A DNA stretch of 63,761 nt. It comes from an uncultured Bacilli bacterium (GTDB taxonomy: Bacteria > Bacillota_I > Bacilli_A > RF39 > UBA660). Under the pieces are notes generated by a model. It was given only the letters and a program-made list of their open reading frames with translations. It had not been told where the DNA came from and made no database searches. A program made the position numbers and the translations under genes. The stretch covers positions 1 to 63,761 of the forward strand of contig CAKOIY010000002.1 of assembly GCA_934087515.1 (NCBI GenBank), written 5' to 3'. Positions 1 through 63,761 of the stretch are shown here, one piece after another; position 1 is the stretch's first letter; the number at the start of each line of letters is the position of its first letter.

Positions 1-135
1 GAATATGAAGCATATAGATTATTAAATGCTTCTTTGACAAATGTAACAATATATACTTATAATATGGTTTATAAAAGGGCGGTAAAAATGAATGAATTTT
101 TATCAAATGGCAAAAATAATGAAGAAAACTCATAA
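1..135 (+). CDS. 3' end of an unidentified CDS entering from the left edge (...SLTNVTIYTYNMVYKRAVKMNEFLSNGKNNEENS*)
   Basis: Frame 1 is open from base 1 to TAA at 133-135. It is absent from the ORF track because no start lies in the window. 44 aa is too little to assign a function. Confidence 0.4.
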   Translation, partial: EYEAYRLLNASLTNVTIYTYNMVYKRAVKMNEFLSNGKNNEENS

Positions 136-234
136 TTTTATGCTATACTATATTTAGTGATTGATATTTGTGTATCAATTTGTATATTGGAAAAAGTTGT
201 AGATAACTACGACACTCGCTCCAAATAATGTATT

Positions 235-277
235 AAAAAGATAGAGCCTGATAAATTTGATAAGCTCTATCTTTTTT
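235..277. terminator. Bidirectional intrinsic terminator between the left-edge CDS and gpsA
   Basis: AAAGATAGAGC (237-247) pairs with GCTCTATCTTT (264-274). It is flanked by an A-run upstream and a T-run downstream. Confidence 0.6.
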
Positions 278-291
278 ATTCTATTTAAATA

Positions 292-1266
292 TTATTTTTT
301 TGTTATTAAGAAGTTTATTAGTTCTTTTGGATCTTTATTTTTGTATATTATGTTATATATCATATTTATGATTGGTATTTTTATTTTTTTGTTTTTAGTT
401 AGATCATATATTGATTTTAATGTATATAATCCTTCGATTGTGGTGTTTTCTATGTAGTTATTTATTTCTTCTTTTGATTTATTTTGTCCAATCATTTTAC
501 CTAGGTTAAAGTTTCTACTTTTATTACTTGTACATGTTAGATATATGTCTGCGAATCCTGCATATGATAGGATTGTTTTTTTGTTTCCGTTTAGTTGATA
601 TATTAGTTCTTGTATATCGTTTAATGCTTCGGTTAGAAACATTGCTATTGTTGATTCCGGCATATTCATTCCATGAAGGATTCCTGATGCTATGGCGAGA
701 ATATTTTTTATTGAACCACATATTTCTGTTCCTTTTATATCTTTGGTTGTTCTTATTTTTGTGTTATTTGTTTGTAGGGCTTTTGTTATTATTTTTTCTG
801 TTTCTTTATTTTTTGTTGCTAGGGTAAGTCCAATTGGGGAATCGTTTATAATATCTACTGCAAAACTTCCTCCGGAGATTATTCCATATTTTTTATTGTG
901 TATATATTTTTTTAAGATATTATCGGGAAGTTTGTTTGTTTTTTGCTGTATTCCTTTGGTTGCTAGACATATGTGTGTTTTTTTGTTTATGTTTTTTATG
1001 CTTTTAATTGTTTCTTCTAGAGCATTTGTTGGAATTGCTATTAGAATTAAGTCTTTGTTTTTTATACTTTCTTCTAGGTTAGTTGTTATTTTTATATTTT
1101 TTGGTAATTTGTAGTTTGATAATTTGTTTTTGTTTGTTCTTTTTGTTTCTAGTTCTTCTTGTTCTTTGGTGAATTTTGTCCATATTGTTATATCGTGATT
1201 GTTTTTATTTATTATGTGGGCTAGGGCTAGGCCATAGGCTCCTGCTCCTAATATGGTTATTTTCAT
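292..1266 (-). CDS. gpsA: NAD(P)H-dependent glycerol-3-phosphate dehydrogenase
   Basis: 324 aa with an N-terminal MKITILGAGAYG Rossmann motif and a family-typical layout throughout. GGAGGG SD upstream of the ATG. Confidence 0.9.
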   Translation of the reverse strand: MKITILGAGAYGLALAHIINKNNHDITIWTKFTKEQEELETKRTNKNKLSNYKLPKNIKITTNLEESIKNKDLILIAIPTNALEETIKSIKNINKKTHICLATKGIQQKTNKLPDNILKKYIHNKKYGIISGGSFAVDIINDSPIGLTLATKNKETEKIITKALQTNNTKIRTTKDIKGTEICGSIKNILAIASGILHGMNMPESTIAMFLTEALNDIQELIYQLNGNKKTILSYAGFADIYLTCTSNKSRNFNLGKMIGQNKSKEEINNYIENTTIEGLYTLKSIYDLTKNKKIKIPIINMIYNIIYKNKDPKELINFLITKK

Positions 1267-1319
1267 GTTATCCCTCCATAATTTAATTTTATCATATTTT
1301 TATATTTTGTATATTTTTT

Positions 1320-1345
1320 ATGTCAAATTTTTATATTTTTGACAT
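1320..1345. promoter_or_regulatory. Perfect 8-bp inverted repeat ATGTCAAA-N10-TTTGACAT in the divergent gpsA / surface-protein intergenic region
   Basis: Each arm reads TTGACA toward one of the two divergent genes. These are either back-to-back -35 boxes or an operator. Confidence 0.35.
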
Positions 1346-1409
1346 TTTTTGTTAGTTTTTCTTTTCTTTTTTGAAATTTGTGTTATTATTATAGTAGGAG
1401 GAATAATAT

Positions 1410-3140
1410 ATGAGAGTTAAGAATTTTTTAAAGTATTTTGTGATTTCTTTAGCATTTTTATTTTCATTTGGATTTGTTAATGTAAATGCTGAGACGTTAC
1501 AAAGTATGATTGATGGATCTACAACTGGAAAGATAGTTTTAGATCAAAACTTTACTGAAAAAGCAAGTGTTGCTAAAGGTAAAAATATTACTATTGATTT
1601 GAATGGTAAGACTATTACTGGTGCGATTGAGGTTAAGGGAACTTTAACAATTAAAGATTCTAAGACTGGTGGAGCAGTTATAGCTAATACTGAAAAAAAT
1701 GCATCTGCTATTCAAGTTGAAGGTGGTAAGTTAATACTTCAAAGTGGTACTGTAAAGAATGGTAATGGTTATGGTATTTATGCTCTTGAAGGTGGAAAAG
1801 TTACTGTAAATGGTGGTACTATTGATACTTTATATGCTGGACTTTCTGGTAATAATACTACTGGAGATATGCATTTTACTGTAAATGCTGGTGTTGTTAA
1901 GGCTAAATATGGTCCTGCTGTTTATGTACCTGGTCAAGTTGGTCTTGATGTAAATGGTGGTACTTTAAATGGTGGTATTTCACTTAGAATGGGGACTTTA
2001 AATATTACAGGAGGAGTTATTACTGCTGTTACTGGAGATATTGATAGTCCTAGTGAGTATTATGCATATAATGGTTGTGCATGGCTTCCAGATGCTATTT
2101 ATGTAATGGGAGGTACTTATAATTCTGCTAGTGGAAATGATTTAAGTATTAATATTACAGGAGGAGTTATTACTACTAGTAATGGACAAGGTAGTGCTCT
2201 TGCTATTTATGATTTAGGAAAAGTTAGTCAAAAGATGAATGTTTCTATTTCTGGTAGTACTAAACTTATTACTAATAGCAAGACTAGAACTGCATATGAT
2301 GTTCTTAGTTTAAGTGATATTGGTGTTACTAGTCCTAAAGCTGGATTTAATAATCCAAGCTATGTTGGAAAAGTAAGTACTAGTATAACTGGTGGTACTT
2401 ATTCTAATATAAATGATAAGTATATTGCTAGTGGTTATGATAAGAATTTAGTTAATGGAAACTATGTTGTTTCAAAGAAAGTGGTTAAGGTTGATATGCC
2501 TAGTGTTGATTTAACTAAAGAAGTTAAAGATGTTACAGTTGGTGTTACTAATTATAATGTTGTAAAAGGAGTGCTTCTTGCTTCACTTGAAAAGAGTAAT
2601 ATTAATACAGATAATATTACACCAGTTGTTGATGTAGATGTTACTAATAAGAGTGCTAGTAGTGTTTCTGATGATGTTAAGAATGTAATGCTTGATGTAG
2701 TTAGTGCTAAAGTTGCTAATGCTAAGATTGCTAGTTATTTTGATATTTCTGTTCTTGTTAAGAATGCTGCTAATGGAAATGTTGTTGGAGAACTTACAAA
2801 ACTTACTGATAAGATTAAGTTTACTGTTGCAATTCCTAGTGATTTAACTAAGGTTAAAACTGGAATGGAAAGAAATTTCTATGTAATTAGAGAACATAAT
2901 GGTGTTGCTACTGTTTTACCAACTAAGTTATCAAAAGATGGAAAATCACTTACTTTTGAAACAGATAAATTTTCTACTTATGCTCTTGCTTATAGTGATG
3001 TAGCAAGTAGTGATGTATCTAATGTTAAGAATCCTCAAACTTATGATGGAATTATGGGTTATGTAATTGTTACATTAGTTGCACTTGGTGGTGCTCTTGG
3101 AGCAGTAGTTTATTTAAAGAGAAATAGTTTAAATAATTAG
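1410..3140 (+). CDS. Secreted surface protein with beta-helix-like G/T/N-rich repeats and a C-terminal sorting-signal-like anchor
   Basis: Signal peptide (...GFVNVNA/ETL) and reiterated GGT/NGGT/ITGG repeats. The C-terminus is KNPQTYDG + hydrophobic helix + KRN tail. AGGAGG SD. Confidence 0.75.
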   Translation: MRVKNFLKYFVISLAFLFSFGFVNVNAETLQSMIDGSTTGKIVLDQNFTEKASVAKGKNITIDLNGKTITGAIEVKGTLTIKDSKTGGAVIANTEKNASAIQVEGGKLILQSGTVKNGNGYGIYALEGGKVTVNGGTIDTLYAGLSGNNTTGDMHFTVNAGVVKAKYGPAVYVPGQVGLDVNGGTLNGGISLRMGTLNITGGVITAVTGDIDSPSEYYAYNGCAWLPDAIYVMGGTYNSASGNDLSINITGGVITTSNGQGSALAIYDLGKVSQKMNVSISGSTKLITNSKTRTAYDVLSLSDIGVTSPKAGFNNPSYVGKVSTSITGGTYSNINDKYIASGYDKNLVNGNYVVSKKVVKVDMPSVDLTKEVKDVTVGVTNYNVVKGVLLASLEKSNINTDNITPVVDVDVTNKSASSVSDDVKNVMLDVVSAKVANAKIASYFDISVLVKNAANGNVVGELTKLTDKIKFTVAIPSDLTKVKTGMERNFYVIREHNGVATVLPTKLSKDGKSLTFETDKFSTYALAYSDVASSDVSNVKNPQTYDGIMGYVIVTLVALGGALGAVVYLKRNSLNN

Positions 3141-3147
3141 TTTACGA

Positions 3148-3172
3148 GGACTAGAGAAATCTAGTTCTTTTT
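3148..3172 (+). terminator. Intrinsic terminator
   Basis: GGACTAGA-GAAA-TCTAGTTC hairpin followed by a T-run. Confidence 0.7.
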
Positions 3173-3226
3173 GTTTGATTTTGTATTTTTTGTATGTTAT
3201 CATTTATTTATGATAGGAGTGTTTAT

Positions 3227-3961
3227 ATGGATAAGAAGTTTTTTACTAAGAAAAAATTAATTATTTTTGGAGGAATTGTGATTGTTTTATTTTTAATTGT
3301 GCTTTTTTTGTTTAAGTTTTATTATCTTGAACTTTTTGCTGGTTTTTATAAAGATACTGGTACTTTTAATGCTATTTCTAATAGAGAAGATGTTACTATT
3401 AAACATAACTTTTATAATGATAAGTATTTTGAAGGTATGGGGATTAAGTTTTTAAACATTTTTGGTGATTGTTATTTGTCTTCTGAGGGAAAAGATTATA
3501 GTGGTTATATTTGTGATAAGGGTGCTTTTGTTATATCTACTGCTTCTGGTTTTGTTTCTTCTTTTAATAAGGGTGATTTTATTAATAGTGATATTTCATC
3601 TAGTTGGAATAAGAAGATTCATAAGGAGTTTTTAAGAAGACATAATATTAAAAATGATGATGATATTATTGAGTTTTTGAGTAATTATAAAGATAAGGAG
3701 CTTAGTGTCTTAGATTCTTATAATGATATTAATGATGATTATGTTGTTTCTGATTTGTTAAGTATGTTTCCTACTTATGATAAGGCTAAGTTTTATATGA
3801 TTTCTGGTGATTATAAGGGGTATTCTGTTGAGAATGATTCTTCTTATATGTTTTATATAAAGAATGATGATATGTATTATAGAATTCTTTTTGGTATTAA
3901 AAATAGTGATTTAACTAGAAATGATATTTATAAAGTTATTAGTAGTGTGGTTATAGGTTAG
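3227..3961 (+). CDS. Membrane-anchored hypothetical protein (paralog of the next gene)
   Basis: I moved the start to ATG 3227 (MDKKFF...), which has a TAGGAG SD. One N-terminal TM helix. Shares the GDYKGY motif and an (I/V)ISxVV tail with 3973..4641. Confidence 0.6.
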   Translation: MDKKFFTKKKLIIFGGIVIVLFLIVLFLFKFYYLELFAGFYKDTGTFNAISNREDVTIKHNFYNDKYFEGMGIKFLNIFGDCYLSSEGKDYSGYICDKGAFVISTASGFVSSFNKGDFINSDISSSWNKKIHKEFLRRHNIKNDDDIIEFLSNYKDKELSVLDSYNDINDDYVVSDLLSMFPTYDKAKFYMISGDYKGYSVENDSSYMFYIKNDDMYYRILFGIKNSDLTRNDIYKVISSVVIG

Positions 3962-3972
3962 GTGGTGTTAGT

Positions 3973-4641
3973 ATGAAGAAAATTTTTAAAGTATTGGGTA
4001 TTATTTTTGGAAGCATTGTGTGTTTGGGATTTATTTTATATGTTACAGGTTTTATTTTTTGTTATAAGTTTATAAATGTTACTAATGATGAATATAAGGC
4101 TATTACTAATAGAATACATATTAAAGATGATGTTAGTATTAAAAGTAAGAAGGTTTCTAATTATGTTATTTTAGGAGATGTTAAGTTTAGAGATGATTTT
4201 TCTAAGTTTAAACGTGTTTCTTATGATGTTGATGATGATGGTTTTGTTAGTGCAAGTTATAAATATAAGGATAAGGTTGGTAAGAGGTTTATTTATTTTG
4301 ATTTTAATTCTATGAAGGATGATGATTCATATAATCCAAATAGTGATGAAATTAAGTATGTTAAGAATGCTAAACTTAAGAGTATTAATTTTAATGTTAT
4401 GAATATTATTAGTAATTCTGAGCTTTATCTTGATGCTGGTAATTATTTAGATGATGAGATTACGGAGTATTCTTATATTACTGGTGATTATAAGGGATAT
4501 ATTAAAAATAATTATTATACTAAGTATAAGATTGTTATTTTATATAATAATGGTAAGGCTTATGAATTTGATTTTGATGGACATGGTTATTTTTCTGATA
4601 AGTATATTTATGATTTTATTAGTACTGTGGTATTTTTATAG
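3973..4641 (+). CDS. Membrane-anchored hypothetical protein (paralog of the previous gene)
   Basis: N-terminal TM helix, GDYKGY motif and ISTVVFL tail. GGTGG SD. Confidence 0.6.
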   Translation: MKKIFKVLGIIFGSIVCLGFILYVTGFIFCYKFINVTNDEYKAITNRIHIKDDVSIKSKKVSNYVILGDVKFRDDFSKFKRVSYDVDDDGFVSASYKYKDKVGKRFIYFDFNSMKDDDSYNPNSDEIKYVKNAKLKSINFNVMNIISNSELYLDAGNYLDDEITEYSYITGDYKGYIKNNYYTKYKIVILYNNGKAYEFDFDGHGYFSDKYIYDFISTVVFL

Positions 4642-4658
4642 ACCAATTGGTCTTTTTT
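4640..4658 (+). terminator. Intrinsic terminator
   Basis: AGACCAATTGGTCT palindrome followed by T6. Confidence 0.55.
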
Positions 4659-4662
4659 CTAT

Positions 4663-4709
4663 AAAAAAAAAGTATACATTTATTCTTTGTTCTTTGTGTA
4701 TACTTTTTT
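4663..4709. terminator. Bidirectional intrinsic terminator
   Basis: A-run, then AGTATACA ... TGTATACT stem, then T-run. It serves the convergent ABC permease gene. Confidence 0.6.
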
Positions 4710-4718
4710 AATTAATTT

Positions 4719-5492
4719 TTAATCTATGTTTACTCCTTTTTTAAATGTATTGTTTCCTACTATGTATAGGATTATGTTATATATTATGTATATTATTGTA
4801 CTTAGTGATAATATTTGTTTTAGCATTTTTGGAGTCATATTATTTGTTTTAAATAAATCCATTATTTGTTGGTTGAATAGGCCAACTATAAATATTATTA
4901 TGAGTATTAGTGCTTGCATTAGGAAGTATATTATTATGCCATATATTAAGGATTTTACTAGTTTATTATTGTTTTGTTTATATCCTAGGATTATTGCTGT
5001 TATTCCTGTTAGAATTAGGAATAGCATTTCTAGATAGAATATTATTATACTTATTATTATTGTTGTATTAGTAATATTTATTTGATTTAGGATATTTTTT
5101 ATTACTTCAATATTTTCTTTTGAATAGTAACATATTAGTAGTGATATTATTATTACTATAAAACTTGTTGTTAGAGTTATTATTGATGTTAGTATTTTTG
5201 ATAGGTATAGTGTTTCTTTTTTTATTGGTAGGGTATGTGTTAGATAGGATTCATCGCTGTAGAAGTTTTTTATTGTTCTTCCCCATATTCTTAATATGTT
5301 ATTTATTAGGATATTTATTAGGAGAGTTATGGTTATTCCTTGCATTATTTTTCCTATTATGGAGAATAGAACTCCTTCTTGTATATTTAGAAATATTCTT
5401 GTTAGTATTGCGAATATTATACTTAATATATAGAAGATTGTTAGGGCTTTATAAGACCATTTTAGGTCATATTTTAGTAGTTTTTTTAGCAT
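4719..5492 (-). CDS. ABC-2-type transporter permease
   Basis: 257 aa with about 6 TM helices. Overlaps the upstream ABC ATPase gene by 7 nt. Operon context with a GntR/YtrA-type regulator. Confidence 0.65.
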   Translation of the reverse strand: MLKKLLKYDLKWSYKALTIFYILSIIFAILTRIFLNIQEGVLFSIIGKIMQGITITLLINILINNILRIWGRTIKNFYSDESYLTHTLPIKKETLYLSKILTSIITLTTSFIVIIISLLICYYSKENIEVIKNILNQINITNTTIIISIIIFYLEMLFLILTGITAIILGYKQNNNKLVKSLIYGIIIYFLMQALILIIIFIVGLFNQQIMDLFKTNNMTPKMLKQILSLSTIIYIIYNIILYIVGNNTFKKGVNID

Positions 5493-6181
5493 TTGAAGTA
5501 CCTCCTGAAAATTTCATCTATGGATTGGTTTTCTTTTTCTCTTAGTTTGTCAGTAGGGGAGTTTAGGATTATTTTTCCTTTGTCTATGAATATTACTTCG
5601 TCTAGTATTTTTTCTATATCTTCGATTAGATGTGTTGATATTATAATACTTGCGTCTTCATCGAAATTGGTTAGAATGGTGTCTAGTATGTAATCTCTTG
5701 TTGCAGGATCTACTCCTCCGAGTGGTTCATCTAAAATGTAAAGTTTTGCTTTTCTGCTCATTACGAGGATTAAGGTTAGTTTTTCTAGCATTCCTTTGCT
5801 CATTTTTGATAGTTTTTGTTCTTCATTTAGGTCTAAATCTTTTAATAGTTTTTTTGCTTTTTCTATATTAAAATTTTGGTAGAACTCACTAAAGAATGTT
5901 AGTGTTTCTTTAATAGTCATTGATTTATCTAGATAGGTTCTTTCTGGAAGATAAGATATTATTTCTTTTGATTCTGGTCCTGGTTTCTTTCCATTTATTA
6001 ATATTTCTCCACTTGTTGGGGTAAGTAGGTCATTTATTAGTTTTATTAAGGTTGTTTTACCAGTTCCGTTTTTTCCTAGAAGACCAATTATTTTATTTGG
6101 TTTTATTGTTAGGTTTATGTTATCTAGGACTATTTTGTTATCAAATTTTTTGGTTAGATTTGTACATTTTACTAAATCCAT
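5486..6181 (-). CDS. ABC transporter ATP-binding protein
   Basis: Walker A GKNGTGKTT, signature-like LSKGMLEKL and Walker B LYILDEP. Confidence 0.9.
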   Translation of the reverse strand: MDLVKCTNLTKKFDNKIVLDNINLTIKPNKIIGLLGKNGTGKTTLIKLINDLLTPTSGEILINGKKPGPESKEIISYLPERTYLDKSMTIKETLTFFSEFYQNFNIEKAKKLLKDLDLNEEQKLSKMSKGMLEKLTLILVMSRKAKLYILDEPLGGVDPATRDYILDTILTNFDEDASIIISTHLIEDIEKILDEVIFIDKGKIILNSPTDKLREKENQSIDEIFRRYFKC

Positions 6182-6182
6182 A

Positions 6183-6545
6183 TTATTCTCCTTTCGTATT
6201 TTGCAAGTATGTTATGGCTTCCTGTTTGGTAAAACCTAAGTTTTGCATGTCATTTAAGTAGGTAATTATTTTTTCTTTTGCTAGCTCTTGTTTTATTTTT
6301 TTTATTAGTTTTATGTTTTTTGTTACGTATTTTCCATTTGTTCTTTCAGTGTAGATTAGTCCTTCTAGTTCTAGTTTTTCTAGAGATTTTTGAACTGTAT
6401 TAGGATTAATTTTTATTTGCATAGCTAGTTCTCTTACTGAGGGTAGTTTTTCATTTGGTTTTAGTTTTCCAGATGCTATGTATAGTTTTAGGTGATTGGT
6501 TAGTTGTGAGTATATTGGACTATCGTTTGTAAATTTAAAGTTCAT
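6183..6545 (-). CDS. GntR-family (YtrA-subfamily) transcriptional regulator
   Basis: Short GntR winged-HTH (KLPSVRELAMQIKINPNTVQKSLEKLELEGLIY). I moved the start to ATG 6545 (MNFKF...), which has a GGAGG SD. Confidence 0.85.
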   Translation of the reverse strand: MNFKFTNDSPIYSQLTNHLKLYIASGKLKPNEKLPSVRELAMQIKINPNTVQKSLEKLELEGLIYTERTNGKYVTKNIKLIKKIKQELAKEKIITYLNDMQNLGFTKQEAITYLQNTKGE

Positions 6546-6628
6546 TGTTACCTCCTTATATTGTATTACTTGTATAATACAATAATACATTTAGTTATGC
6601 TTTTTGTCAATAAAAAAAGTAAGTTTCC

Positions 6629-7339
6629 TTACTTAATTATACTACTATTTTTTCCTGTTACTAGGGCTAAGAATGATTCTATATTTTTTAGTTCTTTGAT
6701 AGCAGATTTTTTGTCTGCTTTGGACATTATTCTTCCTTCAATACTTTTTGATTTTTTTATGTTGTAATGTATGTTTGTTTTGTTATAGGTGTTTTCTATT
6801 AAAAACTTATAATGTTTAAATTTTTTTATATTTTGGTTATTTATTATGGTATCTGTAGTTATTTTTTTTACGGGAAATGGATACATATGATGAAGGATAC
6901 CATCTATTATTTTTTCTCTTTTTTCTTTGTTTTTAAAGTATTCTGGAAACCAGGTGTAAGAGTTTATAACTGCTTCGACAGGATGTATAAATCCGTGGTT
7001 TTCTGCTTTTATTATTGATTTTTTTTCCGCGTTATTTTGCCAAGGGTTGGTATATAAATCGTGGAATAAGGAGATTAGTAAGGCAACTTCAAGATTAATT
7101 TTTTTTAATGGATGTTTTAGTTTATATATTTTTATCATTCTATAGGTTAATATGGTGTCTTTTATGATGTGTTCTCCTAGAGTTGTGTTTCCATGATGGT
7201 AAAATTCTTCGGTACATCTTTTTTCAAATTCTTCGTGCATAATTATTTTTTCTGTTATGTTTAGAAATTCTTCTTGTTCTTTGAGAGTAAAGTTTTCTGA
7301 TAAAAAATTTTCATTTATATATTGCATTGCTTTTGTCAT
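6629..7339 (-). CDS. HD-domain metal-dependent phosphohydrolase
   Basis: H...HD signature (GEHIIKD..., LFHDLY, HHMYP). GGAGG SD. Confidence 0.55.
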   Translation of the reverse strand: MTKAMQYINENFLSENFTLKEQEEFLNITEKIIMHEEFEKRCTEEFYHHGNTTLGEHIIKDTILTYRMIKIYKLKHPLKKINLEVALLISLFHDLYTNPWQNNAEKKSIIKAENHGFIHPVEAVINSYTWFPEYFKNKEKREKIIDGILHHMYPFPVKKITTDTIINNQNIKKFKHYKFLIENTYNKTNIHYNIKKSKSIEGRIMSKADKKSAIKELKNIESFLALVTGKNSSIIK

Positions 7340-7397
7340 TTTGTTATAACCTCCTTTTTTTGCTAATTATACTATATATTTGGATAGTTGTCTATTT

Positions 7398-8096
7398 TTA
7401 ATTTTTTTCTTCATATAAGCCTACTGCCTCTGTAATGGGTAGAGAGAAGATGATTCCACCACCTTCAGTTTTTAGTCCTGTTTCTTTTACTATGGCGTTC
7501 ATTATATCATTTTTTTTGTCTTCGTCAGTTACTATTAGTATGACATCCTTTTCTGGCTCTATGGAAAAACCTAGAAATTGTCTTTTTGAATTTGTTTGGT
7601 AGATGCTACGTCCATTTATTAGGGTTCCTCCGCCTGCACCAGCATTTTTGGCAGTATTCATAACTTTTTCAGAATAGCCTTCTGTTACAATTGTTACTAT
7701 TAAGTGATGAATTTTATTTGCTTTTTTACTTATTTCTTTTTTTGTTTTTTGTTTCTTTTTTTCTTCTTCTTTCATATTATCCTCCGTATTTAATTTATCT
7801 AATAGATATTTTGTGCTTCCTGATAAGGGTATTGTAAAGCATATTCCTTCACCGGGTTTATCTAGTTCTAGGTTATGTCTGATACTTTCTAGTATTTCTT
7901 TTTTTTGTTTTTCGTGTATGAGTGAGAAGTATATGTATTTGTTTATATCTTCTAGGGCGAAGTATTGTAGTAGTGAAGATGATGCTGTTCCTTCACCATG
8001 TGTTGTTATGTTAAAGGGCATGTTGTATTTGTCATATAGGGGTTTTATAATTTTGTCTTCTTTGTCATTTGATATTAAACATAGTAATTCTATCAT
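7398..8096 (-). CDS. Tandem P-II-like protein partnered with the DUF1538 membrane protein
   Basis: Two P-II-like halves; the second contains LIVTIVTEGYSEKVMNTAKNAGAGGGTLINGRS. ATG 8096 has a GGAGGA SD and forms an ATGA overlap with the stop of the upstream gene. Confidence 0.6.
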   Translation of the reverse strand: MIELLCLISNDKEDKIIKPLYDKYNMPFNITTHGEGTASSSLLQYFALEDINKYIYFSLIHEKQKKEILESIRHNLELDKPGEGICFTIPLSGSTKYLLDKLNTEDNMKEEEKKKQKTKKEISKKANKIHHLIVTIVTEGYSEKVMNTAKNAGAGGGTLINGRSIYQTNSKRQFLGFSIEPEKDVILIVTDEDKKNDIMNAIVKETGLKTEGGGIIFSLPITEAVGLYEEKN

Positions 8097-9592
8097 AGTG
8101 TAGTCCTCCAATCGTAGTTTATGATTGTTTCGTCTATTTTTTTGTTTATTTCTTGTTTAGTTTTTATTTTGAAGATTATTCCTAGTAGTTGAACCATTAT
8201 AAGTGGAGATGTTGCAATAAATGCGATTAGTCCAAAGGCATCTAACATTATGTTTCCGTTTGAGGCTAGGCATACTCCAATTATGAAAGGTAGAATGAAA
8301 GTTGCTGTTAATGGTCCACATACTGAACCTCCTGTATCGAATGCTATAGCTGTAAACATTTTTGGTGATAGGAAGGTTAGTAACATTGCTAAAGCGTATG
8401 CTACTACTAGGAACCAGAATATTGGTATTTGATATATTACTCTAAGTAATGCTAGTAGAAGGGCAATTATTACTCCGATTGATATGGTTATACGCATTAT
8501 ATTGCTTGTTATACTTCCTTCGGTTATTTTTTCTACTTCATTGGTAAGAATTTTTACAGCAGGTTCAGCGAATACTACAAGGAATCCTATTACTGATATA
8601 AATGGAATTATATATTTTGTTAGGTTGTTATTTATGAATTCTTGTCCAAGAAGGAATCCTGTTTTCATAAATCCAACGTCTACACCAGTTAGAAATAGGC
8701 ATAGTCCTAGGAAAGTTGCGATTAAACCAATCATAATTTTTTTAATTTGTTTTTTGCTAAATGCATCTTTTTTGATAATGTTAAATACTATGAATAGTCC
8801 TATTATAGGGCTTAGAGATATTGATACTGATTTTATGCATTCTAAGAATTTTTCTGTATATTGTAGTAGTAAGGGTAGGTTATTGTTATAGATTGAAGTG
8901 TCATAGGTGTTTGTTCCTGAAAATAACATTCCAAGTATTAGTACCATTATTTTTGGTCCTACTGCACATAATCCAATTAGTCCAAATGTATCATTTTTGG
9001 TGTTGCTATCGGTTCTAAAGGCGGTTAGCCCTATTCCTAGTGCTAGTATAAATGGAACGCTTATAGGGCCTGTTGTAACACCACTTGAATCGAAGGCAAT
9101 TGGTATGAAGCTACTAGGTACAAAGGCTAAAAGTGCAAATACTAAAGCATAGCTTATTATGAGAATTGTTCTTAGACTTAGTTTAAATAGTATTTTAATA
9201 GCTGCTATGGTAAGCATTATTCCAACTCCTAGGCTTATTGTTAGTATTAGAGTTGTAGTTGGAATGCTAGGAATTTGTTCGGCAAGTACTCTTAAATCTG
9301 GTTCTGCGACAGTTATCATGATTCCTATTAAGAGAATTACTCCAAGTATTATTCCAATTTTTTTACTTTTGATAAGGGAACTTCCTAGTTTTTCTCCAAT
9401 CATCATCATGGAAAGATCTGCTCCAAATGTAAATAGACTTATTCCGATTATTAGAAATATGGAACTTATCATAAATGAGGTTATTACACTTTTATCAAGA
9501 TTAAATATTGAAGATATAATTGTTACTATTATACATATTGGTAAGACAATTATAGTTGTTTCTTTGAAACTTTTTTTTAAGTTATCTATCAT
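8093..9592 (-). CDS. DUF1538-family integral membrane protein (duplicated domain)
   Basis: 499 aa, polytopic, with two similar halves (FDSSGVTTGPISVPFILALG / FDTGGSVCGPLTATFILPFI). AGGTGA SD. Confidence 0.7.
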   Translation of the reverse strand: MIDNLKKSFKETTIIVLPICIIVTIISSIFNLDKSVITSFMISSIFLIIGISLFTFGADLSMMMIGEKLGSSLIKSKKIGIILGVILLIGIMITVAEPDLRVLAEQIPSIPTTTLILTISLGVGIMLTIAAIKILFKLSLRTILIISYALVFALLAFVPSSFIPIAFDSSGVTTGPISVPFILALGIGLTAFRTDSNTKNDTFGLIGLCAVGPKIMVLILGMLFSGTNTYDTSIYNNNLPLLLQYTEKFLECIKSVSISLSPIIGLFIVFNIIKKDAFSKKQIKKIMIGLIATFLGLCLFLTGVDVGFMKTGFLLGQEFINNNLTKYIIPFISVIGFLVVFAEPAVKILTNEVEKITEGSITSNIMRITISIGVIIALLLALLRVIYQIPIFWFLVVAYALAMLLTFLSPKMFTAIAFDTGGSVCGPLTATFILPFIIGVCLASNGNIMLDAFGLIAFIATSPLIMVQLLGIIFKIKTKQEINKKIDETIINYDWRTTL

Positions 9593-9702
9593 TAATTATC
9601 ACCTATTACTATTTTAACATGAAATTTGTTGTTTTAAAAGTTTTGGTTTTTAGTTTATTTATTTTATTATTTTGTAAAGTTTTGATTATTTTTTCAAACC
9701 TT

Positions 9703-9731
9703 TTGATTTATTGTTTGAATAGTTATATAAT
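9703..9731 (+). promoter_or_regulatory. Sigma-A-type promoter for pdp
   Basis: TTGATT-17 nt-TATAAT, about 20 nt upstream of the GTG start and its AGGTGG SD. Confidence 0.55.
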
Positions 9732-9750
9732 TGATATAGTAGGTGGTAGT

Positions 9751-10998
9751 GTGAATAAGATAATTAATAAACTTAAGAATAGGGAGATTCTTTCTTATGA
9801 TGAGCTTTCTTTACTTTTTATGGGTTATTTAAATGATAAAGTTAATGATGAGGAAATGACTGTTTGTCTTAAACTTATATGTAAGAATGGTCTTAGTGAT
9901 GATGAGATTTTTAATCTTACTGATATATTTATTAGAAGCGGTGAGGTTCTTCCTAAGAATTCTTCTTTTATTGATAAGCATTCTACGGGAGGGGTTGGAG
10001 ATAAGACTACTTTGATTGTTCTTCCAGTTCTTGCTAGTTTGGGTGTTAAGATATCTAAGATGAGTGGTAGGGCTCTTGGGTACACTGGTGGTACTATTGA
10101 TAAGCTTGATTCTATTGGGGTTAAGACTGCTCTTACTAAGAAGGAATTTTATGATTTGATTGGTAAGACTAATATGGTTGTGTCTTCTCAAACAGATAAT
10201 TTATGTCCTTTGGATAAGAAGGTTTATGCTTTAAGAGATGTTACTGGTACGACTAAGTCAGTGGCTTTGATTGCGGTTTCTATTATGAGTAAGAAAATTG
10301 CTAGTGGTGCTGGGAAGATTTTGATTGATATTAAGGTTGGAACTGGTGCTTTAGTTGAGGATAAGAAACAGGCTAGGGAACTTGCTAGGATTATGATTGC
10401 TATTGGTAAGAGGTATGATAGAAAGGTTATTTGTATGCTTACTAGAATGGATAATCCTCTTGGTGATAATATTGGTAATAAGATAGAAGTTATGGAGGTT
10501 GTTGATATTCTTAAGAATGGTAAGAGGAATAATCTTAGTGTTTTGTGTATTGAAATGGCTAGTTTGATGTATTTTATGAGTAAAGATGTTAGTATGGATA
10601 TTGCTAGGGATAGGGTTAAGTATGCTATTTCTAGTGGGAAGGCTTATAAGACTTTTGAGGAGTTTGTGTCTCTACAAGGAGGAAGTATTCCTAATGGTGA
10701 TGATGATAAGTGTTACGAGCTTAAGGCTGTTAGAAGTGGTTATATTGGGAATATTAATAGTATGATTATTGGTAGGACTTCAATGATGCTTGGAGCTGGA
10801 AGAATTAAGAAAACTGATAATATAGATTTTGATGCTGGTATAATTCTTAAGAAGAATGTGGGGGATTATGTTAGAAAAGGTGATGTTTTGATGAATCTTT
10901 ATGGTAAGAAGTTATCTTTTGATAAGGTGTATGATGCATATAAGTTTTCGTTTTTTAAGCCTTTTAGAAAGAGTATAATTATAGATGTTATGGAGTAA
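9751..10998 (+). CDS. pdp: Pyrimidine-nucleoside (thymidine) phosphorylase
   Basis: KHSTGGVGDKTTL motif and family-wide similarity. I moved the start to GTG 9751 (VNKIINKLKN...), preceded by AGGTGG. The 44-aa hydrophobic N-terminal extension in the ORF track is unlikely to be real. Confidence 0.9.
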   Translation: MNKIINKLKNREILSYDELSLLFMGYLNDKVNDEEMTVCLKLICKNGLSDDEIFNLTDIFIRSGEVLPKNSSFIDKHSTGGVGDKTTLIVLPVLASLGVKISKMSGRALGYTGGTIDKLDSIGVKTALTKKEFYDLIGKTNMVVSSQTDNLCPLDKKVYALRDVTGTTKSVALIAVSIMSKKIASGAGKILIDIKVGTGALVEDKKQARELARIMIAIGKRYDRKVICMLTRMDNPLGDNIGNKIEVMEVVDILKNGKRNNLSVLCIEMASLMYFMSKDVSMDIARDRVKYAISSGKAYKTFEEFVSLQGGSIPNGDDDKCYELKAVRSGYIGNINSMIIGRTSMMLGAGRIKKTDNIDFDAGIILKKNVGDYVRKGDVLMNLYGKKLSFDKVYDAYKFSFFKPFRKSIIIDVME

Positions 10999-11052
10999 AT
11001 TTATTGTATAAGTGTATTTTGTGTGATATAATTAAGCAAAGGAGTTGATAAT

Positions 11053-11421
11053 ATGAGTAAATTTTGTTCTAATTGTGGGAGTGAGTTAAAGAAGAGTTCT
11101 TCTTTTTGTAGTAAATGTGGTCATAAAGTAGAGGAAGATAAAGAGGTAGTTGCTGGAGAAGTTGTTAATGATGAAAATGGTAATAGTTCTTTTCCTAAAT
11201 CTAAGATTGCTGCAGGGCTTTTAGGTATATTTTTAGGAGCTTTTGGAGTTCATAATTTTTATTTAGGTTATACTGGAAAGGCTGTTGGACAATTACTTAT
11301 TACAGTTTTATCTTGTGGTTTTTTGTCATTTGTTTCTGGTATATGGGGACTTGTTGAGGGAATTTTAATTCTTACAGGTACTATTAATATAGATGCGGAT
11401 GGTAATTATTTAGTTGACTAA
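11053..11421 (+). CDS. Zinc-ribbon + TM2-domain membrane protein
   Basis: CxxC...CxxC N-terminus and a TM2 core (AAGLLGIFLGAFGVHNFYLGYTGKA). Confidence 0.75.
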   Translation: MSKFCSNCGSELKKSSSFCSKCGHKVEEDKEVVAGEVVNDENGNSSFPKSKIAAGLLGIFLGAFGVHNFYLGYTGKAVGQLLITVLSCGFLSFVSGIWGLVEGILILTGTINIDADGNYLVD

Positions 11422-11788
11422 GTTTAGTGATAAGAAATTTATTTTATTGATATTTTTAATACTACTTGTATTTGGTGTACTAGTAGTATTTGTTTTTGAT
11501 GTTGATTGTTTGTTTAAGAGTATTTTTGGGATTTCTTGTCCTGGATGTGGTTTGACTAGAGGTTTTAGAGCTTTGTTTTATGGCAATTTTAAAGAGGCAT
11601 TTTTTTATAATATACTTACTATTCCTATATTTTTGTTTTTAGTTATTTTTCTTGTTTTGTTTGTTATTGATATTTTGTGTAATAGGAATTTTGTTAGTAG
11701 ATATTTGTTGTTTTTTTCTAAGTATTATTATATTTTAATTATTTTGGTAATAATTAGTTTTGTTTTTAATAATGTTAGAGGCGTATAA
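11414..11788 (+). CDS. DUF2752-family membrane protein
   Basis: CPGCGLTRGF motif and several TM helices. The TTG start overlaps the preceding stop, so the exact start is uncertain. Confidence 0.6.
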   Translation: MTKFSDKKFILLIFLILLVFGVLVVFVFDVDCLFKSIFGISCPGCGLTRGFRALFYGNFKEAFFYNILTIPIFLFLVIFLVLFVIDILCNRNFVSRYLLFFSKYYYILIILVIISFVFNNVRGV

Positions 11789-11824
11789 AAAACAAGTTAA
11801 TTTTATTTTTGTTTAACTTGTTTT
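11787..11824. terminator. Bidirectional intrinsic terminator
   Basis: CAAGTTAA (11793-11800) pairs with TTAACTTG (11813-11820), with an A-run and a T-run flanking. Confidence 0.6.
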
Positions 11825-13272
11825 ATATTTATTATATATGGAGCTTCTTTGTTTTCTGTGTTATGGAATTCTTCATATGTATAATTTGTTAATGTTTTTA
11901 GATATTTTATTATTTCTTTACTTTCTTTTTTTCCTTCTTCATGTCCTGGATATATTGTTATTACGATATGTCCTTTTTTATTTAACATGTTAAGGCTTTG
12001 TTTTATAGCATGTATTGTTGTTTCTGTTTTTGTTGTTATTTCTTTGTTTTCTTTTGGGAGGAATCCTAGGTTAAATATTATTAGGGATATTTTTTGTTTG
12101 TATTTTTTTAATGTTTTTTCTATGTTTTCGTGTCCTGTTTGATATAGTTTATAGTTTTTGTATTTGTCTTTTAGGAGGTTGTTGGTGTTTTCTATTGCTT
12201 TTTTTTGAATATCGAAACCGAAGAGAAATCCTTTTGTTATTATGCTTAGGAGATAGTTTGAGTCTTTTCCGTTTCCTATTGTGCCATCTATTACTATGTC
12301 GTTTTGTTTTAGGTTTGTTTCCATAAGTGTTCTTGCTTTGTTTAAAATACTTAGGTTGTAACCTTGATATGTGTTTCTTTGTTTTAGGGTTTTGTCTATA
12401 TCATTTAGAATAGTAAATTTTTTTGTTGTCCATTGAGGCTCTAGGAGGTCGTTTTTATCTGGATCTCCAGTTAATCTATTTATTATTATTTCTTCGTTTA
12501 AATTTTCTAGTTGATCACATACTATATCTATGTATTCTTCTTTGGTTAGAATATGAAAGTTTTTTTCTTTATATAATTTTTCTAATTTTGTATCTTTTAG
12601 GATGTGAAGCATATGTATTTTTATTCCGTCTATATGTAGTTTATTTAAGTATTGTACGGTTTCTAGCATCATGTTTTTGGTTTCATAGGGAAGACTATTT
12701 ATGATATGTACTACTACTTTTATTTTAGCTTTTTTAAGTTTTTTGTACATGGTTTCGAATTCTTCTAGAGTGTGACCTCTATTGATTAGTTTTGATGTTT
12801 TTTCATGGATTGTTTGTAAGCCTAATTCTATTACTAAATTGGTTTTTTTATTTAGTTCTTGTAGGTATTCTAGGCATTCATTTGTAATGGCATCTGGTCT
12901 TGTTGCTATGTTTATTCCTACGACGTTTTCATATGTTAGTACTTCTTCGTATGATTTTTTTAAGTATTCTAAATCTCCATAGGTGTTGGTATTTGAACCA
13001 AAGTATGCTATGTATTTGGCGTTTTTCCATTTTTTATGAAGGATTTGTTTTTGACTTTCGAATTGTTCTTTTAAGGATTTATTGCAGTTTCCTCCAAAGG
13101 ATGATCCACCGCTTTTACAATATATGCATCCTCCAGTTCCTTTAGTTCCGTCTTTGTTTGGACATGATAGTCCTAGGTTTAGGTTTACTTTAAATACTTT
13201 AGAATTATATTTTGTTTTGTAGTAGTAATCTAGAGTATGATATCTTTTATTATTATATGAATATTTAAACAT
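11803..13272 (-). CDS. Fusion protein: TIGR01212-type radical SAM (YtqA-like) + SAM-dependent tRNA methyltransferase (YtqB/MnmM-like)
   Basis: N-terminal half has CPNKDGTKGTGGCIYC. C-terminal half has DGTIGNGKDS...GFDIQ...IFNLGFLP...TIYPGHEEGKKE, colinear with B. subtilis YtqB. I moved the start to ATG 13272, which has an AAGGAAG SD. Confidence 0.8.
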   Translation of the reverse strand: MFKYSYNNKRYHTLDYYYKTKYNSKVFKVNLNLGLSCPNKDGTKGTGGCIYCKSGGSSFGGNCNKSLKEQFESQKQILHKKWKNAKYIAYFGSNTNTYGDLEYLKKSYEEVLTYENVVGINIATRPDAITNECLEYLQELNKKTNLVIELGLQTIHEKTSKLINRGHTLEEFETMYKKLKKAKIKVVVHIINSLPYETKNMMLETVQYLNKLHIDGIKIHMLHILKDTKLEKLYKEKNFHILTKEEYIDIVCDQLENLNEEIIINRLTGDPDKNDLLEPQWTTKKFTILNDIDKTLKQRNTYQGYNLSILNKARTLMETNLKQNDIVIDGTIGNGKDSNYLLSIITKGFLFGFDIQKKAIENTNNLLKDKYKNYKLYQTGHENIEKTLKKYKQKISLIIFNLGFLPKENKEITTKTETTIHAIKQSLNMLNKKGHIVITIYPGHEEGKKESKEIIKYLKTLTNYTYEEFHNTENKEAPYIINIKQVKQK

Positions 13273-13425
13273 GAAATCACTTCCTTGATTTATTATATAG
13301 AAAAACTTAGTAAATCTCAATTGTTTTGTAAATTTGATGTAAAGTTGTTGTTTTTTTTCCGGGTGTTCTTGAAGCTGGTAGGATTAATATTATATAATTA
13401 TAGTATGATTGGAAGGAGTATTTGT

Positions 13426-14145
13426 ATGGAAAAGAAAAGTAATAAGGGTTTAATTGTTTTGGTTGTTATTCTTGCTATTTTATTAGTGGGTAGTATAGGA
13501 TATATTTGTTATGATAAATTTGTTTTAGATAAAGATGTTAATCAGGTTTTGTCTAAGACTAAGAGAGATTTAAAGGTTTCAAATGAGGAAAAAGATAAGG
13601 TTGTTAAGGATTATAAGGATGCTGTTTCTAAGATAAAGAAACTTGAGGATAAGTCTAATGTTTCGGTTGATGATAAAAATTATATAATTAGTAGGATTCA
13701 TTCTAGTGATAATATGAATATTTATGCTATATGTAATAAAGGTATATTTTATGCTTATAAGGGTAAAATGTATTTTGGTAGTAGTAATGGTGATAATTTC
13801 TATGATATTTTATATAATGATAAACCTAATAAGAGTAATAAAAGTAGTGGTTATACTGTGATTAATTTGGGTCTTAAGGAAGATTCTGTTAAGAAGATTT
13901 TTGTTACTAATAATCGTTTTACTCGTGATTCTCAACAAAGTATTTATTTTATTATGAGTGATGGTTCAGTGAGGTATTATTCTACTATTGATATTGTTAA
14001 TAATAATTATAAGACTATTCTTAAGAAGTATAAGGTTAGTGATTTAGATGTTGTTGGTTGTGGTAAAAGTGATGAACTTGGTTGTTTATCTTTAAAATAT
14101 GAACTTACTTTGATGGATGGTTCTAAGAAGGTTGTTGAGGAATAG
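13426..14145 (+). CDS. Membrane-anchored hypothetical protein
   Basis: I moved the start to ATG 13426 (MEKKSNKG...), which has a GGAAGGAG SD. One TM helix followed by an extracellular domain. Confidence 0.55.
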   Translation: MEKKSNKGLIVLVVILAILLVGSIGYICYDKFVLDKDVNQVLSKTKRDLKVSNEEKDKVVKDYKDAVSKIKKLEDKSNVSVDDKNYIISRIHSSDNMNIYAICNKGIFYAYKGKMYFGSSNGDNFYDILYNDKPNKSNKSSGYTVINLGLKEDSVKKIFVTNNRFTRDSQQSIYFIMSDGSVRYYSTIDIVNNNYKTILKKYKVSDLDVVGCGKSDELGCLSLKYELTLMDGSKKVVEE

Positions 14146-14165
14146 TTTTTATTTGTATTTTATGG

Positions 14166-14194
14166 CACTTGATTGATTTCAAGTGTTTTTTTTT
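14166..14194 (+). terminator. Intrinsic terminator
   Basis: CACTTGA-ttgatt-TCAAGTG hairpin followed by T9. Confidence 0.8.
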
Positions 14195-14265
14195 GGAAAA
14201 AATTTATGTTAGGGGTAGGTGCTTTTGATTTTTTCGGTAATAGTATATATGAAGGGAGAGATTAG

Positions 14266-14934
14266 ATGTTTAAAAAGATTAAAATTTATAATAATAATGG
14301 AAAGTTTTTGTTTGAGGAGGATGGTGTTAAGTATGATTATCTTGATCCTTTGACAAAGGGGCTATTTAATACTATTATTCTTACTAGAGAGGGAAAGGCT
14401 ATAATTGAGTCTATTGTTAGGAATGTTTTTGGTAAGGTGATTTATACTATTGATTCTAGAGGAGAGGAGTATTTGGTTAGATTTGGTGATACTTTTGATG
14501 ATAGTTGTTTTTATGTTGTTACTGTTTCTTTGAAGAATAAAATTGTTTTTGAGGGAGATGATGGTGGTTATGAGGTTTGTTTGATTAATGATGTTTTGTC
14601 TGATGATAATCTTGTTTGTGATAATGGTGTTGTTGATAGTTTTAGGAGTTTTTTTATAAATCTTGGATATTTTAAGAAGAGTAATTATACTAGGGAGGAG
14701 TTTAAGAATTTTAGTGAATTTGAAAGATTTTGTTTTCTTTTTAAATCTAGGAGTAGAAGTGCTCTTTATGGTGCTGGTAAGGGAAATGAAAAGATTAAGA
14801 GACTTATATATTTGATTGATGATTTGAGTACACCTTTTTATCTTGATGGTTATCCTAATGGTTCAGTTGTTTGTGAGGTTACGGATCATGGTGATGGTAA
14901 GAGTTGTTTTGTTGTTCGATATGATTATAGTTAA
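14266..14934 (+). CDS. Hypothetical protein
   Basis: 222-aa ORF with a GGGAGAG SD. No motif that I recognise. Confidence 0.5.
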   Translation: MFKKIKIYNNNGKFLFEEDGVKYDYLDPLTKGLFNTIILTREGKAIIESIVRNVFGKVIYTIDSRGEEYLVRFGDTFDDSCFYVVTVSLKNKIVFEGDDGGYEVCLINDVLSDDNLVCDNGVVDSFRSFFINLGYFKKSNYTREEFKNFSEFERFCFLFKSRSRSALYGAGKGNEKIKRLIYLIDDLSTPFYLDGYPNGSVVCEVTDHGDGKSCFVVRYDYS

Positions 14935-15012
14935 TAGTTTTTCTTGTGCTTTTCTTCTTGTTTTTTTATATTAAATTTATTATAATATATATGTATTTAA
15001 GAGGTGAATTGT

Positions 15013-15378
15013 ATGAATTTTTATTTTTGTGTAGTGGAGTTTTGTGTTGCTGTAGCTTTAGTCCTCTTATTTTATAAGTTTGTTGAAACTAGAAAGATTG
15101 ATAAATATACTAAAAATAATATTCCTACTGATCTTAAACTTTTTATTCAGACTCAAAGGGTTGATGTTAAGAAGATTGGTTATGAAAAGTTAATGAAGAT
15201 TGTGGCTGTTATTAATGCTATTGATGTTGGGTTAGTGCTGCTTGTTACTAATGTTGTTGATAATATACTTCTTAAGTTAGCAGTTGCAATTCCTGTAATA
15301 TTTATTGTTTTATTTTTAAGTTATAAGTTTGCAGGGTATATTTTAAAGAGGAAAGGACTTGTTAAAGATGAATCATAA
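15013..15378 (+). CDS. Small membrane protein
   Basis: ATG 15013 follows a GAGGTG SD. Three predicted TM helices. The 3' end overlaps the leuS start. Confidence 0.5.
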
Positions 15379-17758
15379 GTTAATAGAAGAAAAATGGCAA
15401 AAGTATTGGGATGAAAATAAGACTTTTAAGACTGATATATGGGATTTTAGTAAACCTAAGTTTTATGCTCTTGATATGTTTCCTTATCCTAGTGGGGTAG
15501 GTCTTCATGCTGGGCATCCAGAGGGGTATACTGCTACTGATATTGTATCTCGTATGAAAAGGATGCAAGGTTATAATGTTCTTCATCCAATGGGATTTGA
15601 TTCTTTTGGGCTTCCAGCTGAACAATATGCGGTTAATACTGGGAATCATCCTGCTGAGTTTACTAATTATAATATTGGAACATTTACCAAACAATTAAAA
15701 ATGTTGGGATTTGATTTTGATTGGGATAGATTTATTTCTACTAGTGATCCTAAATATTATAAGTGGACTCAATGGATTTTTAAGAGACTTTATGAGGATA
15801 GACTTGCTAAACTTGTTGATATGCCTGTTAATTGGTGTGAGGAACTTGGTACTGTTCTTGCTAATGATGAGGTTATTGATGGTAAGAGTGAACGTGGTGG
15901 TTTTCCTGTTGTTAGAAAAAATATGAAGCAATGGGTAATTGATATGCCTAAGTATGCTGAAAGATTACTTGATGGTTTGAATGATATAGATTGGCCAGAA
16001 TCTACTAAGGAAATTGAAAGAAACTGGATTGGAAAGAGTGTTGGAGCAGAGGTTAATTTTAAGGTTGTAGGTTTTGATGAAGAATTTACAGTATTTACTA
16101 CTCGTCCAGATACTTTGTTTGGGGCAACTTATTGTGTTTTAGCTCCTGAACATGCTCTTGTTGATTTAATAACTACTTCTTCAAAGAAGAAAGAAGTTGA
16201 ATCTTATAAAATGGTATGTGCTTCTAAGAGTGATTTGGAAAGAACAGAACTTAATAAAGAAAAGACTGGTGTTTTTACTGGTAGTTATGCTGTTAATCCT
16301 ATTAATGGTAGTGAAATACCTATTTTTATAAGTGATTATGTTCTTGCTAGTTATGGTACTGGTGCTATTATGGCTGTTCCTGCTCATGATGAGAGGGATT
16401 ATGAGTTTGCTAAGAAGTTTAATCTTGATATAATTCCTGTTTTAGAAGGTGGGGATGTGTCTAAAGAAGCTTATACTGGTGATGGTGTTCATATTAATTC
16501 TGAGTTTTTAAATGGTCTTAATAAGGAAGAAGCTATTAATAGTGTTATTAAGTTTTTAGAAGATAAGAAATGTGGTAATAAGAAGGTTAATTATCGTCTT
16601 AGAGAATGGATTTTTGCTCGTCAAAGATATTGGGGTGAACCTGTACCTATTGTTTATTTTGAGGATGGTACTATGAAAGCTTTGGATGATAAAGATTTGC
16701 CTCTTGTGCTACCTCTTCTTAAAGATTATAGGGGTAAGAATGGTAAGGCTCCTTTAGATAGTGCTACTGAATGGAAGAATGTTGTGATTGATGGTAAGAA
16801 GGGTGTTAGGGAAACTTCTACTATGCCAGGTTCTGCTGGTTCTTCTTGGTATTATTTACGTTATATTGATCCTCATAATAATGAGGTGTTTGCAGATAAG
16901 AAATTAATTGAACACTGGATGCCTGTTGATCTTTATGTTGGAGGACCTGAACATGCTTGTGGACATTTACTTTATGCAAGAATGTGGAATAATTATTTAT
17001 ATGATAAAGGACTTGTTTCTGTAAAAGAGCCTTTTAAAAAGTTAGTACATCAAGGAATGATTCTTGGTTCTAATGGTCAAAAAATGGGAAAAAGATTTCC
17101 TAAATATGTTGTTAATCCTAATGATATTGTTAATGAATATGGAGCAGATACTTTAAGACTTTATGAAATGTTTATGGGACCGCTTGAGGCTGATAAACCT
17201 TGGAATGATAAAGGTGTTTTGGGAGCAAGAAAGTTTTTGGAAAGAGTATGGAGACTTTATTTAGAAGAAGATAAAATATGTGATAAGGAAAATAGTAATC
17301 TTGATAAGGTTTATAATGAAACTGTAAAAAAGGTTACTGAAGATTTTGAAACACTTAATTTTAATACTGCAGTAAGTCAAATGATGATTTTTATTAATAG
17401 TGTTTATAAGGAAGATGTTTTTCCTTTAAGTTATGCTCTTAATTTCTTGAAGCTTCTTAATCCTATTTGTCCTCATATGACTGAAGAATTATGGGAAAGA
17501 TTGGGACATAATGATACTATTGCTTTTGAAAAGTGGCCTTCATATGATGAAAGTAAGCTTGTGTGTGATACTAAGGTAATTGCTGTACAAGTTAATGGTA
17601 AAGTACGTGGTGAAGTAACTATTTCTGTTCTTGATGATGAGGATAGTGTTAAGGAAAAGGCTTTATCTTTAGATAATGTTAAGAGGCATATTGAAGGAAA
17701 AGAGATAGTTAAGATTATTGTTATAAAAGATAAAATTGTTAATATTGTTGTTAAATAA
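15368..17758 (+). CDS. leuS: Leucine--tRNA ligase
   Basis: [16 protein letters not shown] start, HIGH-like [13 protein letters not shown]-like QKMGKR, and full-length class Ia LeuRS architecture. Confidence 0.95.
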
Positions 17759-17902
17759 TTGTATAATTGATATAGGAATTTATTTTCTTATATCTTTTTT
17801 GTTTTGTATTTTTGATTGTTTTGTTGCTTTTTTACGTAAAAATTTGTTAATAATTTGGTAATATTTTGTTTTTTAATGTATAATAAGTATGGTGATTTAT
17901 AA

Positions 17903-20455
17903 ATGAATGATACAAAAATTGCACTTGAGAGGATACATGAGTATTCTTTAGAAGAGATAATGGGACTTAGTTTTGGAAGATATTCTAAGTATATAATACA
18001 AGATAGGGCTATTCCAGATGTTAGGGATGGTCTTAAGCCTGTTCAAAGAAGAATTTTATATGGAATGTTTCGTGAACATAATACATATGATAAGCCTTAT
18101 AGAAAGAGTGCTAAAACTGTTGGTAGTATAATGGGTAATTATCATCCTCATGGTGATAGTTCTATTTATGAGGCTATGGTTCGTATGAGTCAATGGTGGA
18201 AACAAAATACTCCTTATATTGATATGCAAGGTAATAATGGTTCTATTGATGGGGATAGTCCTGCTGCAATGCGTTATACAGAAGCTAGGCTTTCTAAAGT
18301 TAGTAATGAGCTTTTAAAAGATATTGATAAAGATACTGTTACATGGGCTCCTAACTTTGATGATACAGAGCTTGAACCTACAGTGCTTCCTGCTAAGTTT
18401 CCTAATTTACTTGTTAATGGTACAACTGGTATAAGTGCTGGTTATGCTACTAATATTCCTCCACATAATTTAGGAGAAGTTATTGATGCTACAATTAAGA
18501 GAATAGATAGTCCTAATTGTAGGTTGGAAACAATTTTAGAAATAATAAAAGGTCCTGATTTTCCAACAGGGGGTGTGGTATATGAAGCTGATGGTATTAC
18601 TAAGGCTTTTACTTCAGGACGTGGTAAGATAATTGTTAGAGCTAAACTTGAGGTAACTAAGGTTAAGGGAAAAACAAATATTATTGTTACAGAGATTCCT
18701 TTTGATGTACTTAAGTCTAATATTACGAGAAAGATTGATGAAATACGTATTGATAAGAAAATTGAAGGTATTGCTGAAGTTCGTGATGAGACTGATAAGG
18801 AAGGACTTAGAATAGTTATTGAACTTAAAGCTGGTGCTAATACTGATTTAATTCTTAATTATTTATATAAAAATACTGAACTTCAAACTTCATATAATTA
18901 TAATATGATAGCAATAGTTAATCGTCGCCCTAGGTTACTTGGAATAATGGACATAATTGATGCTCATCTTGCTCATTATAAAGAAGTTGTTCTTAAGAGG
19001 ACTGCTTTTGATCTTGCTCATGCTAAAAAAAGGCTTCATATAGTTGAAGGACTTATTAAGGCTATTTCTATACTTGATGAAGTTATTAGAGTAATTCGTG
19101 CCAGTAAGAATAAGGCAGATGCTAAGGTTAATTTAGTTAAGGAATTTGATTTTACTGAGGATCAGGCTGAGGCTATTGTTGTTTTACAACTTTATAGACT
19201 TACTAATACTGATATTACAACTTTGGAAGAAGAACTTAATAACCTTAATATTATAATTATTGCTTTATCTAAGATAATAAATGAAGAAGAAGAACTTAAG
19301 AGGGTTATGAAGGAAGAACTTAGAGTAATGAAGAAAGAATATGCGATTCCTAGAAAGACTGTTATTACCAATGAAGAAGCGATTATAAAAATTGATGAGA
19401 AAGCAATGATTCCTAATGAAGAAGTTGTGGTTTTAATAACTAAGGATGGTTATGTTAAGAGAACTTCTATGAGAGGGTATAATGCTAATAGTGATGATCC
19501 TTTGCTTAAAGAAGGGGATTATATAATTGGACTTTATAAGCAAAGAACTATTGATACGCTTCTTGTGTTTACTAATTTGGGTAATTATTTGTTTTTACCT
19601 GTTCATGAGATTCCTGATATTAAGTGGAAAATGCTTGGTAAACATATAAGTAATATTATTAAGCTTTCAGAAAATGAAGAAATTGTAAGTGCTATTCCAG
19701 TTAATAATTTTGATGCAAAGATTGATATTTCAATTGTTAGTAAGAATGGTATGATTAAGAAGACTAGTTTAAGTGATTTTAAAGTTAGTAGATATAGTAA
19801 ACCAATTTCTTGTATGAAACTCAAAGATGGAGATTTTGTTATTAATGCATTTTTAGTTAAATATAATGATATATTTGTTAGTACTTATAATGCTTATGGA
19901 CTTTGGTTTGATATGGGAGAGGTTCCAACTTCTGGTATTAAGTCTAGTGGTGTTAAAGCTATTAATTTAAAAGATGATTATGTGATAAGTGCTAATATAT
20001 TTGACAAAAATAAAGAATATGTTACAATATTTACTAATAACAGAACTGCTAAAAGGGTTAGACTTGAGGAATTTGAGAAATCTTCAAGGGCTCGAAGGGG
20101 ATTACTTTTATTAAGAGAGGTTAAGACTAATCCTTATAAGGTTATTAAGACGTTTATTGTAGATAATCGTGATTATTTTGGATTTAAAATAGGTAATTCT
20201 ATTTCTAATTTAAAGAATACTGAAATAACTATAGCAGATCGTTATAAGACTGGTTCTACTATATTTAAAGATGATATTGATGATATATTTGTTATTAAGT
20301 CTTTAGAAGAAGATATATCTGTTAATGGTGATAATCTTGATGAGGAGAACGAGATTGAAATTTTAGAAAGTAATAAAGAGGAGATTAAGCCTCATCAAGT
20401 GTCTTTGCTTGAGATAGATGATAGGCTTAGAGAAATAGATGATTTTCTAAAATAG
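17903..20455 (+). CDS. parC: DNA topoisomerase IV subunit A
   Basis: FGRYSKYIIQDRAIPDVRDGLKPVQRRILYGM is the Gram-positive ParC-type N-terminus (GyrA has SYLDYAMSVI at this position). 850 aa. No parE is adjacent. Confidence 0.85.
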   Translation: MNDTKIALERIHEYSLEEIMGLSFGRYSKYIIQDRAIPDVRDGLKPVQRRILYGMFREHNTYDKPYRKSAKTVGSIMGNYHPHGDSSIYEAMVRMSQWWKQNTPYIDMQGNNGSIDGDSPAAMRYTEARLSKVSNELLKDIDKDTVTWAPNFDDTELEPTVLPAKFPNLLVNGTTGISAGYATNIPPHNLGEVIDATIKRIDSPNCRLETILEIIKGPDFPTGGVVYEADGITKAFTSGRGKIIVRAKLEVTKVKGKTNIIVTEIPFDVLKSNITRKIDEIRIDKKIEGIAEVRDETDKEGLRIVIELKAGANTDLILNYLYKNTELQTSYNYNMIAIVNRRPRLLGIMDIIDAHLAHYKEVVLKRTAFDLAHAKKRLHIVEGLIKAISILDEVIRVIRASKNKADAKVNLVKEFDFTEDQAEAIVVLQLYRLTNTDITTLEEELNNLNIIIIALSKIINEEEELKRVMKEELRVMKKEYAIPRKTVITNEEAIIKIDEKAMIPNEEVVVLITKDGYVKRTSMRGYNANSDDPLLKEGDYIIGLYKQRTIDTLLVFTNLGNYLFLPVHEIPDIKWKMLGKHISNIIKLSENEEIVSAIPVNNFDAKIDISIVSKNGMIKKTSLSDFKVSRYSKPISCMKLKDGDFVINAFLVKYNDIFVSTYNAYGLWFDMGEVPTSGIKSSGVKAINLKDDYVISANIFDKNKEYVTIFTNNRTAKRVRLEEFEKSSRARRGLLLLREVKTNPYKVIKTFIVDNRDYFGFKIGNSISNLKNTEITIADRYKTGSTIFKDDIDDIFVIKSLEEDISVNGDNLDEENEIEILESNKEEIKPHQVSLLEIDDRLREIDDFLK

Positions 20456-20465
20456 GAGGTTTTTC

Positions 20466-28355: not shown

Positions 28356-29233
28356 AGTATTCTACTGGTATTTGAAAAGTTTTTCTTTGCTATTTTGTTT
28401 AATATATCTTTTCCATATTTTTCTGTTAGTTCTTCTCCTATTTTATCTACGTTTTGACCACTTCCTTTTGGAAGGGGAATATGGTATGTATCTGATAGTT
28501 TGTCAAATTCTTTTAGAAAAATATATCTACTTATGATAGATGAACATGCTACTGCCATATTTTTTGTTTCTGCTTTAGTTATAAATGTTATATTTTTTAC
28601 AGGATTTGGTATATCTTTTAAATATGAATAGTATCTATTTTCTTTAGCAAATTCATCTATTATTATATAGTCTAGTTTTTCTTTTGTTTTTTCTAGGATA
28701 AGTGATAGTGCTTTGTTATGCATTATTGCTTTTATTTTATTCATATTGTTTTCTTTTGAATATTTTTGATTATATTCTTCGTTTGATAGGATTATGCTTT
28801 TGTATTTTATTTTTTTGATTATTTCTGGTGCTATTTTTTTTATTTTGTCATCAGTTATTTTTTTTGAGTCGGTGCATCCTAGTTTTTTTAGAAATTCTAT
28901 GTCTTCTTTTTTTACTAGAGATGCTGTTACTACTATGGGGCCAAAATAGTCTCCTGTTCCTACTTCGTCTGAGCCTACAGATGTTGTATTTAAGTAATCT
29001 ATTTTATTTGTATCTTCTTCATCGTTTTCTTTTAGGGCTTTCCACATATTAGCATCAACAAAGGCACTTGTTCCTTGAAACATACATTTTCCAGAGTTAT
29101 ATAGTGTTATGATTGTGTCTTCTTCTTGGGCTTGGAAAATGGCATAGGGAGGAGTTTTATCTCTTTTTTTATCTTTATAGTATTCTATCATTTTGTTTTT
29201 TGTTTCTTCATCAACTTTTATTACAATATTCAT
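28337..29233 (-). CDS. rnhC: Ribonuclease HIII
   Basis: N-terminal substrate-binding domain plus catalytic DEVGTGDYFGP. I moved the start to ATG 29233 after an AGGTGA SD. Confidence 0.85.
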   Translation of the reverse strand: MNIVIKVDEETKNKMIEYYKDKKRDKTPPYAIFQAQEEDTIITLYNSGKCMFQGTSAFVDANMWKALKENDEEDTNKIDYLNTTSVGSDEVGTGDYFGPIVVTASLVKKEDIEFLKKLGCTDSKKITDDKIKKIAPEIIKKIKYKSIILSNEEYNQKYSKENNMNKIKAIMHNKALSLILEKTKEKLDYIIIDEFAKENRYYSYLKDIPNPVKNITFITKAETKNMAVACSSIISRYIFLKEFDKLSDTYHIPLPKGSGQNVDKIGEELTEKYGKDILNKIAKKNFSNTSRILKTRVI

Positions 29234-29358
29234 TTGTATCACCTTTTTTATTATAACATAAAAGTGTTGTTTTTTTTGTAAAATGTTTACATTTTGGTTT
29301 TGAAATTTATTGTTATGGTGTTATAATACCAATTGAAACGAATTATTGGAGGTTTTTT

Positions 29359-30309
29359 ATGAAAAATTATGGAATAAGAAATTTTAAATATGCTAATGTT
29401 GATACTTTTACTTCAGATATAGGAATAAAATTAAGAAGAGGTATTAATCCTGTTTTAAGGCCTATACTTAAGGCTGCTACTAATGGTAAGGTTATTATAG
29501 AAAACTATCCTGAACTTGAGAAGGGAAAGCCTTATATATTTGCTTCTACTCATAATTTTGTTGAGGATTCTATTGCTAATCTTGGTAGTATTGATAGGAA
29601 TGCGTATTTGCTTTTTGGAACTTCTGATCAACTTGAGGTTAATAAAGATATGTATTTTGCTTGGCTTAATGGTTTTATTTATGTTGATAGAAAGGATGAT
29701 AGTAATAGAAAAGATGCTCTTAATAAGATGGAAAGATTGCTTGAATCTGGTACTAGTGTTTTAATTTTTCCAGAGGGTGGTTTTAATAATACTGAGAATT
29801 TACTTAGTCAAAAGTTATTTGCTAGTCCTTATGTTCTTGCTAAAAGAACTGGAGCTAAGGTTGTTCCTGTTGCTCCATTTAATGAATTTGGTAGTAAGAA
29901 TATATATATGAATTATGGAAATCCTATTGATTTTTCTAAAGTTAAAAGTAAAGATGAAGGAAAAAGAATACTTCGTGATGAACTTGCGACTCTTCTTTGG
30001 GAGAATATGGAAAGAAATGCTCCGCGTGTTAAGAGAAATGAGTTAGGAGCAGATCCTAGGTTAGATTATATGGAGGAAAGAAGACAAGCTTATTTAAAGA
30101 CAAAATGGACAAAGGATGTTTTTGATGAAGAACTTACTAGATATTATGATAAAGATGATAAAGAACTTATGAGTATTATGGATGATGTAGATAAAATAGA
30201 TGTCAATGAAAAAAATGCTGGTATTATTGCTCCTGTTTTGGTAAGAAAAAGAGAAAATGAAAAGTATGATTTTAAAGAATATATGCATAAGAATTGGAAT
30301 AAAAGATAA
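29359..30309 (+). CDS. Lysophospholipid (1-acyl-sn-glycerol-3-phosphate) acyltransferase family protein
   Basis: HX4D motif (HNFVED) and FPEGG motif. GGAGG SD. Confidence 0.7.
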   Translation: MKNYGIRNFKYANVDTFTSDIGIKLRRGINPVLRPILKAATNGKVIIENYPELEKGKPYIFASTHNFVEDSIANLGSIDRNAYLLFGTSDQLEVNKDMYFAWLNGFIYVDRKDDSNRKDALNKMERLLESGTSVLIFPEGGFNNTENLLSQKLFASPYVLAKRTGAKVVPVAPFNEFGSKNIYMNYGNPIDFSKVKSKDEGKRILRDELATLLWENMERNAPRVKRNELGADPRLDYMEERRQAYLKTKWTKDVFDEELTRYYDKDDKELMSIMDDVDKIDVNEKNAGIIAPVLVRKRENEKYDFKEYMHKNWNKR

Positions 30310-30387
30310 TCTTACAAATTATACTTTTTTTTGTTTGTTCTTTGGTATTTGTGTGATACAATATAGGTAAGAATAGGTGGTGTTATT

Positions 30388-32226
30388 ATGAATTTTTTGT
30401 CTATGGAATTTGAAATTCCATTAATTTCATTTATTTTTATACTTTTTTTGTTGATTAGTTTTTATTCTAAGGAAAGGGTTAATTTTGTTGAAAATAAAAC
30501 TTATGAGGTGATTCTTATTACTTCTTTGATATCTTCACTACTTGATACTATAGTTCATGTTATGAGTGCTTTAACTACATATGATGTTTTATCTACTAAG
30601 TATTATGTTATTGTTGATTATATTAATAAGTTTGTCGGAACATCTTTTGTGGTTGTATTTACATGTTTGCTTTCTTATGTTTTACTTATATCTTATAGGA
30701 AACTTAGGGATAATCCTAAAGTTATATGGAGATTTATAATTATTACTTCTTTGTTATTTTTCTGTTTTACTAATTTTAATCATGTAACTATTACTGAAGA
30801 AGCATTTGCTAGAAATACTACGGGGCTTACTATTTCTGGTGCTTATGTTATTGTTGCTATTGAATTATTTTTGGCTATGATACTTAGTGTAAAGAATTTT
30901 AAGAAAAATGATAAGAGATATTATACTATATTTTTTATTACTTCTATGATGATTGTTTTGTATATTTTATCTGTTTTATTTAGAGGATTAATTATTTATG
31001 ATTTGATACTTGCTCTTCTTTGTTATATTATGTATTTTACTATTGAGAATCCAGACTCTAGGATGATTACGACACTTCTTAGAAATAAGGAACTTGTTGA
31101 ATCTACTGTAAATGATAAGTCTAATTTTTTATTTAAAGTTTCTCAGGATATGAAACGACCTGTTAAAGATATAATTGATAAGTCTAAGAAATATAGAAGT
31201 GTAAAAAATATTAGTGATAAAGATAAACTTGTTTTAGAAATTGAACAGGATGCTAATAATGCATATTTTATTATGAATGACATTGCTAATGTTTCTAGTA
31301 TGGATGTTAAAAAGCTTAATGTTTATGAAAATAAGTATCTTTCTTCTAAGTTATTTACTGATGTTAAGGTTGTTGCTAAGAATAAGATTGGTAATAGTAA
31401 AAAGGATATTGATTTTAAATTTGAAATATTTAATGATTGTCCAGAATATTTATATGGGGATTATGTTAAATTAAGACAAATACTTCTTTCTATTATTTCA
31501 AATAGTATAAAATATACAGAAAGAGGATTTATTGATGTTGAGGTTGATTCTATTGTTAGATATGATATTTGTCGTTTGATTTTTACTATTAAAGATTCTG
31601 GTAAGGGAATGAGTATTGAACAAGTTAATAATATTTTATCTAGTACAGATGAGATTGATATTGAGAAATTTGGGAATAATGATAATTTAGATCTTAAATT
31701 ACCTGTTATTATAAAAATATTAAAAATACTTGGAGGTTCTATTAGTATTAGAAGTGAAGAGGGGAAAGGTACTTCTGTGGTAGTTGTTATTGATCAAAGA
31801 ATTGAAGCTTCTTTGGAGAAAAAGATTGTAGATGGTGCTAGGAAGTATAATGTTGAAAATAAGAATAAAAAAAGAGTTTTTGTTGCTTATGATGATGATA
31901 ATACTTTAGAAAAAATTGATAGGATTATTTCTAAGTATGATGTAGATGTTGTTTCTACTTTAATTGGAAATGATATTTTAGGTAAGATTAGATCTGGTGA
32001 TGAATTTGATTTAATTATACTTAAGGATGATATGAAACCTGATACTGCTTATAGTATTTTTAATGAATTAAAGAAATTTAAGAAGTTTAATACTCCAGTT
32101 GTAGTTATGATTAATAAAGATAAAGAATTTATTAAAGAACATTTTATAAATGATGGTTTTAGTGATGTTATTGTTATTGAGAGTTTTGATAATGATATAA
32201 AAAGGGTATGTGATAAATATTTATAA
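30388..32226 (+). CDS. Membrane hybrid sensor kinase-like protein with a degenerate H-box and a C-terminal receiver-like domain
   Basis: At least 6 TM helices. The DHp-like segment FLFKVSQDMKRPV has Gln where the phospho-His is expected. HATPase_c motifs (DSGKGMS, GGSISIRSEEGKGTS). REC-like C-terminus. Confidence 0.7.
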   Translation: MNFLSMEFEIPLISFIFILFLLISFYSKERVNFVENKTYEVILITSLISSLLDTIVHVMSALTTYDVLSTKYYVIVDYINKFVGTSFVVVFTCLLSYVLLISYRKLRDNPKVIWRFIIITSLLFFCFTNFNHVTITEEAFARNTTGLTISGAYVIVAIELFLAMILSVKNFKKNDKRYYTIFFITSMMIVLYILSVLFRGLIIYDLILALLCYIMYFTIENPDSRMITTLLRNKELVESTVNDKSNFLFKVSQDMKRPVKDIIDKSKKYRSVKNISDKDKLVLEIEQDANNAYFIMNDIANVSSMDVKKLNVYENKYLSSKLFTDVKVVAKNKIGNSKKDIDFKFEIFNDCPEYLYGDYVKLRQILLSIISNSIKYTERGFIDVEVDSIVRYDICRLIFTIKDSGKGMSIEQVNNILSSTDEIDIEKFGNNDNLDLKLPVIIKILKILGGSISIRSEEGKGTSVVVVIDQRIEASLEKKIVDGARKYNVENKNKKRVFVAYDDDNTLEKIDRIISKYDVDVVSTLIGNDILGKIRSGDEFDLIILKDDMKPDTAYSIFNELKKFKKFNTPVVVMINKDKEFIKEHFINDGFSDVIVIESFDNDIKRVCDKYL

Positions 32227-32302
32227 AAGGACTTAGGTCTTTTTTTTTTGCAAAGAAATTATATTTGTTTTTCTTTTTTCATATAAATATATAGGTGGTT
32301 AT

Positions 32303-33361
32303 ATGAAAAGGTTTTATTTTTTAATTAGTATTTGTTTTATGTTGATGTTAGTACCTAGTTGTGTGTGTGCTAGTGATATTTTTAGTAATTATATAGTTAT
32401 GGATATGGAAAGTGGTAGAGTTTTTTATGAAAAGGCTAGTGATGAGAAAAGATTACCTGCTTCTACTACGAAGATTATGACTTTGGTTGTGGGGCTTGAA
32501 AATTCTAATCTTAGTGATGTTGTTAGAGTTGGAGATGAGATTCTTACTATGGATGGCTCTAATATTTATGTTGAAATTGGAGAAAATATATTAATGCAAG
32601 ATCTTATGTATGGTATGATTTTGAGAAGTGGTAATGATGCTTCGATGGTTATTGCTAAGAATGCAGGGGGTACTGTTGATAATTTTGTTAAACTTATGAA
32701 TGAAAAAGCTAGAAGTTTAGGACTTGAAAATACAGTTTTTAATAATCCTAGTGGACTTGATGATTATGAGAAGAATATAACTACTGTTAGGGATTTGAGT
32801 TTGATATATAGATATGGTTATAGGAATAAGATTTTTAGAGATATAGTGGGTTCTAAAACTTATAGTAGTTCTAGTGATAAGAAGAGTTATTATTTTGTTA
32901 ATCGTTCTAAGATTATTAATATGGATAAGAGGATAACGGGTGCTAAGACTGGTTATACTCCGGATGCTGGTAGGGTACTTGTGTCTAGTGCTAGTAATGG
33001 AGATTTAGATGTTGTTATTAGTTCTATTAGTAAGATAGATTATGGTTATGGAGAGCATATTAATTTTTATAATAGTGTTTTTTCAAAGTATAGAAAATAT
33101 ATGATTTTAGATAAATATCATTTTGATGTTAATTCTAATTTTAAGGGAAAACTTTATATAAAAGATTCTTTTTCTTATCCTGTTAGTAGCGAGGAAAAAG
33201 ATAAAATAGATAAGAAGATTGTTTATAATGGTAAAAAGGATGGTGTTGTGGGAGAGGTTTTGGTTTATTTGGATAGTGATTTAATTCATAAGGAAAGGAT
33301 ATATTTAAAGAAGGATAAGATTAGTTTTTTTGATAGGATTAAGGCTTTCTTTGGTGTTTAG
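32303..33361 (+). CDS. D-alanyl-D-alanine carboxypeptidase (S11, PBP5-like)
   Basis: Signal peptide and the SxxK (ASTTK), SGN and KTG motifs in the correct order. Confidence 0.85.
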   Translation: MKRFYFLISICFMLMLVPSCVCASDIFSNYIVMDMESGRVFYEKASDEKRLPASTTKIMTLVVGLENSNLSDVVRVGDEILTMDGSNIYVEIGENILMQDLMYGMILRSGNDASMVIAKNAGGTVDNFVKLMNEKARSLGLENTVFNNPSGLDDYEKNITTVRDLSLIYRYGYRNKIFRDIVGSKTYSSSSDKKSYYFVNRSKIINMDKRITGAKTGYTPDAGRVLVSSASNGDLDVVISSISKIDYGYGEHINFYNSVFSKYRKYMILDKYHFDVNSNFKGKLYIKDSFSYPVSSEEKDKIDKKIVYNGKKDGVVGEVLVYLDSDLIHKERIYLKKDKISFFDRIKAFFGV

Positions 33362-33446
33362 AAAGATAGATTTTTTATGAGATGTTTATTCTCTTTTTTA
33401 CTTGCTTATTTTTGTTTTTTGCTTTATAATTTATGCAGGTGATTTT

Positions 33447-34172
33447 ATGGAGAGATTACAAAAGATGATTGCATCTTCTGGTTATACTTCTAGGAGAAAG
33501 GCTGAGGAACTTATTACTGCTGGTAGAGTATCTGTTAATGGAGAAATTGTTAATGAGCTTGGATTTAAGGTTAGTTCTAAAGATAAAGTTTATGTTGATG
33601 GGGTTTTACTTGAGAGGGAGAATAAGGTCTATTATTTGCTTAATAAGCCTCGCGAGGTTGTGTGTACTACACTAGATGATAAGCATAGAAAGATTATTAC
33701 TTCTTTAATTGATACTGATCTTAGAATATTTCCTGTTGGAAGACTTGATTATGATACTACGGGTCTTATTATTTTGACTAATGATGGGGAGTTTGCTAAT
33801 TTGATGACTAGTCCTAAGAATAAGATTGAAAAGGTTTATGTTGCTAAGATTGATGGTATGCTTTTACCTAATGAGATGATGGCTCTTAAGAAGGGAGTTG
33901 TTATTGATGGTGTTAAGACTAGAAAAGCTCGTGTTAAAATTAAAAAGTATGATAAGAGAACTAATACTAGTATTATTGAACTTGGTATTACTGAGGGTAG
34001 GAATCATCAGGTTAAGAGAATGTTTTCTGAGGTTGGACACAAGGTTTTAAAGTTAAAGAGAGAGAGAATTGCTTTTCTTACTTTGGATGGGCTTGCTTCT
34101 AAGGATTATAGGGGTCTTACTCCTAAAGAGGTTAAACAACTTTATAATTTGGCTGTTAATGAAAATAAATAA
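33447..34172 (+). CDS. rRNA pseudouridine synthase (RsuA/RluB family)
   Basis: S4 domain (SGYTSRRKAEELI) and catalytic GRLDYDTTGL. I moved the start to ATG 33447 after an AGGTGA SD. Confidence 0.85.
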   Translation: MERLQKMIASSGYTSRRKAEELITAGRVSVNGEIVNELGFKVSSKDKVYVDGVLLERENKVYYLLNKPREVVCTTLDDKHRKIITSLIDTDLRIFPVGRLDYDTTGLIILTNDGEFANLMTSPKNKIEKVYVAKIDGMLLPNEMMALKKGVVIDGVKTRKARVKIKKYDKRTNTSIIELGITEGRNHQVKRMFSEVGHKVLKLKRERIAFLTLDGLASKDYRGLTPKEVKQLYNLAVNENK

Positions 34173-34198
34173 ATTGGATGTAATAAGTCCAATTTTTT
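34171..34198 (+). terminator. Intrinsic terminator
   Basis: AAATTGGA-9 nt-TCCAATTT running into a T-run. Confidence 0.7.
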
Positions 34199-34199
34199 C

Positions 34200-34228
34200 T
34201 TGAAAAATTTTATGAATAATAGTATTAT
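34200..34228 (+). promoter_or_regulatory. Putative promoter of surface-protein family member 2
   Basis: TTGAAA-17 nt-TATTAT, followed by AATACTAAGGAG SD, 7 nt before ATG 34263. Confidence 0.5.
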
Positions 34229-34262
34229 ATTAATTGTAGAAAAATACTAAGGAGTGATAAGT

Positions 34263-37200
34263 ATGCTTAAGAACGAAGAAAATTTCACTAACGAACATTC
34301 GTTCGGGGGGGGGGTATTTAAATAACACTAATAACAAAAGAAATAAGTTAAAGTTTGTAACTATTATTCTTGTTTTTTTACTTATTGTTATAGGATTTAG
34401 TTTTGCTGTTTTTAATTATACTTTTTTTGGAAATGCTAGTGTTATTACTGCTAAGGATGTTGAACTTAGATTTTTGGAGTCAAATTCGGAAGTAATTGCT
34501 ATTAATAATGGTTTACCTATGACGGATGAGGATGGTATGAACCAAGATAAAACTGGTAATGTGTTTGATTTTGAAGTTAGGTCTAAGGTGGGATATGATT
34601 CAGATATAAAGTATGATTTGGTTTTAGAAAAGTTAGATGTTGATGCTGGTTTAGGTCAAGTAAGTGATAGTGATGTTAAGGTATATATTGAAGATTTTAA
34701 TGGTAATACGGTGTTAGAGCCTACTAGGGTTAGTGATCTTAAAAACTATAATTTGATAGAAAAGACTAATCATCATAGTGCTAATAAATCTATAATAAGT
34801 AATAAGTATAGATTAAAGGTTTGGCTTGATAAGAATTATGATATTTTTACTGGTAAGGAGATGCAGTATAAGTTTAAGATTGGTGTAAAAGTGGAACAAA
34901 AAAATCAGGATTTGAATAAGCAATATACAATAATATATAATTCTAATGGTGGTACTGGTTCTATGGAGAATACTGTTTTTAAGGTTGGGTCTCAAGGTAA
35001 GCTTTCTAAGAATGTTTTTATTAAGACGGGTTATGATTTTATAGGGTGGAGTACTAAAAAAGGATCTAGTTCTGTAAAGTATGATGATGAGTCTGTTATT
35101 AGTGATGTATCTTCTTTTTATGATGGTAAGGTTAAATTATATGCAGTATGGAAAGTTAGTATTTATAATGTTAAAGTTAATGTGGTTAATGGTAAGTTGT
35201 CTGGTGAAAGTGAGAAACAGGTTAATTATAATGAAAGTGTAAAATTTGATGGAGTAAGTGCTAGTACTGGTTATGATAGGCCTTCTATTAGTTGTACAAA
35301 TGGTCAAAGTGCAGTTATAAATGGTAATGTAATTACAACAGGTAAGATTACAAAAGATACAGTATGTACAGTAACTTATAAGGCTAACGAACTTAAGTTT
35401 GATAATCAAACTGTTGATAGGGATTATAGTGATAATGTTCAAAGTATTAATTTGACAGGTGCTAGTAATGGAACTGGTTCTTATACTTATCAAATAGTGT
35501 CTGGTAATAGTAATAATTATTTTAGTATTAATGGACTTGCTTTGTCTATAAAAGCTGGTACTTCAGCTGGTGTATACACTTTAACTGTAAGGGCTATTGA
35601 TACTAAATCTAATATGACAAAAGATATAAATGTATCTATTACTATTAATAGAATATCTCCGGCGATAAAATCAGAAGATAAAACAGTTGATTATACAGGA
35701 AGTAGGATAGAGTATGTAGCTACAAGTAATTCAAGTGGTGGGTTTATTTATGAATATTATAATGATGTTGGTTGTGTTAGTTCTAATAAACTAGCAGATA
35801 ATCCTATTAATGCTGGTTTATATAGTGTTAAAGTAAAACAAGTGGCAAGTGGTAATTATACAAGTGGCGAAAAATGTTCTAGTTTAACAATAAATAAAAT
35901 TAATAATACAGTAGTGATTAATGGAAATAGTCTAACATATACAGGCGGTTCACAAAAGTTAGTTAGAGTATCTTCTAATCAGGGAGATGTATATTATAGT
36001 GTTGGTACTGAACTTACAAAGAGCAATTATTCAACAAGTGGTAGTACTTTAATACCAGAAGAAACAAATGCTGGTACATATAAGGTTTATTATTATGTGA
36101 TTGGTAATAATAATTATAATGCTAAGTCTGGTAGTGTTGATGTAGTAATTGCTAAATCAAATACTTCTACTACGCTTGTTTCTAAGGCTACTACTGTTTA
36201 TACTGGTTCTTCTGTAAGTTCTAATACTGCTACTTCTAAACTTAGTAGTAATAATAGTTTGCTTAGTGGTAGTTATACTTATGAGTATTATAATGGTTCT
36301 AGTTGTAGTGGTACTAAACTTAGTAATGTTCCTAAAAATAAAGGTACTTATAGTGTTAAAGCTATTTTGACTGGGACAAGTAATTATAATGGTTCTACTA
36401 GTGGCTGTGTTAATCATGTGATTTCTGCTAAGGATTTGACAATAATTGCTAGAGATCAGACAATTAATCAAGGAGATAGGATTTTGACTTCTACAAGTAA
36501 TGTTTCTGTTTCAGGATTAGTTGGTTATGATAGTTTAACTAGTATTATTTTAACACCTAGTACTAATGCTGTAACTACTAGTGGAACTATAACGCCAAGT
36601 GGAGCTAAAATTGTTGATTCTGATGGAAATGATGTAACTAGTAATTATAATATTTCTTATAAGAATGGTGTATTGGTTATTAATGGAATTAAATATACTG
36701 TTTCTTTGAAGAAGGGTACTGGTGTAGATAAGCTTTCTGCTGATTATGTTACTTGTACAACATCTGGAACAAGTTCTAGTTGTGCTATTAAGTTGCCTAC
36801 TATTACTAGTTCTTCTACATATGGTCCTGGCTTTTTTGGGACAAGTTCATCAACAATTGGATCTTTAAGTCCTGGTGATACTATAACTGTAAGTTCTAAT
36901 AAAACTTATTATGCTTTGGCAAAGAAAATGTCAATTAGTTTTGTTACTGAGAATGGTTCAGAGGTTAATTCTACTTATGGGTGGTCTAATGAAAAGAATG
37001 TTATTGCTACTTATTCTTATAGATGTGGTGTAAATGGTGTTACATGTACTTTTGATTCTAGTGAAGAAGGAGGAATGACTGATAAAATAGTATCTGAGAC
37101 TTTAAAAAATACTGATACATATAGTAATAGGTTTACTCATAAAGGTATTGTTAATGCTTCCATGACTTTTAATGGGTCTACTGTAAATAATAGTATTTCT

Positions 37201-38013
37201 GTAGTTAAGGTTGGTTATGCGGCGACAACTCTTTTGAATAAGGGTGTTGTTACTTCTGGTTCTGGTTTATATCAAGATGCATATGAGGGTACTGGAGGAG
37301 TTAGATTTATTTATAGAGGATCTGGCCCTAATAATTATTTTAAAGTTGGTTCAGATAGTGTTGTGTGGAGAATAGTTGCAATTGAGCCTGATGGAACGTT
37401 AAAGATAGTTAGAAATGAAAACTATACAAGTGCTGGGACGATAGCTTGGGGTTCTGTTAGTAATTTTGCTGGTTCTGGTTTTGCTACATCAGGTGAGGCT
37501 TTTAATCAAAAACTTTATAAGGATGTACCTGGTGGTGGTAATCCTAAATATACGCAAGTTTATCATATGGTTGCTAATAAAAATTGGCCGTGTGGAACTA
37601 TTCCTACTGCTACTCCTGGAAATTCTATGGCGACTACTATTGCTCAGGAACGTAATACTAGTACATGTAATGTTTTGGCTGATGGTAGTGGTTCTTCAAT
37701 AGGATTATTGTCAATAAGTGATTTTCTAAGAGCTAGTTCTAATTCTACTTGTACTTCTATGGCTGCTTCAAGAAAAAGTACTTCTAATTGTAATAATAAC
37801 TGGCTTACTAGATCTTCAGATTCTCTTATACCAACAATGAATGCTTCTTCTGATCAATCTAATTATGTTGTATGGAAAAATGAAAATAATATGTCTGGTG
37901 TTGGAAGAACTACTAAGCAATATCCTAAGTATGCAGCTTATTATCAAGGAACTACTGATCTTTTAAGTGGTTCTGGAACTTTATCTAGTCCGTATTTATT
38001 TAGAGGTTATTAG
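34263..38013 (+). CDS. Surface-protein family member 2, frameshifted at a G10 tract (phase-OFF as sequenced); about 1249 aa if the tract were G9 or G12
   Basis: ATG 34263 with SD. G10 at 34305-34314 leads to a stop at 34323 in the start frame. The +1 frame is open from 34261 to 38013 and encodes the TM helix (FVTIILVFLLIVIGF) upstream of the ORF-track start at 34474. Contains the shared N-domain, a Listeria-Bacteroides repeat, Ig/MBG-like repeats and a C-terminal domain of unknown type. Confidence 0.8.
34305..34314 (+). repeat. Poly-G (G10) homopolymer inside the 5' coding region
   Basis: Counted directly: gttc-gggggggggg-tattt. The flank CATTCGTTC is identical to that of the tract at 62598. 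Confidence 0.95.
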
Positions 38014-38022
38014 GAGGAATAT

Positions 38023-38451
38023 ATGAAAGATAAAAAGATTTTGATTATGGTAATTATTTTTGTTTTTGTTGGTATTTGTATTTTTGCTGGATTTAGGATA
38101 TTTGATAGAAACCTTGATGCTTTACCTAAGAATAAAGTTATTAAAAATACTAATTCTGGTGTTATAGAAAATAAAGTGGTGAAGGGAATTGAGTTTTCTG
38201 AAGTTTCTTTAAATTCTGAAAATGGAAATGCTTTGTATAAAGGGAAAATTACTAATAAAACTAGTGATTCTATTTATATTAGAAGTATAGAAATTGTTGT
38301 TAAGAATAGTTATGGCCTTGAGATAGTTAGTTTAAATTGTAATGTTGGACGTAAGATAGGTGTTAATGAAAGTACTAATATTGAAGCTATGACTACTATG
38401 GATTTACCGAATGATGTAGCGTTTTCTTTGGAATATATTATTAATAAATAA
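38023..38451 (+). CDS. Small membrane-anchored protein downstream of family member 2
   Basis: AGGAGG SD, 9 nt after the preceding stop. One TM helix followed by a ~110-aa extracellular domain. Confidence 0.6.
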   Translation: MKDKKILIMVIIFVFVGICIFAGFRIFDRNLDALPKNKVIKNTNSGVIENKVVKGIEFSEVSLNSENGNALYKGKITNKTSDSIYIRSIEIVVKNSYGLEIVSLNCNVGRKIGVNESTNIEAMTTMDLPNDVAFSLEYIINK

Positions 38452-38456
38452 TTTAC

Positions 38457-38485
38457 TTGCATATTCTTGTTATAAAGACTATAAT
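38457..38485 (+). promoter_or_regulatory. Sigma-A-type promoter upstream of the pyrH leader
   Basis: TTGCAT-17 nt-TATAAT. Confidence 0.6.
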
Positions 38486-38491
38486 TTATGT

Positions 38492-38552
38492 GGAGGTAAT
38501 TCTATGAGACTAAATTAAATTGGTATTATTTATTATTTGTTTAGTCTTTTTG
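38492..38552 (+). promoter_or_regulatory. pyrH leader: SD + 4-codon mini-ORF (MRLN*) overlapping a hairpin/T-run
   Basis: GGAGGTAATTCTATGAGACTAAATTAA mimics the pyrH initiation region GGAGGTAATATGAGA. AGACTAAA (38507-14) pairs with TTTAGTCT (38540-47), followed by TTTTgTTTT. Confidence 0.4.
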
Positions 38553-38576
38553 TTTTACTTTTAATTTGGAGGTAAT

Positions 38577-39278
38577 ATGAGAATAGTAATGAAGATAAGC
38601 GGTGAGGCTTTAAAGAATGGTAGTAATATATCTAGTTCTAGTTTAGATAAGGTTTTAAGTGAGGTTAAAGATATTTCTTCTAAGCATGAACTTATTATAG
38701 TTTGTGGTGGAGGTAATTTTTGGAGAGGTCGTAATGATCTTAATATTGATAGTGTTATTTCTGATCAAGTGGGAATGCTTGCTACTGTTATGAATGCAAT
38801 TGCTTTGCAATCTTATTTTAATTTGAATGGGGTTTCTGCTAGTTGTTATAGTTCTTTTGAGGTTTCTGGTATTATTAAGAAGGATAATTTTAGTGATGTT
38901 AATGCTGATTTGAAAGCTGGTAAAGTGGTTATATTTGGTGGTGGTCTTGGAACTCCTAATTTGTCTACGGATATGACTACTGTGTCTAAGGCATGTGAGT
39001 ATGACTCTGATTTGATTCTTATGGCTAAGAATGTTGATGCTATATATGATAGGGATCCTAAGCTTGATGGTGCTAGGAGAATTAAAGAATTATCTCATTT
39101 GGAACTTTTTAATATGTCTGTAGGGCAAGGGGTTTCATCTTTAATGATTCTTGATATTGAGGCTATGGCTAAACTTGTTAAGTATGAAATTCCTATGTAT
39201 GTTTATAATTCTAATATGGTTAGTGATTTAGATGATGTTTTATCAGGAAAGATTGGAACTAGAGTTATTACTGAGTAA
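38577..39278 (+). CDS. pyrH: UMP kinase
   Basis: KISGEAL and CGGGNFWRG motifs; 233 aa. Confidence 0.9.
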   Translation: MRIVMKISGEALKNGSNISSSSLDKVLSEVKDISSKHELIIVCGGGNFWRGRNDLNIDSVISDQVGMLATVMNAIALQSYFNLNGVSASCYSSFEVSGIIKKDNFSDVNADLKAGKVVIFGGGLGTPNLSTDMTTVSKACEYDSDLILMAKNVDAIYDRDPKLDGARRIKELSHLELFNMSVGQGVSSLMILDIEAMAKLVKYEIPMYVYNSNMVSDLDDVLSGKIGTRVITE

Positions 39279-39342
39279 CTCTTTTCTTGTCTTATTTTGA
39301 TTTTTTTGTTATAATATGTTTACTTATTTTGGAGGGTTATTT

Positions 39343-39975
39343 ATGAAAAAATATTTAGTTGATAAAAAGAATACTAGTTTTTTAAGGGAGTATGTTGTTT
39401 TTGACGATAGACTTAAGTTGTTTCTTGCGGATGGTTCTTTTAAGGAGATTGATAATACTTTGGAAAATATTAAGTATTTAGATGATCTTATGCTTGAGCA
39501 ATATTATGAGTATGATAAGGATTCTTTGGTTTCTTTTTCTGGTACTAATTTTGCTATTTCTTCTGGGCTTGCTGTTGGTACTGCTATTACTTTTGCTAGT
39601 GATGGTGTTAGTGATGGAATGGAACTATCTAATTCTGCTAAAATGGGCTCTGTTTTAGGGGCTGGTGTTGGAGTGGCTACTTCATATCTTATTGCTACTA
39701 GTAAGGCTAAGAATGCTCTTCTTGATTATGAGAAGGATTCTTTGTTTGTTGAAAATAGAGATTTATTTGAACTTTATTTATCTAGTAAGAATTTTTGTGA
39801 TGGTTTGTCTAAGAAGACTAGGGAAAAGGTTAGTGATGTTTGTGGAAGGCTTTCTCTTAATGTGATTAATGATTTTAAACTTAGTGAGATAAAGGAGATC
39901 TATCTTAAGATAATTAATTATAATGATAATAATGAAATGTTTGTTGATAGAGATAATGTTCGTATTAGAAAGTAG
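39343..39975 (+). CDS. Hypothetical protein with a central Gly/Ala-rich hydrophobic segment
   Basis: I moved the start to ATG 39343 after a GGAGGG SD. No motif that I recognise. Confidence 0.5.
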   Translation: MKKYLVDKKNTSFLREYVVFDDRLKLFLADGSFKEIDNTLENIKYLDDLMLEQYYEYDKDSLVSFSGTNFAISSGLAVGTAITFASDGVSDGMELSNSAKMGSVLGAGVGVATSYLIATSKAKNALLDYEKDSLFVENRDLFELYLSSKNFCDGLSKKTREKVSDVCGRLSLNVINDFKLSEIKEIYLKIINYNDNNEMFVDRDNVRIRK

Positions 39976-39984
39976 TGATGTTTT

Positions 39985-40569
39985 ATGAATTCTTATAGTG
40001 ATTTTTTATCTTTTTTAGATTCTTTGGATTATAAGCCTAGACTTTTACTTCATAGTTGTTGCGCGCCTTGTAGTAGTTCTGTTTTGGAACTTTTGTCTAA
40101 GTATTTTGTTGTTGATGTTTATTATTATAATCCTAATATTTATCCTTTGGATGAGTATGTGAGGCGTGAGGAGGAACAGGAACGACTTATTTCTTATTTT
40201 TCTGATGTTGGTTTTATTCGTGGGTTATATGATAGTGATAAGTATTTTTCTGTGGTTAATGGTTTAGAGTCTGAACGTGAGGGTGGTAGGCGTTGTTATA
40301 AGTGTATTTCTATGAGAATGGAAGAAGCATGTAAGTATGCTAAGGAAAATGGTTATGATTTTTTTACTACTACTTTGTCTGTTAGTCCTCATAAGAATAG
40401 TAGGATGATTAATGAGATTGGTTATGCTTTGGAAAAGGAGTATAATGTTTCTTATTTGTATTCTGATTTTAAGAAAAAAGATGGTTATAAGAGGAGTATT
40501 TTTTTATCTAACAAGTATAATCTTTATAGACAGGATTATTGTGGGTGTAAATACTCGGTAAGAAATTAA
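39985..40569 (+). CDS. queH: Epoxyqueuosine reductase QueH (DUF208)
   Basis: HSCCAPCSS, YYYNPNIYP, C..C, TTTLSVSPHKN and YRQDYCGC motifs. Confidence 0.85.
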   Translation: MNSYSDFLSFLDSLDYKPRLLLHSCCAPCSSSVLELLSKYFVVDVYYYNPNIYPLDEYVRREEEQERLISYFSDVGFIRGLYDSDKYFSVVNGLESEREGGRRCYKCISMRMEEACKYAKENGYDFFTTTLSVSPHKNSRMINEIGYALEKEYNVSYLYSDFKKKDGYKRSIFLSNKYNLYRQDYCGCKYSVRN

Positions 40570-40623
40570 AAAAAATCTTAATACTAGTTTAATTTAATGA
40601 TATAATTAAGTAGGAGTGATTTT

Positions 40624-41700
40624 ATGCGATATATTATTTCAGCAGGAGGTACTGGTGGTCATATTTATCCTGCTCTTAGTATTATAAATAAAATAAAAGA
40701 AGAAGATAAAGAGGCTAAAATTCTTTATATTGGTACTACTGATAGGATGGAGAAGGATTTAGTTCCTAATTTGGGTATAGATTATTTGGGAATTAAGATG
40801 AATGGTCTTACGCGTAGTGTTAAGAAAATAGTAGGATTTGTTATTAATACTTTATCTAGTGCTAGGAAATGCAAGAAGGTAATGAAGAAATTTAAGCCTG
40901 ATGTTGTTATTGGCGTTGGTGGTTATGTTACTGTTCCAGTTGTTATGGCTGCTAAAGATTTAGGTGTTAAGATTGTTTTACATGAACAAAATAGTATTCC
41001 TGGTAAGTCTAATATAAGACTTAGTAAGTATGCAGATGTTGTTTGTATTTCTATGAAAAGTTCTAGGAAGTATTTTAATACTAGTAATGTTGTTCTTACT
41101 GGTAATCCTCGTGGTGAGGAAATTTTAGGAGTTAAGAAAGGAAATAAAAAAGATTATGGTCTTTCTATTTCTAAAAAGTTAGTACTTATTACTATGGGTT
41201 CTTTAGGAGCTTCAACTATAAATGAAAAGATTGTTTCAATGCTTGATAGTTTTGAAAATAAGCATTATGAGGTTTTACTTGTTACAGGTAAGGCTAATTA
41301 TGAAGAAATTGCTGTTAATGATTTTCCTAAGAATGTTAATGTTGTCCCTTATATAGAAAAGATGGGTGAGGTTCTTAAGTTTACTGATTTGATTGTTACA
41401 AGAGCGGGTGCTACAATAATTTCTGAGATTACGGCTTTGGGTATTCCTGCAATACTTATACCTAGTCCTTATGTTGCTAATAATCATCAGGTTATTAATG
41501 CTAGTGATTTGGAAGAAAATGGTGCTGCTTATGTTTTAGATGAGAGTACTTTTACTGGCGATGATTTGATTGATAAGATAGACGATATTCTTGGTGATTC
41601 TAAGGTTTATCATGATATGAGTAGTGCTTCTAAGAAAATGGGAATAACTGATAGTGCTTCTAGAATATATAGTGAGATAGAAAGGTTATTTAATAGGTGA
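40624..41700 (+). CDS. murG: UDP-GlcNAc:undecaprenyl-PP-MurNAc-pentapeptide GlcNAc transferase
   Basis: GGTGGHIYPAL N-terminus and GT28 architecture. Followed by murB and divIB. Confidence 0.9.
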   Translation: MRYIISAGGTGGHIYPALSIINKIKEEDKEAKILYIGTTDRMEKDLVPNLGIDYLGIKMNGLTRSVKKIVGFVINTLSSARKCKKVMKKFKPDVVIGVGGYVTVPVVMAAKDLGVKIVLHEQNSIPGKSNIRLSKYADVVCISMKSSRKYFNTSNVVLTGNPRGEEILGVKKGNKKDYGLSISKKLVLITMGSLGASTINEKIVSMLDSFENKHYEVLLVTGKANYEEIAVNDFPKNVNVVPYIEKMGEVLKFTDLIVTRAGATIISEITALGIPAILIPSPYVANNHQVINASDLEENGAAYVLDESTFTGDDLIDKIDDILGDSKVYHDMSSASKKMGITDSASRIYSEIERLFNR

Positions 41701-41705
41701 TTGAT

Positions 41706-42614
41706 ATGTTAGACTTGATAAAATTTATAGATGATAATACTTTAGGTGATTATAAGGAGAATGTTTCTTTTAAGACTCTTACTACTTATAGAACTGGTGG
41801 AAAGGCAAGACTTGTGTATTTTCCTTTTGATGTTAATTCTTTAAAGAGTGTTTTATCTTATATGAGGGATAATAATATTTCTTTTAAGGTGTTTGGTAAT
41901 GGCTCTAATATTTTGGCTAGTGATGATGATTATGATGGAGTTATTGTTAAGCTTAAGAATTTTAATGAAATGGAGTTTTTGGATGGAAAGGTTGTTGTTT
42001 CGGCTGGCTATAGTTTAAGTTTACTTGCTAATACCGTTACAAAGATGGGTTATTCTGGTCTTGATTTTGCTTGTGGTATTCCTGCAACTGTTGGGGGTGC
42101 AGTGTATATGAATGCTGGGGCGTATTTGAGTGATATTAGTGAAGTTTTAGATAAGGTGGAATTTCTTGATGATAATTATGAGATTAAATGCTTGGAAAAA
42201 GATGCTCTTGATTTTAGTTATCGTCATTCTATATTTATGAGTAAAAATTGGATTATTTTAAGAGCATATTTTACTTTGGAAAGAGATTCTGTTAAGGAAA
42301 TGACTGATTTAATTGAGGATAGGAAGATGAGAAGAGTTGTATCACAACCATTAGATTTTCCTTCGGCTGGTTCTGTGTTTAGAAATCCTACTGATATGTA
42401 TGCTGGTAAACTTATTGAAGATTGTGGCTTAAAAGGTTATAATTATGGTGGAGGGGAAATAAGCGAAAAACATGCTAATTTTATAATTAATAAGAATCGT
42501 GCTAAATCTTCGGATATTAAGTATTTAATGGATTTAGCTCATGATGAGGTTTTGAAAAAATATGGTATAGATTTATATAGAGAACAAGAATTATTTAATT
42601 TTGGTGATAAGTGA
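41706..42614 (+). CDS. murB: UDP-N-acetylenolpyruvoylglucosamine reductase
   Basis: FAD-binding domain (TYRTGGKA, GNGSNIL) and SAGSVFRNP motif. ATG 41706 lies 5 nt after an AGGTGA SD. Confidence 0.9.
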   Translation: MLDLIKFIDDNTLGDYKENVSFKTLTTYRTGGKARLVYFPFDVNSLKSVLSYMRDNNISFKVFGNGSNILASDDDYDGVIVKLKNFNEMEFLDGKVVVSAGYSLSLLANTVTKMGYSGLDFACGIPATVGGAVYMNAGAYLSDISEVLDKVEFLDDNYEIKCLEKDALDFSYRHSIFMSKNWIILRAYFTLERDSVKEMTDLIEDRKMRRVVSQPLDFPSAGSVFRNPTDMYAGKLIEDCGLKGYNYGGGEISEKHANFIINKNRAKSSDIKYLMDLAHDEVLKKYGIDLYREQELFNFGDK

Positions 42615-43312
42615 TGAGTAAGAAAAAGGTAAAAAAGGGTAAAAGAAGATTTAGAATATTTTTATTGGTAATGATCTTTTTGATATTACTTCTTTTTGCT
42701 GTTGTTATGCTTTGTGCTTATGTTTTTAAGGTTCCTACTAGATCAATTATTGTTCAAGGTAATAGTATAGTTAGTGATGAGGAAATTTTAAGGAGTGCTG
42801 GGCTTGATCATGATTCTAATTTTATTCTTACAAGTTCTAATGATGTTGAGAGTAGTGTTAAGAAAAATTCTTTTATTAAAAGTGTAAAAGTAAAGAAAAA
42901 TTGGCTTTTGGAGATTAATATTTATGTTGAGGAATATAAACCATTTTTTATAAGAGAAGATACTAATACTATTGTTACTTCAAGTGGTGATGAGATTAGT
43001 AATAGTGAGGATTATAATTTAGCTATTCCTTCTCTTATTAATTATGTTCCTGATACTAAGTATAAAGATCTTATTAAAAAGATGAATAGGATAGATTATT
43101 CTTTGATTAAGAAAATATCTCAGATTATGTATAGTCCTACTAAGTATGATGAGGATAGATTTATTCTTTATATGAATGATTCTAATAGAGTTTATATTAA
43201 TTTACCTAAGTTTAAGAGTTTTAATAAGTATGATGAGATGGTTACTAAGTTTGAGGGTAAGACTGGTAGGCTTTATTTAGATAGTGGTAATTATTTTGAG
43301 ATAGATAAGTAG
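42614..43312 (+). CDS. divIB: Cell division protein DivIB/FtsQ-like
   Basis: Basic tail, one TM helix and a POTRA-like segment (IIVQGNSIVSDEEIL). Position after murG-murB. The start overlaps the murB stop (TGATG). Confidence 0.65.
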   Translation: MSKKKVKKGKRRFRIFLLVMIFLILLLFAVVMLCAYVFKVPTRSIIVQGNSIVSDEEILRSAGLDHDSNFILTSSNDVESSVKKNSFIKSVKVKKNWLLEINIYVEEYKPFFIREDTNTIVTSSGDEISNSEDYNLAIPSLINYVPDTKYKDLIKKMNRIDYSLIKKISQIMYSPTKYDEDRFILYMNDSNRVYINLPKFKSFNKYDEMVTKFEGKTGRLYLDSGNYFEIDK

Positions 43313-43333
43313 TCTATTTCTTTTTTTTGACAT

Positions 43334-43361
43334 AAAAAAACTTTCTAACATTGTTAGAAAG
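43334..43361 (-). terminator. Intrinsic terminator downstream of tRNA-Arg (may also serve divIB)
   Basis: Near-perfect palindrome CTTTCTAACA/TGTTAGAAAG. On the minus strand it is followed by T7. Confidence 0.65.
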
Positions 43362-43372
43362 TAATTTACTTA

Positions 43373-43449
43373 TGGCGCGCCCAGAAGGATTTGAACCCTC
43401 AACCTCTTGGTCCGTAGCCAAACGCTCTATCCAATTGAGCTATGGGCGC
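43373..43449 (-). tRNA. tRNA-Arg (anticodon ACG), CCA encoded
   Basis: The reverse complement folds as a cloverleaf: GCGCCCA / GCTC-AATTGGATA-GAGC / TTTGG-CT ACG GA-CCAAG / GAGGG-TTCAAAT-CCTTC / TGGGCGC-G-CCA. 77 nt. Confidence 0.93.
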
Positions 43450-43467
43450 TTGTTTGATAACAAATAG

Positions 43468-43496
43468 ATTATACTATAATATTTTATAATTTTCAA
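43468..43496 (-). promoter_or_regulatory. Sigma-A-type promoter of tRNA-Arg
   Basis: On the minus strand: TTGAAA-17 nt-TATAAT, about 19 nt upstream of the mature 5' end. Confidence 0.65.
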
Positions 43497-43556
43497 GTAT
43501 TTTTTAGGTTAAATCTCTTTTTATGTTTGTTTTTATTAAATATTATATAGTAGGGG

Positions 43557-44168
43557 GTGGTTAATATATTAAGTATAAGAAAGCGTCAACAGTATTTAAA
43601 GAATTTAGGCTTTTATAAGGGAATGGTTGATGGAGTAGAGGGTGTTCTTACAAGAAAAGCTTATAAAAGTATTCAAGAAAAGTATTTTATTAGAGATAGT
43701 GATATTGATGGTATTTATGGTAAGAATACAGAGATTTTGCTTAGAAATGCTGAAAGGGTTAGGTTATATACGAAGAATTTTAGTTTGAAGGAGTTTAAGT
43801 GTGAATGTAATGGTAAGTATTGTAGTGGTTATCCTAGTTTGATTAGTATTAAGCTTCTTAAGTATGCACAGATTTTAAGAAAGAAATATGGGGTTTTGTA
43901 TATTACTAGTGGTCTTCGTTGTGTAACTTTTAATGATAGTATTGGTGGTATTAGGGGTTCTAAGCATACTTTGGGAAAGGCTATTGATTTTTATACTAGT
44001 TATTCGGCTTCTTCTTTTGTTAATAGAAAAAGAATTATTAATTGGTATGCTAATAATTGTGTTTCTATGTTTTATGCTTATTGTGATGGGTATGCAAGGT
44101 ATAAGTATAGAAGGGAATATCCTAGTGTTCCTAGTATGTATAAGAGCATTCATGTTGATGTTAAATAG
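43557..44168 (+). CDS. Peptidoglycan-binding domain + M15A (YcbK/DUF882-type) D,D-peptidase, endolysin-like
   Basis: PG_binding_1-like QQYLKNLGFYKGMVDGVEGVLTRKAY. SGLRC...GGIRGSKHTLGKAIDF and a terminal HVDV match the metal ligands. The start codon is uncertain because GTG 43557 sits immediately after the G-rich SD. Confidence 0.7.
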   Translation: MVNILSIRKRQQYLKNLGFYKGMVDGVEGVLTRKAYKSIQEKYFIRDSDIDGIYGKNTEILLRNAERVRLYTKNFSLKEFKCECNGKYCSGYPSLISIKLLKYAQILRKKYGVLYITSGLRCVTFNDSIGGIRGSKHTLGKAIDFYTSYSASSFVNRKRIINWYANNCVSMFYAYCDGYARYKYRREYPSVPSMYKSIHVDVK

Positions 44169-44259
44169 GCTTACTGAGGTAAGTCTTTTTTGATGCTATT
44201 TTTTATTGATTAGGGTAGGGATAACTAGAATTTTGTGTGTATAATATAGTAGAGGCTGT

Positions 44260-44288
44260 TTGACATATTATAAAAAATAATGTATAAT
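44260..44288 (+). promoter_or_regulatory. Perfect-consensus sigma-A promoter
   Basis: TTGACA (44260-65), exactly 17 nt, then TATAAT (44283-88). Confidence 0.75.
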
Positions 44289-44294
44289 GTCTTG

Positions 44295-44468
44295 GCATAG
44301 GGAATGGAGGTTTCTGTTCTTTGTGGAGATAATATGAGGATAGAATGTCATCGTCTATCGCGGACTATTTGTCTTAAGTGTAGGAAATTTTAGCGATTTC
44401 TGATGAGATGTTGGATGTGATGCCCAACCTTATTATCTTAGGCCTACCTGAATTGGTGGGCTTTTTTT
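44295..44468 (+). ncRNA. Orphan structured RNA or leader (~175 nt), class unknown
   Basis: Lies between a consensus promoter and a strong terminator. Locally GC-enriched (cgtctatcgcggact, gatgcccaacc, ggcctacc). Hairpins: GATAGA/TCTATC (44339-59) and GAAAT/ATTTC (44384-400). Possible long-range pairing of TTGGCAT (44292-98) with ATGCCCAA (44420-27). Confidence 0.5.
44441..44468 (+). terminator. Intrinsic terminator ending the orphan RNA
   Basis: GCCTACC-tgaatt-GGTGGGC (7 bp including one G-U) followed by T7. Confidence 0.8.
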
Positions 44469-44484
44469 GTGGGGGAATTTGGTT

Positions 44485-44862
44485 ATGAGATATAAATATT
44501 TAGGTGTAGTAAGTTCAAAGATTGCTAATTATTATGATTTGTCTTTGTATGAAAATAAACCTATTGTAGTTTTTGATGATAGAATAATTCATGTTAGGAA
44601 TAATCATTTGAAAGATTTTGAAAGTATTGAAAATATTGAAAAATCATATGAAAGACTTTCTGTTATTATTAACAATCCTGATTATGTTTTTTATGATGAA
44701 GTAAAGTGTGGTTTAGAGTATTATAAGTATATAGATAAGTATATATGTGTTGTGGTTAGGGTAAGGTTTGGTAAGGTATTAAAAGTACGTAGTTGGTATC
44801 CAGTAAAATATTCTAAGATTGTTAATAGGAGGAAACGTGAGAAAAATAAAAAAAGCTTTTAG
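44485..44862 (+). CDS. Small Barnase/EndoU/ColicinE5-D/RelE-like (PBECR-type) putative nuclease
   Basis: The layout VVFDDRIIHVRNNHLKDF...IINNPDYVFYDE...ICVVVRV...KVRSWYPV with a basic tail matches the DERIxHIxxRH...PDYI...beta-core pattern of these phage/ICE-borne proteins. ATG 44485 lies 8 nt after a GGGGGA SD. Confidence 0.55.
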   Translation: MRYKYLGVVSSKIANYYDLSLYENKPIVVFDDRIIHVRNNHLKDFESIENIEKSYERLSVIINNPDYVFYDEVKCGLEYYKYIDKYICVVVRVRFGKVLKVRSWYPVKYSKIVNRRKREKNKKSF

Positions 44863-45803
44863 ATTAAAGCTCCTTTTTCACATCTGTTACCCCAGGCATC
44901 TATTATTTGTTTATCTTTTTTAATTGCTATTATTTCACAGTGATTTGGACATTTTTTACATTCGTATCCTTTGGTTTTGTAGTTTAGATCTAGAATGTTA
45001 AAGTCAAATGGTTCTTCTTTTTCTTTTTTTGAGAGAATTGCTATTCCTAGTGCTCCCATGAGGTGTCCATTTTCGTCAGTAATTATTTTTTCTTTGGTTA
45101 TTTTTTCAAAAGCTTTTACGACGCCAATATTTTTACTTACTCCGCCTTGAAATACAATAGGAGGGGTTATTTTTTTTCCTTTTGCAACGTTGTTTAGATA
45201 GTTATTTACAACACTTTCACATAGTCCAGCGATTATGTCTTCTTTTTTGTGTCCTATTTGTGCTTTGTGTACTAGGTCTGATTCTGCAAAAACAGTGCAT
45301 CTGGCTGCTATGTTGGTTGGCTTTTTAGATGTTAGGGCTATTTTTCCAAAATCTTTTATATCTACTTCTAGTCTTTTTGCTTGACTTGATAGGAAGGCTC
45401 CGGTTCCAGCGGCGCATAAGGTGTTCATGGCATAGTCTGTTACTATTTTGTTGTTTAGTAGGATTATTTTTGAATCTTGTCCTCCAATTTCAAAAATAGT
45501 TTTTACGTCTTTATATTTTGATGCTGTTCCTATGGCGTGAGCGGTTATTTCGTTTTTTATGACATTTGCTTTTATCATTATACCAATTAGTCTTCTTGCA
45601 CTTCCGGTTGTTCCTGAGGAGACTACTTCATAGTTTTTTGGTAGATCTTTTTTTAGATGCTGTAATAATATTTTTACTGCTTTTATGGGTTCTCCTTTGG
45701 TCCATATGTAATCTTTTACTAATATGTTATTATCTTTATCTATTATTACTCCTTTTGTAGATATTGATCCTATATCTATTCCTAGATATGCTTTATTTTT
45801 CAT
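44859..45803 (-). CDS. BadF/BadG/BcrA/BcrD-type ATPase (acyl-CoA dehydratase activase-like) with a C-terminal Cys cluster
   Basis: GIDIGSISTKGV and CAAGTGAFL ASKHA-fold motifs. C-terminal CxxCxxxC...C. Confidence 0.75.
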   Translation of the reverse strand: MKNKAYLGIDIGSISTKGVIIDKDNNILVKDYIWTKGEPIKAVKILLQHLKKDLPKNYEVVSSGTTGSARRLIGIMIKANVIKNEITAHAIGTASKYKDVKTIFEIGGQDSKIILLNNKIVTDYAMNTLCAAGTGAFLSSQAKRLEVDIKDFGKIALTSKKPTNIAARCTVFAESDLVHKAQIGHKKEDIIAGLCESVVNNYLNNVAKGKKITPPIVFQGGVSKNIGVVKAFEKITKEKIITDENGHLMGALGIAILSKKEKEEPFDFNILDLNYKTKGYECKKCPNHCEIIAIKKDKQIIDAWGNRCEKGALI

Positions 45804-46857
45804 TTTTGTTTTCCTTTCTCATTTGAAGCATATCGGTGAATGCTTCTAGTCTTGTTTTTATTCCTGTATTACTTGTTTGGGTATCAAATGATAGGTAAAT
45901 TATAGGAATTTGTTTTTCTCTTGATATACGATTTAGAATAGGGGTTATTCCTACTTCTGGTGTGCATCCGAATGGTTTGGTATGAATTATTCCATCGTAT
46001 TTTTTCTTTTTTAGGAGTAGTGCTCTATAGATATTATCTGTTGCATCTGCGCCTTGTTTGTATTTTAGGTATTTTTTTGTTTTTAGTTTTATGTAAGGAC
46101 TTAGTATTTTTTTATAGATTAGTAGATATGAGATGTTTGTAAATCTTTTAATACTTATGTTTTGTTTTTTTAATTCTTCTTCTAGATTATAAGTTGATGA
46201 TGGTTCCATAGCGGTATATAGTTCTCCGATGATACCTATTTTTAGTTTTGGTTTTATTTTTTTAATTTTTTTATATTTTTTTTGGTATTTGTGTGTTATT
46301 TTTAGTATTTTTATAATATTTGTTTCATTTTTTAGTTCATTTATGAATTTATATTTTATTTTTTTTAGTTCTTGGTAGTTTTTTTGTACTTTTTTTCTGT
46401 TATAGTTTTCTGTTTTATCGAAAAGTATTATTTTTATGAATGTAATTATAAAGTTTTTCAGAAGGTTTGTTTTAGTTAGATCTTGATTTATATTTTTAAA
46501 TGTTTTGTATATGTAATTAAAATTGGTTTTTCCTTTGTTTATGAATTCGTAAAATTCAAATTCATAGTGTAGGTCTTTTAGTATTATTTTTTGGAGTTCT
46601 GCATAGTTTCCATATCTACATCCTCCGCCAAATTGTATGAGGATATTTGCTCCTTGTTCTAGGGATTCAATGTAGTTTCCTAGGTTATATTTAAAGGGCA
46701 TGCAGATAAAATCTGGGGAATGTTTGCTGCCGAGTTCTATGGTTTTTTTTGTTATTGGTGGTGCAACTTGGACTTTTTGATTTGTTATGTTTTCTATGAA
46801 TGGTTTAATGAAGTATGAGTAATCTCCTAGGTGCGGAAATGATATTATTTTATTCAT
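45793..46857 (-). CDS. Activase-associated (DUF2229 / 2-hydroxyacyl-CoA dehydratase-related) protein
   Basis: Overlapping operon with the BcrA-type ATPase. The pattern resembles the C-terminal parts of the large 'CoA-substrate-specific enzyme activase' fusion proteins. This assignment is an inference. Confidence 0.5.
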   Translation of the reverse strand: MNKIISFPHLGDYSYFIKPFIENITNQKVQVAPPITKKTIELGSKHSPDFICMPFKYNLGNYIESLEQGANILIQFGGGCRYGNYAELQKIILKDLHYEFEFYEFINKGKTNFNYIYKTFKNINQDLTKTNLLKNFIITFIKIILFDKTENYNRKKVQKNYQELKKIKYKFINELKNETNIIKILKITHKYQKKYKKIKKIKPKLKIGIIGELYTAMEPSSTYNLEEELKKQNISIKRFTNISYLLIYKKILSPYIKLKTKKYLKYKQGADATDNIYRALLLKKKKYDGIIHTKPFGCTPEVGITPILNRISREKQIPIIYLSFDTQTSNTGIKTRLEAFTDMLQMRKENKNEK

Positions 46858-47755
46858 ATGTATTCTCCTTGTTTATTATATCTATGAAACTTTCTAATCT
46901 TGTTATTAGTCCAGTTGTTTCGGTTTCTTCGTCTTGTATTAGGGTTATTATTGGTTTATTTTTTATGTTTCTTATGATTAGTTCATTTGTTATTGAATCT
47001 GTGGCACAGGGAAATGCTGATATGATTATTATTCCATTTACGTTGTTTTTATATTTTGTTATTGCTCCCATTAGTTCTTTGTTTACTGTGTAGTAGGTGT
47101 CTTTTGATATTTCTTTTGATTCTGTTTCAAGTTCTTTTTTATCATATATATTAGCATATACAATATCTATATTATTTTCTTTTATGATATTTATTATTGG
47201 ATTTCCTATTAGTTCATCGTATATGTTGTAGGGGTGTCCTGCTAGGAGTATTTTTTTGTTATTATTGTTTAGAATATTTGTTTGTTTTAGGAGTAGGTTG
47301 TTTTGTACTTTTTTTTCTTTTTCTTTTGCTTTTTTGTATGCTGACAGGGTTTTGTTAAAGGAAAATCCTAGATAAAGTCCTAGTTCTACGAAGGCGTTTT
47401 TTTCATGTTTTTTATGTGTTTCATCTATGTTGATATCTAGTATGTTAATGTTAAATAGGTTATTTACTAAATCATATAAGAGATAGAAATTTGTGCATAC
47501 TTTTTCGTCTTTTTTTAGGCTTTTGATGTGTGGTATTAATATATAATCACATTTATTTATTAGATTTTTTATATGTCCTAGGAATATTTTTAGACTTATA
47601 CATGATTCTGGTGGTGCTAGTTTGTTTCCGTCTTCTAGTGTTTGTTTTGTTGTAGGGTCTGAAATTATGTAATCTATGTCTAGTTCGTTTAAGAATGTTT
47701 TTATAAGTGTTTGGTATCTATAATAGAAAAGGGCTCTTGGTATTCCTATTTTCAT
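46850..47755 (-). CDS. Activase-associated (DUF2229-related) protein
   Basis: First gene of the three-gene overlapping operon (MKIGIPRALFYYRY...). This assignment is an inference. Confidence 0.5.
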   Translation of the reverse strand: MKIGIPRALFYYRYQTLIKTFLNELDIDYIISDPTTKQTLEDGNKLAPPESCISLKIFLGHIKNLINKCDYILIPHIKSLKKDEKVCTNFYLLYDLVNNLFNINILDINIDETHKKHEKNAFVELGLYLGFSFNKTLSAYKKAKEKEKKVQNNLLLKQTNILNNNNKKILLAGHPYNIYDELIGNPIINIIKENNIDIVYANIYDKKELETESKEISKDTYYTVNKELMGAITKYKNNVNGIIIISAFPCATDSITNELIIRNIKNKPIITLIQDEETETTGLITRLESFIDIINKENTYE

Positions 47756-47802
47756 TTAATCATCTCCTAGATAATTTTATTCTGTTAGGTATTTTTTAGC
47801 AT

Positions 47803-47830
47803 AAAAAAAGTTCTACAAAATAGAACTTTT
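47803..47830. terminator. Bidirectional intrinsic terminator
   Basis: AAAAGTTCTA-caaaa-TAGAACTTTT. Confidence 0.7.
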
Positions 47831-48638
47831 ATAGGAATAATATGACAAGTGTTCCTACGATTAGACAATATATTACAAAGTAAATAAGTTTTCCGTCTTT
47901 TACAACGTTTCTAAACCATTTGGTTGCAAAGTAGGTTACTACTCCAGCGATTATTGTTGCTAGAAGGTAATACATTATTGTTATTAGGGATAAATTACTT
48001 GTTAGTAAATCTTTTAGTCCTAGGATTGTTGTTGCAACACTTATGGGAATGTATAATAAGAAGGAAAAGTCAAATGCTGTTTCTCTTTTTAAATTTCTAA
48101 GCATGCCTCCGACAATAGTTGAACCACTTCTTGAGATTCCTGGAACGAGTGCTATTACTTGGAATAATCCTATTATGATTGCATCTTTTAGAGTTATGTG
48201 TTTGTTGTCTTTTTTTCCTTTTATGTTTCTAATTAGAAATAGGAATCCAGCGGTTATAAGAAGAGTTACTCCGATAAATTTGATATTTTTTTCAAGAATA
48301 TCAAATATTCCTAGTTTTGTAACTATTAGTCCCATTATACCAGCAGGAATGGTTGCTATTATTAGTAATAAGCAGTATCTAAAGTTTTCTTTTGTTTCTG
48401 GTGAATCTTTTTTGATGTGTTTTACAAAATCAATAAATAGTGTTTTTATTCTATCTCTGTAGAAATATATTATTGCTATTAGGCTACCAAAGTTTGTTAG
48501 TATTGCTAGCATTCCTATATCTATTTTGGTATTTAATAAATGATTTAAAATCATGACGTGTCCAGATGATGAGACTGGTATTGGTTCTGTGAAACCTTGT
48601 ATTATTCCTAAGATTATGTATTCTATTATTTCTATCAT
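47829..48638 (-). CDS. uppP: Undecaprenyl-diphosphate phosphatase
   Basis: GIIQGFTEPIPVSSSGH N-terminus, PGISRSGSTI motif and 8 TM helices. Confidence 0.9.
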   Translation of the reverse strand: MIEIIEYIILGIIQGFTEPIPVSSSGHVMILNHLLNTKIDIGMLAILTNFGSLIAIIYFYRDRIKTLFIDFVKHIKKDSPETKENFRYCLLLIIATIPAGIMGLIVTKLGIFDILEKNIKFIGVTLLITAGFLFLIRNIKGKKDNKHITLKDAIIIGLFQVIALVPGISRSGSTIVGGMLRNLKRETAFDFSFLLYIPISVATTILGLKDLLTSNLSLITIMYYLLATIIAGVVTYFATKWFRNVVKDGKLIYFVIYCLIVGTLVILFL

Positions 48639-48732
48639 TTTTAATCACCTAGTTAATTATATACTATTTTTGTCAAATTTTAAACAGATTAAAATTAAAA
48701 ATATTGTATATACTATTTTTGAGGGCGATAAT

Positions 48733-49365
48733 ATGACTTATATTTATGATATATTACTTAATTTTAATGAGAATTTGGTGGAGTATTTTGAATGGAATGA
48801 TAATGATAAGATAAAGTATGTTAAGAAAATTATACTTTTTAAAGTTAGTTCTAAGATTATTAAAGATATTATTTATAATGATGTTTTATTTGACAGTTCA
48901 TTTACAGATAAGATTCCTAAATATGAAATGAATGGAGTTAAAGATGCTGGTAGTTTATGTCTTCTTTGTGATGGACTTATGGTTGTGGGTTTATTAATAA
49001 GAAATAATAAAGTTTCTTTGGTATCAAGGATGATTCTTGATGAGGAGCAAGAGGTTATAGAGATGTGTGATAGATTAAGTAGTTTTTCTGTTTTGTATAA
49101 AATTATTGGGAAAAATAATAAGAAAAATAGTGTTATTACTCGTGAGGAAGAGAGAGTTTTAGGGTTTTTAAAAGTTGAATTTGTTAGACTTTATGAAGAA
49201 GGTAATTTAGATAAATTTATGTATTTATATTATGAATTTACAGGTAAGGAGTGTAATAGTATAGATCATATTTATAAGTATTTGATTAGTAGTTTAGAGG
49301 TATTTACTGATAAACATATGAAACTTTATGAGGTTTTAAATTTATCTAATGCAAAACTTAATTAA
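48733..49365 (+). CDS. Hypothetical cytoplasmic protein
   Basis: I moved the start to ATG 48733 (MTYIYDILLNFNE...) after a GAGGG SD. The ORF-track upstream extension is antisense to uppP. Confidence 0.55.
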   Translation: MTYIYDILLNFNENLVEYFEWNDNDKIKYVKKIILFKVSSKIIKDIIYNDVLFDSSFTDKIPKYEMNGVKDAGSLCLLCDGLMVVGLLIRNNKVSLVSRMILDEEQEVIEMCDRLSSFSVLYKIIGKNNKKNSVITREEERVLGFLKVEFVRLYEEGNLDKFMYLYYEFTGKECNSIDHIYKYLISSLEVFTDKHMKLYEVLNLSNAKLN

Positions 49366-49442
49366 TTTTGAAAAAAAATCATTGCTATTCTAAAAATTAT
49401 AAGGTATAATCAAATTGTGTAAAAAAGAATGGGAGTGATATT

Positions 49443-52031
49443 GTGTCAAAGAATATAAAAATATTTATTGGATTAATGTTATTTACACTTATTGGTCTTT
49501 TTGGAATGGGTAATGTAAGTGCTATTACGCTTGCTCATGAAAGATGTCCAGAGTCATATGTTAAGACTACTAGCACTTATACAGATTATGCAGATTTAAA
49601 TTCTGTAAAAGGGACTAAAGCTAATGGATATAAAGATGGTAAGGCTTATAGAGTTGATTTAGATAAAAAACCTTGGTATGTACATACTTCACTTACAATG
49701 TTTGCTGCTGAAGGGCATACTATTTATTGTACTGAACATGGTGTTGTTTATGTAAATGCTAAAAATAGTCCTTCATTTGTTTCAGCTTCTGGGAATGTTG
49801 ATAATAATATACTTGCTAGGGTGCTTGCTTATGGATATAATGATAATTCTAATAGTGTTTCTTGTTCGGCAAGTAGGGTTGCTACTCAAATGTTAGTTCA
49901 TTTTGCTGAAAAGGAAATAGCAGATGGTACTACTGGTTGGAGATCACTTACTGCTAGTCAAATGACTGGAAGTTTATTTGGTGGTAGTGGGGCTTCAAGT
50001 ATTGCATCTGAAGTTGTTAGAATTAGATCTTTGGTTTTAGATCATGATAAAATACCTAGTTTTGCTTTTAAAACTGCAGAAGCTGCTAATAATGATCCTA
50101 ATAAGATGGAACTTAAGTATAGTGAAACTAATCGTAATTTCTCTAATAGTAAGTCTGATACAAATGGTGTATTTTCTACTTATACACTTGGTACTAATCC
50201 TACTAGTGTTACAGCTACTAAGAGTGGTAATACTTTAACTATTACATCTAAAGATGATAGTGTTACAACTCCAATTAGTATGTCTAAAGTGTTTAAGAGC
50301 GGTGGTTATTATCAACGTAATGGTGAGTTCCAAAATATGGCTTATATAAAACCTACTACTAAGACTGTTACTGCTTATACTGGTTATAAATATGAAAAGA
50401 TTGGTAAGGGAACAGTTAAGATTCATAAAATTGATAAATATACTGGTAAGAATATGAAAGGTGCTTCTTTTGGTATTTATAGTGATGCTGATTGTACTAA
50501 GAAGGCTGTTGATTATTTAGGAAGAGAACTTCCTGAAAAGAAATCTGATAAGAATGGTATTATTGCTTGGGATAATTTATATTATCCACTTGAACTTGGT
50601 CAATCAAGAACATATTATGTAAAAGAAACTAAGACTATTGAAGGCTATGCACTTGATAATGAACAACTTGATAAACTTAAGGCTAAAGGAACTTGTATTC
50701 CTGTACAAGTAACTGCTAGTGAAAAGGATACAGATGATACTACAACTGATGATAAGGGAACTGCTCCTAATTCTGTTGCTCCTCAAAAAGCTGAATCCAC
50801 TACAAAAGAAATTGAAGATAAAGAAGTAGTTGTTCAAGCAGTATATAATATACCTTATGGTAATGTTACTATTTTAAAACAAGATGTTGATACTGGTAAA
50901 GTTATTCCGGGAGTTGAATTTAAACTTCTTAAGAATAATACTAAGAAAGAACCTGCTACTGATATGAATGGCAATGTTGTTAAAAATGCTATTACTGATG
51001 AAAATGGTATTGCTGAATTTGAAAATATACCTTATGGTGATTATATTTTAGTAGAGGTTAAGGCTAATAGTTGGTATAAAATTTTGGAAGAACCAATTGA
51101 ATTTACTTTAAATAAGGATAATGATGCTTTAAAATATGAAGCTCAAGGTACTGAAGCTTTACCTAGTACTGATTCTAAAGATAATACTAAACAAGATACA
51201 GCTAAGGATACTACAACTGATAAGAATGCTTCATCAACTACTAATAGTAGTACAACAACTGATAATAAGACTACTACTGATAAGGTGAAGGATATTTTAA
51301 TACCTTTGGCTAAGTATCGTTTAGGTGATCCTACTAATGATGGTAAGATTAATCAAGATGATATGAAGGTAATTGAAGATATTATTGCTAAGAATATTGA
51401 AGCTACTAGTTTACAATTTTATGCTTCTGATTTAAATCTTGACAAGAATGTTGATCAAACTGATAAGGATTTAATGCAAAAGTATTTAGATGGAGATAAG
51501 ACTGCTATTGCTAATGCACTTAAAGAATATGAAATTCCTGGACAAATTCAAAAGAGGGTTACTCGTGTTGTTACTAACAAGGCTTTGGATATGAAAATTA
51601 GTAAAGTTGCTATTACTAATGAAAAGGAACTTCCTGGTGCTAAAATAGTTGTTAAAAATGCTAAGGGAGAAGTATTTATTAAGTTTACTTCAACAAGTAA
51701 AGTAAAAGAATTTGCAATTCCAATTGGAGATTATACTTTAACTGAAACTGTTGCTCCTAAAGGTTATCAAACTTTGAAAACTGAAGTTAAGTTTAGAGTT
51801 TTATCTAATGGTAATATTAAATTAGTTAGTGCTGATTCTAATATGTATAAGATTGTTAAATCTAAAGAAAAAGATGATACTGATGCTGATCATTTAAAGA
51901 TTTATAATCAATTGAAGAAAATTAGTGTACCTAATACTGGTAGTGTTATTGCTATATCTACTATAGTTGGAGGACTTCTTCTAATTGGTGGAGGTAGTTA
52001 CGTAATTTATAGAAAGTATAAAACAAATTAA
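49443..52031 (+). CDS. Sortase-anchored adhesin: candidate thioester domain + SpaA/Cna-B-type domains + dockerin-like pair + VPNTG sorting signal
   Basis: Signal peptide. IYCTEHG (Cys at 49728) and VATQML (Gln at 49887). Prealbumin-like KxD..TG..(L/M).GA.F repeats. DPTNDGKINQDD / DLNLDKNVDQTD. C-terminal VPNTG + hydrophobic helix + RKYK. Confidence 0.75.
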   Translation: MSKNIKIFIGLMLFTLIGLFGMGNVSAITLAHERCPESYVKTTSTYTDYADLNSVKGTKANGYKDGKAYRVDLDKKPWYVHTSLTMFAAEGHTIYCTEHGVVYVNAKNSPSFVSASGNVDNNILARVLAYGYNDNSNSVSCSASRVATQMLVHFAEKEIADGTTGWRSLTASQMTGSLFGGSGASSIASEVVRIRSLVLDHDKIPSFAFKTAEAANNDPNKMELKYSETNRNFSNSKSDTNGVFSTYTLGTNPTSVTATKSGNTLTITSKDDSVTTPISMSKVFKSGGYYQRNGEFQNMAYIKPTTKTVTAYTGYKYEKIGKGTVKIHKIDKYTGKNMKGASFGIYSDADCTKKAVDYLGRELPEKKSDKNGIIAWDNLYYPLELGQSRTYYVKETKTIEGYALDNEQLDKLKAKGTCIPVQVTASEKDTDDTTTDDKGTAPNSVAPQKAESTTKEIEDKEVVVQAVYNIPYGNVTILKQDVDTGKVIPGVEFKLLKNNTKKEPATDMNGNVVKNAITDENGIAEFENIPYGDYILVEVKANSWYKILEEPIEFTLNKDNDALKYEAQGTEALPSTDSKDNTKQDTAKDTTTDKNASSTTNSSTTTDNKTTTDKVKDILIPLAKYRLGDPTNDGKINQDDMKVIEDIIAKNIEATSLQFYASDLNLDKNVDQTDKDLMQKYLDGDKTAIANALKEYEIPGQIQKRVTRVVTNKALDMKISKVAITNEKELPGAKIVVKNAKGEVFIKFTSTSKVKEFAIPIGDYTLTETVAPKGYQTLKTEVKFRVLSNGNIKLVSADSNMYKIVKSKEKDDTDADHLKIYNQLKKISVPNTGSVIAISTIVGGLLLIGGGSYVIYRKYKTN

Positions 52032-52110
52032 GAGACTTTTATAGTTTCTTTTTTTTGTTTACTTTTTTTTGTTTTTTTGATACAATTTATTGGCGTTATG
52101 AGGTGATAAT

Positions 52111-52650
52111 ATGTTTAAACTTGTAAAGCCTGAATTATGTTATAAGAAAAGTGCTATTTTGTATATTGAGGAGTTATTGAGTTATAATTCTGCTATACAT
52201 GGTACTGGTTTTTTGGATAGATATTTGGAATCTAGTGGTTATGAAGAATGGCTTGATGAGATTAGATATTTAGAATTTAATAGTGATTCTTCTAAGGTAT
52301 CTGCTTCGACTTTTTTTATGGTTGATGATAATGATTTTATTATAGGAATGGTTAATATTAGACATACTTTAAATGATAAGTTGTTATTTCATGGTGGTAA
52401 TATTGGATATAGTATTCGTCCTACTGAGAGGGGAAATGGTTATGCTAAGATTGCTTTGTTTTTGGCTCTTAAGGAGTGTTTTTCTCTTGGACTTACTAGG
52501 GTTTTGATAACTGCTGAAGATAATAATGTTCCTTCGTATAGAACTATTGAGGCTTTGGGTGGTGTTATGGAAAATAAAGTTTTAGATGATGGTAAGTATT
52601 TTAGGAGATATTGGATTGATGTTGAGAAGTCTTTAGGTGTTTTTAGTTAG
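52111..52650 (+). CDS. GNAT-family N-acetyltransferase
   Basis: RPTERGNGYAKIAL acetyl-CoA-binding motif; 179 aa. Confidence 0.75.
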   Translation: MFKLVKPELCYKKSAILYIEELLSYNSAIHGTGFLDRYLESSGYEEWLDEIRYLEFNSDSSKVSASTFFMVDDNDFIIGMVNIRHTLNDKLLFHGGNIGYSIRPTERGNGYAKIALFLALKECFSLGLTRVLITAEDNNVPSYRTIEALGGVMENKVLDDGKYFRRYWIDVEKSLGVFS

Positions 52651-53931
52651 TAGTTTTTTTAGTTTTGTATATTGATAAGTTGTTATATATAGATATTGTA
52701 TTAGTATTGCGATTAGTAAGGCATACATATTTATGTCTAGGTATAGTAGAAGATATAATGATATTGTTTTTAGAATTGTTCCTATTAGGCTTGATGTCAT
52801 GACTATTTTTGCTTTGTTTATGGCTTGTAGTGTTGATATTATTGGGCCTTGGATATAAGTTAATAGGAATATTGGACTTGCTAGTATTAGGTATTTATAT
52901 CCTTCGGTGGTGTTAAACATTATATTTAATGATTGTTTTGGAAAAATACAAAATATTATTGTGAATATTACTCCTATAAGTAGAGAAAAGATTATTGCCT
53001 GAGATAGTTTTCTTTTTATTGCTTGGTAGTTTTTTTTGCTATTTAGAGTTGATATTGTTGGTAATAGAGCAGATGATATTGCGCCACTTAAGAATTGTGG
53101 TAACATTACCATTGGGAAGATGAATCCAGATATTATTCCGTATTCTTTTGTTATATGACTTGTGTCGTAACCTATTTTTATTAATACAAAGGTTATGATT
53201 ATTGGTTCTAGGAATCCTCCGATTGAGTTTATTATTCTTCCTGTAGTGGTTGGTATGGATATTTCTAGTGTATCTTTTATGTTTGTTGGATTTGGTTTTA
53301 TGTCACTTTTTTTAATGGTTACATTTTTTGGAATAAAGATAATTAATATGATGATAGATAATAATTCGCTTATTATGTTATATAAAATTAAACCAGTTAT
53401 AGTGGCACTCATTCCATATTTTAAGAGATGTGGAGTTATTATTATTGTTATTATGAGTCTTGTTATTTGTTCAAAGAGATTTGAGGTTACGTGAGGAATC
53501 ATTTTTTGTTTTCCGAAGAAGTAACCTCTTATTATGTTTGATACGGTTATGAATGGTAGTGTTATACTTATTGCTATTATGGGATAGTAAAGGTTATTAT
53601 TTTGAAGTAGGGTGTTTGCTATTAATTTTGATGATAGGATAAGTATAGTAATTATTACTATATTAAAGATAAGTGCTATGGGGATTATTCCAAGTACTAT
53701 ATTTTTGTTATTTCTTGAGTTTTCTGAGACTAGTTTTGATATTGCGATTGGTAGTGATAAGGTTGCTATGGTTATGAAAAGGGTATAGGTTGGCATAATT
53801 AACATGTATAGTCCTATTCCGTCTACTCCTATTATTCTGGTTGTTATTATTCTAATTATCATACCTAGTATTTTTGTTATTAATCCTCCGATTATAAGAA
53901 TTATTGTAGATTTTATAAATTTTTCTTTCAT
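52633..53931 (-). CDS. MOP-superfamily flippase (polysaccharide biosynthesis / SpoVB-MurJ-like)
   Basis: 432 aa, about 12 TM helices, with an N-terminus typical of the family (FIKSTIILIIGGLITKILGMIIRI). Confidence 0.7.
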   Translation of the reverse strand: MKEKFIKSTIILIIGGLITKILGMIIRIITTRIIGVDGIGLYMLIMPTYTLFITIATLSLPIAISKLVSENSRNNKNIVLGIIPIALIFNIVIITILILSSKLIANTLLQNNNLYYPIIAISITLPFITVSNIIRGYFFGKQKMIPHVTSNLFEQITRLIITIIITPHLLKYGMSATITGLILYNIISELLSIIILIIFIPKNVTIKKSDIKPNPTNIKDTLEISIPTTTGRIINSIGGFLEPIIITFVLIKIGYDTSHITKEYGIISGFIFPMVMLPQFLSGAISSALLPTISTLNSKKNYQAIKRKLSQAIIFSLLIGVIFTIIFCIFPKQSLNIMFNTTEGYKYLILASPIFLLTYIQGPIISTLQAINKAKIVMTSSLIGTILKTISLYLLLYLDINMYALLIAILIQYLYITTYQYTKLKKLLTKNT

Positions 53932-54031
53932 AGTTAATTGTATGTTTTTTATTCTTATTTTTTTAAGTTATTTTTGTTTACAATGTTTTATTTTTCTGAT
54001 ATATTTATATTGATAATAGAGGAGGTAATTT

Positions 54032-56806
54032 ATGAAGAGAATGTTTTTTGTAGTCGCTTTGGCTATGATTGGTGGTTTTGTGTTTATAGGAGGTGTAAGT
54101 GCTGATTCTACTGTTTTATATGAAGATGGGACTTTTATTATAAATGAGCAGGATCAAGATAGGACTAGTAATACTGAGAGTCATGGTACTGTTACTAAGG
54201 AATATGAAGCTTTTGATGGTAATAATTATGTGTTTGATAATTCTTTAGTTTTATGGGATTCTGAAAAGGATAGTATAAAGCGTGTTGAAATAGCTCAAAA
54301 GATTAAACCTAAATCTATAATTAATTGGTTTAATTCTATGGCTAATGTTGAGTATATTGATTTTACTAATTTAGATACTTCAGATATTACTGATATGAAT
54401 CATTTGTTATATGAGAGTGCTACTAAGTCTTCTAGTTTAGAGCTTAAAAATATTGGGTCTTTGGATACATCTAAGGTTACTGATATGAGTTCTATATTTT
54501 CTGATATTAGAAATAGTAAAATATCTTTGAATTTGGATTTATCAAAATGGAACACATCAAGTGTAACTAATATGAGTTATATGTTTGGTGATAATTATTT
54601 AAAATCTTTAACTGTAAATGTTTTTGGATGGGATACTACTAATGTTACTGATATGAGTGGTATGTTTATTGGTGTTGATAATGATTATGATTATCCAGTT
54701 GTTATAGATGGTGATTTTGTAGTACCTAGTGGCTGTAATGTTGATTCTATGTTAACGTGGGCTGAGAATTTGTCTGGTAATTTTGTATTTAGTGGTGATT
54801 TTACTGGTAATATGTTTCAAAATGATGATACTGCTATAAATGATGATGCTAGGATTGGTTTATTTTCTACTTCTGATACATCTAAAGCTAAACTTGAAAG
54901 TCTTGTGATTGATTCTAGTAATCATATTTATGTTAATCCTTACAGAATTATTGCTGATTATGCTGAAGGAATTCTTGTAAATGATAAAGAATATGCTAAT
55001 AGTATTGCTCAAGCTGGTGATGTTATAAAGGTTGCTAGTGTTGATGGCTATATTATTAAGTCTATATCTGTTGTTAAGAGTGGTAATGATGAAGTTGTTT
55101 CATTTGATTATGATAATGATACATTTGTTATGCCAGATAGTGATGTAAATATTGATGTTACGTATGTTGTTAAGCCTAGTGTTGGTAAGGTAATACTTAA
55201 TAAACCTCAACTTATTGATTATAACAATATAAAAGTTTCTTGGAGTGAGGTAGAGGGTGCTGATGGTTATAGGGTTTCTTTACATGATTCTACTCATATT
55301 GGTCCTATTGCTTCTTATGATATAAAAGATTTATCTTATGAGTTTAATGATTTAAATGAAAATTATTATTCTTATACAATTTATGTTAGGGCTTATAAAA
55401 ATGTTGATGTTGATGGGCATACTAAGGTTTTTGAAGGGCAAAGTGCAAATACAGCATCTTTAAGAACTTCTAAAGAACTTGCTGCTCCTTCGGTTAGTGC
55501 TAAACTTATTGGTATTGCTGATGTAAAACTTGAATGGAATTCTATTGATGATGCTGAAGGATATAATATTTATTATAAGAAAAGTTCTAGTGATGAATAT
55601 AAGTTTTTACATGAAACTATGAATACATATTATGAAGTTAAAGGGCTTAGTAATTCAGCTGAATATGATTTTAAAGTAGTACCTGTTACAAAATTTATTA
55701 ATCTTTCTGCTGATTGGTATTTGTCATCTGGATATGATTCAGATTATGTATTTGAAAGTAAATTATTTGGTATTTCTAGTATAACTACTTTAGCTAATCC
55801 AGATGTTGGTTCTGTTACTATAGAGGATGTTTCTTATAATAGTAAGAAAATTACATGGAAAAGTGATTCTTCTTTGAAATATAAGATATATTATAAATCT
55901 ATTAATGATGAAGTGTATACTTATGTTGATACTGTTAGTGATGGCGAATATGTATTTAAAAATTTACCTTCTTCGTATAAATATGATGTTAAGATTGTTC
56001 CTTATATTGTAGTTGATGGTAATGAATTCGAGGGATTAAATAATATTTTTGAGATTGAATCTTATGGTTATGATATTGGAAATGCTGAGGTAAGTGGTAT
56101 TTATAATAAAACTTATAATGGTAAATATCAAACTCAAAATATTAGATTAGTACTTGATGGTAAGACCTTAGTGAGTGGTAGAGATTATGAAGTTAGTTAT
56201 AAAAATAATAGAAATGCTGGAGTTGCTACTGTTATAATTGTTGGAAAGGGTAGTTATTCTGGAAAAATGGCTTGGACTTTTAAAATTAAACCTTTAAATA
56301 TTAAGAGTGTTCAGTTATCTAATTATGTTTATTCTTATAATGGTTATTTGAAGACTCCGATTGTTACAGTAAAAAATGGTTATGGTAATGTATTAGCTAA
56401 AGACATTAATTATTCTTTGGTATATCAAACTGGTAGAAAGAATGTTGGCACTTATAGAGTTACTGTCAAAGGAAAAGGTAATTATACTGGTACAATTGTT
56501 AAGACTTTTAAGATAATTCCTATTTCTACTAATATAACTAAGATTTCAAGGGGAAAAACAAGTATTAAAGTTAATTATAATAAACGTATTTATCAAGTAA
56601 GTGGTTATCAAATTCGTGTTTCATCGTCTTCTAAGATGACTAATGCTAGGTATGTTAAGATTGGTAGTTATAAAACTAATAATAAGACTATTAAAAGTTT
56701 AAAAAGACATAAGAGATATTATGTACAAATTAGAACTTATAAAAAGACAACAAGTGGTACATATTATTCTAGTTGGAGTTCTATTAGAAGTGTTGTAACT
56801 TTATAG
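54032..56806 (+). CDS. Secreted DUF285 ('26-residue repeat')/FN3 multi-domain surface protein
   Basis: Signal peptide. DUF285 repeats (LDTSKVTDMSSIF, WNTSSVTNMSYMF, WDTTNVTDMSGMF). Several FN3-like modules. The C-terminal MBG-like + FN3 module is shared with 21099..22673. Confidence 0.8.
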   Translation: MKRMFFVVALAMIGGFVFIGGVSADSTVLYEDGTFIINEQDQDRTSNTESHGTVTKEYEAFDGNNYVFDNSLVLWDSEKDSIKRVEIAQKIKPKSIINWFNSMANVEYIDFTNLDTSDITDMNHLLYESATKSSSLELKNIGSLDTSKVTDMSSIFSDIRNSKISLNLDLSKWNTSSVTNMSYMFGDNYLKSLTVNVFGWDTTNVTDMSGMFIGVDNDYDYPVVIDGDFVVPSGCNVDSMLTWAENLSGNFVFSGDFTGNMFQNDDTAINDDARIGLFSTSDTSKAKLESLVIDSSNHIYVNPYRIIADYAEGILVNDKEYANSIAQAGDVIKVASVDGYIIKSISVVKSGNDEVVSFDYDNDTFVMPDSDVNIDVTYVVKPSVGKVILNKPQLIDYNNIKVSWSEVEGADGYRVSLHDSTHIGPIASYDIKDLSYEFNDLNENYYSYTIYVRAYKNVDVDGHTKVFEGQSANTASLRTSKELAAPSVSAKLIGIADVKLEWNSIDDAEGYNIYYKKSSSDEYKFLHETMNTYYEVKGLSNSAEYDFKVVPVTKFINLSADWYLSSGYDSDYVFESKLFGISSITTLANPDVGSVTIEDVSYNSKKITWKSDSSLKYKIYYKSINDEVYTYVDTVSDGEYVFKNLPSSYKYDVKIVPYIVVDGNEFEGLNNIFEIESYGYDIGNAEVSGIYNKTYNGKYQTQNIRLVLDGKTLVSGRDYEVSYKNNRNAGVATVIIVGKGSYSGKMAWTFKIKPLNIKSVQLSNYVYSYNGYLKTPIVTVKNGYGNVLAKDINYSLVYQTGRKNVGTYRVTVKGKGNYTGTIVKTFKIIPISTNITKISRGKTSIKVNYNKRIYQVSGYQIRVSSSSKMTNARYVKIGSYKTNNKTIKSLKRHKRYYVQIRTYKKTTSGTYYSSWSSIRSVVTL

Positions 56807-56920
56807 TAGTTTATGTTTTGGGAGAGCATGTATGTGCTTTCTTTTTTTCTTAAAATTATTGTCTACTCTTTATTTTCTAGTGTTTTTATAGTATAATTAA
56901 TGAGAAAAACGGGTGATTAT

Positions 56921-60766
<3,846 letters not shown>

Positions 60767-60780
<14 letters not shown>

Positions 60781-63761: not shown

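Follow-up and report, generated by a model that had tools for sequence, protein, structure and literature searches.

Poly-G tracts as probable slipped-strand phase-variation switches in a membrane-anchored surface-protein family of an uncultured gut Bacilli bacterium

The opa genes of Neisseria constitute a multigene family of surface proteins in which each copy has its own promoter and carries CTCTT repeats in the region coding for the signal peptide. The opa copies switch independently by frame, leading to combinatorial expression, and their 5' ends are conserved while the exposed parts are variable and recombine. Nearly all genomes known to be rich in switches driven by repeats belong to pathogens such as Neisseria, Haemophilus, Campylobacter and Helicobacter; a recent review treats this apparent restriction as an unsettled matter that might reflect a database bias (PMC11868660). 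Campylobacter jejuni possesses about 29 poly-G/C contingency tracts, together called the phasome (PMC3401435, PMC4965091), and the modal length of its poly-G tracts is G9 (PMC3401435). Pilus genes of Bifidobacterium breve consist of an ORF for the signal peptide, a G10-12 run and the rest of the gene; for these, recoding was suspected first (PMC5009743) and replication slippage was shown later (PMC9187656). Switches based on 5' poly-A tracts (A7-A9) are known for M. hominis vaa, M. fermentans p78, B. subtilis swrA and L. monocytogenes inlA (PMC2831843), and these examples agree with the view that the homopolymer switches described for Firmicutes and Mollicutes are poly-A/T and not poly-G. Literature searches on poly-G phase variation among RF39-type and uncultured Bacilli found no report.

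Here we describe a window of 63,761 nucleotides from a low-GC gut bacterium of the Bacilli, in which two genes, A at 34263-38013 and C from 62559 to the window's end, each carry a run of ten G residues close to the start codon. Both genes appear to be members of one family, whose products would be surface proteins with a membrane anchor, and comparison of related sequences suggests that their G tracts are probably slipped-strand phase-variation switches of this family. The proposed mechanism is classical; the lineage and the gene family are new.

Two G10 tracts in the window

The features of the window are listed in the table. Direct reading of gene A bears out the arrangement that had been noticed originally: from ATG 34263 the frame reads MLKNEENFTNEHSF-GGG-VFK, with the G10 run after 14 codons, and ends at TAA (34323-34325). 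The +1 frame is open from 34261 to 38013 and includes a basic tail and a TM helix (KRNKLK FVTIILVFLLIVIGF), also as described before; the order of the body is basic tail, TM helix (34354-34413), beta-sandwich domain, Flg_new repeat and a long repeat-rich ectodomain. No ATG, GTG or TTG is present in this frame upstream of TTG 34474, so a canonical start codon is missing ahead of the TM helix, and the TTG itself not only lies downstream of the TM segment, as had been pointed out, it also lacks a ribosome-binding site. Deletion of one G from the tract joins the ATG to the long ORF and yields a protein of 1249 amino acids with a membrane anchor, in close agreement with the expected size of about 1250. 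Gene A is in frame with G9, G12 or G6 and out of frame with the G10 as sequenced. The junction peptide of the tract region reads ...NEHSFGGGYLNNTNNK.

Table. Features of genes A, B and C and their surroundings, in window coordinates
Feature	Coordinates	Strand	Basis or remark
Gene B, paralog without tract, in frame, ATG 26355, 648 aa	26292..28301	+	promoter, RBS and leader same as gene A
Gene A promoter-like site TTGAAA-17-TATTAT	34200..34228	+	consensus matches 10/12
Gene A RBS AAGGAG	34249..34254	+	8 nt ahead of ATG 34263; kept as CTAAGGAGG in cassette alignment
Gene A leader frame as sequenced, 20 codons MLKNEENFTNEHSFGGGVFK + TAA	34263..34325	+	putative OFF product of a phase switch
Inverted repeat CGAAC-attc-GTTCG adjoining the gene A tract	34292..34305	+	seen in RNA fold; overall fold z = -1.0, not significant
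Gene A G10 homopolymer, proposed slippage switch	34305..34314	+	exactly 10 G, after 14 codons
Gene A body, +1 frame, 1232 codons + stop	34315..38013	+	ORF and domain analysis
TTG taken as start by mechanical ORF calling	34474..34476	+	after TM helix, without ribosome-binding site
Recombination patch inside gene A	37044..37305	+	19/22 of the differences between window and L077 over 10.4 kb
Gene for small TM-anchored protein, 142 aa	38023..38451	+	9 nt downstream of gene A; kept in all related loci
Gene C promoter-like site TTGAAA-17-TAGAAT	62495..62523	+	cassette comparison
Gene C leader frame as sequenced, MKKIQSQNSKHSFGGGVILQPIK + TAA	62559..62630	+	putative OFF product of a phase switch
Second G10 tract, flank CATTCGTTC-G10-T as in gene A	62598..62607	+	run scan and translation
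Gene C body, +1 frame, open to window end	62608..63761	+	translation

In gene C, the G10 run is situated 13 codons behind ATG 62559 and, as in gene A, leaves the body out of frame, requiring a change of -1 or +2 bases. The body of gene C comprises a TM helix and then a domain common to the C-terminal part of gene B. In gene A as in gene C, a change of the run by single G residues would turn a truncated product into a full-length one or the reverse. Gene B has AAAAATAAA (KNK) at the position where genes A and C have the G run. The initial annotation considered restored gene A to be colinear with gene B, and this applies to the first ~215 residues (37% identity), whereas the C-terminal parts differ. 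A TTGAAA-17-TA(G/A)AAT site lies in genes B and C at the same distance as the promoter-like site of gene A, and it is also found in 16 related cassettes. The first promoter hexamer of gene C overlaps a hairpin followed by a T-run (CTGCTTgaaaAAGTGG-T7); as a terminator scan did not call the hairpin and T-run over the -35 box of the cassette, we record it as an observation only. At the loci of genes A and C, no RNA family was detected with Rfam, and elsewhere in the window only one tRNA and one skipping-rope RNA were found.

The neighbours of gene A are housekeeping genes, a sortase cluster being absent, and the gene for the 142-amino-acid TM protein is probably co-transcribed with gene A. No LPXTG motif is present in gene A or gene B. 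An AF2 model (pLDDT 77) gave only weak generic beta-sandwich matches in a fold search (TM-score <= 0.3), and a PDB sequence search with gene A returned nothing useful. An identity of the TasA/camelysin-like SipW type was dropped since NCBIfam/Pfam models for TasA/camelysin-like proteins, the SipW-dependent family or signal peptides gave no match and the fold matches were weak.

Runs of six or more G or C occur twice in the 63.8-kb window, both being G10, and runs of 6-9 are absent; a first-order Markov model predicts ~0.01 G/C runs of ten or more and 4.3 of six or more. The G10 tracts thus exceed the length that base composition allows, and they fall into the hypermutable range (7-8 or more G/C). 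The tract at 34305 had been taken for the longest G/C run in the window; its length of ten stands, but it is not unique, the run at 62598-62607 being identical. G had also been called a minority base, but on the forward strand of the window C (5801) is rarer than G (12372) and the rarest base. In 246 kb of loci collected by protein similarity, all G/C runs of six or more except one sit in leaders of family genes, and all are G on the coding strand.

Cassette and tract length across the family

Promoter, RBS, a leader of 13-14 codons and Gn form a shared 5' cassette, one copy of which is carried by gene A and another by gene C. At least 12 genes bear the cassette in a related metagenome genome, and the 12 tracts of ERZ857965 are G9 (one), G10 (nine) and G11 (two). 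Identity among the paralogs of one genome amounts to 84% for the cassette (-110 to -1), compared to 50-59% for flanks and ectodomain. Related uncultured species of gut Bacilli have the G tract as well, and the same leader without a tract is seen in gene B, L013 and L023/L028/L029. About 15 matches of an 18-nt pattern scan in GC-rich contigs were left out as chance.

Throughout the family, the position of the tract is conserved and its length varies (G6, G9, G10, G11, G13), and related in-frame products differ in the number of glycines at the tract position (GG, GGG or GGGG). Eight of about 39 family tracts are in frame, namely L001 (G6), L002/L003 (G10), L011 (G10), L014 (G13), L044 (G9), L056 (G9) and L094 (G11), while 24-26 have one G too many and 3-5 one G too few. 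Tract length and reading phase differ among paralogs, strains and species, predicted ON and OFF lengths both being present at the level of the family, and a single MAG combines ON (L011, L014) with OFF (L016, L038) paralogs. Contingency loci of the slipped-strand type are recognised by such a combination of fixed position, variable length and all three phases, and this comparison of tract lengths in related genomes and metagenomes, the check proposed in the initial annotation, supports its interpretation as a phase switch. G10 is the commonest length whatever the frame: L002 and L011 have an in-frame G10, whereas in other members this length is out of frame. This fits a mutational mode and not a fixed frameshift signal; G10 is presumably that mode. 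In contrast, the excess of tracts with one G too many over those with one too few is unlike the prediction for unbiased drift. Assemblers may have partly homogenised tract lengths across the repeated cassette.

It had been considered that the tract is truly G9 and the additional G an error of sequencing or assembly, which would leave both genes intact. Homopolymer lengths are error-prone, and Penno et al. warn that G-tract lengths in databases may deviate from the real population (PMC9187656). However, G10 is found in nine independent assemblies at gene A and in four at gene C, obtained with several assemblers, and for other paralogs these assemblies give G9 or G11. Furthermore, despite 25 T8 runs and 6 A8 runs in the window, the profile matches of its housekeeping genes extend over the full length. 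The variation in length and phase across the family also argues against a sequencing error, which we regard as extremely unlikely.

With phase switching as the preferred reading, every gene would have its own copy of the cassette, with the poly-G placed in the cytoplasmic tail just ahead of the membrane anchor, and the G run would gain or lose bases during replication by slipped-strand mispairing. With 9, 12 or 6 G (ON) the start codon would be joined to the anchor and an ectodomain predicted to be surface-exposed, and with 10 or 11 G (OFF) translation would end after about 20 codons and nothing exportable would be made. Such changes in tract length would be frequent and reversible. In the sequenced consensus, both tract-bearing genes would be OFF and the tract-less gene B constitutively in frame. 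Independent switching of the genes might generate a population with many combinations of surface proteins, which could serve as bet-hedging against antibodies, phages or changing niches.

Gene A alleles, gene decay and recoding

Among the 11 assembled consensus alleles of gene A, the tract is G10 in nine and G6 in two (one of these at 1.8x coverage), and neither G9 nor G12 was seen. At the gene C locus, all four alleles, reached by look-up of the 52-amino-acid upstream ORF, have G10. The alleles of gene A span two clades with a synonymous divergence of about 5%, and the frame of 1232 codons is intact in six of them, from both clades (window, L068, L077-L079, L081). Four of the 11 alleles carry private disabling lesions (CAA to TAA in L001 and L096, a frameshift by +A in L097, TAA at codon 11 in L080), which means that some strains are losing the gene. 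Nonsense changes number 2 among the 11 alleles, versus 8.7 expected under neutrality for at least 200 mutations (P = 0.008), and indels amount to only 2. The downstream ORF of gene A is kept open beyond what neutral decay allows; gene A dN/dS is about 0.5 (range 0.5-0.8). Gene A thus seems to have been kept functional despite its OFF consensus, yet four alleles have the lesions mentioned.

These data bear on the possibility that gene A is a plain pseudogene, killed by an ancestral +1 G frameshift and now decaying, with a run that has no role in switching. The private lesions, the lack of G9 at this locus and the dN/dS values of 0.5-0.8 would be in agreement with decay, whereas the intact frames in two clades and the scarcity of nonsense changes and indels are not. 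In addition, independent accidents cannot account for the recurrence of this tract at an identical position in at least 12 paralogs and several species, and G/C runs of 6-9 are absent elsewhere in the window. A plain pseudogene is accordingly judged very unlikely.

Alternatively, the G10 could be a fixed signal for programmed recoding that yields a set fraction of full-length protein from unchanged DNA, and at which RNA polymerase drops one G, possibly aided by a hairpin, or the ribosome slips +1 on GGG-G. An out-of-frame G10 consensus is kept across strains about 5% apart (synonymous) while the downstream ORF stays open, the identical phase of one extra G recurs in 24-26 of about 39 family tracts, and the inverted repeat CGAAC-attc-GTTCG adjoins the run of gene A; in an IS630 element of Roseiflexus, a hairpin beside a slippage motif gives rise to transcripts lacking one base (PMC5009743). 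On the other hand, in-frame (G6, G9, G10, G11, G13) and opposite-phase members exist and the frame relation is therefore not conserved in homologs, and L002 and L011, for which G10 is the in-frame length, have G10 too. A G run does not count among the standard slippery motifs, and the 5-bp inverted repeat at gene A is imperfect and weaker in other paralogs (cAAAC..GTTcg), forming a weak hairpin for which no covariation is found. RNA structure 3' of the tract, examined as a frameshift stimulator, is neither significant in genes A and C (z = -1.0 and -1.8) nor conserved from one gene to the other. Measured transcription slippage at homopolymers consists mostly of insertions in A/T runs, deletions seldom being located at runs (PMC5574713), and the analogous case of B. 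breve proved to be replication slippage (PMC9187656). Recoding at the tract therefore appears unlikely, and there is likewise little probability that a recoding cassette, acting through a short 5' nascent-RNA hairpin or through ribosomal slippage, gives each of a dozen or more surface genes a fixed low expression from a G10 template out of frame, in which case the near-invariant G10 would not be the resting state of a stochastic DNA switch.

Comparison with described switches

The proposed switches resemble the C. jejuni loci in belonging to a host-associated bacterium of about 30% GC with many intragenic poly-G tracts of 8-13 and a sharp mode, in the avoidance of such tracts otherwise in the genome and, as proposed here, in translational ON/OFF control by +/-1 G. 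The tracts of C. jejuni, however, are spread over unrelated genes for glycosyltransferases, capsule, flagella and restriction, whereas those described here are all in one surface-protein family with a shared 5' cassette. Furthermore, the present tracts have a mode of G10 rather than G9 and are known from assembled sequences of an uncultured commensal of the Gram-positive type within the Bacilli.

[quoted passage not shown] In contrast to B. breve, the proteins are not pilins, there is no LPXTG and no sortase cluster, the anchor is an N-terminal TM helix and the tract is located ahead of this helix instead of behind a cleaved signal peptide; the genome is low-GC rather than high-GC and holds at least 12 loci instead of 2. 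Given its lack of LPXTG and its housekeeping neighbours, gene A would therefore work like the B. breve switch without being a member of that group.

Neisseria opa is similar as a surface multigene family with a promoter and a leader repeat per copy, with independent frame switching (proposed here), and with conserved 5' ends and variable, recombining exposed parts. It differs in having a pentamer repeat instead of a homopolymer, in encoding outer-membrane beta-barrels instead of TM-anchored beta-sandwich proteins with repeats, and in belonging to another phylum. In common with the 5' poly-A switches, a low-GC Gram-positive bacterium or Mollicute has a homopolymer within the initial codons of a gene for a surface or behaviour trait, where a single base toggles the frame. 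Those switches, however, use the abundant base A at single loci, whereas G10 is replicated over a gene family; G10 is made of a rare base and so is far more clearly non-random than A7-A9 tracts.

In this uncultured gut Bacilli lineage with small genomes, at least 12 poly-G tracts per genome are all placed on one surface-protein family. If switching is true, these commensals resemble pathogens in the combinatorial variation of their surface. Annotation by gene callers is systematically wrong for the family genes, giving proteins that are truncated at the N-terminus and lack the anchor. The leader plus Gn provides a simple sequence handle by which ON/OFF states could be traced in metagenomic reads across hosts and time, and the lineage is present in Hadza human gut metagenomes.

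Gene A and a second G10 tract

The layout that the initial annotation had described for gene A, with a start codon, a short leader, a G10 run, an early stop codon and a long open frame one step over, was recovered when the sequence was reread.

Features of gene A in the window
Feature	Position	Strand
Promoter-like site TTGAAA-17-TATTAT	34200-34228	+
AAGGAG	34249-34254	+
Leader MLKNEENFTNEHSF, 14 codons from ATG	34263	+
G10 run	34305-34314	+
TAA ending the leader frame, 3 codons past G10	34323-34325	+
Next frame, open	34261-38013	+

Right behind the G run, this next frame encodes YLNNTNNKRNKLK-FVTIILVFLLIVIGFSFAVF, which corresponds to the basic tail and membrane helix noted before. No ATG, GTG or TTG is present in it upstream of TTG 34474, and this TTG, already known to lie past the helix, is also devoid of a ribosome-binding site. 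Removal of one G fuses the ATG to the long frame, as had been claimed, and gives a protein of 1249 amino acids. In an AlphaFold model of residues 1-216 (pLDDT 77), residues 1-22 are disordered, 23-55 form a helix and 60-213 a beta-sandwich. One Flg_new (Listeria-Bacteroides repeat) domain was recognized in the protein by Pfam. The product can reasonably be predicted to be a membrane-anchored surface protein. No LPXTG motif was detected in it, and for this reason membership of the family in the sortase-pilus group was ruled out.

The G+C content of the window is 28.5%, and exactly two G/C runs of at least 6 occur in it, each a G10. The tract of gene A therefore has the length noted, but is not the only longest run: an equal G10 at 62598-62607 had been overlooked. 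It is located 13 codons past ATG 62559 of the paralogous gene C (MKKIQSQNSKHSF-GGG), which as sequenced ends at TAA 62628-62630 and in a G9 version is open up to the window end. The flank CATTCGTTC-G10-T is common to both tracts and the frame offset is equal in both genes. Compared with a first-order Markov expectation for the window of about 0.01 runs of at least 10 and 4.3 runs of at least 6, the presence of two G10 and of none of 6-9 means that long runs are far over-represented and intermediate ones missing. The window has a uniformly very strong GC skew ((G-C)/(G+C) of 0.29-0.42 in all 8-kb blocks), with the majority of genes on the plus strand. Two more large putative surface proteins (49443-52031 and 54032-56806) have no G tract; one contains three SpaA prealbumin-like domains, the other DUF285 and fn3. 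A match to the 'skipping-rope' sRNA motif of Rfam at 44329-44436 reaches 41.9 bits (gathering threshold 36.7).

A common 5' cassette in a family of putative surface-protein genes

Genes A, B (the tract-less paralog, 26355-28301) and C share a promoter-like TTGAAA-17-TA(G/A)AAT, the ribosome-binding sequence CTAAGGAGG and an ATG with a short leader, and gene B carries nine bases, AAAAATAAA (KNK), at the exact place of the G run in A and C. In ERZ857965, a metagenome assembly of the same species with a 98% identical gene A, this cassette is present on at least 12 genes, whose 110 nt ahead of the tract are 84% identical, compared to just 50-59% for the upstream flank and the ectodomain. The G10 observation at gene A thus holds, and now includes a second tract and a cassette common to a family. 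A hairpin with a T-run (e.g., CTGCTTgaaaAAGTGG-T7; in relatives GCTACTTgaaaAAGTAGC-T6) overlaps the cassette -35 box at 62490-62514 and 26287-26311 and looks like a terminator of upstream transcription fused to the promoter; it contains too few G-C pairs to be picked up by the terminator scan. Immediately upstream of the gene C cassette lies a 52-amino-acid ORF (62331-62489) with a weak HTH_Rpn_C match, and similar ORFs (49-83% identity) were found upstream of three family members (L059, L061, L064) and near family genes of other species (L014, L030).

A protein-based scan of species-representative genomes yielded 39 loci (246 kb) from gut MAGs labelled uncultured 'Bacilli', 'Mycoplasma sp.' or 'Tenericutes', with about 28% G+C. 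All G/C runs of at least 6 in these 246 kb except one G7 are in family-gene leaders, with the G's on the coding strand throughout. Leaders vary by species (MKKLFKSTNKCSS-, MKHEHNFAM-, MQTKIRY-), the run is always directly ahead of the basic tail and helix, and paralogs with the same leaders and without a tract also occur among relatives.

Some tracts have other forms. In another species (L016:3012-3024; proteins P0012, P0069, P0070) a T run abuts a G run (T7G6, ...CSFFFGGGP...), and both homopolymers could slip. Interrupted, degenerate tracts at the same leader position, with the gene out of frame (L018:2896-2910, GGGGAGGAG; L092 near 669, AGGGGGTAG), look like decayed or locked-OFF copies. 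On L054, a 33% GC contig of another organism, a G11 (3122-3132, minus strand) lies in frame within a gene resembling N6-adenine methyltransferases (NPPY motif). The flank of this tract, AAACATTCGTTC-G11-TAT, equals that of the window in a different reading frame, and the tract may be a chance match of the 18-nt pattern scan or mark a phase-variable methylase. Another gene of the same contig contains a G10 at its codon 7 (7579-7588, minus strand).

Tract length and reading phase

When all family tracts were pooled, in-frame lengths were G6 (L001), G9 (L044, L056), G10 (L002/L003, L011), G11 (L094) and G13 (L014). One base too many was counted in 24-26 cases, almost all G10, and one too few in 3-5 (L030, G11; L064, G11 twice; two doubtful). 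The comparison across related genomes and metagenomes that had been proposed thus revealed variation, in frame and in both out-of-frame phases. ON and OFF paralogs coexist in one MAG (L011, L014 versus L016, L038), the 12 tracts of ERZ857965 comprise nine G10, two G11 and one G9, and relatives' in-frame predicted proteins have GG, GGG or GGGG at the tract position. G10 is commonest both where in frame (L002, L011) and where out, resembling the length mode of C. jejuni poly-G tracts, of which short ones mainly gain and long ones mainly lose bases (PMC3401435). That G10 is a sequencing error is unlikely, as many independent assemblies agree on it while reporting G9 or G11 at other paralogs, and dozens of A/T runs of 7-8 do not keep the window's housekeeping genes from fitting profiles along their full length.

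A smaller share of probability goes to recoding at a fixed G10, given a conserved out-of-frame consensus with the ORF still open and a small inverted repeat (CGAAC-attc-GTTCG, 34292-34305) adjoining the gene A run; in a Roseiflexus IS element, a hairpin beside a slippage motif leads to transcripts one base shorter (PMC5009743). However, no frame relation is conserved across the family, the weak hairpin is imperfect in the majority of copies, and the RNA folds are not significant. Transcription slippage measured at runs is mainly insertion at A/T (PMC5574713), and B. breve pilus genes of identical architecture were first recoding candidates and later shown to undergo replication slippage (PMC9187656).

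Alleles, selection and comparison with known switches

Among 11 gene A alleles from independent samples, nine have G10 (window, L068, L077-L081, L096, L097) and two the in-frame G6 (L001; L095, with a coverage of only 1.8x); G9 or G12 was the consensus in none of the 11. Gene C has G10 in four of four alleles. In two more samples (L089:290-620, L091:430-662) the small upstream ORF and cassette promoter of gene C continue into other sequence, which in L091 is a B/C-type gene's 3' end, and these joins are deletions or rearrangements. A single invariant length, which the initial annotation had set against a switch, was therefore absent from the family and, though nearly reached, from gene A. The proposed slipped-strand phase switch is supported for the family by varying lengths and phases, and stays a candidate at gene A itself. 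We infer that G10 is the population mode there: high mutation rates would bring it back whatever the host, and another consensus could arise only from a short allele that is 'locked' (G6).

Gene A of the window and of L068 differ by 116 substitutions (dS 0.051, dN/dS 0.53), none of which creates a stop, and by no indel. Over all alleles, with at least 200 mutations, two nonsense changes were seen versus 8.7 expected under neutrality (P = 0.008). Four alleles have private lesions (CAA to TAA in L001 and in L096, a +A frameshift in L097, and in L080 a TAA at codon 11 and loss of the T behind the G run), so that the well-supported in-frame allele, L001, is among the disabled ones. Between the window and L077, 19 of 22 differences over 10.4 kb are concentrated in 37044-37305, apparently a patch of recombination or gene conversion; outside it the strains are 99.8% identical, and the whole gene has nine nonsynonymous and eight synonymous codon changes. 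Taken together, the nonsense deficit, dN/dS, lesions and patch make gene A look like a used yet often counter-selected gene, a frequent situation with variable surface antigens, rather than an old pseudogene.

The mechanism of the gene A/C family is quite probably that of a classical SSR contingency switch, that is, slipped-strand phase variation. Neisseria opa genes, independently switching paralogs whose leader-coding region contains a repeat, are closest in function, the C. jejuni poly-G phasome in sequence type, and the B. breve pilus G-tracts in ecology and layout. The homopolymer switches that PMC2831843 lists for Firmicutes and Mollicutes consist of poly-A/T at single loci, in agreement with the earlier remark that G/C tracts are little described in low-GC Firmicutes, where poly-A is among the better-described mechanisms. 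The literature searched yielded no account of a multigene poly-G system from uncultured gut Bacilli; the mechanism is known, and the lineage and gene family would be new. The family bears on the question whether multi-locus phase variation is truly confined to pathogens (PMC11868660).
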